Shown in pieces: positions 1 to 64,000 of a stretch of DNA of 64,000 nucleotides (positions are counted from its first letter, which is position 1; the number at the start of each line of letters is the position of its first letter). Under the pieces are notes generated by a model. The model was given only the letters and a program-made list of their open reading frames with translations. It ran no database searches and was not told the DNA's origin. Location: the NCBI GenBank assembly GCA_963707655.1, contig OY970172.1, positions 896,001 through 960,000 on the forward strand. Reading direction: 5' to 3'. This DNA is from an uncultured bacterium (GTDB lineage: Bacteria > Babelota > Babeliae > Babelales > Vermiphilaceae). The translations under genes and the position numbers were made by a program.

Positions 1-239
1 AATGTTTTGATTGCATCAACAACTACTCCCGGTGTTTCTGATTCGAAACGAGCCAAGAAATAAATGCCGTAATCATTTTTGTTAACAGGATACGCGAGAC
101 GGTATTTGCCCCATTTTTCAAAGGAAATCATGTTTCCTTTGTTTTCCTTAACGGTGCGTTCAAACTGAGATTCTATATTTTTGATCTCATCTTGCGTGAC
201 CGTAGGAATGGCAAGCATTAATACTTCATAGGTAATCAT
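1..239 (-). CDS. rpsF: 30S ribosomal protein S6 (runs off the window edge)
   Basis: Manual translation from ATG at 239: MITYEVLMLAIPTVTQDEIKNIESQFERTVKENKGNMISFEKWGKYRLAYPVNKNDYGIYFL, which contains the S6 YE...WGxxxLAYP motif. Not in the ORF track. Confidence 0.95.
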   Translation of the reverse strand, partial: MITYEVLMLAIPTVTQDEIKNIESQFERTVKENKGNMISFEKWGKYRLAYPVNKNDYGIYFLARFESETPGVVVDAIKT

Positions 240-343
240 AGAGTAAACCTTTGGTTTGTACTAAATGGAAATGTTTTTCAACACTAGAGAACGTAAAGTG
301 CCGCCCTCTTTAGCACAGAGTCACCTTGAACGATGATCTCTCA

Positions 344-391
344 AATAAAAAATGTACCAGAAAACCAATAAAATACTAGTTTTCTGGTACA
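344..391 (-). terminator. Intrinsic terminator downstream of the XRE regulator
   Basis: 13-bp inverted repeat TGTACCAGAAAAC (353-365) / GTTTTCTGGTACA (379-391), followed by a T-run on the minus strand. Confidence 0.65.
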
Positions 392-419
392 AAATATTTT
401 AAGAAAATCTCTGTTTGAA

Positions 420-1097
420 TTACAGAAGATTTTGTTGGCGTTGGATTACGCGACCAATAATTCTAAAATGATCTTTGCCGCGAACCAATGCTATAGGTGG
501 ATTTTTGTGATTTACTGATTCCAAAACGATAAAGTCTTCGGTATAAGTTACCTGCATGATCGCCTTGGTTGCTGCATCATTGCCGTATTCGACAGCAGCG
601 ATATCGCCGGAGCGGGTCCAAATTTCAGGTGATATTATCAAATAGTCACCCTTGATAAACGCAGGAGCCATTAAATTGTTTTCCACACACAGGGCAAACA
701 TTGCCGAATCATTATTGTTAAGCACGGGAATAAACATATCTTTAAATCCGGTGGTAACTTGCATGAGCTGGTTATTGTACGGGGATGGGTTCGAAGGAAC
801 TTCACCAACTACCGGCACTATTTGAACGCGCAATTCAACATCTGATTTTTCAGGCAAACTAACGTTGCTGTCGATATTGTCTGTTCTCTTGCGGCGTTGT
901 GCAAAAAGATCTATAGGGCTGATTTCAAATGCATTTGCTAATTTTCTCAAAGAATCTTCGTTCCAACGACGAGTTCCGTTTTTGATGTGGGTAAGGTAAC
1001 TTTCCGACATTCCGGTCTTTTCAGCCAGAATTTTGGTTGTCCAGCCTTTTTCTCTGAGTAATTCTTTTACTCTTAGTTCAGTCGAACGTGATGACAT
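420..1097 (-). CDS. XRE/Cro-CI HTH regulator with C-terminal S24/LexA-like domain
   Basis: N-terminal HTH (LAEKTGMSESYLTHIKNG). C-terminal FALCVE...GDYLII...GDIAAV...LESVN...IIGRV follows the S24 pattern. Confidence 0.85.
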   Translation of the reverse strand: MSSRSTELRVKELLREKGWTTKILAEKTGMSESYLTHIKNGTRRWNEDSLRKLANAFEISPIDLFAQRRKRTDNIDSNVSLPEKSDVELRVQIVPVVGEVPSNPSPYNNQLMQVTTGFKDMFIPVLNNNDSAMFALCVENNLMAPAFIKGDYLIISPEIWTRSGDIAAVEYGNDAATKAIMQVTYTEDFIVLESVNHKNPPIALVRGKDHFRIIGRVIQRQQNLL

Positions 1098-1211
1098 TGT
1101 AAACTCCTACTGATTATTATATACTACCACTTTGGGGTTAAACTTATATGGTTACAACACTGCCTTATTTCTAATTGTACTCACAAACATAAACATGTCA
1201 AATGGAAATGA

Positions 1212-1916
1212 TTGACAATGAGCAAATTAAGCCGCTTCACAAATCTGACCGAGCGCTTCAATAAGAATTATTTCGAAAAAGCCTCCTGGGAACAAAAACA
1301 GGTGGTTTGTGGCATTGATGAAGTGGGTAGAGGCTGTCTCGCGGGCCCTCTGGTTACCGCTGCCGTTATCTTACCTGAGGGTAAAACCCACCGCCTACTC
1401 AAAGATTCAAAAGTGATGACTCTGCAAGAACGGCTCGATGCCTATAAATGGATCACTAAAAACTGTTATTATGGTTACGGCATAGTAAACCACCGAGTCA
1501 TTGACTCTCATAACATATGGCACGCCACCTTGATCGCCATGAAAAAAGCATTAATGCACACATTGGCCACCTCGCCGCGCCTGCCACAGGTCGTTTTGGT
1601 TGATGCGATGCCGCTGAGTCTCTTCGATACCGGATACAAAGAAATACCGGTACACTATTTCCCCTTCGGCGAAAGCAAATCAAGCTCAATAGCCGCCGCC
1701 TCTATTATTGCCAAGGTTAAGCGAGACATGCTTATGGGCAAGATGGATGCCCTTTTTCCCGGCTACAACTTAAAAGAACACAAGGGATACAGCACGCCCG
1801 GGCACAAAAAAATCCTTTTTGACACGGCCCATTCCCTCATTCATAGACAAACTTTTGTTAAGCGTTTAAATGCAGGAGCCGCAGAAGATGATAACGAACA
1901 GCAAACCATTTTCTGA
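1212..1916 (+). CDS. rnhB: Ribonuclease HII
   Basis: GIDEVGRGCLAGP, DSK, SIAAASIIAKVKRD and KGY motifs. The start may be the ATG at 1218. Confidence 0.97.
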   Translation: MTMSKLSRFTNLTERFNKNYFEKASWEQKQVVCGIDEVGRGCLAGPLVTAAVILPEGKTHRLLKDSKVMTLQERLDAYKWITKNCYYGYGIVNHRVIDSHNIWHATLIAMKKALMHTLATSPRLPQVVLVDAMPLSLFDTGYKEIPVHYFPFGESKSSSIAAASIIAKVKRDMLMGKMDALFPGYNLKEHKGYSTPGHKKILFDTAHSLIHRQTFVKRLNAGAAEDDNEQQTIF

Positions 1917-2487
1917 GGTTATAGAGAGTTCTCTTTCAAGCTGGCTCGTGCAAAGCTGGCGTTGGGACATTCTGCCTTCTTTTGGCTCACTGGTAAAAGT
2001 GCAAACCCCCACAAGACAACTTTTTGGCATTGTTCATCAAATACAGACCGGCTCAATGGATCCGGTGCGCTATCCCTTTCCTTATCAAAAGTCACACGAA
2101 GAGTTATTGCGCGAACAGCCACAAATCTTTGAATTTTTAAAAACAACCTTTTCTTGCATTCCCCTTGGCTATCAGGACAAAGGCAGCATTATTCATTTAA
2201 TAGCGCCAGAGCCACCCACTATTCATTCTTTTGTGAGCATTATGGATGTTGAGCTGAGCAAACAATTTTTTTATCACGATAAATACCTGCACCTGCTCTT
2301 TAGCTTGAGCAATCAGATAGCCTATCTTGACGAGTTGCTTCTGGTATTACTCAAACAGCAAGCCGCGCTTGATATTTTGGGAGAAGAGAAAATGAATCGT
2401 TTTATGCAAACTTATTCGCTCCTTATAGGCAACGATTACCGACGACTCAAGCTTTTTTTACAGCGCGCGCAAAACATTATAGAATAA
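1888..2487 (+). CDS. HAS-barrel-like protein
   Basis: PSFGSLVKV...GIVHQIQTGSMDP...EELLREQPQIFEFLKT...PPTIHSFV resembles stand-alone HAS-barrel proteins (from recall). AGGAG precedes the ATG at 1888. Confidence 0.6.
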   Translation: MITNSKPFSEVIESSLSSWLVQSWRWDILPSFGSLVKVQTPTRQLFGIVHQIQTGSMDPVRYPFPYQKSHEELLREQPQIFEFLKTTFSCIPLGYQDKGSIIHLIAPEPPTIHSFVSIMDVELSKQFFYHDKYLHLLFSLSNQIAYLDELLLVLLKQQAALDILGEEKMNRFMQTYSLLIGNDYRRLKLFLQRAQNIIE

Positions 2488-2520
2488 GAAAAAAACCTTT
2501 TTTCAAACGCAGCCATCTTC

Positions 2521-3405
2521 ATGTTCAATTTCATAAAAAATCAATTCAAAAAAATATATCAACAAGTCACCTCAAAACTTGGTGAACTGTTCTCACGCAA
2601 AACGCTTGATGACAATACCCTTAAAGATCTTGAGTTGCTCCTTATTAATGCTGATACCGGCGTGAAAACAACGCGCAGCATTATCCAAGCACTCAAAGCG
2701 CAATATGCACGGGGAGCCATTACCGCAGGAGACGAGTTAAAAAAAGCACTTGAACAGGAATTGCTCTCTCTTTTAATAGCTCCTACACAAACAGAAGCAG
2801 CCGTCTATTTACTCGTCGGCATAAATGGGAGCGGCAAAACAACGTTTGCCGGCAAATTGGCAAATCACTTCATTGCACAAAAAAAGCGCGTGCTGTTTGT
2901 AGCGGGCGACACTTTTCGCGCTGCGGCAACACAACAACTGGCCGCGTGGGCAGAGCGTATCGGCGCTGACATTGTGATTGGCAAAGACAATCAAGATCCT
3001 GCCAGCGTCGTATTTGCCGGATGCCAAAAATTCAAAGATGAAGGATACGATATTCTTATTATCGATACCGCCGGCCGTTTGCAAACAAAAGCAAACCTTA
3101 TGCATGAGCTAGAAAAAATCAGACGCACAATCAATAAACAATTGCCCGAAAAAACAGTTTCGTGTCTGCTCACCATCGATGCAATGCTCGGTCAAAATTC
3201 ATTTGAGCAAGCGAAGCTCTTTAATGAAAGCACCAAGCTCGACGGTATTGTTTTAACAAAGATGGACGGAACAGGAAAAGGGGGCATTGTTTTTGCTATC
3301 AGCCAAGAATTAAAAATTCCTATCTCTTACGTCTCTTTTGGCGAATCAATCGAACTGTTCAAGGTATTTGATCCGCAAGAATATGTGCATGACTTGTTAG
3401 ATTAA
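2521..3405 (+). CDS. ftsY: SRP receptor FtsY (NG domain only)
   Basis: GINGSGKTT, DTFRAAA, DTAGR and TKMDGTGKGG motifs. Confidence 0.97.
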   Translation: MFNFIKNQFKKIYQQVTSKLGELFSRKTLDDNTLKDLELLLINADTGVKTTRSIIQALKAQYARGAITAGDELKKALEQELLSLLIAPTQTEAAVYLLVGINGSGKTTFAGKLANHFIAQKKRVLFVAGDTFRAAATQQLAAWAERIGADIVIGKDNQDPASVVFAGCQKFKDEGYDILIIDTAGRLQTKANLMHELEKIRRTINKQLPEKTVSCLLTIDAMLGQNSFEQAKLFNESTKLDGIVLTKMDGTGKGGIVFAISQELKIPISYVSFGESIELFKVFDPQEYVHDLLD

Positions 3406-3524
3406 CGCGAATACATCGCTCTGGTGACTGTGTCCAAATCCTTGCCATTTTGTGGGCAATATGTTATTTCTAGCCCAATGAAAAAGATGGAATTGAAACA
3501 GACTTTTTTGCAGCGAAATAACAT

Positions 3525-4430
3525 ATGATCCCTTCAACTGCCACCATTTTTAACCTTATCGAGCAAATCGCTCAACAACTCGCCCCCCGCTATGAAGATT
3601 ATATGCTGTGCCATCAATACGCCTGGTGGATGGTGCAAGCAATAAAAAACGAATCACAGGCAGCTCTCATTGGCCATAACACTATTACTCTTACCCACGA
3701 ACAAATCAACACTTTATCTGTGTGGATAGAAAAACAAGTCAAAGAGCATATGCCATTGCAATATTTGCTGCAGTCCGTGCCCTTTAATGATGTTGATATT
3801 CTTGTAGAGCCACCCATTCTTATTCCCCGCCCTGAGACAGAAGAATGGTGCACGGCCCTTATTGATCAATTAAAAAGCGCAAAAATAGAAAAATTAAACA
3901 TTCTCGATTTGTGCTCGGGCAGTGGCTGCATAGCGCTTGCGCTGGCCAAAGCATTGCCGCACTCTTCATTCATTGCTGTTGATATCTCGCAACAAGCCGT
4001 TGCATTGGGCCGCAAAAATGCTCAGCATAATAAAATAAACAATGTGCAGTTCTTGCAATCAGATCTCTTTGAACAGGTTCCCTTGAACACTTTTGATATT
4101 ATTGTTTCAAACCCTCCTTATATTGATGAACAAGAATGGGCTTATTTAGATGCATCGGTAACCAAATGGGAAGACAAAAATGCATTAATAGCCCCTGATA
4201 GTGGCCTGGCTATAATAAAAAAAATTATCAGCGGCGCTCATGGGCGCTTATCACATAACAGGCAACTGTCTCAACACGGCATTGCGCAATTATGGATCGA
4301 AATTGATCACACTCAAGGCGCACCGGTAAAAGAGCTCATGGAAAATGCAGGTTTTATTAATGTACAAGTAATGAAAGATTTAGAAAATAAAGATAGGGTA
4401 GTGGCGGGAAACATGCCAAACACCTTATAG
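3525..4430 (+). CDS. prmC: Release factor glutamine methyltransferase
   Basis: LIPRPETE, DLCSGSGCIA and NPPY motifs. Confidence 0.95.
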   Translation: MIPSTATIFNLIEQIAQQLAPRYEDYMLCHQYAWWMVQAIKNESQAALIGHNTITLTHEQINTLSVWIEKQVKEHMPLQYLLQSVPFNDVDILVEPPILIPRPETEEWCTALIDQLKSAKIEKLNILDLCSGSGCIALALAKALPHSSFIAVDISQQAVALGRKNAQHNKINNVQFLQSDLFEQVPLNTFDIIVSNPPYIDEQEWAYLDASVTKWEDKNALIAPDSGLAIIKKIISGAHGRLSHNRQLSQHGIAQLWIEIDHTQGAPVKELMENAGFINVQVMKDLENKDRVVAGNMPNTL

Positions 4431-4458
4431 CGCCAAAATCATAGAGAAAAGGGTAATT

Positions 4459-5049
4459 TTGAATACATATTATGCAGTAGTAATTCTAACCAGCTTTCTA
4501 ATTGCTCGTGCAGCAGAAGAGGGTGGAGTGATGATTAAATCAAATGAACTGCAAAATGCACTAAAACATAAAATTAGTTCGGGGAACCCAGAAGACTTTC
4601 AAGAAATTTTTGGGTTATTATACGAATCAACTCAAGAAAGCTTAGCCCCTGCTTTATTAAAATACTCACAAGATGTGAAAAATTATACCCAAGAAGAATT
4701 AAAAGAAATACGCTGTTTTACCACTCAACGCCCAGCGCTTTTTGTGTCTGATGCAGCTGGATTAGGCGGCATTGTGACCGCTACTGCAAGCTTTGCTGCG
4801 GCATTCGCGACCGGCAGCCAAGCCGCTGGCTGGATTGCTCTGGGGTCGCTTTTTGTTGGTGCAGCGGGAATTGCAGCGCGTCCTTACATGACTCCTCATT
4901 CTCAACGTTATAAAGGCATTGCTAATGCGCAGACAGAGATCCAAGAAACTATCAACGGCACTCCCCTGATTGCCGATGTAGAGTTAGAAAGGTTGGAGTT
5001 CCTGCCGCCACAAGAATCAGAAGAACCCTCAATGGATGATTATGTATAA
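4459..5049 (+). CDS. Exported hydrophobic-hairpin protein, paralog 1
   Basis: Signal peptide, Gly/Ala-rich double hydrophobic segment, AQTEIQ motif shared with neighbours. Confidence 0.8.
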   Translation: MNTYYAVVILTSFLIARAAEEGGVMIKSNELQNALKHKISSGNPEDFQEIFGLLYESTQESLAPALLKYSQDVKNYTQEELKEIRCFTTQRPALFVSDAAGLGGIVTATASFAAAFATGSQAAGWIALGSLFVGAAGIAARPYMTPHSQRYKGIANAQTEIQETINGTPLIADVELERLEFLPPQESEEPSMDDYV

Positions 5050-5641
5050 AAAAGGATACGCAATAAACAAACAATTTTTAACAATACTCATGCTGACCAG
5101 CATTATTTCCGCACAAGCAATGGATCTTGAGCGAGGGGGCCGCCATCAGGCTATCGAAAATCAAGATAACCCCTCTCTTCGTAGCCACCTACAAAGAGCA
5201 ATGTACGATAGCCGGGCGCAAGACTTTGAAGATATGGTAAAATTTGCTGATAAACCGACGCTAATGGCGGCTTTGCCAGGTTTGAAAGAGCGCTCTCAAG
5301 GTTATAAAAAATGCCTGAAGTCGGGGACTGATAAGGGAAACAAATATTTAACTGCTAGCATCACCACAGGCGGCGTCTCAGGGCTTACCCTAATGCTGGG
5401 AAGTGTTTTTATTGTCGGAGCAGATCCTATTGCTATTACTGCTCTGCTTACCGCATCGGCCCTAGCAACGCTCGGTAGCGCTGGCGCCAGTTCCCTGCTG
5501 TATCTGCATAGCACAAAATCACACGCTCAGATCGAGGCTCAGAAAACAATACAAAAGTGCATAGCCAGTGCTGAAGCTGCAAATGCTCTTAGCCACGGAG
5601 AGCCGTATAGCCATGACAGTGAATCTGGCAACCAAAATTAA
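5036..5641 (+). CDS. Exported hydrophobic-hairpin protein, paralog 2 (start uncertain)
   Basis: NKQFLTIL signal peptide, AMDLE, hydrophobic hairpin, AQKTIQKCI. Confidence 0.8.
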   Translation: MIMYKKGYAINKQFLTILMLTSIISAQAMDLERGGRHQAIENQDNPSLRSHLQRAMYDSRAQDFEDMVKFADKPTLMAALPGLKERSQGYKKCLKSGTDKGNKYLTASITTGGVSGLTLMLGSVFIVGADPIAITALLTASALATLGSAGASSLLYLHSTKSHAQIEAQKTIQKCIASAEAANALSHGEPYSHDSESGNQN

Positions 5642-5672
5642 TTTATAGTAAAAAAAGAAAGAGGTATAAAAA

Positions 5673-6200
5673 ATGAACAAACAATTTTTAACAATACTCG
5701 TGTTGAGCTGCGTTGTTTCCATGCAACCCATGGAGCCCGCCGAAGATATTGAGAATGGTTTTAACCCATCTTTAATTGTGTTTAAAGCATCAATTGACAA
5801 TAATACATCAAGTGCTTTCAATGACCTGGTAATTGTTGCCGATAAATCAGAACTAAGAAAACTCGCACCGATGTTAAAAACCTATTCAAAAGATCGGCAA
5901 ATCGTCTTAAACGATAAGATAAAATTCAGTGAACGCATGGGACACGCATTAGGGGTTACTGGCGTACTCGGTGGCATCGGCACTTCAGCGCTTCTACTTT
6001 CCGACGCGAGCAGCACTCTTGCGGGCATTATCGCAGGAATTTCGGCCACCGCATTCGCTGCTGGCCTAGGCGGGGTTTGGTTAAATGCGATGCGGTATTC
6101 GCACTTGCATCATGAGCATGCTGCACAAACGGAAATTCAAGGCTTGCTGCTAGAAGCTGAATCTGAAACCCCAAAAAAGACAGGACTTAAAAATGAATAA
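5673..6200 (+). CDS. Exported hydrophobic-hairpin protein, paralog 3
   Basis: MNKQFLTIL signal peptide, ADKSEL, hydrophobic hairpin, AQTEIQ. Confidence 0.8.
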   Translation: MNKQFLTILVLSCVVSMQPMEPAEDIENGFNPSLIVFKASIDNNTSSAFNDLVIVADKSELRKLAPMLKTYSKDRQIVLNDKIKFSERMGHALGVTGVLGGIGTSALLLSDASSTLAGIIAGISATAFAAGLGGVWLNAMRYSHLHHEHAAQTEIQGLLLEAESETPKKTGLKNE

Positions 6201-6723
6201 ACAGCTTTTAATAGCGCTTATGGTCAGCAGTATTGTTTCTATGCATGCTATGGATCTTGAGCAAGGCAACACGCCTAAACCTCAATTTAATCCACTTTTC
6301 AAACGAGCAATCGATGATAATAAACCACAAGATTTTCAGAGTTTGATTGATCTTGCCGATAAAGCAAAATTAAAGCCGCATTTATCAACTCTAAAACAGT
6401 ATTCCCAAGAACATCAAGCACAGCTTGGCGGTATCGGAACAATGGTAATTGTCTGTAACGTTGTTGGCGGCATCGGAACAATCGGAGCAGTGGCAGGAGT
6501 CACTGCTGCAGCAGCAAGCGGCTTTACAAGCATCGAAACTATGACTTATCTTGGGACGGGGCTTGGTCTAGGCATTTTTGGCACATTATCTTGTCTCACA
6601 GCCACTATTATTGGTGGAAAGCGGCGCGCTAAAGCAAACGCTCAACAGGAGATACAGCAGTGCATAGCCGCTGCTGAAGCAGTAAGTGAAACCACAGATA
6701 CCGCTGGAAATGAACAGATATGA
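6193..6723 (+). CDS. Exported hydrophobic-hairpin protein, paralog 4
   Basis: MNKQLLI signal peptide, AMDLE, ADKAKL, hydrophobic hairpin, AQQEIQQCI. Confidence 0.8.
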   Translation: MNKQLLIALMVSSIVSMHAMDLEQGNTPKPQFNPLFKRAIDDNKPQDFQSLIDLADKAKLKPHLSTLKQYSQEHQAQLGGIGTMVIVCNVVGGIGTIGAVAGVTAAAASGFTSIETMTYLGTGLGLGIFGTLSCLTATIIGGKRRAKANAQQEIQQCIAAAEAVSETTDTAGNEQI

Positions 6724-7325
6724 AAAAAATATTATTAATTACTCTGGCAGCAAGCTGCTTTGTTTGCGTACACGCAATGGATACGACAGATAATAGTGAT
6801 GGACAGTTACTATCAATACGATATCGCTTTCATGCCCCAACCAGAAGTGTTGGTGTCGATCAAATAAAAGAAGCGTTCACCAATGCTGTGCAGGATGCGG
6901 AAGGGGACATATTGCAACTTATGTTCGAACACAAAGATTTCCCCACAGATACTACATCGAGCGACTTGTTGACCCATTTACAAAACACCTCACTCTCGTG
7001 TGAAGAAGCGGAGCACGTTGAAACTGCGAGGCGGAGAAAGTGTTGTTCGACATCAAAATTAATCACATATGGTTCGTGGCTTTTCAGTGCTGGAGCAACT
7101 ACTGCCGGCATAGTGGTAAGTGTTGCGACGCCACATTCAACAGAAGCAATTTGGAGCTCAACGGTCGCCACATTGCTTTCGCTGGGCGTAGGTTTTTTGT
7201 CACACATCCGCAATCAACGCGCCCTGGCTAAAAGTGCCAAGAAAATTGCCACACAACAAAAAATACAAGAATATTTGCAGCAACAACCGATAAATCCCGG
7301 TCCCAGTGCAGATAATGTAGTATAA
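6720..7325 (+). CDS. Exported hydrophobic-hairpin protein, divergent paralog 5
   Basis: Signal peptide plus AMD, two adjacent TM segments, TQQKIQ. Confidence 0.75.
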   Translation: MKKILLITLAASCFVCVHAMDTTDNSDGQLLSIRYRFHAPTRSVGVDQIKEAFTNAVQDAEGDILQLMFEHKDFPTDTTSSDLLTHLQNTSLSCEEAEHVETARRRKCCSTSKLITYGSWLFSAGATTAGIVVSVATPHSTEAIWSSTVATLLSLGVGFLSHIRNQRALAKSAKKIATQQKIQEYLQQQPINPGPSADNVV

Positions 7326-7344
7326 AATAAGGAGATGACACAAC

Positions 7345-8046
7345 ATGTGGCCGCTGCCAAAAATAAGCGATGAATTGGTAACTATTATTATTGATTCGTC
7401 GCATCTTTCATTGGGTGTTATAAACATCGCTTCTGTTTCAAGCGCTCCTTTTGACTTGCGTGCCTATCGCACAATACCCATTAAAGACAGCATCTATAAA
7501 ACAATGATCTATAACTCTTCTTTTTTAGAGCAGCAGATACAGTCGTTTATCGTCACTTATCGACTTGAGAATGCTTTTTTTTCATTATGTATTGCTGATA
7601 ATCACATAGAGGAGCGGCTGGTTAAACTCAAAAAGTCTTCGCCGACAACTACAGACTTTGCTCATCTTGGGCTGCACAAGCTTGTTTGGGATTATTCTTA
7701 TCTGTACGCCCACGAACAGGGAGAGTTTGTATTTGCCGTTTCAGGAATAAAGCGTGAGCTTCTTTTCCAATATCAGCTTCTGGCGCTCTCACTTGGTATT
7801 AATTTAATTACCCTTACCACCCCGTTTAATCCTCTTGTTGCACTGTATCGCTATATGCAGGGGGCGGCTTTTCGTCAGGCAAAATTGGCAAACGATATGC
7901 AGGCGCATCAATATCGCTTGGAAAATTATTTTACTCCGGCTATGTATAGCAGAATTATTCGCGCCAGCCAGCCGGTTGATCAAGGAGTATTGCGTAGTAT
8001 GGTTGGCTTGTATTGCCTGGAAAAAGGAAACAATGAAAAAAATTAA
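7345..8046 (+). CDS. Probable degenerate PilM-like assembly protein
   Basis: SD AAGGAG. Overlaps the start of an INLLP-containing gene, and the strand/helix pattern is compatible with an actin-like fold. Mainly a context call. Confidence 0.45.
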   Translation: MWPLPKISDELVTIIIDSSHLSLGVINIASVSSAPFDLRAYRTIPIKDSIYKTMIYNSSFLEQQIQSFIVTYRLENAFFSLCIADNHIEERLVKLKKSSPTTTDFAHLGLHKLVWDYSYLYAHEQGEFVFAVSGIKRELLFQYQLLALSLGINLITLTTPFNPLVALYRYMQGAAFRQAKLANDMQAHQYRLENYFTPAMYSRIIRASQPVDQGVLRSMVGLYCLEKGNNEKN

Positions 8047-8554
8047 TCTGTTGCCTACACTTTCAATAGTACAACAAAAAGAGATTACGCGGTGGCACAA
8101 TGGCACAATGTTACTAATAATGCTCGCCTTCATCGTTTTAAGCGCCTTGTCAATGATGGGCTTACTTCAGCTCTATGCTCTTAAAAGAGAGTGCGCCATG
8201 CTCCAAAAAAGGATACTACCGCATGCCTCTTCTTTCGCTAAACAGCAGGCCATGCAGGGCGAGATTGAATTACTGAATCAGCGGGTGGTCGAATTTAAAA
8301 AAATTTCTCAACCAACTGCATCTTTTACTCAAGCGGCATGTGCTTTGCTGCACGGCTCTACCAAAATTAAGTCTCTAACTTTTAACAACAAAAACTTAGA
8401 GTTTTCTTTCTGTTGCGCAAACATTGCAAAGGCAGAAAAGAAGCTGCTTGAACTACGATCCCTCGCTCTGTTCTCTGAGCTTGTCCCCTCTTCCGCCTGC
8501 TACAACAAACACGGCGAAGCAATTATTGTGGTTAATAGTATAATTAACTCCTGA
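8033..8554 (+). CDS. PilN-like protein
   Basis: Likely start MKKINLLP (the PilN hallmark INLLP) after SD AAGGA, then one TM helix, a coiled coil and a small periplasmic domain. Confidence 0.65.
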   Translation: MKKINLLPTLSIVQQKEITRWHNGTMLLIMLAFIVLSALSMMGLLQLYALKRECAMLQKRILPHASSFAKQQAMQGEIELLNQRVVEFKKISQPTASFTQAACALLHGSTKIKSLTFNNKNLEFSFCCANIAKAEKKLLELRSLALFSELVPSSACYNKHGEAIIVVNSIINS

Positions 8555-8631
8555 CAATTTTTATTTTTATTGATATTCTACAACATAGCTAATCCCTTTG
8601 ATAAACAATGCAGAATACATACAGGAAGACG

Positions 8632-9222
8632 ATGAAATTATTGCTCATTTTCACTCTTGCTCCCTATTTTTTACTTGCTATGGACTCACCGCCGCCCACA
8701 TTTGATATTGCGCAATTTCTTCCAGATGAACGGCCGGTAACAAAACGCGCTGGCGATTGTACTCATCAAACCCCATCAACACAGCTTCTCTTAGATATGG
8801 CCGCAACAGACACCGTTGTTAAATATCAGACCGGCTCACCGCTGGCGCCAAGAACCTTTGACACATTGCCCTCTGTAGCAATAATCAAAAAAAATATAAA
8901 TGACTGGATGAATGATGAACGATTTCGTGCGCAATTGCCTGAAATCGTGGCCCAAGGCAAGCGACAACTGGGTGGCGGCACTGCCTGCTACAGATTCAGA
9001 GATGAGTGCGAAGACTGCGTATCCCTGACAGGAATTGCATTGACAAGCGGTCTCAGCTGCTTCATTTACTACTGCACTGGATCTTTGGGACTTGGCGAGA
9101 CTTTTTGCCTAGCCTCTTCCAGCGGTATATGTTATTGCCACGATAGAAGAAGTAAAAAACGCAATGACATTAGAAAAAAGTTAAACATTTTGATAGCCAC
9201 ACAGCAAGCCCGCGAGGTATAA
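8632..9222 (+). CDS. Exported hypothetical protein with Cys-rich hydrophobic hairpin
   Basis: MKLLLIFTLAPYFLLA|MD, then a C-terminal hydrophobic Cys/Gly segment and a basic tail. Confidence 0.7.
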   Translation: MKLLLIFTLAPYFLLAMDSPPPTFDIAQFLPDERPVTKRAGDCTHQTPSTQLLLDMAATDTVVKYQTGSPLAPRTFDTLPSVAIIKKNINDWMNDERFRAQLPEIVAQGKRQLGGGTACYRFRDECEDCVSLTGIALTSGLSCFIYYCTGSLGLGETFCLASSSGICYCHDRRSKKRNDIRKKLNILIATQQAREV

Positions 9223-9233
9223 AGCTCTCTCTC

Positions 9234-11054
9234 ATGAATCGCATTAAACAATTATCAGTGCAGGAAGCGCAAAAAATAGCCGCCGGTGAAGTAGTAGAAA
9301 GACCAGCAAATATCGTTAAAGAATTGGTTGAAAATTCTATTGATGCACGCGCAACACAGATAAGCATTTATATAGAAGATGGCGGCAAGCAGCTTATTCG
9401 TGTTGTTGATAACGGTTGCGGCATGTCTGTGGAAGATGCACATCTGTGCTTTAAACACCATGCTACCAGCAAAATTACTTCTGTTGATGATCTGACCCAT
9501 ATTAACACTTTTGGCTTTCGCGGCGAAGCGCTCTCCAGTATCAGCTCGGTGAGCAGAGTTGCTCTACTCACTAAAGAGACAGAGAGCGAATTGGGTGTTT
9601 CATTATCACTTGAACAGGCAATAGTAACGCAAGAATCGCCCGTTGTTTGCGAACAGGGAACAGATATTACCATTGCCGATCTCTTTTACAATGTTCCGGC
9701 GAGAAAAAAGTTTTTAAAAACAAAAGAAACCGAATGGCGCCAAATAGTTACTTTGTTCGAAGCTTTTTGTCTGGATTACCATGCCATACACTTTAAATTA
9801 TTCTCTGAGGGTAAAATTGTTTTTAATTGTCCTGCAGTTTCTACAGTGCAGCAACGCGTAGTGCAGCTATGGGAACATACCTTTGCTGATCAAACAATCG
9901 CTCTTGATCCTGTTGCCCAACAAGGGGTGACTATAAGCGGTGTAATTTCATCTCATCAATATAACCGGTATGATCGCAATACGATTTTTTTCTTTGTAAA
10001 TTCACGCTGGGTTAAAAATTATAAATTAACGCAGGCGCTGCTTAAAGGATATTTAAATGTGTTGCCACAGGGCCGTTTCCCCGCTGCTTTCATATTTATT
10101 ACGCTTGACGGCGCACAGGTTGATATAAATATTCATCCGCGAAAAGAAGAAGTACAATTTCTGCACCCGCGCATTGTTGAGCAGATTATTACCCAGGCGG
10201 TTAAAAAAACATTGGAACAGCATTTATCTGCCTATTTAAAAACCGATGTGCAATTAACCCAGGCGCTGCCAATGCAGCCAACAGTGTACGAAGCACCACG
10301 GCCATTTGAAAAAATGCCGCCGCCTATGCCTTATTCATTTCAACCATACAAAGACGCTCCTCCTTTTATACCACAATCCTCCACGTCAATCTTTACTCCT
10401 GCATCTTTGCATCAAACTCTCTCTGTTGAGCAGGCTGTTGAGCAACAGGTAATCAAAGAAGAAACAGCAACAGAAGCATACCATTTGATTGGCCAATTGA
10501 ATGATACCTATATTTTGCTTGAAAAAGCTGACGGCCTTGCCATGATCGATCAACATGCGGCTCATGAGCGTGTTTTGTACGAATTATTTGCACATCGTTT
10601 TGCCGATGTCGCCACTATAGCACTACTTTTCCCTGCGATTATCAATGTTTCCCCGGAAGATCTACGCTCACTTGAGCCTCATTTGCCGATCCTACACAAT
10701 AGTGGCATTGATGCTGAAATCTTTGGGGACTGTCAACTTATAATCAAAGCGACCCCGGCGCATTTAAAAAACGTAAACATGCAGGAATTAATCAAACAAG
10801 TTATTGCTTGGGTTCATGAATTTCAACATGTTGACAAGGCACTGTTTTCTAAAACTATTAATGAAAAATTGCATGCACAAATGGCCTGCAAAGCCGCAGT
10901 AAAAGCGGGAGACACCTTGAGCAATGAACAGATGCATCAGTTGATTAAAGACCTTGAAAAGAGCGACAATCGCTTTACCTGTCCCCATGGTCGACCAACT
11001 ATCTGGTTTATTTCAACCTATGAAATAGAAAAAAAATTTAAAAGAAAATTATAG
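9234..11054 (+). CDS. mutL: DNA mismatch repair protein MutL
   Basis: IAAGEVVERP, GFRGEAL, DQHAAHER (endonuclease motif), CPHGRP. Confidence 0.98.
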   Translation: MNRIKQLSVQEAQKIAAGEVVERPANIVKELVENSIDARATQISIYIEDGGKQLIRVVDNGCGMSVEDAHLCFKHHATSKITSVDDLTHINTFGFRGEALSSISSVSRVALLTKETESELGVSLSLEQAIVTQESPVVCEQGTDITIADLFYNVPARKKFLKTKETEWRQIVTLFEAFCLDYHAIHFKLFSEGKIVFNCPAVSTVQQRVVQLWEHTFADQTIALDPVAQQGVTISGVISSHQYNRYDRNTIFFFVNSRWVKNYKLTQALLKGYLNVLPQGRFPAAFIFITLDGAQVDINIHPRKEEVQFLHPRIVEQIITQAVKKTLEQHLSAYLKTDVQLTQALPMQPTVYEAPRPFEKMPPPMPYSFQPYKDAPPFIPQSSTSIFTPASLHQTLSVEQAVEQQVIKEETATEAYHLIGQLNDTYILLEKADGLAMIDQHAAHERVLYELFAHRFADVATIALLFPAIINVSPEDLRSLEPHLPILHNSGIDAEIFGDCQLIIKATPAHLKNVNMQELIKQVIAWVHEFQHVDKALFSKTINEKLHAQMACKAAVKAGDTLSNEQMHQLIKDLEKSDNRFTCPHGRPTIWFISTYEIEKKFKRKL

Positions 11055-12314
11055 CTCATTTTTATCACACAATAGCTTGTACCGCGCTGATTCTGGAGCA
11101 ATTTTTTTTGCAATTTTCAACGCAGAAGTCAAAGCACTTTCGTGTGAATCAATGTCATGAGTATATAACCCGGCCATCCACAGATTGTGTTGTCCCTGCA
11201 CAAGAGCGAGCTCTTGTTGCGCTTGAAAATATGCGGGCGTAATCTCTGCATGATAATAAGAATCAATAGAATACGTTGGTTCCGGTTGAGGGAACCCTGG
11301 CATGAGCCAACTGCGAAAGAGGGGAATAGTACTCCGCCACGGCTTGTGAGTGGTGAGTGTGCTATTTGTTCCGTCATACCAGACATTGGCAATCGACCAA
11401 TCGGCTTTATCTTTGGGCATAAAACGAGCATCGCCATGAATGGCTATCGTAGCATGAATATATTTGACTTTGTTTAATGCAGCACTCACCGCTGCAGATT
11501 CTGGTATCTGCTTTACAAGATCACGTGCTTCATGGGCATTTGTAGCGATAATGAGATGATCAACTACGTGTTTATTTCCGGCATCATCAACGAGTGTATA
11601 GTGGGTACCGTCATGAGCAATGGTATTTATTCCTGTTGAGGTATTTAACCCGCTGCGTCTTATCTGACCGACAAGGGCGGCAATGTAAGAAGAAACCCCG
11701 CCGGGAATTTCGTTCCACGGGCAACTTTGTAATCCCATTTTTTGATTATTAATTTCCCATGCCATAAGGTTGTAAGCAGAAAATGTTTTAAACATCTCGG
11801 GTGTTACTCCCCAACCGGAGCAAAAAATAGGAACAAAAAAATCATTTTTAAATGAATCGGTAAGCCACACGCTGTCCAAAAATTCTTGCAGAGTAGGAAC
11901 GGCGTTTTTTTCTTTTACCAAAGTCTTACTTTTGTTAAGAAGATACTTGAGTTGAAGCATGGTAAATAGTTTTGAAGGACCAAACATGTGCCAAAAAATT
12001 TTACCTTTACGAATTGGCGGCAACATATAGATGTTATTATCTTTTTCAGAAAAAAATGTGTAACTAAAAGGATATTCTTGTATGGGCACCTGCAAGATAT
12101 TTAATAGCCGCATGAAATGGGGAAACATTGCATTATTAAAAAATTCAAAACCTGTTTCTGCCGCAACAGATCCCTGAGGTGTTTTGACATAGGTAGTATG
12201 CGCATGGCCGCCAAGGCGATCACGCTTTTCAAAAAGAGTTACTTCATGTTCTTCGTCCAAAAGCCACGCTGCTGCAAGGCCGGCAATGCCGCCACCAATA
12301 ATGCCAACTTTCAT
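11049..12314 (-). CDS. FAD-dependent oxidoreductase (amine-oxidase-like)
   Basis: IIGGGIAGL Rossmann motif, FEKRDRLGGHAHT, C-terminal HESALTSA. Confidence 0.85.
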   Translation of the reverse strand: MKVGIIGGGIAGLAAAWLLDEEHEVTLFEKRDRLGGHAHTTYVKTPQGSVAAETGFEFFNNAMFPHFMRLLNILQVPIQEYPFSYTFFSEKDNNIYMLPPIRKGKIFWHMFGPSKLFTMLQLKYLLNKSKTLVKEKNAVPTLQEFLDSVWLTDSFKNDFFVPIFCSGWGVTPEMFKTFSAYNLMAWEINNQKMGLQSCPWNEIPGGVSSYIAALVGQIRRSGLNTSTGINTIAHDGTHYTLVDDAGNKHVVDHLIIATNAHEARDLVKQIPESAAVSAALNKVKYIHATIAIHGDARFMPKDKADWSIANVWYDGTNSTLTTHKPWRSTIPLFRSWLMPGFPQPEPTYSIDSYYHAEITPAYFQAQQELALVQGQHNLWMAGLYTHDIDSHESALTSALKIAKKIAPESARYKLLCDKNEL

Positions 12315-12537
12315 ATTTTCCCCCTACATACTTTTGAAGTTACATAGGTACTCTAGCATGGCATGGTTTTTGAAATAAACAGTTTGCCTTTTAGCATAAG
12401 TGGTGCAATTCGAAAATTTTGACGTAATCATAAAAGAGCACTAGAATAACTCATCGCAATGTTTCAATTCTATTTCACACAGGATCTGATAGAGCAATTG
12501 CCATCGAGACAACAGAAAAAATAGAGTCGTATAGAAT

Positions 12538-14697
12538 ATGCTAAAAAAAATCTTCGCAATCATGGCGCTGGCAAAAATAACCAATCTTTCATTCAGCGCC
12601 GAGGACAGTTACTCGATCACGAGACAAATTGCCGCAAATAGCCAAATGGTTCTAGCTCGTGCAGAGAGCAATAGTTCCGCATCTGAGATACAATGGAGCA
12701 AATTGGTGTCTGCTTCACGGGTGCTCTCTGATATGGTAGCAGATCTAGGCGCCTCTGCACCTATCAATGTCGCTCCCCTAGAAACACTGCTGCCTACCGT
12801 TTCCACAACAACACGAAAAAATATCATGCAGCTGATTGAATCAAGTGATCGGAAAGACGCTCTTCTTAAACTCGACAACAAAGAACTAAAAGACCTGGCC
12901 CACGCCGCCCGCTTGCTGGAAATACCTGCAATCCTTGTCCCTTTAAGAGAAATATTGGCAGAACAACTGCAGGATCCAGACAATCACTGGCGCAAAGCAT
13001 TTGAAAAAAATCCACTGGATGTGATTAACGGATTAAGTAAGGCCGGTATTGATATGAGTGATACTGATTTGGGTTTTGCGCTCATACAGCCTCACCTGCA
13101 CGAATTATGGCGGCCGGCGAAGCAGCGTACTATTTTTGGCGCAAGACTCGCATTACTGAATCCTAACGGCACCATCTTGGCATCAGCATCAGATAATACG
13201 ATAGACATCTGCCATCTTCACACAGGCGAAACAAAACACATTCGTGCCGGTCGTCACATCACTAAATTATCATGGAGTCCCGATGGGACCATGCTAGCCT
13301 CAGCATCACGAGGTCACACGATACGCATCTGGGATCCTCAGACAGGTTTAACAAAGCATGTTCTCACTGATCCTGTATGTTACGGACTGAATCATCATCA
13401 CACAAGTGGAATCGCGTGGTTGAGATGGAGCCCTGATGGCGCCACGCTAGCCTCAGCATCAGACAACAATACGATATGCATCTGGAGTCGCGAAGGCCAA
13501 CTAGTGCATTCTATTGCTTGCCACACAGGCCCGATCTGGTCGCTAGAATGGAATTGCAATGGCACCACGCTCGCTTCAGGATCATCAGACAGCTCAATTT
13601 GTATCTGGGATTGCGAAGGTCACTCAGTGCAGTCCCTTGATAAACATACCGCCCCAATTAGCGCATTAATGTGGAGTCCTGACGGTGCCATACTTGCCTC
13701 AATATCGTCTGACGGAATGGTATGCATATGGGATCCTTATAAAAATCAACTACTGCGTACTTGCAGAACGAGCCATTATAACGGGAAATGGTTAGCGACA
13801 TGGAGTCGCGATAGTACTATGTTCGCATCAGGATCAAACAATGCGATACACGTGTGGCATCATCGGACAAACCAGCTATTTGATATCACCGCCACGAACG
13901 ACAGTTACCGGAATGAAGCAATCAGTCGCCTAACATGGAGCCATGATAGCACCATGCTAGCCTCAAAATCACATGGTGGCCTGATACGCATCAGGAGTTC
14001 CCGCACGGGCCAACTACTGCACACACTCGTTGATTGCAGCGGAACCTGCTCATTGGCATGGAGCCATGATAATACCACGCTTGCCGCAGGATCGGGGCAT
14101 ACAGTGCGTTTATGGGATTCACGCACAGGCAAAATATTACAGGTAATTGTTGACGCAGACTGCCACAGCTCAATCGATTCATTTGCATGGAACCCTGATG
14201 ATACCTTGCTTATCACCAAATCAACTGACAACACAGTGAGTACCTGGGATATGACTCCGCTACTCTTTGCTCATCGCGTCGCTGTGCTAGATTCTCTGGT
14301 GCTTCTTACCCTGTTGCAGCACCCGAAATGGTTAATAGGCAGCGAAAACCTTCAAGCCTCAGATCTGATCAAAAGTCTCCGTTGGGCCAAATTTGTGCCT
14401 ACCAAAACGAACACCATTACCGCACCAATGCTTTTCTCTGTTATTGCTGAGAATCAATATGAACAGAAGAGGCAAAAAATAGCGTATTGGTTGGAGCGTA
14501 CAAAGACAGACATAAACGCATTACAAGCACAACAAACAGAACCAGAGAGACTCAATCAATGTCGTCGTTTACAAGAAGAAGAGATAGAACTCAAACAAGA
14601 ATCGCAAAGAGAAAAAGAAGAATTACAACGCAGATTATATTCTCGAAATAATTCTCGAGAAGTCAATGTCACCCCATCTTCTTGCTCAATTTCATGA
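12538..14697 (+). CDS. Exported WD40-repeat protein with Skp1/BTB-like N-terminal domain, coiled coil and CaaX end
   Basis: About nine repeats of LxWSPDGxxLASxSxDxTIxIWD, a signal peptide, and the ending ...SSCSIS*. Confidence 0.85.
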   Translation: MLKKIFAIMALAKITNLSFSAEDSYSITRQIAANSQMVLARAESNSSASEIQWSKLVSASRVLSDMVADLGASAPINVAPLETLLPTVSTTTRKNIMQLIESSDRKDALLKLDNKELKDLAHAARLLEIPAILVPLREILAEQLQDPDNHWRKAFEKNPLDVINGLSKAGIDMSDTDLGFALIQPHLHELWRPAKQRTIFGARLALLNPNGTILASASDNTIDICHLHTGETKHIRAGRHITKLSWSPDGTMLASASRGHTIRIWDPQTGLTKHVLTDPVCYGLNHHHTSGIAWLRWSPDGATLASASDNNTICIWSREGQLVHSIACHTGPIWSLEWNCNGTTLASGSSDSSICIWDCEGHSVQSLDKHTAPISALMWSPDGAILASISSDGMVCIWDPYKNQLLRTCRTSHYNGKWLATWSRDSTMFASGSNNAIHVWHHRTNQLFDITATNDSYRNEAISRLTWSHDSTMLASKSHGGLIRIRSSRTGQLLHTLVDCSGTCSLAWSHDNTTLAAGSGHTVRLWDSRTGKILQVIVDADCHSSIDSFAWNPDDTLLITKSTDNTVSTWDMTPLLFAHRVAVLDSLVLLTLLQHPKWLIGSENLQASDLIKSLRWAKFVPTKTNTITAPMLFSVIAENQYEQKRQKIAYWLERTKTDINALQAQQTEPERLNQCRRLQEEEIELKQESQREKEELQRRLYSRNNSREVNVTPSSCSIS

Positions 14698-14738
14698 AAA
14701 CTAGCAACGGCGAGCGCGCTAGACTTTAAATAAATAGC

Positions 14739-15317
14739 TTATTCTTGATTTTCTGAAAGCAAAAAGCGATAGATATCAACTTGAGCCAATCCAACAATGG
14801 GCTGCGTTATGATTTGACCAAAAATAATCAATTTGCCGAGTCCATTAATAATCCAGCTTAAAATGCGAAAAAGGATAAGGCTCAGGGTATAACCGCGAGT
14901 CACAGAAGCGCTTTTTTGTATTGCTTCGATAATGCCACAATTGCGATCGAGCATGAGCAGGATAACAAATTGCAAACGAGCAGCAAGAATAATGCCCGGT
15001 AGAATGAAAATATTGTTTGTATTTCAGCTTTGTCATAGTCATGGAGCTGGAGAAGAAATTTGCGCCAACCTATATGTATCGAAAAAATAAACAAACCGAT
15101 ACCGCATAATGCAGCAACAAGCAAGAGTCCACCGCCTAATATAGGGTAAGTAAAATTAAGAAGTCCACCACCGCGCGCTACCGATATAAAAGCCCCGGAA
15201 ATGGCGATAAAAAGCAGTGCGGCAATAATCCAAAGCACTGAGCAATATCAACCCAATGTGTTTCCAGACTGTTTTTGCACCATATTCAATTGATTGAGAT
15301 ATAGGTAATTTTTCCAT
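14739..15317 (-). pseudogene. Frameshifted integral membrane protein
   Basis: SD AAAGGA plus ATG at 15317 (MEKLPISQSIEYGAKTVWKHIGLILL). Continues in a second frame (VLWIIAALL...) and then in the frame of 14739-14975 (...DRNCGIIEAIQKSASVTRG). Confidence 0.65.
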
Positions 15318-15334
15318 AATAAATTCCTTTGATT

Positions 15335-15541
15335 TTAAAAATTATCTTTGCGGAAATTGTGCCAGTTCCTGTTCATAAAAATAAATGATGGGCGCCTGCG
15401 GAATGCAAAGCCATAGAAAAAGAGAGCCAAGCCAATTAACGCAAACAAAAGGCGGAGCACCAATTCGCCGGCGGCGTACAAAAATATCGCCAAACCAAGA
15501 ATACCAAGAAAGGTTCGAATAGATGATTCAGTGTGTGACAT
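15335..15541 (-). CDS. Small two-TM membrane protein
   Basis: 68 aa, two hydrophobic segments and a basic tail, co-oriented after aspS. Confidence 0.65.
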   Translation of the reverse strand: MSHTESSIRTFLGILGLAIFLYAAGELVLRLLFALIGLALFFYGFAFRRRPSFIFMNRNWHNFRKDNF

Positions 15542-15575
15542 AATTCACATGCCTTCAATGTACATATTATGTTTT

Positions 15576-17345
15576 TTAATCTTTTTTTATCGGCGCCAGA
15601 CGCAAGCCATATTCTTTTAATTGATCAAGATCAACCGGCGTAGGTGCTTCCATCAGCGGATCATAACCACGCGCTGTTTTTGGAAACGCAATCACTTCAC
15701 GAATTGATGCCGCGCCGCACATAAGCATAATCAGGCGATCAATGCCCAGGGCGATTCCACCATGCGGCGGAAAACCGAGTTCTTGTGCTTCAAGCAAGAA
15801 GCCAAACTTCACTTGCACTTGCTCTTTACTCAATCCAAGCAGCGCAAAAACTTTATCTTGCACTGAGGAATCATGAATACGAATAGAACCACCGCCAAGC
15901 TCAACCCCGTTTAAGACAACGTCATAAGCACGCGCTTTCATAGCGGCAGGCTCGAGATTCTCCCACCCTGCTTGCGGGGAAGTAAATGGATGATGCGCTG
16001 CTTCCCAACGTTTTTTTTCTTCATCATACTCAAACAAAGGAAAATCAGTTATCCAGCTAAAATTAAATTCATGATGAGGAATGATATTAAGAACGCGACC
16101 GAGTTCAAGGCGTAATCTGCCCAGCAAGGTCCACGCCTCTTTGTATTGACCCGCGATTAAAAAGAGAGTGCTGCCATTTTTCACATCGGGAAACATTGTT
16201 TGCACTTGTTGATAAAAATCGTTCGGTAAAAAGTTAGCAACCGGCGATTCTACCGCTCCATCTTTGAAGCGCATCCAGAGCAACCCTTTTGCGCCAAACT
16301 GTTGCGCTTTGTTAACCAAGGCATCAAGCTCTGAACGAGTAAATTCTTTATTGTTAACATGCAAGAAACCAATCTTGCCGCCTTTGTCGAGCACAGCGCG
16401 CAAAAATTTTAGCTCAGTGTCTTTGAAGAGGGCAGTTGTATCGGTAATTGGCAAACCAAAACGCAAATCCGGCTTGTCAGAGCCGTAGGTTGACAATGCA
16501 ACATCATACGTCAAACGCTTAAACGGAACTTGAACGTCAACGTTAAAAACTTTTTTCCATATGCTGGCGAGTAAACGTTCAATAACACCCTGAATATCCT
16601 GCTCTTGAATAAAAGACATCTCCATATCAAGCTGAGTAAATTCGGGCTGGCGATCGGCGCGCAAGTCTTCATCTCTGAAACAACGCGCAATCTGAAAATA
16701 TTTATCCATACCGCTGGCCATAAGCAACTGCTTGTAGAGCTGTGGTGATTGCGGCAATGAATAGACGCTGCCATGATGAATGCGAGAAGGCACTAAAAAT
16801 TCGCGTGAGCCTTCCGGCGTATTCTTGGTTAATAACGGTGTTTCGATTTCGTAAAAATTTTCAGCATTTAACATTTCACGTATGGCAAAAACAACCTGGT
16901 GGCGAAGAGCAAAATTGCGCTGCATTTCTGGACGACGAAGATCAAGGTAGCGGTATTTTAATCGCAACTCTTCGTCAACCTGATCAGCCTCTTCTAAGAT
17001 AAACGGCAACCCTTTGGCCCTGTTTAAAATAGAAAGATCGCTCACTTGAAGCTCCCATTGACCCGTAGGCAATTCTTTATTGATTGTTGCGGCGGAGCGT
17101 TCTACTACAGTTCCTTCAATTGCGATAACATATTCTGAGCGAAGAGAATGAGCATCGGCATGCGCCTTTTGGGAGAAGACAGAGTTAAAAACGAGCTGCA
17201 TTAGGCCTGTGCGATCGCGCAAATCGATAAAAATAAGACCGCCATGATCGCGCCGACGCTGCACCCAGCCGGCTAATGTAATTTTTTGTCCTAAAAATTT
17301 ATCAGTTACCTGGCCGCACCCGGTGGTTCTTTTAAACCCTTGCAT
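15576..17345 (-). CDS. aspS: Aspartate--tRNA ligase
   Basis: RRRDHGGLIFIDLRDR, LPQSPQLYKQLLM, RDEDLRADRQPEFTQ, PPHGGIALGIDR. The His in RDHGG hints at the non-discriminating type. Confidence 0.98.
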   Translation of the reverse strand: MQGFKRTTGCGQVTDKFLGQKITLAGWVQRRRDHGGLIFIDLRDRTGLMQLVFNSVFSQKAHADAHSLRSEYVIAIEGTVVERSAATINKELPTGQWELQVSDLSILNRAKGLPFILEEADQVDEELRLKYRYLDLRRPEMQRNFALRHQVVFAIREMLNAENFYEIETPLLTKNTPEGSREFLVPSRIHHGSVYSLPQSPQLYKQLLMASGMDKYFQIARCFRDEDLRADRQPEFTQLDMEMSFIQEQDIQGVIERLLASIWKKVFNVDVQVPFKRLTYDVALSTYGSDKPDLRFGLPITDTTALFKDTELKFLRAVLDKGGKIGFLHVNNKEFTRSELDALVNKAQQFGAKGLLWMRFKDGAVESPVANFLPNDFYQQVQTMFPDVKNGSTLFLIAGQYKEAWTLLGRLRLELGRVLNIIPHHEFNFSWITDFPLFEYDEEKKRWEAAHHPFTSPQAGWENLEPAAMKARAYDVVLNGVELGGGSIRIHDSSVQDKVFALLGLSKEQVQVKFGFLLEAQELGFPPHGGIALGIDRLIMLMCGAASIREVIAFPKTARGYDPLMEAPTPVDLDQLKEYGLRLAPIKKD

Positions 17346-17387
17346 ATCTCATTCCTTACATCTGGATAGTCATTCAAAATATCTATC

Positions 17388-17396
17388 ACTATAGCA
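17388..17396 (-). promoter_or_regulatory. Extended -10 element upstream of aspS
   Basis: TGCTATAGT on the minus strand about 45 nt before the start. Similar TGCTAnnnT elements lie at 12350-12358 and 24741-24749. Confidence 0.45.
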
Positions 17397-17430
17397 TGCT
17401 TTTTTGCTTCTGATAACAGAAATATCCATT

Positions 17431-17462
17431 AAAAAGAGCACCTTTGTGAAGGTGCTCTTTTT
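17431..17462. terminator. Intrinsic terminator (bidirectional form)
   Basis: AAAAAGAGCACCTT-TGTG-AAGGTGCTCTTTTT. Confidence 0.85.
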
Positions 17463-17507
17463 GAAAATCGATTCTGTGCTTTTTGCTTTAAATCAGTTTT
17501 TGCAGTC

Positions 17508-19547
17508 TTAGAATTTGTATTCAAGACCAAGGTTAAGGGTAAAGGCAGTGTCGTCACCTTGGTTAGGTATGCTAACCGGCACACCTTCAGCTTGAGCGGC
17601 TTGCAATCTTTCAAGAGCTTTTTTGTGCCCGCCGTTAAATGGCAACCCTTTTATATCAGTATAATGAGCGCCCGGTACAAAGACAGAGCCTATGAAAAAG
17701 AGCTTTAAATTATCAAACAAGAAATAGTGTGCAAACAAATTTCCTTCTACACCCAAAAATGAGCGCGCGGGTTTGTCAATCGTTTTGAGTGCGCAGGCAT
17801 CAAATTTACGCGTTGCATGTTCTTGCCAAAATAAAAGCAGATTCGGATTGAATGAGACTTTTTTACAAGTCACCAGAGGCACCCACTGCACACCGGTACC
17901 CGCATAAACTAAATTGGTAAAACCATTCACCGATCTAGCATATTCAGCCGGAGATTGTACGAGATCCATTTCATCAGGCGCACTTAAAGGTCGCTTAATC
18001 TTTCCTGCGCCACCAAGAACAAACTGGCTGCGCACTTTTCTTCCCATGTATGTTTCCTGCACACCAAGGAAACCGGCATAATCGCCATCTTTGGTGGAGA
18101 AGTTTGGATTATCATCACCTGAAGCAACACCAGCTTCAAAAGCGAGCTTTAAATCTTTTTCCAGGGACCATAAAGCAAAGTCAGCTACAAACATCCATCC
18201 TTTATACGTATTTCTGTAAGGATCTCTAAAACGGTGCCTGCCATTATATAACTGATCAGGAGTGGTAACAGCTGTCGGCACATAAGGCAGCACTGCGGAT
18301 AACCCCGTCACAGGATCTCCAAGAGGCTTGCCGTTGGCTGCTTGGTCCTGCTGCGCTTCATCGATAATTTTTTGAGCAGTTTTACCCAAACTAGAAATAG
18401 CGCCTGTATCGGTTACTATTTGAGGCGCATAAGGAACTTTATATAAATCAAGATTGGCGGTAGGGGGATTTGCAAGAGGATCAGCGCCTATGTACACGTG
18501 GCTATTAACCGCGGTGATCTGACCACTTCTGTTTTGTAATTCAGTAATATTGCGATCCCAACCACGAACCTCTTGTCGACCAACGTTGAAAGCACATTCA
18601 AAGCCACACTCAATGCGGTCGCTCACATAGTCACCGGCTAATCCAAAGGTGCATAATTTGCTTCCCGCGTCGGCAACAAACTCAACGTCTTGCTCAGGAT
18701 CATTCACATACAATAGGTATGGTTCAATAATAACTTTATTTCGCGCTTTTTCATCTAATGGCATCCATCGGAAACGAGTAGCAACGGCAAAATGCACACG
18801 ACCAAACCCACGCTGAGGATTAAGGCGGTAGCCTCTTTCTTTGACACGAATATTGGCCGATGTGTCAGAAATCAAAGCACTCATATCCTCAAGAATAGCC
18901 CCATAAATGTCATAATAAAATCGTTTAGGCATAAACTCGCCGGAAACCCTAAATCCTGTAGCATATTGATCTACAAGGCCGTCAGTATAAAAACCCAAAA
19001 AGTCTTGTCCCACAGCATAGGCGGAACCAAGCGCGATACCGCGACCCAATTCAAAAGGAAAAGCTCCCAAGGTGAAGGTATGAGGATGGTTTAATGACAA
19101 ATGAAGCGCGTCAGGAATTGAAAAGCGCAACCAAGCCTCACGCATCCAAAAAATATGGCGCGGATAATAATGGCTGTGTTCACCGGTGACAATGTCACCA
19201 ATCTTGATGCTTGCGTTACTCATTTGAGCAAGAGTGCTCGGATTTCCCCAAACTCCTTTATTACGCACAGAAAACATAAATTCTGCCAACGGGTGGCCAC
19301 AAGTCTTAAGGCCCTGCACAACATTTAATGTGTAATCGAGTGTATGGCGCATAAACCAGACATTGTCAAAAGCATTACAACTGTTGAGCAAACTGATGTT
19401 TTTGCCATAGAACATATCTTCTTTAAGCGCGCCTGAGAAAAAATACTCTATATCCAGGGGTTCTTTGGTGCAAATTGGCTGACCAAAACTCGTTGAAAAA
19501 AATACCAGTGCACTCAGTGTAAACAACAGCTGTTTCATGATACGCAT
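17508..19547 (-). CDS. Probable outer-membrane beta-barrel protein
   Basis: Signal peptide, many amphipathic aromatic strands, C-terminal LNLGLEYKF (BAM-type signature). Confidence 0.7.
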   Translation of the reverse strand: MRIMKQLLFTLSALVFFSTSFGQPICTKEPLDIEYFFSGALKEDMFYGKNISLLNSCNAFDNVWFMRHTLDYTLNVVQGLKTCGHPLAEFMFSVRNKGVWGNPSTLAQMSNASIKIGDIVTGEHSHYYPRHIFWMREAWLRFSIPDALHLSLNHPHTFTLGAFPFELGRGIALGSAYAVGQDFLGFYTDGLVDQYATGFRVSGEFMPKRFYYDIYGAILEDMSALISDTSANIRVKERGYRLNPQRGFGRVHFAVATRFRWMPLDEKARNKVIIEPYLLYVNDPEQDVEFVADAGSKLCTFGLAGDYVSDRIECGFECAFNVGRQEVRGWDRNITELQNRSGQITAVNSHVYIGADPLANPPTANLDLYKVPYAPQIVTDTGAISSLGKTAQKIIDEAQQDQAANGKPLGDPVTGLSAVLPYVPTAVTTPDQLYNGRHRFRDPYRNTYKGWMFVADFALWSLEKDLKLAFEAGVASGDDNPNFSTKDGDYAGFLGVQETYMGRKVRSQFVLGGAGKIKRPLSAPDEMDLVQSPAEYARSVNGFTNLVYAGTGVQWVPLVTCKKVSFNPNLLLFWQEHATRKFDACALKTIDKPARSFLGVEGNLFAHYFLFDNLKLFFIGSVFVPGAHYTDIKGLPFNGGHKKALERLQAAQAEGVPVSIPNQGDDTAFTLNLGLEYKF

Positions 19548-19748
19548 AAGCTCCAAAATAATTTGCTTTAAATAATTATAGATACAGACCTGCCTCTTTC
19601 AAGACATCACAAAAAAAACATTATATAATAAGATGTTTTTTAGCTTATCAAGATAAAGAATTGTAGCGATTTGTCAAATGCGAAAAAAAATAAAATATTG
19701 CAACAAAGCACAATGGATAGATATTAATAAACAAATGAAAAGAAAAAT

Positions 19749-20627
19749 ATGCAACATAAAAAAACAACGCTCCTCTTAGGCGCTCATATGTCAACAGCCG
19801 GCGGGTTGGAACAGGCAATCATAAAGGGTGAATCAATCGGTTGCACCGCCATTGGCATTTTTACTAAAAGCAACCGCCAATGGCTCGCCAAGGATCTGAC
19901 GCCGGAGGAAATCACCTTATTTAAAAAAACAATGTCCGGCTCGAGCGTGGAGCAGGTTGTTGCGCATGCCTGCTATCTTATCAATTTGGCCGCAGGCGAC
20001 CCTCTTATTTATCAAAAATCTATTGATGCTCTGCAACAAGAACTGTTGCGCTGCGAACAACTCAACATTCCCTATCTCGTGTTGCACCCGGGTTCAGCCG
20101 GCTCACAAACAAGAGATGAAGCACTGCAAAAAATAGCTCATGGTCTTGACGCTGTGCTCAATGCAACTAACGGCAAAACAATGATTCTTTTAGAAACCAT
20201 GGCTGGTCAGGGAACAAGCACGTGCGCAACATTTGAAGATTTGGCACAAATACGCGCCATGACAAACAAGCGTGAAAAGATTGGCATCTGCTTAGACACG
20301 TGCCATATATTTGCTGCCGGCTATGATATTGCTACAGCCGCAGGATACGCCAAGACATGGCGTCAGTTTGATGAAACGATTGGACTGTCTCACTTGAAAG
20401 CTTTTCACCTGAACGATTCGCTCAAAGATTGCGCCTCCCGTGTCGACCGCCATGCAGATATAGGCGAGGGAAAAATTGGTCTTGATTGCTTTTCTTGGTT
20501 GATCAATGATCCGCGCTTTTTTGCCATTCCTAAAATTATTGAAACGCCAAAAGGGGATGATGCTTTGAAGCAAGACCTGAAAAACTTAACTGTTCTTAGA
20601 GGATTGTTCACCGGCGATGATGAATAA
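19749..20627 (+). CDS. nfo: Endonuclease IV
   Basis: GAHMSTAGG, HACYLINL, ETMAGQG, CLDTCH, HLNDS, DRHADIG, ETP. Confidence 0.97.
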   Translation: MQHKKTTLLLGAHMSTAGGLEQAIIKGESIGCTAIGIFTKSNRQWLAKDLTPEEITLFKKTMSGSSVEQVVAHACYLINLAAGDPLIYQKSIDALQQELLRCEQLNIPYLVLHPGSAGSQTRDEALQKIAHGLDAVLNATNGKTMILLETMAGQGTSTCATFEDLAQIRAMTNKREKIGICLDTCHIFAAGYDIATAAGYAKTWRQFDETIGLSHLKAFHLNDSLKDCASRVDRHADIGEGKIGLDCFSWLINDPRFFAIPKIIETPKGDDALKQDLKNLTVLRGLFTGDDE

Positions 20628-21407
20628 TTATTAAAAAAATGAGAGAGATTAGTGAAAAAAAAGAAAAAGTAATAGATAAAAAGAGCTTAAAAACCTTTTA
20701 TGAGCTAAGAAGGAATTGCAGTAGAGTATCCCTAAGCTTCTGTATCTATTACTTTTTCAAATAAGCAGTGCCCTTAACCAACAATGTTTCCATATAATAA
20801 CTAGGAGACCAGTTATCAGGTTATAGCTTCTCAATTTTGCTATAATGCATACAAAAAACAACAAAACTTTTAAGGGAAAAAAAGCAACAACAAAAAAATG
20901 TTGCTTGAACAGCATGTTTTCAAAAAACAGTAACGTTTTGTGCAAAAGCAACAAAAAAGCAACAACTCACATATTGCTAAAATAATGATATATTTTTGAT
21001 TGAACGTAGAAAAAATGGGTTATTTCGCAAAAAGAAGATAGATGCGCGTGCTCGACAACGGGGCTCGTGCGCAACTAGGTGAATCAAAAATACACGTTAA
21101 AAACAAAAGCTTATCAAGCTAAAAGCACTTCTGCTGCTCTGTGTGACCCGCAATACCCATACACAATTATCCCAGTAGGACAATCGAGATTAAGTTGCCA
21201 AGCGTCTACCACCATATCTTGAAAGAGATCACAGCAGAATTGAGTGAAAAATTTGTTGCGCGCATTATTGCAGCACTCCAACAGTCCATCTTTAGCCCGA
21301 CAGCTGTGCCCGCGTGATACGTGAATGAGTAAAATTCAGAGCTTCTGGAGAGAAAAACAGCTACCCATTTCTCGTCATGCTATGCCTGAAGAGAGGGTGT
21401 AATCTGC

Positions 21408-23474
21408 TTATTTTTGCGTAGCCGGCACTTGAATGAAGGCTTCAACCTTATCGTCAGGCTGCCATTCTGTGAAATTTTCAACCACAAAACCACACTCAAA
21501 ACCGGAATGAATCTCTTTAACGCTTCTTTTTTCTCGCTGCAAGCTGGTGATCTTTCCTTCACCAATTTTTTGCTTGCCTCGATAGATTACCAAGATGCTG
21601 TCTTTTGTAATGATACCATCTTTCACATAGCAGCCGGCAATAACGCCAACATTTTTGATATCAAATACCTTGCGTACAACAGCTTCGCCAATACGCTTTC
21701 GTGTCATTTTTACTTCTTTGGCGCTTTCGCTTACTTTCTCTAATGTTTCAAGTAGCTTATAAATAACGTCAAAGTTTTGTATTGAGACCGATAAGCGCTG
21801 AGCTAATAAATTTGCATTCGGCTCAGCCTTAATGTGCAGAGAAAAAATTTCTGACCCTGTATCGGCCGCCAGCATAACATCACTTTCATTAATGCTGCCA
21901 ATTGCTGCATGAATAATATTAAATCCTTTTTCGGTCTTGCTTGAAATTTTAGCAATAGACTCAACCAACGCTTCTTTTGAAGAATTAGTATCGGTTTTAA
22001 TAATAAGATTTTTGGCTCCTTCAGTGAGCAACTTACGGTACGCTAGGTTTTTGCGATTTTGATCGCCGCCCATCTTGATTTTGCGAACATCGTCTTTTGA
22101 CAATACTGCAAAATAGTCGCCCGCTTCTGGTTGGCTCTCAAATCCAGCAACTTGCACGGGAATTGATGGCCCAACCTCTTGCAATCTCTTGCCATATGAA
22201 TCAACCAAAGAGCTCACTTTTCCTGTCGTAAGACCACATGAGAAGTAATCGCCCACAGAGACTTTTCCTTGCTGCAATAAAAGTGTTGCAACAATGCCAC
22301 GCCCTTTTTCCAGGCGAGACTCCAGCAAATAACCGGCTCCCTGTCCTGCAACATCAGCGCGTAACTCCATCAGTTGAGACTGCAACACGATCATCTCTAG
22401 GAGAAGATCTATGCCGGTGCCATTTTTCGCAGATATGGGGACATAAATAACATTGCCGCCCCACTCCTCTGGCATTAGTCCATGATTGGAAAGATCGCGT
22501 CTTACGATATCAATGCGACTTGGGTCAACCTTGTCTATCTTGTTAATTGCAACAACAATAGGAATATCTATTTCTTTAACGTGTTTTATCGCTTCCAGCG
22601 TCTGAGGCATTATGCTATCATCGGCCGCAACAACTAAAATTGCTAAATCAGCAACTCGAATACCGCGCGCTCTCATTTTAGAAAAAGCCTCATGTCCCGG
22701 AGTATCCAAGAAAATAAGATTGCCCTGCTTGGTGTTTGCTTCGTAAGCACCAAGATGTTGCGTTATGCCACCTTTTTCACGTGCAGCAACGCGAGTGCTG
22801 CGAATGAAATCAAGCAGTGTTGTTTTTCCATGATCAACATGGCCAACAACCACGACAACAGGAAGTCTTTCTTTTACATTGTCTCCAGAAGCCAGAGCAG
22901 CAGAACGCTTAATCTCTTCTTTTTTTTGTACTAATTTTTCTGTTTTGATCTGAAAATGCTCCGCAAGGCGCGCAACAATCTCAACAGGGATCAATTGGTT
23001 TTTGTTCGAAAGTATTCCCCACTTCAACAACGTAACAATAACTTCGCTTGTGGGTTTTTGTATGATGGTAGCAAGATCCGCAACCGTTGTAGGCGCCAGA
23101 ATAAGTACGGGAGCAGGGGTTTGTATACCGACAGATTGCTTTGATCGAGGCAATGGCACTTCTCGAGTATTTTTTAAACCAGAGACATCTGGCATTATTT
23201 TTTTAGAATCAGTTGAAGCGTTGGTGTTGATCGGGGCTGTTTCCATCGTTTCCTTGTGGGTAGCTACCTGCTGGCTTAATTTTGTTGTTTCTTTGACTAG
23301 TGACTCCGACGACTGCGCTTCTTGTTTTTTGTTAAAAGTTTTATTCAAAAATTCAATTGCATCTGATGTCAAAACAGACATGTGGCTATTTACCGGAAAG
23401 CCCTCTCTGTTTAACAATTCAAGCAATTCTTTACTTGGTATGCCACTTTGTTTTGAAAATTCATACACACGCAT
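21408..23474 (-). CDS. infB: Translation initiation factor IF-2
   Basis: GHVDHGKTTLLD, GGITQHLGAY, DTPGHEAF, NKID. Confidence 0.98.
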   Translation of the reverse strand: MRVYEFSKQSGIPSKELLELLNREGFPVNSHMSVLTSDAIEFLNKTFNKKQEAQSSESLVKETTKLSQQVATHKETMETAPINTNASTDSKKIMPDVSGLKNTREVPLPRSKQSVGIQTPAPVLILAPTTVADLATIIQKPTSEVIVTLLKWGILSNKNQLIPVEIVARLAEHFQIKTEKLVQKKEEIKRSAALASGDNVKERLPVVVVVGHVDHGKTTLLDFIRSTRVAAREKGGITQHLGAYEANTKQGNLIFLDTPGHEAFSKMRARGIRVADLAILVVAADDSIMPQTLEAIKHVKEIDIPIVVAINKIDKVDPSRIDIVRRDLSNHGLMPEEWGGNVIYVPISAKNGTGIDLLLEMIVLQSQLMELRADVAGQGAGYLLESRLEKGRGIVATLLLQQGKVSVGDYFSCGLTTGKVSSLVDSYGKRLQEVGPSIPVQVAGFESQPEAGDYFAVLSKDDVRKIKMGGDQNRKNLAYRKLLTEGAKNLIIKTDTNSSKEALVESIAKISSKTEKGFNIIHAAIGSINESDVMLAADTGSEIFSLHIKAEPNANLLAQRLSVSIQNFDVIYKLLETLEKVSESAKEVKMTRKRIGEAVVRKVFDIKNVGVIAGCYVKDGIITKDSILVIYRGKQKIGEGKITSLQREKRSVKEIHSGFECGFVVENFTEWQPDDKVEAFIQVPATQK

Positions 23475-23531
23475 GCAGATATCTTGCTCGCTTCATTAAA
23501 GTTTTGATAATTATTTCATACAACGTATCTT

Positions 23532-24596
23532 TTAATCCAATTGCTGAAACTCGCTGTCTTCCTGTGAAAATGAATCCTTTTTCTCTTCCTGAACAAGATG
23601 AAGGTTCATTCCTACCAAACGGGAGGCAAGTGAAATGTTTTGCCCCATTCTGCCAATAGCTAGAGAACGCTGATCGTCATTAACATAAATCTCTGCGTTT
23701 TCACTGTCAACAATAACAACGCGCTTCACCTCTGCAGGTTTTAAAGCGTCTTTGATGAGCTCTTCTTTGGAGTCGCTCCACGCTATAATATCAATTTTTT
23801 CGCCGCCCAATTCCTTGAGTATCGGCTTTATGCGGGCGCCACCGACCCCTACACAGGTACCAACAGGATCAATGTTTTTATCGAAAGAGGCAACAATGAC
23901 TTTTGACTTGTACCCGGAAGTGCGAACAATTTTTTTGACCTCAACCAGCTTTTCAAAAACCTCAGGTATTTCAAGTTCAAACAACTTATGCAAGAAGAAT
24001 TCTGAAGCCCGATCAAGAATTAACTGGTTTTCATTGCGCGGCTCTACCAAGACCTCTTTCAAGAGAGCTCTTATAGAGTAGCCCACAACGCATTTGTCGG
24101 TTGGCATCATGAGTGATTTTGGCAAGAAGGCAACAGTGTCTTGAAGTTTTACGATAGCGCCGCCACGTTCACATTTGTGGATAACGCCATGCACAATGGA
24201 ACCTTCTTTGTCTTTGAATTCGTTGTAGACAGCCATGGCCTCAACGCCACGTATTTTTTGGGCAATGACCTGTTTGGCCCGCAAAATTTCTATTCTGCCA
24301 ATTTTGCCATCAAAGGGAACTTTTATATTATCGCCTGCCTGGATATTGAGATCAATGGCGCGAGCTTTCTTGGCGGAAATCTCAAATTCTTCATCCTCAG
24401 GATTTCCGGCAACAACAAGCTTCTCAACCAAAATCTTCACTTCATCGGTTTTTTTGTCATGTTCAACAAAAAGATTGAGTGCAGGATAGCGTTTTTCATA
24501 GGCGGCAAAAATTCCGTCACAAACTATTGAGCTCAGAACGGCTTTATCAAGACCGCGTTCTTCTACTAATTCTTCGATAACATCAGAAAGTTTCAC
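23532..24596 (-). CDS. nusA: Transcription termination/antitermination factor NusA
   Basis: S1 and KH domains (IDPVGTCVGVGGARI, LAIGRMGQN). Start reassigned to GTG at 24596 after SD AGAGGA. Confidence 0.96.
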   Translation of the reverse strand: MKLSDVIEELVEERGLDKAVLSSIVCDGIFAAYEKRYPALNLFVEHDKKTDEVKILVEKLVVAGNPEDEEFEISAKKARAIDLNIQAGDNIKVPFDGKIGRIEILRAKQVIAQKIRGVEAMAVYNEFKDKEGSIVHGVIHKCERGGAIVKLQDTVAFLPKSLMMPTDKCVVGYSIRALLKEVLVEPRNENQLILDRASEFFLHKLFELEIPEVFEKLVEVKKIVRTSGYKSKVIVASFDKNIDPVGTCVGVGGARIKPILKELGGEKIDIIAWSDSKEELIKDALKPAEVKRVVIVDSENAEIYVNDDQRSLAIGRMGQNISLASRLVGMNLHLVQEEKKDSFSQEDSEFQQLD

Positions 24597-24844
24597 TGTA
24601 GATTTGTCCTCTAAATAAATTTTATAGCTCAGCAAAATCCTACTGACCGCCCGCGGGATAGAGAATGTGCATTTTTGGGAGCATGGGTTTAGTGTAATAT
24701 AAACTTGTTTTTCTAGCAAGTTTAATATCCACAAAGAACAATTTTAGCATGGTAAAGGGCTTTTTTCTCCCTAGACACTTATTTTTGCGGGCTTGGGGGG
24801 TACATCCTGTCGCCTAGCCAACTTTAGGTCCCTGCGGCGAACGC

Positions 24845-25168
24845 TTATTATTATATTTTATATATATATTTATATACTTAATAATAATAGGCGAACCGGT
24901 TTTTGGTGGATAACTTTGCAAATATCTTTAAAAAACCTTATAAGTAAGCCATTTTTTTAAAAAAACTTCTGGTGGATAAGTGGTGGATAAGTGGCAAAAA
25001 GTGGTGGATAACTTTGTGGAAAACCTTGCGATTGGTCTATTGATCGATGTTCCGCTGGTGGATAACTATGGGAATTACTTCTGGTTGGCATTATCCGAGT
25101 TACGTAAAAATTGACCAAAATGAGTTATCCACCAGTTATCCACCACTTATCCACCAAGTTATCCACCA
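24845..25168. other. Probable chromosomal replication origin (oriC)
   Basis: AT-rich tract 24845-24878, TAA-TAA-TAA-TAG trios 24879-24890, and nine exact TTATCCACCA boxes (five reverse, four forward) in a gene-free gap. Confidence 0.85.
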
Positions 25169-25273
25169 GACAGCAAGGGTCGTAATTTTTTTATTGTTTT
25201 GCTTATTGTTTCAAGTTGAATTTTTAAGGAGGCTGGGACCACCACCCCCCCCATGATCTTTGTTTTATAGATG

Positions 25274-26788
25274 TTACGAGATGTATTCTGCCAGGAGTTC
25301 TATCCAGCTGTTCGTGTTGGCAAAAATTGTTTTGCGGTATGAGTTATGTATTTTGTTTTCAGGGAAATAGATTGATATTCCGCCGGCTTGACTCAGATTG
25401 GGTCCCACAACGTTTGCAAAGGCAATATCTTTAATGAGGGCGCGCCCTTGCGTTAAGAGTTGATCGAGGGTGTGAAGGAGCATGTTGTTTGGTTTATTAA
25501 AAACAAAGTGTTTTAAATTTGTTTTTAAGTTAACATACAGGTGACGCAGATCAACATAGCTTGGTTCGTCAAAATGCGTACACAGGAGCTTGTTTTTGCT
25601 GGCGCGAATTGCATTTTTTACCGATTTGTCTTTTTGAATCCCTATTGCTTCAATCAAAAGAGTCGCAACAGAGCCAACATTGGCTTCGAGCTCTTTGATT
25701 TTGTCAAGGTCGAGGGCTGCAAGGGTGTAATCGTCGGTAATTTTTTTGTAATTTTCTCCATAGCTCTCAACAATGTGTTGCGCAAATTGCTTCGGGGAAA
25801 GCGTTGCCTGCGTGAAGGGCTTCATTATGTTGTCGTAGCGCCAGCCGGCACCCAATTCCAACTCTTGTGATGCCACCATAATATGACCGTATTCTCTGAC
25901 AATATTTCCTATTTCCAACATCGACATTAAACATGCGTCAAACCCGATAATATCGAACTTTTTTCCTTGCAAAGCGGTGCGGCATATCTGATTAAGCGCT
26001 ATTGTCAGCGCTTGATTGTTTAGGTAGTTACCTGTTGTGTCATCCCAACACATTCCGCGCTCTTTGAGTTGGTTGTCCATGCGGCTGATAAAATCGAGGA
26101 AGCCGATCGACCGGTCAATTTCAAGCTTGTTGGTAACGGGATTGAAGGTAAACAGGGTTGATGGGTTAACTATTCGACCATGTATGGGGTCAACAACTCC
26201 CGAGCCATGATTCCACAGGATTAACGCATGGTGATTGGCGGGAAAGCGTTGAATCGCCCATGTGCAAAATGAAACAAGGGTTTGCGCAGATCCGCTGTCT
26301 AGAGGCTGATCCATACTGTCCACGTCGGCAATATGTGTCATTGTATCTTTTTCGATGTAGTAACGACGAGTGATTTTTTTGTTGTGCGAGATGCGAGTGT
26401 GTAGCTCAACAATGATGTTGATGTGCAATGTTGAGCCAATTGCGGCAAGTTGTTGCAAGTTGCGCGCACCAAATCCACGCAAATCATTATCTGCTGCCAT
26501 ATATACGAGAAAGGTCCAATCTTTTTTTTGTTGCTCAAAATCGCTGGCGATGTGTTGCTCAATGAGAATCTTTGCTCTTTCTGCAACAGAACACTCTGCC
26601 GATTGCTCGTCGATAATATTTAATATCTCTGAAAAATCTGCGGAGATTTCTTGTTGTTGCGACATGTTGCTTTGTTCAAATGATATTTCTTCTATTGGTA
26701 TGGCAAGAAAGTTGCAATAGTTGCTTGTTATGCTGAGCAGGCTCAGTATGCACGAAATAAATTTGTTTTTTTTTGCAATCTTTAACAC
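25274..26788 (-). CDS. Clostripain-family (C11) cysteine peptidase, probably exported
   Basis: WTFLVYMAADNDL, ILWNHGSG (catalytic His), IIGFDACLM (catalytic Cys), VASQE. Start at GTG 26788 after SD AAGGGG. Confidence 0.9.
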   Translation of the reverse strand: MLKIAKKNKFISCILSLLSITSNYCNFLAIPIEEISFEQSNMSQQQEISADFSEILNIIDEQSAECSVAERAKILIEQHIASDFEQQKKDWTFLVYMAADNDLRGFGARNLQQLAAIGSTLHINIIVELHTRISHNKKITRRYYIEKDTMTHIADVDSMDQPLDSGSAQTLVSFCTWAIQRFPANHHALILWNHGSGVVDPIHGRIVNPSTLFTFNPVTNKLEIDRSIGFLDFISRMDNQLKERGMCWDDTTGNYLNNQALTIALNQICRTALQGKKFDIIGFDACLMSMLEIGNIVREYGHIMVASQELELGAGWRYDNIMKPFTQATLSPKQFAQHIVESYGENYKKITDDYTLAALDLDKIKELEANVGSVATLLIEAIGIQKDKSVKNAIRASKNKLLCTHFDEPSYVDLRHLYVNLKTNLKHFVFNKPNNMLLHTLDQLLTQGRALIKDIAFANVVGPNLSQAGGISIYFPENKIHNSYRKTIFANTNSWIELLAEYIS

Positions 26789-27002
26789 GGCATCCCCTTT
26801 TAGTTTTCTCTGGTACTTTTCCCTCTCTGTAGCATATGAATTTGGTGAACAAATAATCAATGGTTTTTTGCGAAATTTGTATGTCAGTAGTGGTTTTACT
26901 CATGTGGTCTCGATATCATGAGCGTGTGGCGTGATTTGAGTGATTCGATCGAGGTCGGAGTGTTGCGCTAAGGGTCTTCTTAATAGCTCTTTCTATGGTG
27001 AG

Positions 27003-28131
27003 TTATTGCCCATGAGGCAAAGCGTATTTTTTGTTGCTTTGTAGCGTGCTATAAAAAATAATAGCGAAAGTAAGGAAAAAGCTCAGTTGAAAATCAAGGA
27101 AAAAGAGTTGCATGGGATTGTATAAAATGGTGCATAGGGTGATGATGGCGATAGAATGAAGCCCTTGTAGCGGCACGTGTGCAAGTGATCCAATCTTTGA
27201 AAGAATAAATACCCACAGGGCCCGATAAAAAGAGATGCTGCTCCAGCTCAACAAGGTGTACATGGCAACGATACCAATCAAGAGACTATTTTTGAGCCAA
27301 AATCTACACGGTATAAAGGCAAAAAGAGCCTGCCAAAGCATAATACAGATTACCAAGTGTAATCCTGAACGAGCAAGGTAGTGCGATATTCCCCATTGCA
27401 AACATTCTTCTTTGATGCTTTGCGTAGTGGGTTGTTGCTTTTGTTGCTTTCCGAGAAAAAGTGAAGAAAAAAGAGCTGCTGTTTGCTCGGAAAACTTTTT
27501 TATCAAAGAGCGATACGTATTTATAGCATAGGCATTAATGCCACGCGTAAATGAATAGGTGGGACGATGCACGATCGTATAGGAAAGTTTTGATTCAAAG
27601 ATAGTTGCAACTGATTTCTCTTTTATTAAATAGCGTGCAAAAGAACTGTTATTATTTTTTTTTATTTTTATATCGCGCACTTCAATGGTGTCACCTATAC
27701 ACAAATCAGCAACATTGTTGGCATAAACATGTACGGCGTGCGGATGATAGTCTGTTGCTATTGTATTAGTTAAGTGTGAAAGCGTAATAACAACTTGATT
27801 TTTAAAATGGGGATTTTCAGTCTGTTCTATTTTTTTGATAGTACCTTTAAATGAACAGGTGCTGCCGGCAAAAATCTGGTGAAAAAGGTTAAAATGATAA
27901 AGTTGCTGCTGATAGCGAAACGCGCCACAGGCAAAGAAAAGGGGTATCAGCAATAAAAGAGGTTGTCGGGCAAGCTCTCCTTTAATAAGCATGAGAGAGA
28001 ACAAAGATGGCAAATAAAATAACGGGCGCCAGTGTATATCCAAAAAAAGCAGCGCATACGCCAACCATTAATGCTATGGTTGCAAAGAACAGTGGATGAA
28101 AATGTGGCGTAGAAAAATAATAGATAAGCAT
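27003..28131 (-). pseudogene. comEC: ComEC/Rec2 competence protein with a +1 frameshift near the 5' end
   Basis: WGISHYLARSGLH, S..RA and FQLSF motifs. The N-terminus (ATG 28131, MLIYYFSTPHFHPLFFATIALMVGVCAAF) is in a different frame from the main ORF 27003-28064. Confidence 0.75.
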
Positions 28132-28133
28132 GT

Positions 28134-28967
28134 TTATGATGCAATTGAAAATAGATTGTTTTTCTTACAAATTAATTGTTCTGCGCACAGATCAAAGAGA
28201 TTTTTTTCAATACGCTGTGGGTCACGATCAAGCATGACTAAAAAGTCTGATAATGCAAGATCGTGAAATTGTGTCAGTAGCTTGAGTATCTCCCCTCTTA
28301 TTTGTCTGTCTGAACCGGCAAATGATGATTGTTTTGTGTGATGCGCGCTTGCCCGGCTTGGATTTTTTTTGCTCTTTTTCAGCATCACTCCATAATCCAT
28401 AAGTGCGTAATACCAATCACGCGCGCGTTTCTGGTCGACCGTCGCGTGAATGAGCGGGACAAGTTCTGTATCTTTGATGTCTGTCTTGCCTTTAAAAAAA
28501 GAGTCGATAAAAACAGCCCTGATATTTGTTTCTATGAAAACAGTGGGCGCATTAAAAGCGAATGCTGCAATGGATGAAGCTGTTGCTTTGCCTATGCCGG
28601 GAAACGTAACCAAAATATCAGGAGAAGAGGGAAGACAACCGTTATACTCGCCCATTACCTTTTGTGCAATTTCATGCAGATACTTACCGCGCCTGTTGTA
28701 ACCAAGGCCCTGCCAGTATGTGAGCACGTCTCGCAATGATGCATGCGCTAATTGCTCAAATGATGGGAATCTGTTGATAAACTCATCATATTTTTTTGCA
28801 ACACGATGCGTTTGTGTTTGTTGCAACATAACTTCGGAAACAACTATTTTGTACGGATCATCTATGTGGCGCCATGCGAAGCGTCGCCCATGAGATTCAT
28901 AAAAATCCCAAATTGTTTTTACAAAAACGGATAATGCATTTTGATCGGGCATAGTGGGTATGTTCAT
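28134..28967 (-). CDS. mutY: A/G-specific adenine glycosylase, short MutY-like form without Fe-S cysteines
   Basis: DPYKIVVSEVMLQQTQ, WQGLGYNRR, HhH motif FPGIGKATA, ALMDYG. Confidence 0.85.
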   Translation of the reverse strand: MNIPTMPDQNALSVFVKTIWDFYESHGRRFAWRHIDDPYKIVVSEVMLQQTQTHRVAKKYDEFINRFPSFEQLAHASLRDVLTYWQGLGYNRRGKYLHEIAQKVMGEYNGCLPSSPDILVTFPGIGKATASSIAAFAFNAPTVFIETNIRAVFIDSFFKGKTDIKDTELVPLIHATVDQKRARDWYYALMDYGVMLKKSKKNPSRASAHHTKQSSFAGSDRQIRGEILKLLTQFHDLALSDFLVMLDRDPQRIEKNLFDLCAEQLICKKNNLFSIAS

Positions 28968-28976
28968 TGTTGTCTG

Positions 28977-31733
28977 CTATTGGGATCTTCCGACTTTTAA
29001 TGTTAATAATTCATCGCTGATCAAAATTTTCTTTGCCGCTTCTTTTACCTGAGCAAGAGTTATTTTATTGAGGGTTGCTGCTCGTGTATCAAAATAGTTT
29101 GCAGGAAATTTATAACGATTCAAAAAGAGAAAAGCTTGTGCGGCATTTTGTCCCGATTCAAAATTGTTTACCATGCTGTTGATAAGCGCTGATTTTGCAT
29201 CTTCGAGTTCCTCTTCTGTTATTGAGTCGATTACCTGATTGAGCGTTGTCAGAATCGCCTTTTCTGCTTCTGCCAATCTATCAAGTGAAACTATTGTTTT
29301 AATAAGCACCATGCCCGGCTGCTCTCCTGCTTGAGCAATCAGTGATCCTTTGATGGTATAAAATAAGCCTGTTGCCTCGCGCAACTGAAACAAGCGTGAA
29401 GCCATTGATCCCAACACGCCACCACCAAAAATCTGATCAAAGAGTAACAACTTGTCGTAATCAGCATTCTTGCGGTCGATTGAAAGAGCCGCCATGCAGA
29501 GAACTACTTGATCGCGGTTTATGGGATAGTGAATCTCAGCTTTTTTTGTTCTCTCCAGGGAAGGGAACTTGATGTCTTCGATTTCACTTTGTTTCCAGTC
29601 AAGCAATGCATTTTCTAAGGACGTCTGCAAGCTTTGCTCATCAAAATCACCGGTTACCGCCAACGTTGCGCCATACGGGTTTACATATTTTTTGTAAAAA
29701 GCAACAATGTCATCCCGTGTTATGGCTGCAATCGATTCTAGCGAACCAAGGCTATTTTTGCTGTATGGGTGACCCGCGTATATTTTTTCTCTGAGCAATT
29801 GACCAGAAAATTGACTGGGCTCATCCCAAAAATTCTTAATTTCTGCGATCATCTGTGTTCGTATTTTTTCAATTTCTTTTTTTTCAAAAGTGGCATTCAT
29901 TAAAACTTCATGCATTATTTCCAAGCCGGTTTTAAGATGCTCTTTGAGAAAGCTCATTGAAAGCCCCCCCGCATATGCCTGGAATGAGATCCCCTTTGAT
30001 TCAAGTTCGCTGGCGAATTGTGCGGCGCTGTATTTTTTGGTTCCTTCAGTCAAAAGCGCCATGGTAAAGGTACACAAGCCTTGTTTATCAAGCGGATCAT
30101 TGAATGATTTTCCTTTAAAACTCAACACAAGATTTATTATGGGTGTTGTATTGTCTTGATGAGACAACACAGTGAGCCCATTGGAAAGTTCGCTCACCTT
30201 TGCTTTTGGATAAGAGAAATTGAGTGGTGCGTGTGGTTGAACTGTTTTGGCATATTTAGCCGGTTCAACGGGAGTTGTTCTTTCTCGTTTTGAAAGAATT
30301 TGTGTGTCCATCGCATCTGAGCGCTGCTGCAAGCGGTGCCATTCACCTTGTTCTGCCGCAGGCAAAGGCAACAAATAACCTTTGTTCAGCGTTGTTGGGC
30401 GCAGGTAAGCGGCGCAGATGGCTTGTACGCTTTTTTGGTAATATTCAATCGGTTGCTTGAAGAGGTTGAATATATAATTTTCTGAACCGGTTGCCAGGTA
30501 ACTCTCACCAATTTCATACGCCTGTTGCTGTGAATTTTCAAGCAATTGATAAAACTGCATTTGGGTAAGGTTGAGCGCACGCTGTACTTCTTGCGCGCTT
30601 ACGCCATTTTTTACTATGTTTTCTATTTCTTCATTTATAATTGCTGCGATCTGATCAATGCTTTCTAGTGTGTTTGGTTCAAAATAAACAAAAAGAAGAC
30701 CATGATCAAACAAGTTCCAAGAAAATGTTTCAAGTGATGTTGCCAGCTGTTTTTCATCAACAATTTTGTTGTATAGTCGAGATGCTTTACCTGAACCCAG
30801 AATCAAATTAATAATTTGTAGCACATCCTCTTCTTGCGCTTTTGCACCGGGGATGGCCCAGGAGAAAAGGCAAGCCGGCTGGGCAATGTCACGATACAAA
30901 GTGACCGACTTTGCGGTAATATCATTGTTCCAATAAAACTGTTCTTTATGATAATTTTCATCCGGAGCAAGCATACCAAAATATTGTTCCGCGAATTTAA
31001 ACGTCTCTTCGGGTGTAACATCCCCAACGACAACTAACGTTGCGTTGTTTGGCACGTAATGTTTTTTGTAGAATTTGTGTAAGTCATCTGAATCAACATC
31101 CCACAGGTCTTGTTTATAGCCTATTACCGGATAATGGTATGGATGATCAGGAAAGATGGCGGCAAGCATGTCTTGCATAAGTGTGCGAATGTAGTTATCG
31201 CGTCCCATTTTTAATTCTTGAATGACCGCTTTCATTTCAGAATTGAGATGATCGTTTTTAAAAGAGCAGTTCACCATGCAATCCGCAATTACCGGCAACA
31301 TCTCTTGCCAGTTCTGTGTTGGCATATCAAAGCGATAACCGGTGTAATCGTAAGAAGTGAAAGCATTGCAAACACCCGATAACTTGTGGGTGAGATCGTT
31401 GATGTCTGATTCTGAAAGCTTTTCCGTTCCCTTAAAAATCATATGCTCAATAAGGTGGGCTATGCCTTTTTCTCCTGTTTTTTCATCTTTTGAACCAACA
31501 TTGTACCATATTTGTATGGATACTTTTGGAACGGCGTGCATAGGGCGCACCAGAACAGTCATCCCATTGCTGAGTGTTTTTTTAAAAACTGCCGGCTGAG
31601 CTGAATTGTTCGAATTTTTCATATAACTGATACCTTGCTCTGAAAAAAAATTTGTTGTTAGTGGATGACAAGTTTCAGCGCTCTGTAACGCGCCCATACT
31701 GAAAATTGCTGAAATTGCTTTTATCATTTTCAT
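28977..31733 (-). CDS. M16 family zinc peptidase (two fused halves)
   Basis: GIAHLIEHMIFKG (HxxEH), NAFTSYDYTGY. Confidence 0.93.
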   Translation of the reverse strand: MKMIKAISAIFSMGALQSAETCHPLTTNFFSEQGISYMKNSNNSAQPAVFKKTLSNGMTVLVRPMHAVPKVSIQIWYNVGSKDEKTGEKGIAHLIEHMIFKGTEKLSESDINDLTHKLSGVCNAFTSYDYTGYRFDMPTQNWQEMLPVIADCMVNCSFKNDHLNSEMKAVIQELKMGRDNYIRTLMQDMLAAIFPDHPYHYPVIGYKQDLWDVDSDDLHKFYKKHYVPNNATLVVVGDVTPEETFKFAEQYFGMLAPDENYHKEQFYWNNDITAKSVTLYRDIAQPACLFSWAIPGAKAQEEDVLQIINLILGSGKASRLYNKIVDEKQLATSLETFSWNLFDHGLLFVYFEPNTLESIDQIAAIINEEIENIVKNGVSAQEVQRALNLTQMQFYQLLENSQQQAYEIGESYLATGSENYIFNLFKQPIEYYQKSVQAICAAYLRPTTLNKGYLLPLPAAEQGEWHRLQQRSDAMDTQILSKRERTTPVEPAKYAKTVQPHAPLNFSYPKAKVSELSNGLTVLSHQDNTTPIINLVLSFKGKSFNDPLDKQGLCTFTMALLTEGTKKYSAAQFASELESKGISFQAYAGGLSMSFLKEHLKTGLEIMHEVLMNATFEKKEIEKIRTQMIAEIKNFWDEPSQFSGQLLREKIYAGHPYSKNSLGSLESIAAITRDDIVAFYKKYVNPYGATLAVTGDFDEQSLQTSLENALLDWKQSEIEDIKFPSLERTKKAEIHYPINRDQVVLCMAALSIDRKNADYDKLLLFDQIFGGGVLGSMASRLFQLREATGLFYTIKGSLIAQAGEQPGMVLIKTIVSLDRLAEAEKAILTTLNQVIDSITEEELEDAKSALINSMVNNFESGQNAAQAFLFLNRYKFPANYFDTRAATLNKITLAQVKEAAKKILISDELLTLKVGRSQ

Positions 31734-31761
31734 GTGTCATCCCTTTTTTATAATCAATCTT

Positions 31762-33036
31762 TTAAAAACTAACGCTTATATTGGCGCCGATTACGGGAAC
31801 AAGCGCAATGTTTTTTCCTTTAAATGGAATGCGCGCATATGCTGATACATACGGAATAGCATGGCTTTCTTTTGTGCAATGATCTGAAAAATCATAATCA
31901 GCAACAACGTATATATGGTGCATAACCCATTCTTGCAAGCTTGTTGCCGTGTTGGCAACATTTGTTGAGAAAGCGCATGTTGCAAATGAAAGGGTGTCGG
32001 CATCATGCTTAAAAAACTGATACCCAAGTTTGAGTGATGCGCCGCCAAGACAATTGTATATTTGAGCGTATAAATTGAATCGCTGGTAAAGCCCCCAGTC
32101 TCGATACGCATACACTTTTTGCAACAAAAGCAGCTCGGTTTGATTAGTAGCGGTCTTTATTCTGCGTTCCCGTGAGTTGCCAAAAAGGTGAAGCAATTCA
32201 ACATCCAGTCCAAGCTTCATGACATAAGAGAGCAATACATCAATGCCACCGCCACCAAAAACTCCATATGCGCCATCGTAGCCAAAAGGGACTGCCATGA
32301 CGAGGTTTTCATTTTGCTTTAAACCGGTTGGTATATTAAATCCAAAGCGGCCATTCAAACTCACTTCTTTGAGCATCGGGCGATTTTCATTTTGTGGAAA
32401 ATCTTTAAAAAATTCAACCCAAGTAACCAGATCGCCGGCTCCTTTTCTGTCCCAAGGACCGAGCCATAAACCGCCCAACTGCTCAGCATTTGCATAAATA
32501 TTATCGGTCAAAAGCTCTTTTACGGTAAGGTCTTGCGCAGTAAGGTCTTGTGTTTGGTCCACCCAGTCAACATTGGTAAGACTGAGTCCGTAAAAAGGAA
32601 GGTATGCAGATAAACAAAAATTTTCCCAAAAAAAGTAGCGGCCGGTAACGGCAAAAGTCCAGTTCATGTTAAGGTTACCCGTTGTGTCAAAATGGCCTCG
32701 TACGCCATTATCGGTCGCGTTTATTTCCGCGTTGAGAATACTTATAGGGCTATCGGCAGGAAAGCCATCGAGCATGGCAAGGGCATCTTGCGTTGGACTT
32801 AAAATCTGCAAAACGTTGCAGGCGGGGTTGCCTCCTAAATCATAACCGGTAGCTTTTTTAACGCCAAATTCCCCATAGAAGTTCAGCTGCATGCCTTTGC
32901 ATATTTTTTGATCCGGCCTTAAAAGCGTATCATAGGGGCGGAGCCAGTTAAATTGCCCCAAGGCGTTAAGCGTTGTTGTTTTTGTTAAAAGAAGAGTGAT
33001 AAGAAAAAAAGATAACTGTTTTTTATATCTGATCAT
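31762..33036 (-). CDS. Probable outer-membrane beta-barrel protein
   Basis: Signal peptide, amphipathic strands, terminal Phe (GANISVSF). Confidence 0.65.
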   Translation of the reverse strand: MIRYKKQLSFFLITLLLTKTTTLNALGQFNWLRPYDTLLRPDQKICKGMQLNFYGEFGVKKATGYDLGGNPACNVLQILSPTQDALAMLDGFPADSPISILNAEINATDNGVRGHFDTTGNLNMNWTFAVTGRYFFWENFCLSAYLPFYGLSLTNVDWVDQTQDLTAQDLTVKELLTDNIYANAEQLGGLWLGPWDRKGAGDLVTWVEFFKDFPQNENRPMLKEVSLNGRFGFNIPTGLKQNENLVMAVPFGYDGAYGVFGGGGIDVLLSYVMKLGLDVELLHLFGNSRERRIKTATNQTELLLLQKVYAYRDWGLYQRFNLYAQIYNCLGGASLKLGYQFFKHDADTLSFATCAFSTNVANTATSLQEWVMHHIYVVADYDFSDHCTKESHAIPYVSAYARIPFKGKNIALVPVIGANISVSF

Positions 33037-33055
33037 CGGTGAAATATCCTGTTAA

Positions 33056-35890
33056 TTATTCATGGATCAATAAACCAAAGCTGCCGCCAACAAACCATCT
33101 TCCAGTCGCACTTTCACGCACCAGGGCTTCAATCTCTCCTGTAGCAGTTGGCAAGGCAATAACATCATTAACGTGTCCGCGAAGTTTGCCGCCGGATATT
33201 ATGCCGGGCTTTTTTTTGTCATTCGTGGGAAAACTCAAGAGTAATGCGCCGTCGGTAACTATTTTTTTCCTGCATGTGCTTAATGTAGCATGCGCCATAT
33301 TATCTTTTCCGGTAAAAATATCGGTGGCAGATGTCACTGTTCTATCATCTACTTGTGCGTCACCCTGGGTGTTTTTTATCGCAAGACGATGAATGCGGGA
33401 TTTGTTTTTACCCGGACAAGAGTCAAGGATATAGAGCATGCCGCCTGTTGAGCGAGAGGCATCTTGTATTTTTCCGGTCGTCGAATGAACTTCCAGTTGG
33501 GTTATGGCCCCCATAGATTCTGGCAAGAAGATAGGTTGCCATTCAGCTTCATTCTCAGTTGCAATGGAAGCAACATCTTTATTGTTGCCTATTCTAAAGA
33601 GTCCGCCACTTGTTGCGAGTAGCGCTAATTTTTCAGAAACCAGCACATCAAAAAATGCACCGCGCTCAAGAAGGCCACTTGTTGAGGCCAGGATAGCACC
33701 GTTTATTTTTTGTGACGCAAAGTCTTGGGTATTCAGTTCACAGCGTTCCAAAGTTTTGTCGGTAAGCAGGTAAATGGAGTTGCGATCGTTTATAATTTTG
33801 CGTACGAATCGGTGAGAAGATATTTTTTTAAAACTCATGTTTGCTCTGAATGACGAAAACAGGCAAGAATTTTTTTCTTTTTCAGAAAAACCATTGCCAT
33901 TTTCATCGCAGAGCAGCGCGAGTCCTTTTACTCCTCCTACCAGTAGCCAAGCTTGGGTCTCAGTTTTAACAAGCTCAATGCTGGTGAGTGGAGCAATTTC
34001 TTGTAGCGCACCACCGGTAAAAATTACGACAGTTGCCTCAGGATCTGTCGGCATGTCAATAGAACTGTTCATATAGTGTGTTGCCGTTTTTTCAAGGCTT
34101 TGATCTGATGTGGGAACAACTGTTCCCTTGTTAATTAAACCTGTTTTTATAAGGGCCATGGTATTGTTGCCAAGAATAGCGAAAAACGGATCACGATTTT
34201 CATTAAAATCGGCAGGAAAATCGACCATGTTTGTTATTCCCTGCGGAAAATATTGGTTTATAGTGCTTTCTAAAGATGAGACATGTTCATTCTCTTTTTC
34301 CCAAGAAGTCTGTTTGATGTGCAACTTCTGATCTGTCGTATTGGCGGGGAAAAACATAAAGCTATTGTCTACTTCATTAAGTACCGCACCAAACACCGGG
34401 TCAGTTATGCCGCTCATTCTTTGCCAGCGGGTCCAGCCGGTAATTGCGCCAAACTCATCAAGAAGCGCTCGTGAGTAAAATATGCCGGGTAGACACCCTT
34501 CATCTGCAGATGAAACAGTAGCGCACACCAGGTCGCGGTGAATAATTATGTTATCTATGTCCCCTTCGCGCAGTTGGCCGCCGCCTACGCAAGCTGCTTG
34601 ATCATCGCAAGTGAAAACATCCTCTGCGGTTGTTGCCGGGGCATCAAAGTAGCGGTAATAGAATGAAGGATTTTTTCGCATATTTGGATAAAGCGTTACA
34701 ACGCGGCTATCTTTTTTTGCTAATTGCCCAAAAGTGCTATTTACTTTTTCAGCAGGATTGGTGTACAGCGGAAGAGCGTGTACCGATCTCTTGGTTGTTT
34801 CAGGCTTCCCGTTGCCACCCAATATGACTAGGTAGGGCAATTCTGCCGAGTTGTGCATGGTGCGTATCTTGTGTATTGATGAACGTGCGCCTGAGCAGAT
34901 CGAGCCAATAATTTCATTTTGTTGTGCCGGGGTCAAGACGGTGTGAGGTGCAGCCGGTTCGGCGATGTGCTTTTCAGAGCCGATTCTTCTGATCACTCCA
35001 ATTGCGCAGGCTCCTGCATTGGCATTGTTGCCATTTTGTACTTGCAGGCCGACATACAGTCTATCCAGTTTGCTGTCCCAAAACATATCAATAGCATTTT
35101 CTATATGTTTCAAGTCATGATTAATTTTTAAGGCTGATGATGAACGGTCAAGCGATACGGCGCGTGGTGTCTTGATTTGCTCTGTTTGCGTAGCAGGTTC
35201 ACTCGTTTCTTTTTCTTCTTTTGTTTCGGCTTTCACATCTTCTTTAAGAACGTCCAACTGTACGAGTTCGGTGGCGCGTGATTTGTTCTCTCTCTCAAAT
35301 TCTCTGATCCAAATAGCGGCGATTCCGCTCCCTTCATCACCAAATTGAGTTGACTCGTTCCCTAATACAGCGGCAAAAGCAAAAATCGATGGCGCTGCCG
35401 TTATGGCAACAATGCCATTGCTCTCTTTGTTCGCTGAATCTTTTATATTTTGTAGCGATAAAACGTTGTGATTTTGTGCACTTGCATAGTGCTGCACAAG
35501 ATATAAATTTTTTGGTTCTGTTGCTGTTACTACTATCGGGTGCGAGCCGAGCGGTTGCGCAGCTAAAAGAGTAATTTGTTTATCATACAATGGATTGTCG
35601 GAATTTTCCTTGTAATTCACCATCACCTTGTCAGCAACAATACCGTGATAGCTTTTTGTGGCGCCATCTACTACTATGAGCGAATTTTCTTTCATGCCCG
35701 CAACAGTGGCGCCAATAATCATCTCTTTGCCAGAGAGTAAGGGAGCAAACAAATTCAAAGGTGATGTGATAGCTGTTTCGTTTATTTTTTGTGAAATGTC
35801 ATTGAGGGCAATGGTACCGTGAATAGAATGGTAGCTGCTCATAATGATAAGAAGAGCTGTTACAAAAAACTTGGTGCCGGTTTTTTTCAT
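33056..35890 (-). CDS. Large exported hypothetical protein, beta-rich
   Basis: 944-aa ORF with a signal peptide and SD AAGGA. No family recognised. Confidence 0.75.
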   Translation of the reverse strand: MKKTGTKFFVTALLIIMSSYHSIHGTIALNDISQKINETAITSPLNLFAPLLSGKEMIIGATVAGMKENSLIVVDGATKSYHGIVADKVMVNYKENSDNPLYDKQITLLAAQPLGSHPIVVTATEPKNLYLVQHYASAQNHNVLSLQNIKDSANKESNGIVAITAAPSIFAFAAVLGNESTQFGDEGSGIAAIWIREFERENKSRATELVQLDVLKEDVKAETKEEKETSEPATQTEQIKTPRAVSLDRSSSALKINHDLKHIENAIDMFWDSKLDRLYVGLQVQNGNNANAGACAIGVIRRIGSEKHIAEPAAPHTVLTPAQQNEIIGSICSGARSSIHKIRTMHNSAELPYLVILGGNGKPETTKRSVHALPLYTNPAEKVNSTFGQLAKKDSRVVTLYPNMRKNPSFYYRYFDAPATTAEDVFTCDDQAACVGGGQLREGDIDNIIIHRDLVCATVSSADEGCLPGIFYSRALLDEFGAITGWTRWQRMSGITDPVFGAVLNEVDNSFMFFPANTTDQKLHIKQTSWEKENEHVSSLESTINQYFPQGITNMVDFPADFNENRDPFFAILGNNTMALIKTGLINKGTVVPTSDQSLEKTATHYMNSSIDMPTDPEATVVIFTGGALQEIAPLTSIELVKTETQAWLLVGGVKGLALLCDENGNGFSEKEKNSCLFSSFRANMSFKKISSHRFVRKIINDRNSIYLLTDKTLERCELNTQDFASQKINGAILASTSGLLERGAFFDVLVSEKLALLATSGGLFRIGNNKDVASIATENEAEWQPIFLPESMGAITQLEVHSTTGKIQDASRSTGGMLYILDSCPGKNKSRIHRLAIKNTQGDAQVDDRTVTSATDIFTGKDNMAHATLSTCRKKIVTDGALLLSFPTNDKKKPGIISGGKLRGHVNDVIALPTATGEIEALVRESATGRWFVGGSFGLLIHE

Positions 35891-36079
35891 AAAACATTGT
35901 CCTTTTGATAGTCAAGAGTAATTTCAGTTGCTTCAGCTTTGAGTGTAAGTGATTTTAGCAAAACTGTCACTCGCGTTCTGTTTTTGCTGTCTCCGGTGTT
36001 AAAAGTTTTTATAATATTTTAAATTGTAAAAAAATATGATATAAATTTTATAAATAGGTTATTTTTTATTTCAAAAATA

Positions 36080-37633
36080 GTGAAAAACATGCACGCAAAA
36101 ATTTTCTCTGCAACAACAATAGGGGTAGAAGCGCATCTGGTAGAGGTAGAAGTAGATATTTCTTTTGGCATGGTCAATTTTTATATTGTTGGTCTTCCCG
36201 ATACGGCAATAAAGGAAAGCAGCAAGCGTATTCAGACCGCTTTAAAAAATAGCGGGATACGTTTGCCCGCAAAAAAAATCACGGTAAATCTGGCTCCCGC
36301 AGATTTAAAAAAAGTGGGAACTCTTTTTGATCTGCCGATTGCTATAGGAATTCTTGCTGCAGCAGAATGGATTGAACTTGATCCTGAATTCATTAAAGAA
36401 ACGATTTTTTTGGGAGAGCTTTCGCTTGATGGTTCTATTCGTGCGATAAAAGGAGCCTTGGCTATTGCATATGATGCCAAGCGCTTGAACAAGAAACGAA
36501 TCGTTTTGCCTGAGGGCAATGCGTATGAAGCATCGTTAATTAAAGATCTTGAAATCATTGGGGTTTCTCACATCACTCAACTTATCTCTTGGTTGCGCAA
36601 AGAGTCTGTTATTGCTCCCCAGCAAAATAACTTTGATCTTTTAATGGCAGAAGAAGATGCCGAATCTCTTGATTTTGCCCAAGTTAAGGGACAATATCAA
36701 GCAAAGCGAGCCTTGCAAATTGCTGCCGCAGGCCGGCACAATATCTTGTTTATCGGTTCACCCGGCGCAGGAAAAACCATGTTGGCAAAGCGATTGCCAA
36801 CTATTATGCCTGCAATGGAATTTGATGAAGTGCTTGAAACAAGCAAAGTTTATTCAATCACCGGAAAATTGCATAAAAAATCATTGGTAACCAAGCGGCC
36901 GTTTCGCAATCCACATCATACAATCTCTCAAGCAGGATTGGTTGGGGGAGGCTCATATCCGCAGCCGGGCGAGATCAGCTTGGCTCATAACGGCATTTTA
37001 TTTTTGGATGAGTTGACAGAGTTTAAACGCGACACGTTGGAAGTCTTGCGTCAGCCACTTGAGGGTAAAACAGTGTGCATTGCACGCGCCAATCAATCAG
37101 TTAATTTTCCGGCGAGCTTTCTGCTTGTTGCGGCCCTCAACCCATGCCCATGTGGTTTTTTTGGTGATAAGAAACGCGCCTGCCAGTGTTCGCGCCAGCA
37201 AATAAGCCGCTATCTAGATAAGTTATCAGGCCCTCTGCTTGACCGTATTGATCTTCAGATTAATGTGCAGTCAATAGAATATGATGCAATCAAGATGCCT
37301 GAATTAAAAACAGAGAGCTCACGCGATCTTTTTGTAAAAGTGAGCAAAGCGCTTTGTGTACAAAGAAATCGTTTTACCGGCTCTCCAATTTGGAATGCCT
37401 ACTTGTCCCCTGATTTAGTTGAAAAATATTGCATTCTGACACCCGGGGCCGAAGAGATAACACGCAAAGCATTTAATGTACTTAATCTGAGCATGCGCGG
37501 TTACCACAAAATGCTCAAGGTTGCTCGTACCATTGCTGATTTGGAAGAATCAGTCATGATTGATGTTGCTCATGTTAAAGAAGCAATTATGTATCGTTCC
37601 CTTGATCAAACCTTGGATCTCAATAAATCATGA
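36080..37633 (+). CDS. comM: YifB/ComM Mg-chelatase-like AAA+ ATPase
   Basis: VGLPD, ITVNLAPADLKK, GSPGAGKTMLAKR, PGEISLAHNGILFLDE, NPCPCG. The start may be the ATG at 36089. Confidence 0.95.
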   Translation: MKNMHAKIFSATTIGVEAHLVEVEVDISFGMVNFYIVGLPDTAIKESSKRIQTALKNSGIRLPAKKITVNLAPADLKKVGTLFDLPIAIGILAAAEWIELDPEFIKETIFLGELSLDGSIRAIKGALAIAYDAKRLNKKRIVLPEGNAYEASLIKDLEIIGVSHITQLISWLRKESVIAPQQNNFDLLMAEEDAESLDFAQVKGQYQAKRALQIAAAGRHNILFIGSPGAGKTMLAKRLPTIMPAMEFDEVLETSKVYSITGKLHKKSLVTKRPFRNPHHTISQAGLVGGGSYPQPGEISLAHNGILFLDELTEFKRDTLEVLRQPLEGKTVCIARANQSVNFPASFLLVAALNPCPCGFFGDKKRACQCSRQQISRYLDKLSGPLLDRIDLQINVQSIEYDAIKMPELKTESSRDLFVKVSKALCVQRNRFTGSPIWNAYLSPDLVEKYCILTPGAEEITRKAFNVLNLSMRGYHKMLKVARTIADLEESVMIDVAHVKEAIMYRSLDQTLDLNKS

Positions 37634-38007
37634 TTATTGGTATAGGTATTGATGCGGTTGAGATAGCGCGTTTTGCTGCGTGGCAAGAGAAACCAGCGCA
37701 ACAATTGCGCAGAATTTTTTCTGAGCAAGAAATTGCGTATTGCCTTTCTGTTTCCCAAAAAAGCGCAGAGCGTTTTGCGGCTCGCTTTGCCGCGCGCGAG
37801 GCGCTGCTAAAAGCGTTGAGCTCGATTAATTCAGAGTTATCGTTACTTCAAATAAGCGGGGCGAGCAGTGTAATCGCCGGATGCCCACCAACTTTGCACG
37901 TTGATTGGCAAAGATTGCGCATAGATAAGACAAATCTAATGGCTCATGTATCTTTAAGTCATACCAAAACTGATGCATATGCAATTGTCGTAGTAGAACA
38001 GTCATAA
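37630..38007 (+). CDS. acpS: Holo-ACP synthase
   Basis: MIIGIGIDAVEIAR, AARFAAREA, VSLSH. Confidence 0.92.
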   Translation: MIIGIGIDAVEIARFAAWQEKPAQQLRRIFSEQEIAYCLSVSQKSAERFAARFAAREALLKALSSINSELSLLQISGASSVIAGCPPTLHVDWQRLRIDKTNLMAHVSLSHTKTDAYAIVVVEQS

Positions 38008-38075
38008 TACTTAAGATTGCTTCTGCGAGAGTCCTTTAATTAATAGCTTTACCACTCACAGCGATAGGGAAAGAG

Positions 38076-39182
38076 ATGTTTTTCAGAATTTTTTTATTGG
38101 CATTTTCAATCACTGGCATTGCAAGAGCTGCAGATGTAGTGCCGAGTAGTAGGCTTTTATTATCAATAGCTGCTAAAAAAACAGCTGTTCCTACAAAAGC
38201 ATATTTATCGCAGTGCGGATTGCGCAACATTGTGTCTAAAACATGGCGCGAGCAACTTAAAAGCCATCATGATATGATACATAACATAGTAGTAAAAGAA
38301 GAAAAATTCGCCGATACGCATCATGTTTTTTATCACGCGCAGTGTGCACAGTTGATGGGTTTTCAAGATCTTCTTAAAATCTCCCATGAGCGTGTACACA
38401 AGAGAAAAATAACTGATTTTATTTTTTTAAGAAGCCCACGCGCAGCCGCGCTCCAAAAAACGAGTGTAAGCTCTTTTTTGCAGCAAGAAGGTCGTTGGGC
38501 TTATGACATGAGTCCTCGTAATAGAAATAGATTGTTGAGTGTTAATTTATCCCTGTTTGGCAATGCAGGGAGTGTTCAAGACAAAGAATGTTCATTTGAT
38601 TATTTTCTTAACGATTTTAGTGTTGCGCCGCCTGAGGTTGGCTGTTTGCTCTTAGAAATTCAAAGCGCTTTTGGGTGTGATTATCCCAAAATGAGTTCTG
38701 TGTCTTCTTTTTTGGAACGAGATGGTGCGCCCAGCCTGCTTCAGATTTTTGTGCCCAAAGAAGAGGTTGATAGAGCAGTATATATTTCTGCTCCGCTGGG
38801 GTGTCCCATTCTCAGTGTAGAGCAAATGGAATCAGCTGCTGAATATATGACATCATCTATTCTAGATAGCTATTGTTGCATAGATCAAAACTCTGAGGGG
38901 TTGTCCCATTTATATAATTTTATATTGGCTAAGTATTATCTTTTGCTCTCAAGGACAGGGAAACCTTATCGTTTCCGTGCGAAGAGCCGGCCCGAATTGA
39001 ATGCAAATGAAAGTATCTATGACAGACTACAGGCGCGTATTCTGATAGGGAAAGATCTCATGCTCAATCCTGACAGCGGCATTAAGATATTCCGGCACAC
39101 GGCAATGACAAGCAAGGAAAAAAAAGCCTACAACAATAAGTTGCAAGAATTAGGCGCGCGTTGTTGTAATAATTCACTGTGA
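38076..39182 (+). CDS. Exported hypothetical protein
   Basis: 368-aa ORF with signal peptide IARA|AD. Confidence 0.75.
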   Translation: MFFRIFLLAFSITGIARAADVVPSSRLLLSIAAKKTAVPTKAYLSQCGLRNIVSKTWREQLKSHHDMIHNIVVKEEKFADTHHVFYHAQCAQLMGFQDLLKISHERVHKRKITDFIFLRSPRAAALQKTSVSSFLQQEGRWAYDMSPRNRNRLLSVNLSLFGNAGSVQDKECSFDYFLNDFSVAPPEVGCLLLEIQSAFGCDYPKMSSVSSFLERDGAPSLLQIFVPKEEVDRAVYISAPLGCPILSVEQMESAAEYMTSSILDSYCCIDQNSEGLSHLYNFILAKYYLLLSRTGKPYRFRAKSRPELNANESIYDRLQARILIGKDLMLNPDSGIKIFRHTAMTSKEKKAYNNKLQELGARCCNNSL

Positions 39183-39275
39183 CGCGGATGCCTGACCGTG
39201 CAAATGTTTTTCGTATCGGTTATACTAGCGTTTGCCAGTGGAAAATTTATTAGCGTTGTCATCAATAAGGATGCT

Positions 39276-39956
39276 ATGCAGTTTTACCGATACTTATTGT
39301 CTATGGTTCTCGTGTCAATCGCAGCGAATTTTGCTGCGGAAGAAGGTAACGTGTCTTGCTTCCTGTCGATCAGTCCCAATGGTAAAGGGCGCGGTATCGA
39401 GATTAAAGGCAAGTGGCTACGAATACTGGCAAAGAAAGAGAGCGGAAGTCAGCGTACCATAATTTTGAGAGACGATAACTATATCTTTGACACGTTGCGC
39501 TGGAGCGCCGATGGCCGCTACGCTACTACCCTGTGGGATGATGCTCGAGAGCCTACTGATATGATAAATCTCATGGTTGTTATTAACGTTCACACGACAG
39601 CGTTGAGGCACAGGTGGTACGATTTTGAGTGTCCTCGTCCTCCATTACGCAGGGTGCGAGACGCCGTGTGGATGCATTCCGCCAACAAATTGATTTGTGC
39701 AGAGCCCAACGAAGCAGAACAAACCGATGAGGTCGCGATTTTTAGCATCGCTGACGCTGTTTCCCCCTTGCGAACCGACATGCCTTACTGGTTGCTCGGG
39801 CAGGGAGCTATATGTGTTTATTTAATCCAGCCATCAATTGTTTTTACCTCAAAGGGCAGAATCAGCAATCTTGCGGTCAGCGCTGACGATAAGGCGGTTT
39901 TTTGTGATGTGACTGAAAATGGCTCGACAGAAACTATCAGTATAGAGCTTGATTGA
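39276..39956 (+). CDS. Exported hypothetical protein with propeller-like blades
   Basis: SD AAGGA plus ATG 39276, signal peptide, ISPNG / WSADG / VSADD turns. Confidence 0.65.
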   Translation: MQFYRYLLSMVLVSIAANFAAEEGNVSCFLSISPNGKGRGIEIKGKWLRILAKKESGSQRTIILRDDNYIFDTLRWSADGRYATTLWDDAREPTDMINLMVVINVHTTALRHRWYDFECPRPPLRRVRDAVWMHSANKLICAEPNEAEQTDEVAIFSIADAVSPLRTDMPYWLLGQGAICVYLIQPSIVFTSKGRISNLAVSADDKAVFCDVTENGSTETISIELD

Positions 39957-40054
39957 TGCTCGCTTGCTTGCTTGCCTGACGTCTGAAAAATAAGTATTCT
40001 AAACTATAGAAATTCTCTTATATATCGTTATTTTTCGAGGCATGAAAAATTACT

Positions 40055-42667
40055 ATGAAATCACTTGAAGTTCGTCAAAAGTTTTTCGATTTTTTTATCA
40101 AAAGAGGGCATCAAAAAGTTGATAGCTCTTCTTTAATTCCTGCGCAAGATCCTACGTTGCTCTTTACCAATGCGGGGATGAATCAATTCAAAGATCTTTT
40201 CCTTGGTAAAGAAAAAAGAAGCTATAACAAGGCGGTTTCTATTCAAAAATGCGTGCGCGCCGGTGGTAAGCATAACGATCTTGATAATGTTGGCTTTACC
40301 AAGCGACACCTTACTTTTTTTGAAATGATGGGGAATTTTTCATTTGGTGATTATTTCAAAAAAGAAGCAATTGAATATGCATGGGAATTTTTAACCAAAG
40401 AGATGCAACTGCCGATAGAAAAATTACACGCCACGGTCTATAAAACTGACGATGAAGCCTATGATATTTGGCACAAACAAATAGGGGTGCCGCAAGAACG
40501 CATGCATCGACTTGGCGAAAAAGACAACTTCTGGCAAATGGGAGACACCGGGCCTTGCGGACCATGCACTGAAATTCATCTTGATCGTGGTGCGGAGTTT
40601 GGCTGCAAAGAGATTAAAGATTGCGGTCCGGCATGCGATTGCGATCGATTCTTGGAAATATGGAATCTTGTATTCATGCAGTATGACCGTCAACTCGATG
40701 GTACCGATAAGCCGCTGAAGCAAACAGGGGTTGATACGGGCATGGGCCTTGAACGACTGTGCTCGGTTGTGCAGGGTAAAGATTCTGTTTTTGAAATAGA
40801 TCTTTTTGCCGGCATCATGAAAAAAATAGAAGAAATCACCGGTCTTGTGTATGAAAAACAAGACGCAAATACCAAAGCAGCCTTTAACGTGTTGGCTGAT
40901 CACGTTCGCTCGTCATCGCTCATTATTGCTGACGGGGGCGCCCCTTCAAATGAAGGGCGGGGATATGTATTGCGAAAGATTATTCGCCGTGCCGCGTTGT
41001 TTGCTCAAAAATTAAATGCGCCGCAAACTATTTTTCCTGACCTGTCGCGCCAATTAGTAAAAGATATGGGTGCTATTTACCCTGAACTTAAAGCAAATGA
41101 AGAAACTATTTATACCATATTGAGCAGCGAAATTAGTAAATTTGCCACCAATTTGGTGCGTGGGCAAAATATTCTGAATCGTTATTTTGAAGAGAATAAA
41201 GAAAACAAAGTAATCAGTGGGGAGCAAGCCTTTAAGCTCTATGATACTTTTGGCTTTCCGCTTGAATTATTGCATGTTATTGCACGTGAAAATGGTTTTA
41301 GCGTTGACACTCTTGGCTTTGATTCGTTAATGAACAAACAACAAGAACAGTCAGGTAAAAAAACTACTGACGAGCTTGATCATGTTGGTCTTGATGAATC
41401 AATAGTCACCGAATTTACCGGTTATAAAGAACTGGAAACAAGCTCAAAAATTGTTGCGCTGATTGCAGACAACCAGATAGTTGACGCGGTACCAGTCGGT
41501 CAAGTTTGTTGGGTTGTAACAGAAAAATCACCATTTTTTATTGTCGGCGGGGGCCAAGTGCCCGATTCCGGTTGGCTGAATGTTGGGGGGGCCAAAACCC
41601 CATTGCTCAGTGTCCGCTACATTAACAACGCTATTGCTGCACAGATTAATGCGCCGGTTGCTCTTAAAGTGGGCGACAGCGTGACTGAAATAGTAAATGA
41701 GGATTTGCGCGTGAAGGCAATGAAAAACCATACCGCGACTCACTTACTGCAAGCAGCCCTTATTCAGTTGTTTGGTAAGCAGATAAAACAGTCCGGTTCG
41801 TTAGTTGCTCCTGATTATTTGCGCTTTGATTTTACCTATCATGAAAATTTAAGCCCTGAAGATATTGCGCGTGTAGAAGATCTGGTTAATGAAAAAATCA
41901 GAGAAAATATTCTGTTGAATGTTGAGTACATGGATTTGAAGCATGCATTATCTCGCGGTGCGCTCGCGTTTTTTGGTGACAAATATAACCCGGAAAAAGT
42001 ACGTTTGGTTGAAATTCCTCATTTTTCAGTTGAACTTTGTGGCGGCACCCATGTGCATGCAACCGGTGATATTGGCACTTTTAAAATTGTTGAAGTAACC
42101 GCACTTTCTGCCGGCCATCGCCGTATTGTTGCGGTGACGGGCAAGGGGGCAATGCATCTGTTTCAAGAGACATTCAATCTTGCAAAGTCATTGAGCAATG
42201 AATTTAAAGTGAAGCGAGAAGAAGCTTTTGACGCAGTTATGAAACAAAGAGAGCAGCTCAGGCAGCTCAATACACACGTGGCTCAATTGAAAAAACAATT
42301 GCTCCATGCTGAAATGCATGATTGGGAAAAACAAATAGAAAAAATTGGCGCAATGCCCTATTTGTTCATAAAGCGTGACAATGCTACCCATGACGAACTT
42401 AAAGACATTGTTCAGCTTTTGCAAGCAAAACAGCCCGGATTTTATTTTGTAGTAAGCGTTGCCGATTCACGACCATCATTCCTTGCACAGCTCTCGCCGG
42501 AGTTTGTCAATGCGGTAAATTTGAAAAATTTTGCGGCATGGCTGAATGAAAAGCATGGCATGCGCAGTGGCGGCAGCAAAAATCAACTGCAAGGCGGCGG
42601 AGCGAAATTTGACCCCAATTTAGATGCGAGTATCAAAGAGTGGATACGGCGCGAGCAAAATCAGTAA
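40055..42667 (+). CDS. alaS: Alanine--tRNA ligase
   Basis: DPTLLFTNAGMNQFK, HLTFFEMMGNFSFGDYFK, HTATHLL, ELCGGTH. Confidence 0.99.
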   Translation: MKSLEVRQKFFDFFIKRGHQKVDSSSLIPAQDPTLLFTNAGMNQFKDLFLGKEKRSYNKAVSIQKCVRAGGKHNDLDNVGFTKRHLTFFEMMGNFSFGDYFKKEAIEYAWEFLTKEMQLPIEKLHATVYKTDDEAYDIWHKQIGVPQERMHRLGEKDNFWQMGDTGPCGPCTEIHLDRGAEFGCKEIKDCGPACDCDRFLEIWNLVFMQYDRQLDGTDKPLKQTGVDTGMGLERLCSVVQGKDSVFEIDLFAGIMKKIEEITGLVYEKQDANTKAAFNVLADHVRSSSLIIADGGAPSNEGRGYVLRKIIRRAALFAQKLNAPQTIFPDLSRQLVKDMGAIYPELKANEETIYTILSSEISKFATNLVRGQNILNRYFEENKENKVISGEQAFKLYDTFGFPLELLHVIARENGFSVDTLGFDSLMNKQQEQSGKKTTDELDHVGLDESIVTEFTGYKELETSSKIVALIADNQIVDAVPVGQVCWVVTEKSPFFIVGGGQVPDSGWLNVGGAKTPLLSVRYINNAIAAQINAPVALKVGDSVTEIVNEDLRVKAMKNHTATHLLQAALIQLFGKQIKQSGSLVAPDYLRFDFTYHENLSPEDIARVEDLVNEKIRENILLNVEYMDLKHALSRGALAFFGDKYNPEKVRLVEIPHFSVELCGGTHVHATGDIGTFKIVEVTALSAGHRRIVAVTGKGAMHLFQETFNLAKSLSNEFKVKREEAFDAVMKQREQLRQLNTHVAQLKKQLLHAEMHDWEKQIEKIGAMPYLFIKRDNATHDELKDIVQLLQAKQPGFYFVVSVADSRPSFLAQLSPEFVNAVNLKNFAAWLNEKHGMRSGGSKNQLQGGGAKFDPNLDASIKEWIRREQNQ

Positions 42668-43805
42668 ATGAGTGCTCGATAAATTGTTCGCCAATAAACT
42701 TATAAAGCTCTTTTTGTTTGATGTGATTCATCGCGTGTTGATTCTGGGTAAAGAGCGTGCATTTGTTGTTGATCTCATGCAATTCGTCCCATAACTCAAA
42801 AAAATCGGCATTAGAAATGGCAATATCTTTTTTGCTATGGATAAAAAGAATGTCGGTTGCTGTTAACTGCTTGAGCCATTTTCCGGTAGGAACACATTCT
42901 TGCAAAGGTATCTCGAGAAAATATTCTGCAATTTTCGTAAAAACTCTTTTTACCGGCCAGCTTTGGCAAACATCGCGCAACAAGGGCGCTTTTGACCTGC
43001 TACTCGCAAGCAAAGGCACTTGGGGAATGAATGTTTGAAACGAAGAAAAGGGAGAATCAAGAATAAGTTTATTGAACAGCGGCTGGTTGTTTTCTTTTTC
43101 CCATTCAACTCCTGCCTGTGCAAAAAATGGCACCGAATAGCAACGCGCAACTCCGGCAATTTTTTTATAGCGCTTTTTGTGTTTAAAGTGTTGCGTGACG
43201 GTGATTATTGTTTCAGCCTCGGCATTGCCCAAACTAACCGAGCTTATATCTAGCCCCAAAATTGATTGCGCCAATTGCCCTTTTATAGATGATGCCTGTT
43301 GTTGTTCAAGACCGTGTCCGGGCAAGTCAAAAAATAGCAGATCATATTTGGGAAAGAGCTTTACAAAAGGAGCCATATATTCGTGGCAATTGGTGAAGCC
43401 GCCTGAAATTAGCACCAAATAATCGCTGTTGCGATCAAAAAAAGTACCATATATTTTTTTATTATCTTTTTCTACGCAAAACGGATTTCCTCTTTGGTCG
43501 ACTGAGTTTCCCTCGCGTAAAAAATGGCGAATTTTTTGTGAGTCGCGCAATAGAGGAAGATAAAAATAGGTATCATTATGCTCATTCAGGTGCGTGTTGC
43601 TTTGAACAATATTTTTTAATGTCGATTCTGAAAATGCAATTTCTTGCGCATTAATAGTAATGGTGGTGGGGCCGGTGTCACCAATCAACCGTTTTTTGAT
43701 TTTGAGTCGGGGCGCAATAGATGAAAGTGTGCCCGTTAAAAGACTCATAAGACAAAAAAACATTCTTATTCTGAATGAAATTGTAAAAATAGTTTCACCA
43801 AACAT
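42633..43805 (-). CDS. Alpha/beta-hydrolase-fold protein
   Basis: LISGGF, FDLPGHG, LILDSPF, FIHSKKD, and a late His (NQHAMNH). Confidence 0.75.
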   Translation of the reverse strand: MFGETIFTISFRIRMFFCLMSLLTGTLSSIAPRLKIKKRLIGDTGPTTITINAQEIAFSESTLKNIVQSNTHLNEHNDTYFYLPLLRDSQKIRHFLREGNSVDQRGNPFCVEKDNKKIYGTFFDRNSDYLVLISGGFTNCHEYMAPFVKLFPKYDLLFFDLPGHGLEQQQASSIKGQLAQSILGLDISSVSLGNAEAETIITVTQHFKHKKRYKKIAGVARCYSVPFFAQAGVEWEKENNQPLFNKLILDSPFSSFQTFIPQVPLLASSRSKAPLLRDVCQSWPVKRVFTKIAEYFLEIPLQECVPTGKWLKQLTATDILFIHSKKDIAISNADFFELWDELHEINNKCTLFTQNQHAMNHIKQKELYKFIGEQFIEHSFTDFARAVSTL

Positions 43806-44001
43806 TCTTTAATTATTTCGTTAAAAATTCCCTCTGAATAGAAATAATAACAGATAAACAATGGTTTGATAAGTAAGAGAAGCTTTTTATAGGGATTAAA
43901 GTGACCCATTAACCCATTTTGGAGGAATGGGACTATTGCGTTTATTGGGGACGCATATTACGCTATTTTTATATAATTATCTGTTTTATGGAGTATTGTT
44001 T

Positions 44002-44382
44002 ATGAATAAATTCATTATTTTGGTTTCTCTGGCGGCAGTAGTTTTTGTTGGCACTGTTTCTCCCATTGCTGACCCTGCAAAAGAAGCTATCGCCAAACAT
44101 GACAACGTGGTGGTTCTTTTTGTTCGCTCAACATGCCCCTATTGCCACTATTTGCAACCTATAATGAATCAGGCTTTGGCCCCTTACCGTGGCTCTATTA
44201 CCTATCTAGTGGTAGAAGTTTCACCGATGCCAGACTACTACAAGAGAACGTATAAGTTTTCAACCGTTCCTGCCGCTTTCTACTATAAAAAAGGGGTGGT
44301 GCAGGCCAGCCACGGCAGTAACAATAAAACAATCACGCAACGTGATGTGCAGGGTTATATCAAACGAATCTATGGACTATAG
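44002..44382 (+). CDS. Exported thioredoxin-fold protein (CPYC)
   Basis: SD GGAG plus ATG 44002, signal peptide, CPYC, TVP cis-Pro loop. Confidence 0.8.
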   Translation: MNKFIILVSLAAVVFVGTVSPIADPAKEAIAKHDNVVVLFVRSTCPYCHYLQPIMNQALAPYRGSITYLVVEVSPMPDYYKRTYKFSTVPAAFYYKKGVVQASHGSNNKTITQRDVQGYIKRIYGL

Positions 44383-44525
44383 TTTCTTTGCTTGGTGTCC
44401 AAGCTCGCCTCCCTTATACACTGTTTCAATTTAATGATTTTTTTGCTTTATTGATTGACAAATTGTCAAAAAATAGTATATTAATATACGTCTATTATTT
44501 GTTCTATCTCTCAAATGGAGTTTAT

Positions 44526-45065
44526 ATGAAAAAATTAACCCTTAATATCTTGTTTGCGGCGCTGTTGGCAAACAGCTTTGGCTTGATGGCTGTAGAAAAA
44601 AATAGATCGTCTTGCGGTTGCGATATACCAAAGTTTACTGCTGATGTATTATTTGAAAAGTGTCCTGGCAAGGAAAAAATGGAACCCAAAGAGCCGACGG
44701 CCTTTGCCAAATTCCTCATCAATAATGAAAAAGCGATAGATTTTTCTGTCGGCTTTTTAGTTGGGGCGGCCTGCGAACTGATAGTGGCTCATTCTCTAAA
44801 AACCGCTGATAAATTAAATTTACCAGGAAACGGTAGATATGCGGCCATGATACCGGCAGCATACATAGGAGCTATAATTTCTGTTGCAGCTTTTGATAAA
44901 ATTTTTGCTCGATTTGATGCCTTTAAAAGAGAACATGGAGTAAAACGCAAAAACCAGTGTTGTGGTGCTCATAATCTGGACAATATAAACGGATTAGGAA
45001 CAGGATTTGTTACAGCAGCTTTGGTTATGATAGGCAAGAGCGTTAAAGATAAATATTTTGCATAA
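44526..45065 (+). CDS. Membrane hypothetical protein with signal peptide
   Basis: SD GGAG plus ATG 44526 (MKKLTLNIL...), about three hydrophobic segments. Confidence 0.7.
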   Translation: MKKLTLNILFAALLANSFGLMAVEKNRSSCGCDIPKFTADVLFEKCPGKEKMEPKEPTAFAKFLINNEKAIDFSVGFLVGAACELIVAHSLKTADKLNLPGNGRYAAMIPAAYIGAIISVAAFDKIFARFDAFKREHGVKRKNQCCGAHNLDNINGLGTGFVTAALVMIGKSVKDKYFA

Positions 45066-45083
45066 AATTGCATGATTCTTAAG

Positions 45084-45116
45084 AAAAAAAAGGCTCCTGT
45101 ACGGGAGCCTTTTTTT
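45084..45116. terminator. Bidirectional intrinsic terminator
   Basis: A-run, GGCTCC-TGTACG-GGAGCC, T-run, between convergent genes. Confidence 0.85.
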
Positions 45117-45134
45117 ATGTCTTATTCGTATCAA

Positions 45135-46139
45135 TCAATCCCAGTCAAGTGAGCCGGCTGTTTGATATTCGGTCACCCGCGTTTCAAAGAAATTCTTTTC
45201 TTTGGAAAGATCGGTAGCCTGTGACATCCACGGGAACGGATTTGATCGACCATATACTTTTGGCAAATCAATGCGTTCCAAGCGGCGATCAGCAATGTAT
45301 TCAACATAATCGCAGAATGGCTGCGCATTAATGCCGAGCATGCCTTGTGGGCAGGCGTCATGTGCGTATTGTTTTTCAAGAATTACTGCCTGTTTAATCA
45401 GATCAACAATTTTCTCTTGAAAGTCAGCGGTCCAAATTTCAGGGTTTTCTGCTTTAATTGTGTTGATTAAATCGCACCCAAAAGCAAGATGAATGCTTTC
45501 ATCCCGCATGATATATTCAAATTGCTCACCAATGCCCACCATTTTGTTTTGGCGCTTTAACGCCAACATCATGGCAAAGCCGGCATAGAAGAAGATGCCT
45601 TCCATAATCACGTAATAGCCAACTAAATCATGCAAGAATTGCTGAATGTTTTTTGATCCAACAGTGTTGAAATTAGGATCAAGCATCGACTTTGTTAATT
45701 CAACCACGAAATCATCTTTTTCCTTTATTGAAGGAATAGTTTCATACATGGTATAAATTTCGTCAGGATTGAGACCAAGCGAATCGCAGCAATAGATAAA
45801 AGTATCAGTATGAACTGCTTCCTCGTATGATTGACGCAACAGATACTGGCGGCATTCCGGATTGGTCACATGTTTGTATACCGTGAGCACTAAGTTGTTT
45901 GCCGTTAGTGATTCTGCTGTTGAAAAGAAGCCAAGGTTCCAGAGTATTAAACGACGCTCAGTTTCAGTGAGCACATCGGTGGATTTCCATTGCTCAACAT
46001 CTTTTTGCATCGAGATTTCCTCTGGCGTCCAGTTGTTGGCAACCCCGTCTTTGTAATGTTTACGCGCCCATAAATAGCGCATTGGTAAGATTTTGTTCGG
46101 ATCAACCGTTGAGTTGTTGATTACACCTTGTTTGGCCAT
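45135..46139 (-). CDS. nrdB: Ribonucleotide reductase beta subunit, class Ic type
   Basis: NLGFFSTAESL, EEAVHTDTF, MEGIFFY, RDESIH, NFFETRVTEY. Confidence 0.95.
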   Translation of the reverse strand: MAKQGVINNSTVDPNKILPMRYLWARKHYKDGVANNWTPEEISMQKDVEQWKSTDVLTETERRLILWNLGFFSTAESLTANNLVLTVYKHVTNPECRQYLLRQSYEEAVHTDTFIYCCDSLGLNPDEIYTMYETIPSIKEKDDFVVELTKSMLDPNFNTVGSKNIQQFLHDLVGYYVIMEGIFFYAGFAMMLALKRQNKMVGIGEQFEYIMRDESIHLAFGCDLINTIKAENPEIWTADFQEKIVDLIKQAVILEKQYAHDACPQGMLGINAQPFCDYVEYIADRRLERIDLPKVYGRSNPFPWMSQATDLSKEKNFFETRVTEYQTAGSLDWD

Positions 46140-46164
46140 GTTATATCCTTATCTATTTATATTT

Positions 46165-48693
46165 TTACTGACACACTTCGCACTCAGGATCAGCTGAGAT
46201 TGAGCAGGCGACTACTTGTGGCGCAGCAGGTGTCACTTCTTCGGTCACTTTTTCAACTATTTCTGTATATTCGCGCTTTTGTGTGAATCCATATTTTTTT
46301 GCATCAAGCGTTGATTTTTCAATTTGCGTGGCGCCCAAAGTGCGTAAGTAATAGAATGTTTTCATTCCTGCTTTCCACCCACTGATATAAATATCACTGA
46401 GTTTTTTGCCGGAAACACCTTTCATAAACACATTGTGAGATTGGCTTTGATCAATCCACTTGCCACGCGCAGCCGTAATTTTTACCAACCACTCAGGATC
46501 AATTTCAAATGCTTCTTTGTATTTGTCTTTGATTTGTTGTGGGATGGTTGTGATCATGCTTAAATTGCCGTCAAAATATTTGAGCTGCTCAAGCATCTCT
46601 TGGTTCCAGAGATTTAATTGTTTTAAATCTTCTACCAAGTATCGATTCACTACGGTAAATTCGCCACTCATGTTTGCTTTTACATAAAGATTTTTGTAAA
46701 TAGGCTCTATGCACGGAATGCAGCCGACAATGTTTGATATGGTTGCTGTTGGCGCGATCGCCATGGTGTTTGAATTACGCATACCATATTCTTTTACGTG
46801 ATCGCGCAATGATTGCCAATCAAGCTTGCCACCACGCTTTACTTCCACCGCCATGCCGCGCTCTTGCTCAAGAAGATCAAGTGTGTCATGAGGGAAAATG
46901 CCGCGGTCCCATTTAGAGCCATGATACGTAGCATACGCACCGCGCTCACGCGCTAAATTGGATGATGCAGATATCGCATGATACGAGATCTTTTCCATCA
47001 GTTCATCGGCAAATGCCAAAACGCGCTCGTCATCAAAAGGTATGTTTAAGCCATACAACGCATCTTGAAAGCCCATCAAGCCCATACCGATAGGGCGATG
47101 TTTTGAATTTGCGTGCTCAGCTTCTGCGGTTGGATAAAAATTGATATCAATTACGTTATCAAGCAGGCGTATTGCCAAGGTGACGGTCTCTTTGAGCATT
47201 GCTTCATCAAGAGCGCCATTGTGCATATGTTTGCTTAAATTAACTGAACCCAAATTACATACCGCTGTTTCTTCAGCCGAAGTGTTTAGAGTAATTTCAG
47301 TACACAAATTTGAGTTGTGAATAACGCCGGCATGATCTTGTGGCGAGCGAATATTTGATGGATCTTTAAAAGTAATCCACGGATGGCCCGTTTCAAAAAG
47401 GCGCGCAAGCATTTTTTTCCACAATGCCGTTGCTTCAACTGTTTTATGTTTTTTTATTTTTCCTTGAACCGCCATTTCTTCATACTCTTCATAGCGCTTT
47501 TCAAATGCTTTGCCATAAATGTGATGAAGATCAGGTGTTTCTTCAGGGGAGAACAGAGTCCACTTGCCTTCGGCTAGAACTCGTTTAATAAGTAAATCAG
47601 GCACCCAGTTTGCGGTATTTATATCATGAGTTCTGCGTCGTTCATCACCGGTGTTTCGACGCAAATCAAGAAAATCTTCTACGTCAAGATGCCAGCTTTC
47701 CAGATAAACAACTGCTGCTGAGCGTCGTTTTCCGCTGCGGTTTATTGCGGCGGTAACATCGTTGGCGATTTTCAGGTACGGAATTACGCCTTGGCTTTCT
47801 GTTTTAATACTCTTAACCATTGCGCCGGTTGCGCGAATGTTTGTCCAGTCGTATGCAACGCCGCCCGACCATTTTGAAAGTTGCGCATTATCGCCCAAGC
47901 ATTTAAAGATGTGTTTTAAATCATCTTCTACCGTACCAAGAAAACAAGAGCTTAGTTGTGGTCTGACAAGTCCGGCATGCAACAGAGTTGGTGTGCTTGG
48001 TACATAGCGCATGGTTGACATAAGATTGTAGAATTCAATTGCGCGTTCTGTTTTGTTTTGCTCATTGTATGAAAGCCCCATAGCAACGCGCATCCAGAAA
48101 TGCTGAGGAAGTTCAAATCTGTTTTGTTCCTCTGTTTTTGCGAAATAGCGTTCATACAGTGTGCGCAATCCCATGTACTCAAACAGTTGATCCCGATCCG
48201 GCTGCAGGCTATTGGCAATGGCATTCAGGTCAAAGTTAAGCATGCGTGAATCAAAAATTTGCTCAGTAACCCCTTTTTGTAATCCGTGTAAAAACGCAGT
48301 GCGATATTCGTGTGTTGCATCGCTATGATTTATTATTTTGCCCGTTACTTCTTTAAATAATTTTTTTAACAAGAGCTGTGCCGCTACATTGCTATAAGCA
48401 GGATCGCGCTCTATAAAAGTTGATGCGGCAAGAATGAGTGCATCAAGAAGTTGGTCGGGACTAATTTTATCAAAAATATTTTTGATAGCTTCTTCTAGTA
48501 TTAGATTAATATCTATCTCTTTTTCATATCCGCGCGCGGCCCAGTATAGCTCTTCTTGTAATCGAGCAATAGACAATTCCTCTATGCTGCCATCGTCATG
48601 TGCAACAGAAAATCCAGCTGATGTTGTCTTTGCACTGGCATCAATCGGCATAGGAGGATAGGGAGATAACGGTACATATTTTTCAGTATTCAT
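46165..48693 (-). CDS. nrdA: Ribonucleotide reductase alpha subunit
   Basis: PSTPTL, QLSSCF, SNLCTEI, VCNLGS, MAIAPTATIS, C-terminal ECEVCQ. Confidence 0.97.
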   Translation of the reverse strand: MNTEKYVPLSPYPPMPIDASAKTTSAGFSVAHDDGSIEELSIARLQEELYWAARGYEKEIDINLILEEAIKNIFDKISPDQLLDALILAASTFIERDPAYSNVAAQLLLKKLFKEVTGKIINHSDATHEYRTAFLHGLQKGVTEQIFDSRMLNFDLNAIANSLQPDRDQLFEYMGLRTLYERYFAKTEEQNRFELPQHFWMRVAMGLSYNEQNKTERAIEFYNLMSTMRYVPSTPTLLHAGLVRPQLSSCFLGTVEDDLKHIFKCLGDNAQLSKWSGGVAYDWTNIRATGAMVKSIKTESQGVIPYLKIANDVTAAINRSGKRRSAAVVYLESWHLDVEDFLDLRRNTGDERRRTHDINTANWVPDLLIKRVLAEGKWTLFSPEETPDLHHIYGKAFEKRYEEYEEMAVQGKIKKHKTVEATALWKKMLARLFETGHPWITFKDPSNIRSPQDHAGVIHNSNLCTEITLNTSAEETAVCNLGSVNLSKHMHNGALDEAMLKETVTLAIRLLDNVIDINFYPTAEAEHANSKHRPIGMGLMGFQDALYGLNIPFDDERVLAFADELMEKISYHAISASSNLARERGAYATYHGSKWDRGIFPHDTLDLLEQERGMAVEVKRGGKLDWQSLRDHVKEYGMRNSNTMAIAPTATISNIVGCIPCIEPIYKNLYVKANMSGEFTVVNRYLVEDLKQLNLWNQEMLEQLKYFDGNLSMITTIPQQIKDKYKEAFEIDPEWLVKITAARGKWIDQSQSHNVFMKGVSGKKLSDIYISGWKAGMKTFYYLRTLGATQIEKSTLDAKKYGFTQKREYTEIVEKVTEEVTPAAPQVVACSISADPECEVCQ

Positions 48694-48887
48694 AGCATCC
48701 TTTCACTCATTCATAAATATCATTTACCATTACTACTCTGTATCATCGTGCCTGAGCAATTTTCGTTAAAATAATTTTGCAAATTTCGGAGCATTTTTCG
48801 ATTTTCTCTTGACTAAAAATACGCCATGGAAGGCGTATAATTTTTTTCAAAATTCTTACAATGTGCAAAAAAATATTTAAGAGGCAT

Positions 48888-49071
48888 ACACATAATGTAG
48901 CGATTTAACACCCTAGAATCAAATAGTTTTTCTTAATTTTTTTTCGAAAAGATATTCTTCATTTTTTATCAGTAAAATAGCAATAATAAATTCATATAGA
49001 AAAACAATAGGGCGCTATAGGTTGTTGAATAATTGTTTTATTTTATGGTATAGTATGACACATAATGTAGC
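48888..49071. promoter_or_regulatory. Two identical 14-mers ACACATAATGTAGC resembling NrdR boxes
   Basis: Exact copies at 48888-48901 and 49058-49071 in the divergent nrdA/thioredoxin gap. Confidence 0.6.
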
Positions 49072-49106
49072 ATAATTTTTCAGTTTTTTTAATAAGGAGT
49101 TTTGTA

Positions 49107-49670
49107 ATGAATAAAGGTTATTTTGCCGGATTGTTGATGGTAAGCACTTTTGCGATGCACGCAGAAGTAAAGCATATTAATTTTATGACAGAATTTAATG
49201 CAGCAATAAATAGTCCATCGCTGACGGTAGTAAAATTTGGTGCTGAATGGTGCGGGCCATGTCGCTCATCAAAACCGGTTTTTGAAAGAGTCTCAAAAGA
49301 GTTTTCGCATATTAATTTTGTAGAAGTGGATGTTGATAAGGGAAGTGCAATTGCGGATAAGTATGGCGTATCGGGAATACCCCTTTTTATTTACTTTAAA
49401 GGTGGCAGTGAATTAACGCGTCACAGCGGTAGCGGTTCTTCATTAGATGTAACTATAAAAAATAACATTTCCCGTTTTGGCAATGGCGCCCCTGCAGCAG
49501 CAGAAAAAAAAAGTGAAAAAACAGAAGCAGCGGCTGAACCAGAGCAAAAAGAAGCAAAAGAAGTGCCAGTAGCTGCAGCACAAGCTCCAGAAAAAGGTTT
49601 TATTGATTCCATTATTGAGTTTTTTAACTCTTTGTGGAGCAGTGTAACGGGGTTATTTTCAAATAAATAG
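49107..49670 (+). CDS. Thioredoxin with signal peptide and C-terminal extension
   Basis: WCGPC, GIP, an Ala/Glu/Lys linker and an amphipathic terminal helix (FIDSIIEFFNSLWSSVTGLF). Confidence 0.9.
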   Translation: MNKGYFAGLLMVSTFAMHAEVKHINFMTEFNAAINSPSLTVVKFGAEWCGPCRSSKPVFERVSKEFSHINFVEVDVDKGSAIADKYGVSGIPLFIYFKGGSELTRHSGSGSSLDVTIKNNISRFGNGAPAAAEKKSEKTEAAAEPEQKEAKEVPVAAAQAPEKGFIDSIIEFFNSLWSSVTGLFSNK

Positions 49671-49671
49671 T

Positions 49672-50901
49672 TTATTCTACCAATATCATTTTTGGTAACG
49701 GTTCGTAGATAAACACAGATTGTGCTTTTGCATAAAAAGCTTTTAAATCTGTGTTTATTTTTTTCTGTAGCTCTTCAAAAGAGCACCTGCCGCTCATATA
49801 ATCCCGCACAATGCTGCTTCCAAGCGCAGCATCAAAATCTTTTGAAAAGGCGAATGGTATATTTTGTTTTTTGCAAAAATTCAGGATGCTTAAAAATGTA
49901 TTAAAAGCGGAAAAAGAATTGATTGAAATGTGAGTGATTTTTGCACCGCGATAATGCTTCTTTTTGCGCTGATTATAATAATCAATCGCTTCTGCGTGCA
50001 CACCTTTATTTTTTAATAACGTTACAAACAGCTCATTTTGCTTTTTGCTCAGTAGAGCAGCGGGCAACCCAGCAAGATGAAATGCTTCTTTTGTTCCTAT
50101 ACCCACATCAAAGGGTTGAATTTCTCCCAAAAGGCCCAAAAAGCTATAGCCATAGCAGGCCTGTATGTTTTGAATATTGGGAGAAAGAGGGGCCAGTAAT
50201 TTTGTTAATGAATAATTGCGTGTGTAGTTTGCAAGAGGAACAACATGAAGCTGCGCAGGTTTTGCAAGTACATACTTGTTGCAATACCGGGCAATTTCTC
50301 CCATAGTCATCGCATGGCGCAGCGGGATGGGCACACTTGCAAGAAATGAATTTTTAACCGTAGCCAGCGGCCCTTCCATGATTATTCCCAGCGGGTTGGG
50401 GCGATCGAGAACAATCAAAGGCAGATTTTGTGCAGCCGCTACTTCAAGAACTGCAATCAGTGTGGCGCTATAGGTGTAATGGCGCATACCCACATCTTGG
50501 ATATCAAAAACAAATGCATCAAGCGTGTCTTCATAAGAGATCGCATTATTTTTTTTGTTAAGGGTGTAAAGGCTGGCGATTGGCAGTTGTGTTGCCTTAT
50601 CAACGCTATCATCAACATTGCTCCCTGCTGCAATAGTGCCATTAATGCCGTGCTCGGGGGCGAAAATCGTAACAACGTTGACCCCTTTCTTTAAAAGTAA
50701 ATCAATAGAGCGGGTTCCATTTTGAGTTTTCCCTGATTGATTAGTGATTAGCCCTACTCGTGCACTAGCTTTTCCGGTGACCCTTTGCAGCATTGCAGGG
50801 GAAAATCGCTCTATACCAAGGCGATAGGGTGGTTTTTCTTGCGCGACTAAATTGGCGACTATAGATAGAATTAAAGCTAAAAAAAGGAGCCATTTATTCA
50901 T
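49672..50901 (-). CDS. DUF1343 / NamZ-family exo-beta-N-acetylmuramidase
   Basis: VGLITNQSG, FAPEHG, FDIQDVGMRHYTY, VLDRPNP, RHAMTMGE. Confidence 0.88.
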   Translation of the reverse strand: MNKWLLFLALILSIVANLVAQEKPPYRLGIERFSPAMLQRVTGKASARVGLITNQSGKTQNGTRSIDLLLKKGVNVVTIFAPEHGINGTIAAGSNVDDSVDKATQLPIASLYTLNKKNNAISYEDTLDAFVFDIQDVGMRHYTYSATLIAVLEVAAAQNLPLIVLDRPNPLGIIMEGPLATVKNSFLASVPIPLRHAMTMGEIARYCNKYVLAKPAQLHVVPLANYTRNYSLTKLLAPLSPNIQNIQACYGYSFLGLLGEIQPFDVGIGTKEAFHLAGLPAALLSKKQNELFVTLLKNKGVHAEAIDYYNQRKKKHYRGAKITHISINSFSAFNTFLSILNFCKKQNIPFAFSKDFDAALGSSIVRDYMSGRCSFEELQKKINTDLKAFYAKAQSVFIYEPLPKMILVE

Positions 50902-51195
50902 GATTATTCCTTTTTTCCTCCATCTTTTTGCTTGCTTCGTTAAAAAATATTTTGTTGTCGCGACTCATTTTTACAGTAGCAATTTAATCTGCCACCAATC
51001 AATAATTTCTAATAGAAATAATAATTGAGCTTTTGTGCAGGAATTTCTGGCAGCGGTTGGCTTGCTCCCCTTGAGCATTTTTCCGCAAGATATTGCGGTT
51101 TGCCACAAAACCCACAAACAGACACTCTTTCATTTTTTTGTTATGATTAGTAGTTGAAAGAGAATTTTTATTTCTTATTTTTTTTGGAGGTTAGC

Positions 51196-52023
51196 ATGAT
51201 AAAAATTATGCGTAATATAGTTATTGTGTTCGCGTTGAGCATTGGCGGTGTTCAGGCAAGCGAGCAGCTCGGCTGTCTCACTGCGATGTTTGCTAAACAT
51301 TATTTGAATAATACTGAAATTTCCAAAATTCCTGGGAAGGCAGTAGCAGCTGATATGAAGAGAATTACAGAGATAGGCCCTCTATCGGCAGGTCAGTTTA
51401 ACACACCAATTGATATCGATATCGTGGCGGCCATAAAAAAAGAAACAGCGGTTGTTCGTGGAAGAGATGTTCTTGACTTGTCTGTTCGGGGGGCCGGAGT
51501 TGCTGAATTGAATGAAGAAATAGCTTTGCTCAGAAAGCAGATCAAGCTTTCTCAGGATAGTGAAGAAGTGTTTTTGCAGGCGAAAAGAAACGGGGGCATA
51601 CACCATATGAGAACAGATGGTGGTAATGAGGGGAAAAAACCAAAAAAATTAAGTGATTATAATGGCTGTGGCCAGATAGATAGCTGGCGGTACTATGTGG
51701 GGCAGAGATCTTCTGAATGGACCCCTGAAGATATCCGCAAGACATTGCAAGCGTTTAAAGCAGACAGAAAACAGAAACGAGATCGCATAAAAATTGCTGG
51801 TCTAGAAATTGTCGAAAAAAATAAAGCAGCAACTGAACGATCGCATAACAAGATAAAAAAGTTTTTTGGCGAAGATGGCCCGTTTATCTTCTATTACTGT
51901 CATCAAGCGAGGCGCACTGGAATTCCTGGGATTCCTTTAAATATCGCTTTGAGTGGCCGATTGTTAACCCCAAATGAATATCATGCGTATCTCGACGCAA
52001 AAGCAAAGGGCGTTGTTTTATAA
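51196..52023 (+). CDS. Exported hypothetical protein
   Basis: SD GGAGG plus ATG 51196, signal peptide GVQA|SE. Confidence 0.75.
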   Translation: MIKIMRNIVIVFALSIGGVQASEQLGCLTAMFAKHYLNNTEISKIPGKAVAADMKRITEIGPLSAGQFNTPIDIDIVAAIKKETAVVRGRDVLDLSVRGAGVAELNEEIALLRKQIKLSQDSEEVFLQAKRNGGIHHMRTDGGNEGKKPKKLSDYNGCGQIDSWRYYVGQRSSEWTPEDIRKTLQAFKADRKQKRDRIKIAGLEIVEKNKAATERSHNKIKKFFGEDGPFIFYYCHQARRTGIPGIPLNIALSGRLLTPNEYHAYLDAKAKGVVL

Positions 52024-52086
52024 GAAGTTTTGCGCAAAACATTATTGCGGTTGCGATGTGGCAAAATTTTAAGTGTGTTTAAAAGC

Positions 52087-52126
52087 AAGAAGGGTGCCAC
52101 AGATTTATCTGCATGGCACCCTTCTT
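52087..52126. terminator. Hairpin terminator between convergent genes
   Basis: AAGAAGGGTGCCA / TGGCACCCTTCTT inverted repeat. Confidence 0.7.
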
Positions 52127-52157
52127 ATTGAATTGTTGTTTTCTATTCCCCGATGAA

Positions 52158-53176
52158 TCAGTCTCGAGGAATTTCCCAGATGCGCACAGTACCATCTTCT
52201 TGTCCTATAGCAAGCTCCGAGCCATTAGGTTGCCATGTTGGTGCATAGGCGAAAATATTGCTCGTTAGAATATCCTCTTGCTGGTTTGCGGTGAGATTAT
52301 AGATGCATGTCGACAATGTCCACATTGATGCGGCAGCAAGTTTTGCATCATCAGTGCTCCAGGCTACTGAAACAATAAGAGGGTTCTCGCTATCAAAAAA
52401 CTGTTTTGGCTTTTTTGTATTGCGAACATCCCAGATGCATACTGCGCCATTGTTTGATCCTGAGGCAAGGTTTTCATTGCCATGAGCCCATGCCACAGCG
52501 GCGGTTCCAGGCGTCTGCTCGCGCTTAGTGGAAGGGACATCAAAAGCATTGCTTTTCTTGCCTGAGAGCAGGTCATAGGTATAGAGTCCTTGCGCTGATG
52601 TTAAAGCGAGAGATTTATCATCATGACTCCAGGCTATTTGCGAGCCTTTTTCGCCCGCATCAAAGCGATTGATTATCTTACCAGTGGACATGTCCCAGAT
52701 GTACACTTTGTCATTAGACGCTGATCCGGCTAACTTGGTGCCATCAGAATTCCAAGTTAGTGACGCAAGAATTGATGAAGGATCATCAATAGCAAGAATT
52801 ACAGAGCTGTCTGCGATAGATTTCCAAATGTTTACTTTAGAGTCTTGTGCTGTGCTGGCAAGACATTCGCCTTTACGATCCCACACCACGCATTGGGTCA
52901 CTCCTGTACCCTCACCATGAAGGCTATACATAAGTGCATCTGTTTCAGGGTCACAAACTAACACCCTGGCATTATCTGCTCCTACAGCGAGTTGCTTGCC
53001 CTTGCGGATGCCAATTCAGCTGACACCGTAGCTCCTGCTTTGATGCAAGAAAGAATTCGCGACTTTGAAGGTGTTTGCGGAGATGGGTTCGAGGCTGAGT
53101 TCCCAGCATTTGCAGTACCATGTAAAAGAGACATTATCATTGCCATTGCAATGGTGGGAGTAATCTTGGTGTGCAT
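52158..53176 (-). pseudogene. Exported WD40 protein broken by indels
   Basis: The signal-peptide ORF 52982-53176 and the WD40 ORF 52158-52964 join across frames to give VS.LNWHPQGKQLAVGADN. Confidence 0.75.
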
Positions 53177-53302
53177 ATTCTTTATTTCCTTACTTTTGTA
53201 TTTTTTACTTATTGTAGTCGCTGGCTACTGTAGAAAAATGCAAAGTAAAAGTCAACAGCAATACATGCGTGAATCATGCGATGCAGAATTGATTTTGAGC
53301 TA

Positions 53303-53677
53303 TTAAACGAGTGGCAATCTGGCCCATACCGTGCCCATAAGAATGCCAGACATGCGCGCAACGTACTGCTTGAACGTTACCGGCTTTTCTTTTGAGTCGC
53401 ATGCTTTAAGCCCGAGCACCGCTAAAAGAATGCGGCATTGCCCTTCTAAACGGTCGCGGCAAATGCCATAATTGCCATATAAATTTAAGTGATCAATATT
53501 GGGTAAAATTTTATTTCTTAAAACACCTATTGTTAACGTGCTGAGATTTCCCATCACCAATCCATTACAAAATTCTTTAACGTATTGATTAACAAGTATG
53601 CATGGTTCGTCAGCAGCAAGCACGGTGTTTGTTGCTCCGATTAATGATAATGTCAGGCATAAAAATATCTTTTTCAT
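53303..53677 (-). CDS. Exported or membrane hypothetical protein
   Basis: SD AAGGAG plus ATG 53677, MKKIFLCL signal peptide. Confidence 0.65.
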   Translation of the reverse strand: MKKIFLCLTLSLIGATNTVLAADEPCILVNQYVKEFCNGLVMGNLSTLTIGVLRNKILPNIDHLNLYGNYGICRDRLEGQCRILLAVLGLKACDSKEKPVTFKQYVARMSGILMGTVWARLPLV

Positions 53678-53774
53678 AACATCTCCTTGTAACAATAAAA
53701 TATAACAACGGTTGATGTGAAGATAGAAAATAGAAAACACTGAGCGCAACAAAAATATTTAATATACAAACAAA

Positions 53775-53807
53775 AAAAAGAGCATCTCTTGCGAAGATGC
53801 TCTTTTT
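53775..53807. terminator. Intrinsic terminator after hppA
   Basis: AAAAAGAGCATCT...AGATGCTCTTTTT. Confidence 0.8.
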
Positions 53808-53828
53808 AAATAAGTTCTCTATTTTGCT

Positions 53829-55802
53829 TTAGATCAATACCAACAGTAATGAAAGTACTGACATGAGCTTAATCAAGATATTCAAGGCGGGGCCTGAAGT
53901 GTCTTTGAATGGGTCTCCTACCGTGTCGCCGATAATCGCCGCTTTATGAGTATCCGACCCTTTGCCGCCAAGATGACCGGCTTCAATATATTTCTTTGCA
54001 TTATCCCAAGCGCCGCCGCCATTGGCCATCATTAATGCAAGAAGCACACCTACAACGGTTGCACCGACTAAAAAGCCTCCAAGAGCTGCTTTGCCCATTA
54101 AAAAGCGCATTGCAACAGGAGATGCTATGGTAATAACACCAGGCAAAATCATTTCCCAAAGCGCAGCATGAGTACTAATCATAACGCAGCGTTTGTAATC
54201 AGGTTCTGCGGTTCCTTCCATCAGTCCGGGGATTGCTTTAAATTGACGACGAACTTCCACTACCATTTTTAATGCAGCGTCACCTACTGATCGCATAGTC
54301 AATGCAGAAATAAGAAATGGAATAGTTGAGCCAATAAACATGCCGGCCATAATGGTTGGGTTGAGCAAATCAAGCGCTACAATTCCTGCTTGTTGGCAAT
54401 ATGCAGAGAACATAGCCAATGCCGTTAACAACGCAGAGCCAATAGCAAATCCTTTGCCCATTGCAGCAGTAGTATTGCCCAAGGCGTCAAGTTTATCGGT
54501 AATGGCGCGTACTGAAGCACCAAAACCAGACATTTCTGCTATGCCTCCTGCGTTATCAGCAATAGGACCATAGGCATCAACGGTCATAGTTATACCAACA
54601 GTTGCAAGCATGGCAACTGCGGTTAAAGAAACACCAAACAAGCCGCCACCATATACAAATGCAAGCAACACAATAACACCCAAAATAATTACCGGTGCTA
54701 CGGTTGATTCCATTCCTACAGAAAGGCCATAAATAATATTGGTTGCTGCTCCTGATTGCGCGCTCTCTGCGACTTTGCGCACCGGCTCGCCGCCAGTATA
54801 ATATTCAGTGATTAAGCCGATTATGATACCGGAAACACAGCCAAGAACTATAGCAACAAAAAGAGCACTATCAATTCCGGCATAGCGAATGTAGCCATAT
54901 GCACCTGCGATAAAGAGCGCAATAGAAATGTAAGTAGCGCTGCGCAACATAGCAGATGGCTCAAGGCGCAAGATTGCGTTTGAGGCAAGACCTATTAAAG
55001 AAGCCACCAAGCCGATTACTGAGAGCATTAAAGGAAGCAAAACATAGTTTATTTGGTTGCCATACGCAGAAATAGCAAGAATGATTGATGAAACCATTGC
55101 GCCAACATATGATTCATAAATATCAGCACCCATGCCTGCGGTGTCGCCGACACAATCACCAACGTTGTCAGCAATTACTGCAGGGTTGCGTGGGTCATCT
55201 TCAGGAATTCCTGCTTCAATTTTACCCACAAGATCAGCGCCTACATCAGCAGATTTGGTATAAATACCGCCGCCAACGCGAGCAAAGAAGGCAACCAAGC
55301 TGGCACCCAAGCTGAAACTTGTTAAATAAATAACAAAACGAATATCATGATAAAAAAGATAAGAAATAAGACCCAGGCCAATGAGACCAAAGGTGGCTAC
55401 AGAAAAGCCCATAACTCCGCCACCTAAAAAGGCTATGGAGAATGCAGCGTGTTCGCCCTTGTTTTTTGCTGCAATGGTTGTGCGTACGTTTGCATCTGTT
55501 GCTGCAATCATACCAATAAAACCAGTTACCATAGAAAACAAAGCGCCAAAAATAAATATGAAAGCTGCCGTTATATTGATGCAGTAGGCAACTATTGCCG
55601 CGATAAGAAATACTACGATAGCAATTATCTGATATTCTTCGCGTAAGAAAGTAAAAGCACCGCTACGAATTGCGCGAGCAATATGGGCGGCTTTAGCATT
55701 GTCAACGGGAATTGCTCTAATTAAAGAAAGGAGGAAGGTTACTACCGCCAATCCCAACAGTCCAACGCCACCGGCGACGAGAAAGTAGGTTGTTATATTC
55801 AT
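53829..55802 (-). CDS. hppA: Membrane-bound ion-translocating pyrophosphatase (K+-dependent signature)
   Basis: [55 protein letters not shown]. Confidence 0.96.
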
Positions 55803-55945
55803 AAAATCCTTTGAGATATATCTATACATAAACCAAACGAATTTTTATTGTACTTTTCCGACGCTCATTTGTAAAGTTTGGTTATTGTGAGTAGAGTTTG
55901 CAGCATTAAAAACTTACCATAGAAGAAGAGCGGTTCGTAGTAAAT

Positions 55946-57382
55946 TTATCTGAGAGAATGGAGTATTGTTGCTTCGCTAAAATGGTGTTTTGTTGCACCA
56001 ATCATCTGATATTCTTCAGGGCCTTTACCGAGTAAGGCAATAATAGTGTTGCTTTGTGAGCATGCATAGGCTTTTTTTATTGCCCGCTCACGATCAAGCT
56101 CTACAATTACGGAGCCTTTTTTTTCTTCGGGGATGCCGCTCAAAATATTTTCAGCGATAACGCACGGATCTTCTGATCGCGGGTTATCTGAAGTGATGAT
56201 AACAACATCGGCGTATAACGCTGCTATGGCCCCCATCACTGGACGCTTGTCTTGTGCTCGTTCACCGCCGGCACCAAAAACAACAATAAGATGAGAAGTT
56301 ATTTTTTTTAAGAAAGAAAAAAGTTGTTCAAATGAAGAAGGATTATGCGCATAGTCTATGATGCCCCATGCGCCATTGGGAAGTTGATAGCGTTGCATGC
56401 GGCCGGGAACGCCGGCAAAGCTTTTAGTCGCTTTCGCAATAGCTTGCGTGCTCGCGCCAATTGTTAAAGCCATGCCCGCTGCGGCCACTATATTGTAAGC
56501 ATTGAAAGTACCCAACAAGCCAGGAATTTCTAAAGTGCAGGAGTGATTCTCTGTTTTATTTGTAATATTCACCTGCAGGTGAGGTATTTCTTGGGTGATT
56601 TCCAGGCGGTAGCCGCTTTCTTTTTCTTGACCAAATGTTGCGAGCTTTGGATATTGTTGCAACAATCTTGTGCACCATATGTCGTCTTGATTTATAAAAA
56701 TAGGAATGTTTGGTTTTGCATGTTCAAAAATGGCGCACTTTGCTTGAAAATAGCTCTCTAGTGAGGAATAAAATTCCCCGTGCTCCTGGCTAAAATTGGT
56801 AAAGATAATGCCATCAAAAAAAATGCCCGCCACTCTATGCATTGAAAGGGCTTGTGCGGCAACCTCCATAACTACATAACGCACCTTTTCTTGGACGCAG
56901 AGCTTTAAAAATTGATGCAGGTAATCAGGTTGCGCGGTAGTTAAAGGAGCGGCGAAAACCGTATCGCCAATTTTGTTATGCACGGTGCTCAAAAGCGCTG
57001 TTTTATGGCCCGCTTCGCGGAGTATGTGCTCAAGAAAAAAACTGGTTGTAGTTTTGCCTTTTGTACCCGTTACGCCGATGATGCACAGGTTGTCTGCAGG
57101 ATAGTCTGCTGCCTGTGCACTTAAAATAGCAAGCGCATGACGCGTGTTGTTAACTCGGGTAACGATGATATTTTTTTGCGTTATTTTTTTTTGTAGATCA
57201 TGCGGTAAGAGGGCATTGTTTTCGATAACAATTCTTGTTGCCCCTTTTTCAATGGCCAGCGCAATATAACCCAGGCCATCGAGCTTGTATCCTTTGATGG
57301 CGACAAATGTCGACCCGTCACCAACAAAATCGGTGTGACAGGTAACGGGAAATTGCAGCGGCATCGACAGGGTATTATTCAT
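55946..57382 (-). CDS. murE: UDP-MurNAc-tripeptide synthetase
   Basis: GVTGTKGKTTT, DYAHNP, VFGAGG, DNPR (meso-DAP-type motif). Confidence 0.95.
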   Translation of the reverse strand: MNNTLSMPLQFPVTCHTDFVGDGSTFVAIKGYKLDGLGYIALAIEKGATRIVIENNALLPHDLQKKITQKNIIVTRVNNTRHALAILSAQAADYPADNLCIIGVTGTKGKTTTSFFLEHILREAGHKTALLSTVHNKIGDTVFAAPLTTAQPDYLHQFLKLCVQEKVRYVVMEVAAQALSMHRVAGIFFDGIIFTNFSQEHGEFYSSLESYFQAKCAIFEHAKPNIPIFINQDDIWCTRLLQQYPKLATFGQEKESGYRLEITQEIPHLQVNITNKTENHSCTLEIPGLLGTFNAYNIVAAAGMALTIGASTQAIAKATKSFAGVPGRMQRYQLPNGAWGIIDYAHNPSSFEQLFSFLKKITSHLIVVFGAGGERAQDKRPVMGAIAALYADVVIITSDNPRSEDPCVIAENILSGIPEEKKGSVIVELDRERAIKKAYACSQSNTIIALLGKGPEEYQMIGATKHHFSEATILHSLR

Positions 57383-57393
57383 GGGATATTTGA

Positions 57394-58713
57394 TTATTTC
57401 TGTTTAAAATTCGCGAGCCCGTGCATGATTTTTGGAAGAAGATAAAGGATACCAAATAAGTTTATGGCAAGCATTCCTGCATTGGTATAATCAGCAAGCG
57501 CAAAGACCAACTCAACATTAAGTAAAGCGCCGGCAAAAACGCACAGGCAATATACAATAGTAAACTCACGTGTAAACTTGCCACGCGAAATGCTTATCCA
57601 CGCCTCTTTGGTTATGTATGCGTATGATACCAAGACCCCAATACCGAAAGTGATTGATAAAAAGCTTACCATCCAACCACCCAGCCAACCAAACACAGTT
57701 GAAAATGATGAAATAGTGAGCGCGGTGCTGGTTAATCCATTGTTCCATACGCCGCTGGCGACAATGCATAACGCCAAAATAAAGCAGACGAGTGTGCTGA
57801 TAAAGGTACTGAGCATAGCAATAAAACCATCTTTTTCAGGAGTTTTGCTGCCAGTTGCGCTGAAAAGAATAGCGGCGGTTCCCAAGCCAGATTCAGTCGC
57901 CAAAATCGAGCGAGAAATTCCAAAGCGCATGGCCTGTTGTACACTAAAACCAATAATACCACCGGCAAGCGCCAAAGGAGAGAATGCCGCAGAAGACATT
58001 AATTTCAATGCAGGAAGAAGGTTGTTCCAATGATATGCAAGGATAATGGTTGTTGAGATGAAAAACACTATTACTTTTATTGGTACGATGCGGTCAGAGA
58101 TTTTAACAATGCGCGCTGCGCCTCCAAAAGTTACATATAAGATGAACGCAAGAAGTACGACCGCCGTTATCCATGGATTGATCTGCCAGTTTTGCATGCT
58201 GATGCGAATTGAATTTGATTGAATGCCGCTGCCGATAATCATAAAGAATAAGCAAAGAATGGCATATAGAGGAGCCAGAAACGCGCCTCCTGCAACAGAT
58301 TGCAGATACAGCATTGGTCCACCAAGAAGACTGCCTTTCTTTTGCGCGCTAAACAAAACGCTCAAATACACTTCTGCAAAGCGTACCGGCATAAGAACAA
58401 ATCCAATAATAAGCATCCATATTGCTGCTCCGGGGCCACCGGCATAGATAGCCGTTGCTACTCCTGCCAAGCTGCCATTGCCCAGATTGGTGCTCAAGGT
58501 GTTAATGAATGCTTGCAGCGGAGTCATGTCTGCTGGCAAGCTGGCAGATTGTTTTGGTGGAAAAAAAATTAATTTCCAGGAATAAAAAAAATAGCGCAAT
58601 TGAGGGGCTTTGAGTGCAAGAGTGCAGATGACACCAACACCGATAACATATATCATAAGGGGCCAACCCATCAGGCTGTTGAGGAGGGAGACTAGAGCGT
58701 TATAAAAAAACAT
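57394..58713 (-). CDS. Alanine/glycine:cation symporter (AGCS family)
   Basis: LGNGSLAGVATAIYAGGPGAAIWM, GGPMLY, ESGLGTA. Confidence 0.9.
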   Translation of the reverse strand: MFFYNALVSLLNSLMGWPLMIYVIGVGVICTLALKAPQLRYFFYSWKLIFFPPKQSASLPADMTPLQAFINTLSTNLGNGSLAGVATAIYAGGPGAAIWMLIIGFVLMPVRFAEVYLSVLFSAQKKGSLLGGPMLYLQSVAGGAFLAPLYAILCLFFMIIGSGIQSNSIRISMQNWQINPWITAVVLLAFILYVTFGGAARIVKISDRIVPIKVIVFFISTTIILAYHWNNLLPALKLMSSAAFSPLALAGGIIGFSVQQAMRFGISRSILATESGLGTAAILFSATGSKTPEKDGFIAMLSTFISTLVCFILALCIVASGVWNNGLTSTALTISSFSTVFGWLGGWMVSFLSITFGIGVLVSYAYITKEAWISISRGKFTREFTIVYCLCVFAGALLNVELVFALADYTNAGMLAINLFGILYLLPKIMHGLANFKQK

Positions 58714-58810
58714 GGGAACCTTTCTTATTTTTTCTACTATTTTTTCATTGCTTGCAATAATGTTGCTCAGTATACTTGATTTTTAATAATATTAACATAA
58801 TGAGGTTGTC

Positions 58811-59221
58811 ATGAAATATTCTGCTTTTGATATTGGCGATGTGTGGACCGGAATAGCCCTTTCTGACCCTTTGGGCATCATAGCCAAGCCATATCAAACC
58901 ATCAAGACCGTGCAACTCTTCTCTTATTTGCCCTCCTTTTTTGAAAAAGAAAAAATCGCTGGAGTTGTTGTCGGGTATCCAAAGACAATGCGCGGCACAG
59001 AAAGTGACCAAACGAAAAAAATTATCGAATACAAAGAAAAGCTCGAAAAAGAATTCCCTCACATGCAATGGATCTTGTGGGACGAGCGTTTGAGTAGTAA
59101 GCGAGCGGCTTCGCTAAAGCAGGCGCGCACCAAAGAAGAGAAACAACAATCACATGCCATAGCCGCGGCATTCATTCTTGAGAGCTATTTAAATTATTGT
59201 TTTTTGCAAAAAAACAGTTAA
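58811..59221 (+). CDS. yqgF: YqgF/RuvX nuclease
   Basis: AFDIG...GIALSD, VVGYP, WDERLSS, AIAAAFILESYL. Confidence 0.92.
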   Translation: MKYSAFDIGDVWTGIALSDPLGIIAKPYQTIKTVQLFSYLPSFFEKEKIAGVVVGYPKTMRGTESDQTKKIIEYKEKLEKEFPHMQWILWDERLSSKRAASLKQARTKEEKQQSHAIAAAFILESYLNYCFLQKNS

Positions 59222-59242
59222 AAAAAGTAAAAAAAAGACTCG

Positions 59243-59272
59243 TTGACAAACGGCAGGCAAATTGCTTACCTT
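59243..59272 (+). promoter_or_regulatory. Sigma70-type promoter
   Basis: TTGACA (59243-59248), 18-nt spacer, TACCTT (59267-59272). Confidence 0.5.
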
Positions 59273-59361
59273 GATTTTAAAGGAACAGTAATAAGCAGGT
59301 TGCTCTGATCGAATCATTCGATTCATGGCAATTACCAACTCTTAAAAAAAGGGGTAGTTGA

Positions 59362-59535
59362 ATGACGTGTAAAAAATGTGGCGGTCTCATGGTTCTGCAA
59401 TCTTTTTTTGATCATTTTCTTAATTTTGACGGGTGGAAATGTCTGAATTGTGGTAAAGTAATTCTTAAGAAAGACAAAACGATCGAGTTTGATTCGTTTA
59501 GCATATTTTACCAACAGCAGAAATGCAGAAAATAA
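59362..59535 (+). CDS. Small zinc-ribbon protein (57 aa, not in ORF track)
   Basis: MTCKKCGGLMVLQSFFDHFLNFDGWKCLNCGKVILKK... has two CxxC pairs, and SD AAGGGG precedes it. Confidence 0.8.
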   Translation: MTCKKCGGLMVLQSFFDHFLNFDGWKCLNCGKVILKKDKTIEFDSFSIFYQQQKCRK

Positions 59536-59550
59536 CGTATTGAAAAACAG

Positions 59551-60249
59551 ATGAATACTACAGCTTACCTTGTAATACAAAACAACTATGATTTTATAGA
59601 ATTAGCGCTTTTTCTTAACAACAAGTGCATTGATTCTGTGCGCGAAAGCAAAATGAATGCCAGCAAAATGGCTGTGCCCTTGGTGAAGATTTTATTGGAA
59701 AGAAATAAATATTCTTTTGCGCAACTTGATTTTGTTGCGGTTAATCAAGGACCCGCTCCGTTTACTACTTTGCGCGTTGTTATCGCTACCGCAAATGGCA
59801 TAAGTTTTGCCACATCGCTGCCTCTTATCGGTATTGATGGTCTCCAGGCTCTTTTGGCTCAACATGCAGATCAAAATTATAGCGTTACGGTTGCGTTGCT
59901 TGATGCTTTTAATAAAGATGTCTATGTTGCTGTTGAGCATAATGGACAACTGTCTTACACCGCATGTGAAAATATTGAAAAAATTCTTGAAAAACTAAGC
60001 CGTGAATATGCCGAGCACAAGATCCGCTTTGTAGGCGGCGCCGCAGTACTCCATGCGGACGCTATCTATACAACATTCAACAACAGAGCAGTAATTATAG
60101 AAACTGATACTTTTTGCTCCGCAGCACAGTTGGGCGCAATGGCACATGAAAAATGGCAAAAGAAGCAAGATCTTTCTTATCAATTATTTCCTCTCTATCT
60201 TAAGCGTCAGCAATACAAAAATCAGTTTGGGCAGATGCAAACCATATAA
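59551..60249 (+). CDS. tsaB: tRNA t6A biosynthesis protein TsaB
   Basis: VAVNQGPAPFTTLRV...ANGI, LDA, PLYLK. Confidence 0.9.
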   Translation: MNTTAYLVIQNNYDFIELALFLNNKCIDSVRESKMNASKMAVPLVKILLERNKYSFAQLDFVAVNQGPAPFTTLRVVIATANGISFATSLPLIGIDGLQALLAQHADQNYSVTVALLDAFNKDVYVAVEHNGQLSYTACENIEKILEKLSREYAEHKIRFVGGAAVLHADAIYTTFNNRAVIIETDTFCSAAQLGAMAHEKWQKKQDLSYQLFPLYLKRQQYKNQFGQMQTI

Positions 60250-60261
60250 TTATATGGTTCT

Positions 60262-61236
60262 TTATTCTTTTGCTCCGTGTTTACGCAAGAGCAGTTCAAT
60301 TGCGGTATGTTTGCCCAGAAGCGCTTGTTGCAAAGGAGAGCCGGTGGCGGGATCAGGTATGGTGTCAATACGTGCACCCGCATTAAGAAGTGCTTGAACC
60401 ATTTCTTTGTTGTCATTCATAATGGCTTGGATCAAAACTGTTTTTTTACTATGTACCATCTCAAGATCGGCACCACATTTTTTTAAGAGCGGTATGAATA
60501 GCGTTGATTTGTTTTGCGTAACTACCCGCCAGAGCAGCTCATTTGCCATTGTCGACGAAACGGGAACCCCATTTTGCACCATCAGATCAAACTTATCAAC
60601 ATTATTTTTGGCTATGGTGTAATACAATGCATTGTCGATTATTTTTTTGTGCAGGCCAGCATATACGGTTTCATTATTTTTTGCCCATGCAAGCAGGGTT
60701 GGGATTATTTGCGCATATAGTGGCGAAGCGGCAACAAAAAGAATTGGCATATTGCTAGAATCTATAAAGTGCTGCTTGTTAATGAGAAAAATATTGAACA
60801 ACGCGGATCGCTCCTGTAGAGAGTCATAGTTGAGCGCAAGAGCTAAAACAAGTTGGACTTTGCTCTCGTGACGCAAGAGATTCTCTTTATCTTCTATCAA
60901 CTGTTCTGCTTGTATTGCAACAGACTCAACCGGGTTATTTTTCATTATTTCGGCTATTTGCTGAATATTGTTTGCCGCGATGAGCGGGCTAATATATTTT
61001 TTTAGAGAATTTATATTGTCTAAAACAAGTGTAGTTGTTTGATCTGTCATGTCTTGTGGTTGTAAAAGTGGCGGTGGTGGCAACAAAGATTGTTCACCGG
61101 TTTCAGTATCTATGTGTGTTTGTGTCGTGATTGTTTCTTGTTTGATGCCATGCAAAAAAGATATGACACCACTAATTACAAACAATGAGCTTAAGACTAC
61201 TATAATTTCAGTATACCGATGATGTTTACCAGACAT
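60262..61236 (-). CDS. Membrane-anchored ankyrin-repeat protein
   Basis: N-terminal TM helix, TVLIQAI...EMVQALLNAGA, SPLQQA...IELLLRKHGA. Confidence 0.8.
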   Translation of the reverse strand: MSGKHHRYTEIIVVLSSLFVISGVISFLHGIKQETITTQTHIDTETGEQSLLPPPPLLQPQDMTDQTTTLVLDNINSLKKYISPLIAANNIQQIAEIMKNNPVESVAIQAEQLIEDKENLLRHESKVQLVLALALNYDSLQERSALFNIFLINKQHFIDSSNMPILFVAASPLYAQIIPTLLAWAKNNETVYAGLHKKIIDNALYYTIAKNNVDKFDLMVQNGVPVSSTMANELLWRVVTQNKSTLFIPLLKKCGADLEMVHSKKTVLIQAIMNDNKEMVQALLNAGARIDTIPDPATGSPLQQALLGKHTAIELLLRKHGAKE

Positions 61237-61312
61237 ATATCTCCTTTATTGTTCCAATATTGGTATGAATATAGGGTACCGGTTTTATGAGATAAAAGGC
61301 AAAGGATATTTT

Positions 61313-62077
61313 TTATCGATAGAGAGAGCGCATGATGCCGGCAAAAAGAGCGCCGGCCTGTATGGACCGCAATATGGTGGGGGTAAGAGCGCAAAAAACA
61401 AATTTATGAGAAATAAGTTCCGCTTTTTCTTGCTCGCTTAAATCCCCTTCAGGGCCAATCATGAGCGCGAGAGAATTGCTTTGTTGTTGTGTTGCGGGTG
61501 TTTGTATGAGACTTGCAAGACTGATGCCTTCAGGATCGGCATAGAGTTTTGTTGATGATGCAGACAATTGACTAATCGCCTGCGCAAGTGATTGCGGCTC
61601 GTGCAGAGAGGGAAAAGAATAATTTTTTGATTGCTCCGCAGCAGAGATAATGATTTTTTGAAGGCGCTCGTACTCGCTTTTTCCCGCCCAGGAGCGTTGT
61701 ATTTTTGCAGTTTTTATCAATTGAATGTCACTTACTCCCAATTCAACGAGTGAATAAACAATCGTCTCAAGAGCATCACGCTTTAAAAGGGGAAGCAAAA
61801 AGGTGATTGGTGGCGTGAAGATATTATTTTTTTTGCAATCAATTACGCTAATAATACAACTTTTTTTAGTTATCGTTTTTATGCTGCATAACGCGTGATG
61901 GGCGCGGTCAAATACAGTCAAGGATTCGCCGCTGGCAAGACGCAGTACGTGCGTGATGCGATGCACCGTCTGTTCGTTGGTGATTATTAGTTCTTGGCCG
62001 CTTGAATTAATTTCAATGGAGCGGGAAAGGTTGTCTAGGTATAGAGCAAATTCATGCTTGCTGTTGCTGCTGTTCAT
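61313..62077 (-). CDS. rsmE: 16S rRNA m3U1498 methyltransferase
   Basis: HVLRL, ELGV, AAEQS, IGPEGD, ILR. Confidence 0.93.
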   Translation of the reverse strand: MNSSNSKHEFALYLDNLSRSIEINSSGQELIITNEQTVHRITHVLRLASGESLTVFDRAHHALCSIKTITKKSCIISVIDCKKNNIFTPPITFLLPLLKRDALETIVYSLVELGVSDIQLIKTAKIQRSWAGKSEYERLQKIIISAAEQSKNYSFPSLHEPQSLAQAISQLSASSTKLYADPEGISLASLIQTPATQQQSNSLALMIGPEGDLSEQEKAELISHKFVFCALTPTILRSIQAGALFAGIMRSLYR

Positions 62078-62375
62078 GATTTTTATTTTGTGTTTTGCGT
62101 TTAAAAACAGTTTTCATTATGGCAATCATGCGCACATATTTTTCTTTGAGATAGCTGTATCCACGAATCAAGGTAACGATAACCGGCGTAGCGAGCCTTC
62201 TTAAAAAAACCTCAATGCGTGAAGGGACTTTTGTCTGAATCGTCTGATCAATCCCGCTCGTTGTCATGGCATTGTCCATTGCATCAAAATCAAAATCAGT
62301 CGCTGATTGGTTGGCAAAGTTGGTGTAAAAGAAAAAGCATAAAAAAGAAAAAAATAACTTTTGTGTTACCTGCAT
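62052..62375 (-). CDS. Hypothetical protein
   Basis: 107-aa ORF with a hydrophobic N-terminus, overlapping the rsmE start. Confidence 0.55.
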   Translation of the reverse strand: MQVTQKLFFSFLCFFFYTNFANQSATDFDFDAMDNAMTTSGIDQTIQTKVPSRIEVFLRRLATPVIVTLIRGYSYLKEKYVRMIAIMKTVFKRKTQNKNHEQQQQQA

Positions 62376-62441
62376 CGCTTGTCTCGCTTTATATAATAAA
62401 AAAGATTTTGATTACCTAGTATATAGCAAGCTCTTGCATAA

Positions 62442-62470
62442 AAAAAGCCGAACTTACTATTCGGCTTTTT
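62442..62470. terminator. Intrinsic terminator
   Basis: AAAAAGCCGAA...TTCGGCTTTTT. Confidence 0.8.
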
Positions 62471-62507
62471 ACGGGTTCAAAAGTTGGTTTGCGACGAGCT
62501 GGGATTT

Positions 62508-63074
62508 TTATGGTTGGTTATCTGGCTGTAGAGCTGCATTAAATTTGCGATCAATTGTATCTTCAGTAGAAAATAACTGGCGACGTGCCGAATTTTGCGG
62601 TTGTTGATCTGTATTGAGTTTTCGAGCAATTTCAGCTTTGTAGCCAGCTTTAGCCGCTTTAATAAGTTTATTTATTTTAAGATTATATGCATTGAGACGT
62701 TTTGGCGGTACCATAACACCATTTTCATCATATGTAATCGGAGCACTATAATCAAAAAGCGCACATAGTTTTGCTGAGGCAAAATCATTATTCTTCATAG
62801 AAATGCGCAGTGTGCGTCGCGTTACTTTATTATTGAATATAGGGTTTTTGCTTCTTTCTCGCGATTGTTGTTCTTCCGGTATATCCAGCAATGTTTTGTT
62901 CGGCTTGGGACGGTGGTTGGTAGCCGACGATTCGCCCATTTTTTCCTCAAGACTTATTGTTGCCAGTGATTCTGTCACTTTCTTGACTTCTGATGTTGAT
63001 GAGCTCGCTTGGTCCATTGCTAAAAGCAGTGTGGGGCTTAAAAGCACCAAAAATATTGTTTTTATGAATTTCAT
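62508..63074 (-). CDS. Exported hypothetical protein
   Basis: MKFIKTIFLVLLSPTLLLA|MD, then a hydrophilic basic body. Confidence 0.7.
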   Translation of the reverse strand: MKFIKTIFLVLLSPTLLLAMDQASSSTSEVKKVTESLATISLEEKMGESSATNHRPKPNKTLLDIPEEQQSRERSKNPIFNNKVTRRTLRISMKNNDFASAKLCALFDYSAPITYDENGVMVPPKRLNAYNLKINKLIKAAKAGYKAEIARKLNTDQQPQNSARRQLFSTEDTIDRKFNAALQPDNQP

Positions 63075-63099
63075 ATGATTCCTAACGGTATTATTTCAA

Positions 63100-63405
63100 T
63101 TAATTGAAATTGTGTCTTTTTTGAGCGATTTTCGTTTTATATTTGCGTATCAGTTTAATGTTCTGAGCAGCTTCGGCGGCTCTCAATTGTGGTTCGAATG
63201 AATTAATTTGACGCTGAAGTTCAAGGTCGCGTACTTGCTCAGACACTTGCTTACAAAATTGCTGAGGAGAAAGTTCTCCCGCCCTTCGTTGGTGAACAAG
63301 ATGCACGATACTTATTGATTTTTTAGGTATTGTTTGGCTATCCATACTCAAAACACACGTGGGTATGAAGGCAAAAAAGAACATTGTTTTGTTTAAATAA
63401 TTCAT
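63100..63405 (-). CDS. Small exported hypothetical protein
   Basis: MNYLNKTMFFFAFIPTCVLS|MD, then a helical basic body. Confidence 0.6.
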   Translation of the reverse strand: MNYLNKTMFFFAFIPTCVLSMDSQTIPKKSISIVHLVHQRRAGELSPQQFCKQVSEQVRDLELQRQINSFEPQLRAAEAAQNIKLIRKYKTKIAQKRHNFN

Positions 63406-63569
63406 GATGACCCCATTTTTCGACAAATTACAAATAAGCTAATTTAATTCTATCACGATTAAGAATATGATCAAGTGAAGGATTCTGTCGTCCAAAGGCT
63501 TGTGGTTTTATGGGTTAAAGGGATTTGGCAAGCGAAAATGACTATGTGCCTGTTCAGCGGCCTTGGCTT

Positions 63570-64000
63570 TTAATTTAAAGGGTTGGGAGTAAAGAAAATC
63601 TGACAATCAAAGTCGAATTTTTTAATAGAAGTAAAAAGCTTTATCAGCTCATTAATATGATGGCTCTTTAAATATATTTTACGCATATGTGCACTTTTTA
63701 TTTTATGCACGGGGGGCTTTGATGGACCCAACAGAGTAACGCTCATTTTTTCTTTTTCGATCATTTCTAGTAATATGTTTGTCAGAGAATCAGCTTCGGC
63801 ATCGATTGTTTGTTCGTTGCTGTGCTTCATTTCAATTTCTGCTAATCGAATACAGGGTGGATACAACACTTCTTGTCGCGTTTCAATTTCTTTATTATAA
63901 AATTCTAGATATCTTTGCTCATTAAGATAGGAGAAAAGTGGGTAATCTGCCATTGTTTGCATTATTACCAAGCTTTCTTGGCTCTGTCTGCCGGCGCGCC
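63570..64000 (-). CDS. priA: Primosomal protein N', C-terminal part (starts beyond the window)
   Basis: GRAGRQ...VIMQT, E..TR..LYPP..RL, LGP. Confidence 0.88.
   Translation of the reverse strand, partial: RAGRQSQESLVIMQTMADYPLFSYLNEQRYLEFYNKEIETRQEVLYPPCIRLAEIEMKHSNEQTIDAEADSLTNILLEMIEKEKMSVTLLGPSKPPVHKIKSAHMRKIYLKSHHINELIKLFTSIKKFDFDCQIFFTPNPLN

Follow-up and report, generated by a model that had tools for sequence, protein, structure and literature searches.

Can a bacterium that lives inside protists carry, in a single exported polypeptide, both the part of a ubiquitin ligase that docks on a cullin and the part that captures the substrate? This question is raised by a gene in a window of 64,000 nucleotides (the whole stretch of DNA analyzed here) from a Babelota (Dependentiae) genome of 1.09 Mb that is 89% complete. 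For the neighboring MutL, the closest of the listed relatives (41–57% over the full length) include records named Babeliales/Dependentiae, as against 31–38% for other phyla. The initial annotation of this DNA, made from its letters only, read the product of the gene, P0001, as a Skp1/BTB-like domain followed by WD40 repeats, a coiled coil and a CaaX box, and proposed a one-chain adaptor and substrate receptor for a host cullin, anchored to membranes by prenylation. Babelota are described as intracellular parasites of protists with signal-peptide-rich genomes that contain genes for WD40, F-box and ankyrin proteins and for deubiquitinases (passages in PMC4378268, PMC6561590, PMC4776705), and for Chromulinavorax the signal-peptide secretome is put at 44% of the genes (passage in PMC6561590).

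The Gene and Its Product

The open reading frame of P0001 is present with every peptide quoted in the initial annotation and with Cys-Ser-Ile-Ser directly before the stop codon (Table 1); a promoter scan gave results at chance level. The estimate of about nine WD40 repeats is borne out by the translation, which shows nine WD40-like repeats, and Pfam WD40 matches seven stretches (1.7e-46). The full-length model (aa 34–719, 80-row alignment, pLDDT 79, pTM 0.71) consists of a helical N-domain, a propeller of seven folded blades in which repeat 1 and part of repeat 6 are of low confidence, three short helices and a helix of 67 residues at aa 641–707, and a full-length fold search with P0001 returned propellers alone. 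The long helix (pLDDT 76–96) had been taken for a Glu/Gln/Arg coiled coil. The helix itself is predicted, but its heptad hydrophobicity is clear in the first half only, the remainder being rich in Glu/Gln/Arg/Lys, so that a coiled coil is plausible yet the segment may be a single charged helix. No second copy of the C-terminal tail was found elsewhere in the genome, and an attempt to assign the post-propeller helical module by profile failed, the profile being dominated by WD40 columns. At the other end of the protein, the signal-peptide-like stretch, which the initial annotation does not mention, is weaker than those of the paralogues and has Lys13 inside its hydrophobic core. In another part of the window (4459–7325, + strand), five tandem small proteins of 175–201 aa begin with a signal-peptide-like stretch and have, at their center, a hydrophobic hairpin rich in Gly/Ala; none of the five matched an NCBIfam family.

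Table 1. Features of the P0001 gene and protein, in coordinates of the window.
Feature	Position	Strand	Basis and remarks
Gene for P0001, 719 aa	12538..14697	+	ORF reading; stand-alone between opposite-strand genes
Signal-peptide-like N-terminus (aa 1–20), weak hydrophobic core	12538..12597	+	Passes a rough rule of our own, best 8-residue hydropathy 2.86
Skp1-derived POZ domain (aa ~36–144)	12643..12969	+	Profiles, hhalign, model; helical core confident, first β hairpin unformed in either model
Helix-5 motif matching Skp1 'AANYLDI'; Arg125-Leu126 replace the family's Asn/Asp and Tyr/Phe	12904..12924	+	Family alignment
Helical linker (aa 145–195), in place of the F-box-binding helices of Skp1	12970..13122	+	Model and structural alignments
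WD40 propeller, nine sequence repeats (aa ~200–571); likely substrate-binding module	13135..14250	+	Pfam, translation, model
Post-propeller helices (aa 572–616)	14251..14385	+	First half of a helical module common to many family members
Long charged helix or possible coiled coil (aa 641–707)	14458..14658	+	Model; within the genome, in P0001 only
CaaX motif Cys-Ser-Ile-Ser and stop codon	14683..14697	+	Translation and contigs of two runs

Skp1 Ancestry of the N-Terminal Domain

Taken alone, the N-domain of P0001 is silent in sequence searches. Pfam has no match for aa 21–190, a single-sequence search recovered none of 40 relatives and, among 1468 candidates, only P0001 itself, and a five-row profile of the domain run against PDB sequences returned designed repeats only and no Skp1. 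The family to which the domain belongs surfaced by profile search alone. Some relatives from the first profile search match Skp1_POZ at 1e-17, and the three nearest paralogues align with a clear Skp1_POZ member at 90% probability (hhalign, E 1.6e-6). A profile built from 26 rows of other genomes scores P0001 at 2.7e-12, a value that is partly circular because those rows had themselves been found with a profile of the paralogues from the P0001 genome. The widest family profile (A5, 139 rows) matches Skp1A of Dictyostelium with an E of 3.2e-23, and human Skp1 over residues 3–142, the match ending near residue 142.

Structure points the same way. When the N-domain model was compared with solved structures, Skp1 and BTB adaptors took all of the first 13 places (Z 6.2–7.5, rmsd 3.1–5.1 over 82–136 residues), with the proviso that Z scores under 8 lie within the range of common helical arrangements, and Foldseek gave probabilities of 0.93–0.99 with E values near 0.7. 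The domain that had been called Skp1/BTB-like can thus be specified as a POZ of Skp1 type, both the profiles and the structural matches speaking for a POZ fold. At the level of sequence profiles, the likeness of P0001 to Skp1 is real but remote.

A Family of POZ-Repeat Fusions in Babelota

P0001 is not alone in its genome, which encodes four paralogues (two close, two distant) with signal peptide, N-domain and WD40 repeats like its own. A profile of these paralogues, run against 200 other genomes of the phylum, picked up relatives in 15 of them; the widened profile places the N-domain family in 71 of 261 Babelota genomes, with 164 further matches beyond those listed. For most of the listed matches the surrounding DNA was fetched (95 regions), which yielded 145 distinct domain-bearing ORFs, of which 139 domains were aligned. 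By motif counts of our own, the repeat domain is WD-like in 95 of the 145 members, LRR in 13 and unassigned in 37; 113 members pass a rough signal-peptide rule, also our own, and single genomes carry up to 14 or more copies. Pfam Skp1_POZ scores above cut-off in 45 of the 261 genomes and in none of 14 control genomes, the P0001 genome not being among the 45. Databases probably label some family members automatically as Skp1_POZ. Beyond the phylum, a search for such fusions had a weak outcome, with 10 matches among representatives and 5 among 7989 scored candidates, one of them named Dependentiae. In viral contigs no relative was found with one family member as query, and the best match of a viral fold search (E 0.94) was not significant. 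Matches in the Atlas scored 0.83–0.85 and are leads only.

Within the family several architectures stand out. An LRR-bearing subfamily in a tandem array (L071 of G092, L140 of G148) resembles chlamydial BTB-LRR proteins in its architecture. Two POZ matches precede the propeller in 16 of the 145 members (among them L059, L078, L091, L097, L126, L132, L134, L136, L154), although some may be split matches, and in one expansion (G204; L020, L030, L037, L105–L108) an extra helical box-like segment lies ahead of the POZ domain. The database representatives P0002 and P0004 are shortened, frame-shifted versions of two of the paralogues and probably come from another assembly. The P0001 genome also encodes three propeller proteins of exported type that lack a POZ domain (contig C1, 810795–813292 on the − strand, 66259–67602 on the + strand and 553351–554760 on the − strand). 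By eye, short helices close to their N-terminus resemble an F-box or a SOCS-box, and they carry the same post-propeller module; the last of the three ends in Cys-Ile-Thr-Ser.

The Cullin-Facing Surface

The family retains the half of Skp1 that faces the cullin, the POZ half, which follows a signal peptide and is joined to WD40 or LRR repeats. Beyond helix 6 of Skp1 the family sequence runs into helices of its own and then into the repeat domain, and PF01466, the C-terminal F-box-binding domain of Skp1, was matched in none of the 261 phylum genomes, in a search in which no positive control rang. A cullin gene was likewise found in none of the 261 (again, no positive control rang), so that any cullin partner would be that of the host. 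An F-box reading of the linker was rejected, since a linker profile (60 of the 139 rows used) found no F-box among PDB sequences or in Pfam; a Leu-Pro motif like the start of an F-box occurs in the linker of 52 of 139 rows, P0001 being without it.

The PxPN motif of Skp1 is described as contacting Cul1 (passage in PMC1257465), and the strand that bears it is conserved in the family as I-P-L-P, with Pro in 72 of 139 rows and Pro86 kept in P0001. This strand and the helix-5 'NY' are among the best-conserved positions of the family. The NY pair corresponds to Asn108 and Tyr109 of Skp1, which we take to contact Cul1; a literature search found no paper stating this contact. Asn or Asp occupies the first of these positions in 115 of 139 rows and Tyr or Phe the second in 126, and both residues are missing in three rows only, P0001 included, a loss common to its nearest paralogue. 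A change of the Asn of yeast Skp1 to Tyr is reported to leave SCF intact (passage in PMC11648922), so the loss of Asn in P0001 may be tolerated, a reading that does not cover the loss of the aromatic residue.

Docking was carried out with the N-domain of P0001 and the N-terminal domain of a fungal Cul1 as a stand-in, the only cullin tried, with the family alignment supplied. The three runs scored 0.60, 0.45 and 0.60 against 0.11 for the best control, shared at least 50% of their contacts and had a partner pLDDT of at least 68, which supports binding weakly: of 157 solved pairs 116 attain the docking mark, and of 215 mismatched pairs 2 do, but only 18 of the 157, together with both mismatches, do so at 0.60 or under. 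Because a Skp1–Cul1 structure already exists and the prediction was given the family alignment, the docking shows likeness more than binding by P0001. The proposal of an adaptor and receptor in one chain fits the family well and is less sure for P0001 itself, in view of the missing helix-5 pair and the weak docking. Family members are quite probably cullin receptors. P0001, which may bind a cullin weakly or not at all, is predicted still to bind one, by a slight balance of probability.

The main rival to this prediction, itself unlikely, is that P0001 is a degenerate copy. Here the family would consist of cullin receptors, the POZ domain of P0001 would now be a structural base only, and the protein, anchored to a membrane, would serve as a WD40 scaffold or a trap for substrates with no ligase involved. 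Besides the loss of both helix-5 residues, as in the nearest paralogue, such decay would agree with the missing direct Pfam match, with the private tail and with the unformed first β hairpin; the N-terminal hairpin and three-stranded sheet of a POZ fold do not form in either model (pLDDT 41–75 in that part), the family retaining the strand pattern. However, P0001 keeps the Skp1 positions Ser60, Asp69, Pro86 and Leu127, its helical core is predicted at pLDDT 86–95, its docking is weak yet above the controls, and SCF tolerates the change of Asn in yeast (passage in PMC11648922).

Clearly less probable is the use of a different cullin, either Cul3 through a 3-box-like linker, in the manner of BTB-Kelch proteins, or Cul2/5 in the manner of Elongin C. 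In structural alignments the linker falls on the 3-box of BTB adaptors, Skp1 tied with the BTB-plus-3-box of KLHL22, SPOP and KEAP1 in the structure search (Z 7.0–7.5), Pfam BTB is matched by 8 of 139 family rows, and Elongin C ranked first in the Atlas for one member (0.85, a lead only). Against this, Skp1_POZ is matched by 50 of the 139, the family profile reaches Elongin C at an E of 4e-8 or worse, which favors Skp1 by 15 orders of magnitude, and BTB-Kelch proteins gave no match at E 0.01; moreover, an N-terminal dimerization extension before the POZ domain is absent. Slightly more doubtful still is a competitive inhibitor that would occupy Cul1 or Sgt1 and block host SCF ligases rather than redirect them, a reading that could draw on the common Skp1 surface used by Cul1 and Sgt1 (as described in part of PMC5282575) and on the members with two, partly split, POZ matches. 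An inhibitor needs no variable propeller, whereas diverged WD40 or LRR repeats and expansion to 14 or more copies per genome are the pattern of a substrate receptor.

The CaaX End and the Proposed Route to the Host

The C-terminus of P0001 has Cys at −4, an aliphatic a2 and a permissive X. Both the CaaX motif and the stop codon recur in contigs from two sequencing runs that belong to different studies. One agrees exactly and the other has an additional in-frame Ser shortly before the motif, and the end is thus not an assembly error. None of the four paralogues in the genome ends in CaaX. In the family, a slightly looser pattern finds CaaX on 3 of 136 other complete members, with no match at the 40 upstream positions of each, and the four CaaX members are scattered over the tree beside sisters without it, P0001 standing beside a paralogue with a basic tail (the tree is a quick version in which 69 of 136 forks are open). 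The motif is not ancestral and is a private add-on of P0001 rather than a feature of the family. Other family tails, classified by rough rules, are hydrophobic in 7 and basic in 20 of 139 members, with tail-anchor-like hydrophobic ends in L081, L084, L085 and L138 and NLS-like basic ends in L035, L139, L143 and L162, an alternation that suggests swappable address tags.

The initial annotation had named two refuting outcomes, an N-domain without a POZ fold and CaaX ends no commoner than chance among the exported proteins of the genome. Neither came about, the N-domain being a POZ of Skp1 type and canonical CaaX ends being in excess: in the P0001 genome they occur on 3 of 384 exported-type ORFs against 0.35 expected. 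Plain CXXX ends are not enriched (23 of 1039 ORFs; exported-type, 9 of 384 against 5.9 expected). The canonical pattern was picked after the list from this genome had been seen and was then applied unchanged to a fresh sample, for which 20 other genomes supplied 60 stretches of 20 kb at fixed coordinates, four of the stretches being shifted by hand. In this sample, canonical CaaX was found on 6 of 425 exported-type ORFs against 0.15 expected (p 1e-8), and there was a milder excess among the remaining ORFs, those without an exported-type flag (3 of 677 against 0.65 expected), the contrast between the two classes not being significant (Fisher p 0.083). Among aaX-type ends, Cys stood at −4 in 6 of 21, against a background of 1.6%. 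These statistics depend on ORF and signal rules of our own, and related sequences are not independent. By eye, the CaaX ends of the genome have no evident DNA source in common. Three more orphan proteins with canonical CaaX are encoded on contig C1 (746532–747191 on the − strand, 664024–664431 and 496697–497116 on the + strand), two of them with signal-peptide-like starts.

A protein prenyltransferase alpha repeat was not found in the P0001 genome, and prenylation of P0001 by the host, a prediction from the motif, is fairly likely. The same genome, at 89% completeness, contains two secretins and gave no match to marker families of type III, IV or VI secretion, the type III export gate included. 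That P0001 is merely a periplasmic or surface propeller without any cytosolic role, its CaaX a product of chance, is very improbable, for although plain CXXX ends are not enriched and an injection system was not found, Skp1 ancestry would be useless without a cullin, the canonical CaaX excess recurs in an independent sample, and CaaX was gained repeatedly within the family.

The reading that we prefer, with a probability of roughly one half, is that P0001 is an exported, host-prenylated, membrane-tethered one-chain receptor on host Cul1. In this pathway, the signal peptide would send P0001 through Sec and then probably through a type II secretin, and the protein would reach the host cytosol. 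There, its POZ domain would take the position of the Skp1/F-box pair on host Cul1 by binding the first cullin repeat, while the propeller would capture a host substrate for ubiquitination. Host farnesyltransferase would modify Cys716, the CaaX end would be held on the membrane, and the long helix would space the ligase from it.

Relation to Known Systems and Significance

In its domain order P0001 resembles Skp1 together with an F-box/WD40 partner (SCF-Cdc4/Fbw7, SCF-βTrCP), with a homologous POZ core (~3–142) followed by helices and a WD40 propeller. The SCF pair is made of two eukaryotic chains, whereas P0001 is one bacterial chain with a signal peptide, in which the F-box-binding domain and the F-box are unmatched. 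Bacterial parallels are the PEX1 BTB-LRR proteins of Parachlamydiaceae, likewise an expanded family with a POZ fold and repeats in amoeba-associated intracellular bacteria and proposed to be one-chain cullin adaptors (passages in PMC4209131, PMC1257465). As described in these passages, PEX1 proteins combine BTB, LRR and type III signals, in contrast to the Skp1-type POZ, mostly WD40 repeats and Sec-type signal peptides of the P0001 family, which belongs to a different phylum; the two are set apart by description (PMC4209131, PMC1257465). P0001 itself has WD40 rather than LRR repeats and no Pfam BTB match, and no type III export gate was found in its genome. A passage from 2014 calls Parachlamydiaceae the only prokaryotes with BTB (PMC4209131). 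Cellular and poxviral BTB-BACK-Kelch adaptors of Cul3 are also single chains that act both as adaptor and as substrate receptor, and their 3-box overlaps the linker helices of P0001 structurally (on the description in part of PMC3597819). Their repeats are Kelch, whereas P0001 has WD40, no sequence match to them at E 0.01 and no dimerization extension. Legionella AnkB and the Pel/CMP effectors share with P0001 a ubiquitin-ligase module in a bacterial protein and a C-terminal CaaX for host prenylation (passages in PMC13081727; also PMC2916131), but AnkB is described as having an F-box that needs host Skp1 and as being injected by Dot/Icm (passage in PMC13081727), while P0001 brings its own Skp1-like domain and no type IV marker was found in its genome. 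Mimivirus BTB/POZ WD-repeat proteins, named in a passage of PMC5743647, also pair a POZ fold with WD repeats in a parasite of amoebae, but are viral.

Known already are one-chain BTB-repeat effectors in Chlamydiae and prenylated AnkB, and a Skp1-derived one-chain form was not found among the papers listed by literature searches. The BTB of the Mimivirus proteins is, to our knowledge, not of Skp1 type; as far as we know, bacteria that hijack SCF do so by placing an F-box of their own on the Skp1 of the host, and the one-chain adaptors described so far belong to the BTB proteins and serve Cul3. For Babelota, neither a Skp1-derived one-chain fusion nor CaaX use was found among the papers listed by these searches, which did not extend to subscription papers and bioRxiv supplements, or in the searched supplements of two papers on the phylum. 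Such papers do list WD40, F-box and ankyrin proteins, but their searched passages and supplements name no Skp1 or BTB.

As for its origin, a tentative scenario is that Babelota captured Skp1, removed the end that binds F-boxes and joined the remainder to propellers. The outcome would be one-chain Cul1 receptors by the hundreds, exported through Sec, independent of host Skp1/F-box control and provided with swappable tails (CaaX, tail anchor, basic NLS-like). Cultured Babelota and amoeba hosts exist, which makes cullin pull-downs and prenyl labeling feasible. A Skp1-derived one-chain receptor, if true, would amount to a third route, distributed over a whole phylum of protist parasites. The P0001 family also bears on whether the large signal-peptide secretome of Babelota acts in the host cytosol: if the capture scenario is true, the excess of CaaX on signal-peptide proteins would be sequence evidence that ordinary Sec/type II cargo needs no injection needle to get into the host cytosol.

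Follow-up and report, generated by a model that had tools for sequence, protein, structure and literature searches.

A predicted chromosomal origin beside nusA in a Dependentiae bacterium and the family-typical spelling of its DnaA boxes

The Locus and Its Features

The DNA analysed here (the window) is a stretch of 64,000 nt corresponding to C1:896001-960000 of a genome that consists of a single contig (C1) of 1,091,075 bp (~1.09 Mb). The bacterium that carries it is a small parasitic member of the Dependentiae (Babeliales). Between nusA and a gene for a C11 peptidase, the window holds a cluster of DnaA boxes next to an AT-rich tract. The features of this region and its surroundings, given in window positions, are the following:

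21408-23474: infB, downstream of nusA and transcribed away from the origin
23532..24596, minus strand: nusA (Pfam NusA_N, KH_5, S1), transcribed away from the origin
24725..24733, plus strand: box ATATCCACA with one mismatch, in the interval that separates nusA from the AT tract
24826..24855, plus strand: far-side GC cluster (AGGTCCCTGCGGCGAACG) and CTTATTATTATA, an opposite-strand mirror of the trio set, without a box in this genome
24845..24889: AT-rich tract, presumed DNA-unwinding element, A/T in 44 of 45 bases
24879..24890, plus strand: four DnaA-trios TAA TAA TAA TAG (3'-GAT AAT AAT AAT-5'), with the GAT trio closest to the box
24891..24903: GC-rich spacer GCGAACCGGTTTT, 14 nt when counted from the 9-mer box
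24904..24913, minus strand: box TTATCCACCA of the unwinding module, pointing to the AT tract
24970..25065, minus strand: array on the AT-tract side, in the orientation of the module box, with exact boxes at 24970, 24981, 25002, and 25056, TTTTCCACA at 25015, and the degenerate GTGGCAAAA at 24991
25125..25168, plus strand: distal array of four exact boxes turned the other way, at intervals of 11, 11, and 12 bp
25274..26860, minus strand: gene for a C11 (clostripain-family) peptidase (Pfam), the conserved far-side neighbour in relatives
27003-28064: ComEC-like gene (Pfam), beyond the C11 peptidase gene, with synteny in relatives

The true start of nusA is likely the GTG at 24596, and not the TTG at 24734 to which the mechanically delimited open reading frame extends, because the NusA proteins of relatives align from residue ~44-49 of that frame, where the protein would begin with VKLSDVIEELVEERGLD and is preceded by AGAGGA. 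Two long open reading frames near the origin gave no Pfam match at E<=0.001 (17508-19556, minus strand, 682 aa; 31762-33036, minus strand, 424 aa). A scan of 24000-25800 against Rfam returned two far sub-threshold matches, with 21.3 bits (gathering 40) and 19 (gathering 533), which were taken as chance.

The Box Cluster

The first-pass annotation of this DNA had described nine exact copies of a non-canonical DnaA box, and all nine copies of TTATCCACCA were recovered, starting at 24904, 24970, 24981, 25002, and 25056 on the minus strand and at 25125, 25136, 25147, and 25159 on the plus strand. The phasing by about one helical turn was reproduced as well, since neighbouring tandem copies are spaced 11, 11, 11, and 12 bp (the remaining gaps being 21, 54, and 66 bp), and so were the two canonical-type boxes with one mismatch, ATATCCACA at 24725 (+) and TTTTCCACA at 25015 (-). 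The nine copies all read TTATCCAC; that is, positions 1-8 are TTATnCAC, as in the canonical box TTATnCACA, but the canonical A at position 9 is absent, with C in 9/9 exact boxes of the window (C9). The flanks differ among the nine copies.

In 100 dinucleotide-preserving shuffles, the window is expected to hold a mean of 0.11 copies of TTATCCACCA (sd 0.37, maximum 2), and nine or more were obtained in 0/100. Genome-wide, the exact 10-mer occurs 11 times, nine of them inside 24904-25168, and the 9-mer TTATCCACC occurs 12 times, again with nine in the cluster. The canonical TTATCCACA has seven copies in the genome, all dispersed, and two other 9-mers, TTATCCACG and TTATCCACT, have eight and five copies, respectively. 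When up to one mismatch is allowed, the cluster reaches 11 boxes per 500 bp, and the next-best 500-bp stretch of the whole genome reaches 3-4. These nine exact and two one-mismatch boxes lie within 445 bp and form the sole such cluster in the genome.

The module box is separated by 56 bp from the reverse array, which is in turn separated by 59 bp from the forward array. Both opposed arrays (minus boxes at 24970-25065 and plus boxes at 25125-25168) are built of units of 11-12 bp, about one helical turn each. These units are not of the low-affinity, ATP-DnaA-specific type, but exact copies of the strongest box of the origin. GATC shows no enrichment, with one site in the 325 bp of 24844-25168 and a window mean of 3.5 per kb.

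The Predicted Unwinding Module

DnaA-trios follow the motif 3'-[G/A]A[T/A]-5' and have a GC cluster before them, as stated in the accessible text of PMC7561715. The basal unwinding system (BUS), in the accessible text of PMC8287927, combines a spacer of at most 16 bp (13 being the commonest) with three or more trios that carry A in the middle, the one nearest the box being most often GAT. The locus described here has a 14-nt spacer followed by CTA TTA TTA TTA, which agrees with that description. According to the same part of PMC8287927, the commonest form of BUS (57%) has a co-oriented tandem pair of boxes beside the trios, and modules with a single box are also accepted. No second co-oriented box was found beside the trios of this genome, which have a single exact box next to them and no 9-mer resembling a box in the spacer GCGAACCGGTTTT. 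The module box is the only exact box genome-wide that has at least four trio-type triplets and an AT tract next to it; three one-mismatch boxes elsewhere fit the pattern. In two relatives (G119, locus L047, and G096, locus L046), the AT core lies between two inward-facing sets of box, GC spacer, and trios, in a fully symmetric arrangement.

Position of the Predicted Chromosomal Origin

The proposal, made from the sequence alone, that the cluster is an origin is borne out by the skew minimum, by its being the sole box cluster in the genome, and by the presence of the unwinding module. Computed in 1-kb bins, the cumulative GC skew is lowest at 921,000 and highest at 373,000; the position of the cluster is 920,904-921,168. 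The turning points are the same with the raw or the detrended curve, and the skew switches from negative to positive at the cluster. The skew minimum coincides with the only box cluster, and the cluster is therefore regarded as the chromosomal origin (oriC).

The leading strand is usually G-rich, and the polarity of the origin rests on this rule. No gene-strand bias was observed between the two replication halves over the whole genome (54.6% vs 52.3% of long-ORF length on the plus strand). A whole-genome search for dif with an IUPAC consensus yielded no convincing site, but five ties at 23/28 matches. One of these five 28-mers, at C1:374,652, has an intact TTATGTTAAA arm and is 1.7 kb away from the skew maximum.

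The genome has a single dnaA gene (460 aa, C1:335,421-336,803; PF00308, E=1.3e-66), whose product matches the structure of B. subtilis DnaA with E=4e-105. This gene is at least 505 kb from the origin either way round. The gene dnaN is located at C1:377,702-378,322, and dnaA and dnaN, ~41 kb apart, are not adjacent to each other. Both are near the skew maximum (373 kb, the presumed terminus), which is unusual.

Such a distribution of genes might be read the other way. As dnaA (335 kb) and dnaN (378 kb) are close to 373 kb, where the skew has its second turning point, and the gene-strand bias leaves the polarity unsettled, the true origin could be sought near dnaA/dnaN, at 335-378 kb, and the cluster would then be a locus for DnaA titration or control (similar to datA or DARS) or the site of some other protein that binds the repeats. 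This is, in our view, very improbable. There is no box cluster near dnaA/dnaN, where the density of one-mismatch boxes does not exceed three in 500 bp (343 kb), with two such boxes in 372-380 kb, and no conserved boxes were found upstream of dnaA across 39 genomes beyond scattered one-mismatch matches. Moreover, trios and an AT tract forming an unwinding module are present only at the 921-kb cluster, the sign of the skew fits an origin at the cluster, and the origin of a published Dependentiae genome was also placed by skew and box, according to the accessible text of PMC6561590.

The explanation that we favour, taken as a whole, is very probably correct: an oriC at 24844-25168, where DnaA would open the AT tract by means of the trios, and where C at position 9 and A at position 10 (C9-A10) would be a box variant of the family maintained by selection. 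The anatomy of the sequence, the position on the skew curve, and the conservation on which this explanation draws are observations. What we infer from the sequence is that DnaA binds and unwinds the locus, together with a possible preference of the protein for C9. DnaA would bind the nine boxes of consensus strength, and the box at 24904-24913, 14 nt from the four trios, would direct an ATP-DnaA oligomer onto the trios of the plus strand (3'-GAT AAT AAT AAT-5'). Once on the trios, the ATP-DnaA oligomer may open the 45-bp AT tract in a manner like that of the basal unwinding system of B. subtilis. The DnaA that would bind the C9-A10 box retains four of the six base-contact residues regarded as canonical.

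Conservation of the Layout across the Phylum

The phylum was sampled with 121 genomes, including the one under study, and ~40 origin loci were read. Tandem TTATCCAC boxes 11-12 bp apart were found in 91/121 sampled genomes. The arrays follow each other in reverse-then-forward order in the ~40 loci that were read. The common plan of these loci starts with a reverse array and a spacer, after which come a forward array, a gap of 55-65 bp, a single box, 13-14 nt, CTA TTA TTA TTA, and an AT tract; in the genome under study, this plan is flipped. The spacer between both arrays is usually ~90-145 bp long, and it is reduced to ~40-60 bp in several genomes, including the one under study. A strict pattern for the module (box, spacer, trios, and AT tract) was found in 25/41 origin loci, with a spacer of 13-14 nt in 23/25.

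NusA is encoded beside the AT-tract side in 34/37 loci, and the other three (G088, G120, and G001) end at a contig edge. The C11 peptidase is encoded on the opposite side in at least 33/37 loci, counted on the best four matches per locus. In 30/30 relatives checked, dnaA either belongs to a different contig from the origin or is hundreds of kb away from it. The layout of the origin and its place beside nusA thus recur across the phylum.

The spacer between the arrays holds no 6- or 7-mer motif that is widely shared beyond A-tracts, and a word similar to CGATCTAGAGC appears in some genera only. A CGATCT(A/G)GAGC-like word is present in the middle of the spacer in some genera (for instance, at loci L060, L067, L064, and L079), but not phylum-wide, and the genome under study carries TTGATCGATG at 25038-25047 in this spacer. 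In other genomes, the forward array is expanded, to at least 11 units in G004 (L078, with an N-run inside) and to 20 units at L112, which has 25 boxes in all. These expanded arrays suggest that such arrays are prone to slippage and hard to assemble.

In a scan for tandem C9 boxes across all species, the multi-match loci with boxes in both orientations were titled, among the matches listed (at least 120 loci), Candidatus Dependentiae, Babeliales, Babeliaceae, and Vermiphilus pyriformis; a few loci with both orientations were labelled, also among the matches listed, as 'uncultured Pseudomonadota' or 'uncultured bacterium'. Tandem pairs of TTATCCACC within mixed clusters of A9 and C9 boxes were seen, among the matches listed, at L103, L144, L161, and L163 (Kroppenstedtia, Raineyaceae, Paraburkholderia, and Ktedonobacteraceae), and several Paludibacteraceae genomes among the matches listed have tandem TTATCCACC pairs at multiple loci, possibly as part of a repeat element. 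Since tandem C9 pairs are found in clusters of other phyla, C9 as such seems to be widely tolerated.

Base 9 of the Box

The spelling of position 9 was compared in two ways. In the first one, the tandem units with any base at this position were set against those with C9 in the same 120 relatives. The C9 units among all tandem units are, by family:

f1 (the family of the window): 180/185
f6: 42/57
f3: 15/32
f13: 17/44
f14: 2/9
f11: 1/28
f5: 1/22
f12: 0/14
f7: 0/13
f19: 0/7
f4: 0/6
f18: 0/4
all families other than f1: 78/236

In the second one, 335 exact boxes were collected from the origin loci of nine f1 genomes (nine genera) and 31 genomes of other families, and a box was considered solitary or terminal when no further box followed at 11-12 bp. 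The exact boxes with C9 are:

solitary or terminal boxes: f1, 38/38; other families, 13/106 (A9 in 93/106)
boxes internal to arrays: f1, 44/48; other families, 76/143

Altogether, C9 is found in 82/86 exact boxes of the nine f1 genomes. Position 9 is either A or C, and never G or T, in the 335 exact boxes, and C9 is followed by A10 in 82/82 boxes of f1 and in 86/89 of the other families. In f6, solitary boxes are TTATCCACAT in 32/32 cases. The f1 genomes without exact tandems retain C9 on altered cores, namely TTATGCACC and TTATCAACC in G010 and TTATTAACC in G003. Upstream of nusA in these two genomes (loci L088 and L085, respectively), altered boxes alternate as TTATGCACCAC/TTATCAACCAC and as TTATTAACCAG/TTATCAACC with TTATCCACC, with C9 throughout.

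Nevertheless, this spelling is not exclusive. A9 is found in 4/48 internal boxes of the f1 arrays, in G001, G017, and G021, the first of which belongs to the genus of the window itself and has one A9 unit. Families other than f1 have A9 and C9 boxes together in one origin. Many origins are mixed in this way (G127, G084, G086, G061, G093, G037, G120, G085, and G075), and the genus g29 includes an all-A9 origin (G029) as opposed to the C9 tandem units of G058 and G115. The first-pass annotation had proposed that this lineage uses a different box, possibly of 10 bp. The part of this proposal that holds is that the C9-A10 spelling is a real trait of the lineage (180/185 tandem units and 38/38 solitary boxes). 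The part that does not hold is a clean replacement of TTATCCACA, given the A9 units within f1. Accordingly, TTATCCACCA is a genuine consensus of the family f1 that looks selected, but C9 does not represent a clean substitution of the canonical box, as the phylum uses A or C and tandem arrays tolerate either of them.

An explanation without selection would be that DnaA does not read position 9, and that the identical copies originated by repeat homogenisation (slippage or conversion) together with neutral drift. Tandem units indeed tend to be uniform within each genome (CAC in G036, G015, and G004; AGG or AAG in G079), and the arrays differ widely in length, between 11 and 25 boxes (G004 and L112), as expected for slippage. 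We nonetheless consider this explanation improbable. Homogenisation is difficult to reconcile with the restriction of position 9 to A or C among the 335 exact boxes and with the differing flanks of the nine copies of the window. Besides, slippage in tandem arrays cannot homogenise solitary boxes, and these are uniform, with C in f1 (38/38) and A-T in f6 (32/32). The presence of C9-A10 in 38/38 solitary f1 boxes, despite their unconserved flanks, argues for selection and against drift.

The DnaA Protein and Base 9

Domain IV of DnaA was compared by tblastn and alignment in 39 genomes (nine of f1 and 30 of other families). The DnaA encoded by the genome under study aligns without gaps to domain IV of E. 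coli DnaA (1J1V), with E=1e-15. For numbering, the chain of 1J1V was taken to start at residue 374, which we assume to be correct, and all six named residues then fit their letters. Of the six domain IV residues that contact the bases in E. coli, R399, D433, H434, and H439 are kept, and P423R and T435S are changed, with neither change tracking base 9. The list of the six base-contact residues of E. coli DnaA derives from the accessible texts of PMC7561715, PMC5043019, and PMC5742627.

Both changes were rejected as the cause of C9. Position 423 is Arg, with Lys or Ser in a few of the 39 genomes, and a basic residue is present in 37/39 regardless of base 9. At position 435, the 39 genomes have Ser, Thr, or Ala, unrelated to base 9, and DnaA proteins with either Ser435 or Thr435 serve both A9-only and C9-rich origins: Ser435 is found together with all-A9 origins in G079, G103, G059, G071, G081, and G089, and Thr435 together with C9 arrays in G064, G058, and G115. 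The DnaA of G010 has N433, T435, and K438.

Other positions do separate the family of the window from the remaining ones. Position 424 is D in 8/9 f1 genomes vs E in 30/30 of the other families, position 431 is G, E, or D in 9/9 vs R or K in 30/30, and position 432 is R in 9/9 vs K in 24/30. However, E. coli shares G431 and R432 with f1 (E424 is not the f1 state). Since the contrast between f1 and the other families is one phylogenetic split, and positions 431 and 432 are as in E. coli, these residues are candidates and not an explanation.

The reading put forward in the first-pass annotation was that the DnaA of the f1 lineage has changed its specificity and prefers the 10-bp TTATCCACCA over TTATCCACA. 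The solitary or terminal boxes point in this direction, being C9-A10 in 38/38 cases over nine f1 genomes and nine genera with unconserved flanks, and A9 in 93/106 cases in other families, as do the retention of C9 on the varied cores TTATGCACC and TTATCAACC (G010) and TTATTAACC (G003) and the separation of f1 by positions 424, 431, and 432. Nevertheless, the f1 residues G431 and R432 match, in the 1J1V alignment, those of E. coli, whose box has A9, and the split between f1 and the other families is a single one and does not provide independent evidence. Furthermore, A9 units exist in f1 arrays (4/48 internal boxes; G001, G017, and G021), Ser435 does not track base 9, and identical recognition helices are associated with all-A9 and with C9 origins in f13 (G079 vs G036) and in g29 (G029 vs G058). 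With this balance, a changed specificity is a serious candidate whose chances we place a little below even. Much the same caution applies to the narrower statement that the C9-A10 spelling reflects a changed preference of DnaA, which we regard as somewhat doubtful.

A broader version, held still more tentatively, is a co-divergence of DnaA and box at the family level within the Dependentiae. According to it, f1 would read TTATCCACCA and, at its solitary sites, a sister family TTATCCACAT, what determines this would be outside of the six textbook contacts (with 424, 431, and 432 as candidates), and cooperative arrays would tolerate the non-preferred spelling.

Significance of the Base-9 Variation

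The new part of this work is the analysis of base 9, the origin itself being made of standard parts. Because origin finders and the published annotations of Dependentiae genomes assume TTATCCACA, boxes that all end in C are found only when one mismatch is tolerated. The phylum constitutes an unusually clean natural series, in which the same layout is found in the same place, with positions 9 and 10 differing between families and also among members of one genus. The series makes it testable how much discrimination DnaA exercises at the 3' end of the box and which residues determine it. If the co-divergence is true, it would offer natural pairs of closely related DnaA proteins and boxes with which to map the reading of positions 9 and 10.

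Comparison with Known Systems

Within the same phylum, the origin of Chromulinavorax destructans was placed by GC skew and DnaA box, according to the accessible text of PMC6561590. Unlike here, only the canonical TTATCCACA is named there as the presumptive box, and that accessible text includes neither an architecture of the origin nor the C9 variant. In Bifidobacterium longum, TTATCCACC is the 'type E' box, one of the seven box types of oriC, in the accessible text of PMC2430713; it is a minority variant in that species, in contrast to the genome under study, where it is the sole exact form at the origin and the consensus of f1. Another match in the literature that paired TTATCCACC with DnaA was discarded, as the sequence belongs to a primer. 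In the full-text literature (main articles) retrieved for TTATCCACC with DnaA or for Dependentiae/TM6 with DnaA, neither a C9 consensus nor an origin with this layout was found described.

A departure from TTATCCACA that is typical of a lineage is also seen in the 12-mer of Thermotoga maritima and in the variants of the Epsilonproteobacteria. The box of Thermotoga, too, has CCACC at its end. In the genome under study, unlike in Thermotoga, only base 9 (and base 10) differs, and four of the six base-contact residues are kept, P423R and T435S being the only differences. By contrast, the base-contact residues of Thermotoga DnaA all differ except for one arginine, as reported in the accessible text of PMC7561715.

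The unwinding module resembles that of B. subtilis, in which box and trios presumably have the same relative orientation; the orientation found here was compared with that of E. coli oriC. The box, the 14-nt spacer (at most 16), a run of three or more trios centred on A, of which the first one is 3'-GAT-5', and the AT tract are shared with BUS as described in the accessible texts of PMC8287927 and PMC10721633. The module differs in having one exact box instead of a pair, a mirror trio set beyond the AT core, and a location away from dnaA.

The resemblance to oriC of E. coli extends to the whole arrangement: AT tract, NAN triplets, GC spacer, a box directed toward the tract, opposed arrays, and a phasing of ~11 bp. 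In the sequence of NC_000913.3, the order TATTAGGAT-CGCACTGCCC-TGTGGATAA is read on the left, and R4, which is TTATCCACA, is in forward orientation at the far right; the left and right halves of E. coli oriC have opposite box orientation, according to the accessible text of PMC5742627. Differences are also clear. The arrays of the origin described here consist of exact boxes of consensus strength, in contrast to the low-affinity ATP-DnaA sites of E. coli; GATC is not enriched (one in 325 bp); base 9 is C; and the neighbours are nusA and the C11 peptidase gene instead of mnmG and mioC. Judging from its sequence, this origin appears to be an ordinary DnaA-dependent one, although unusually tidy, which combines arrays similar to those of E. 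coli with an unwinding module of the B. subtilis type.
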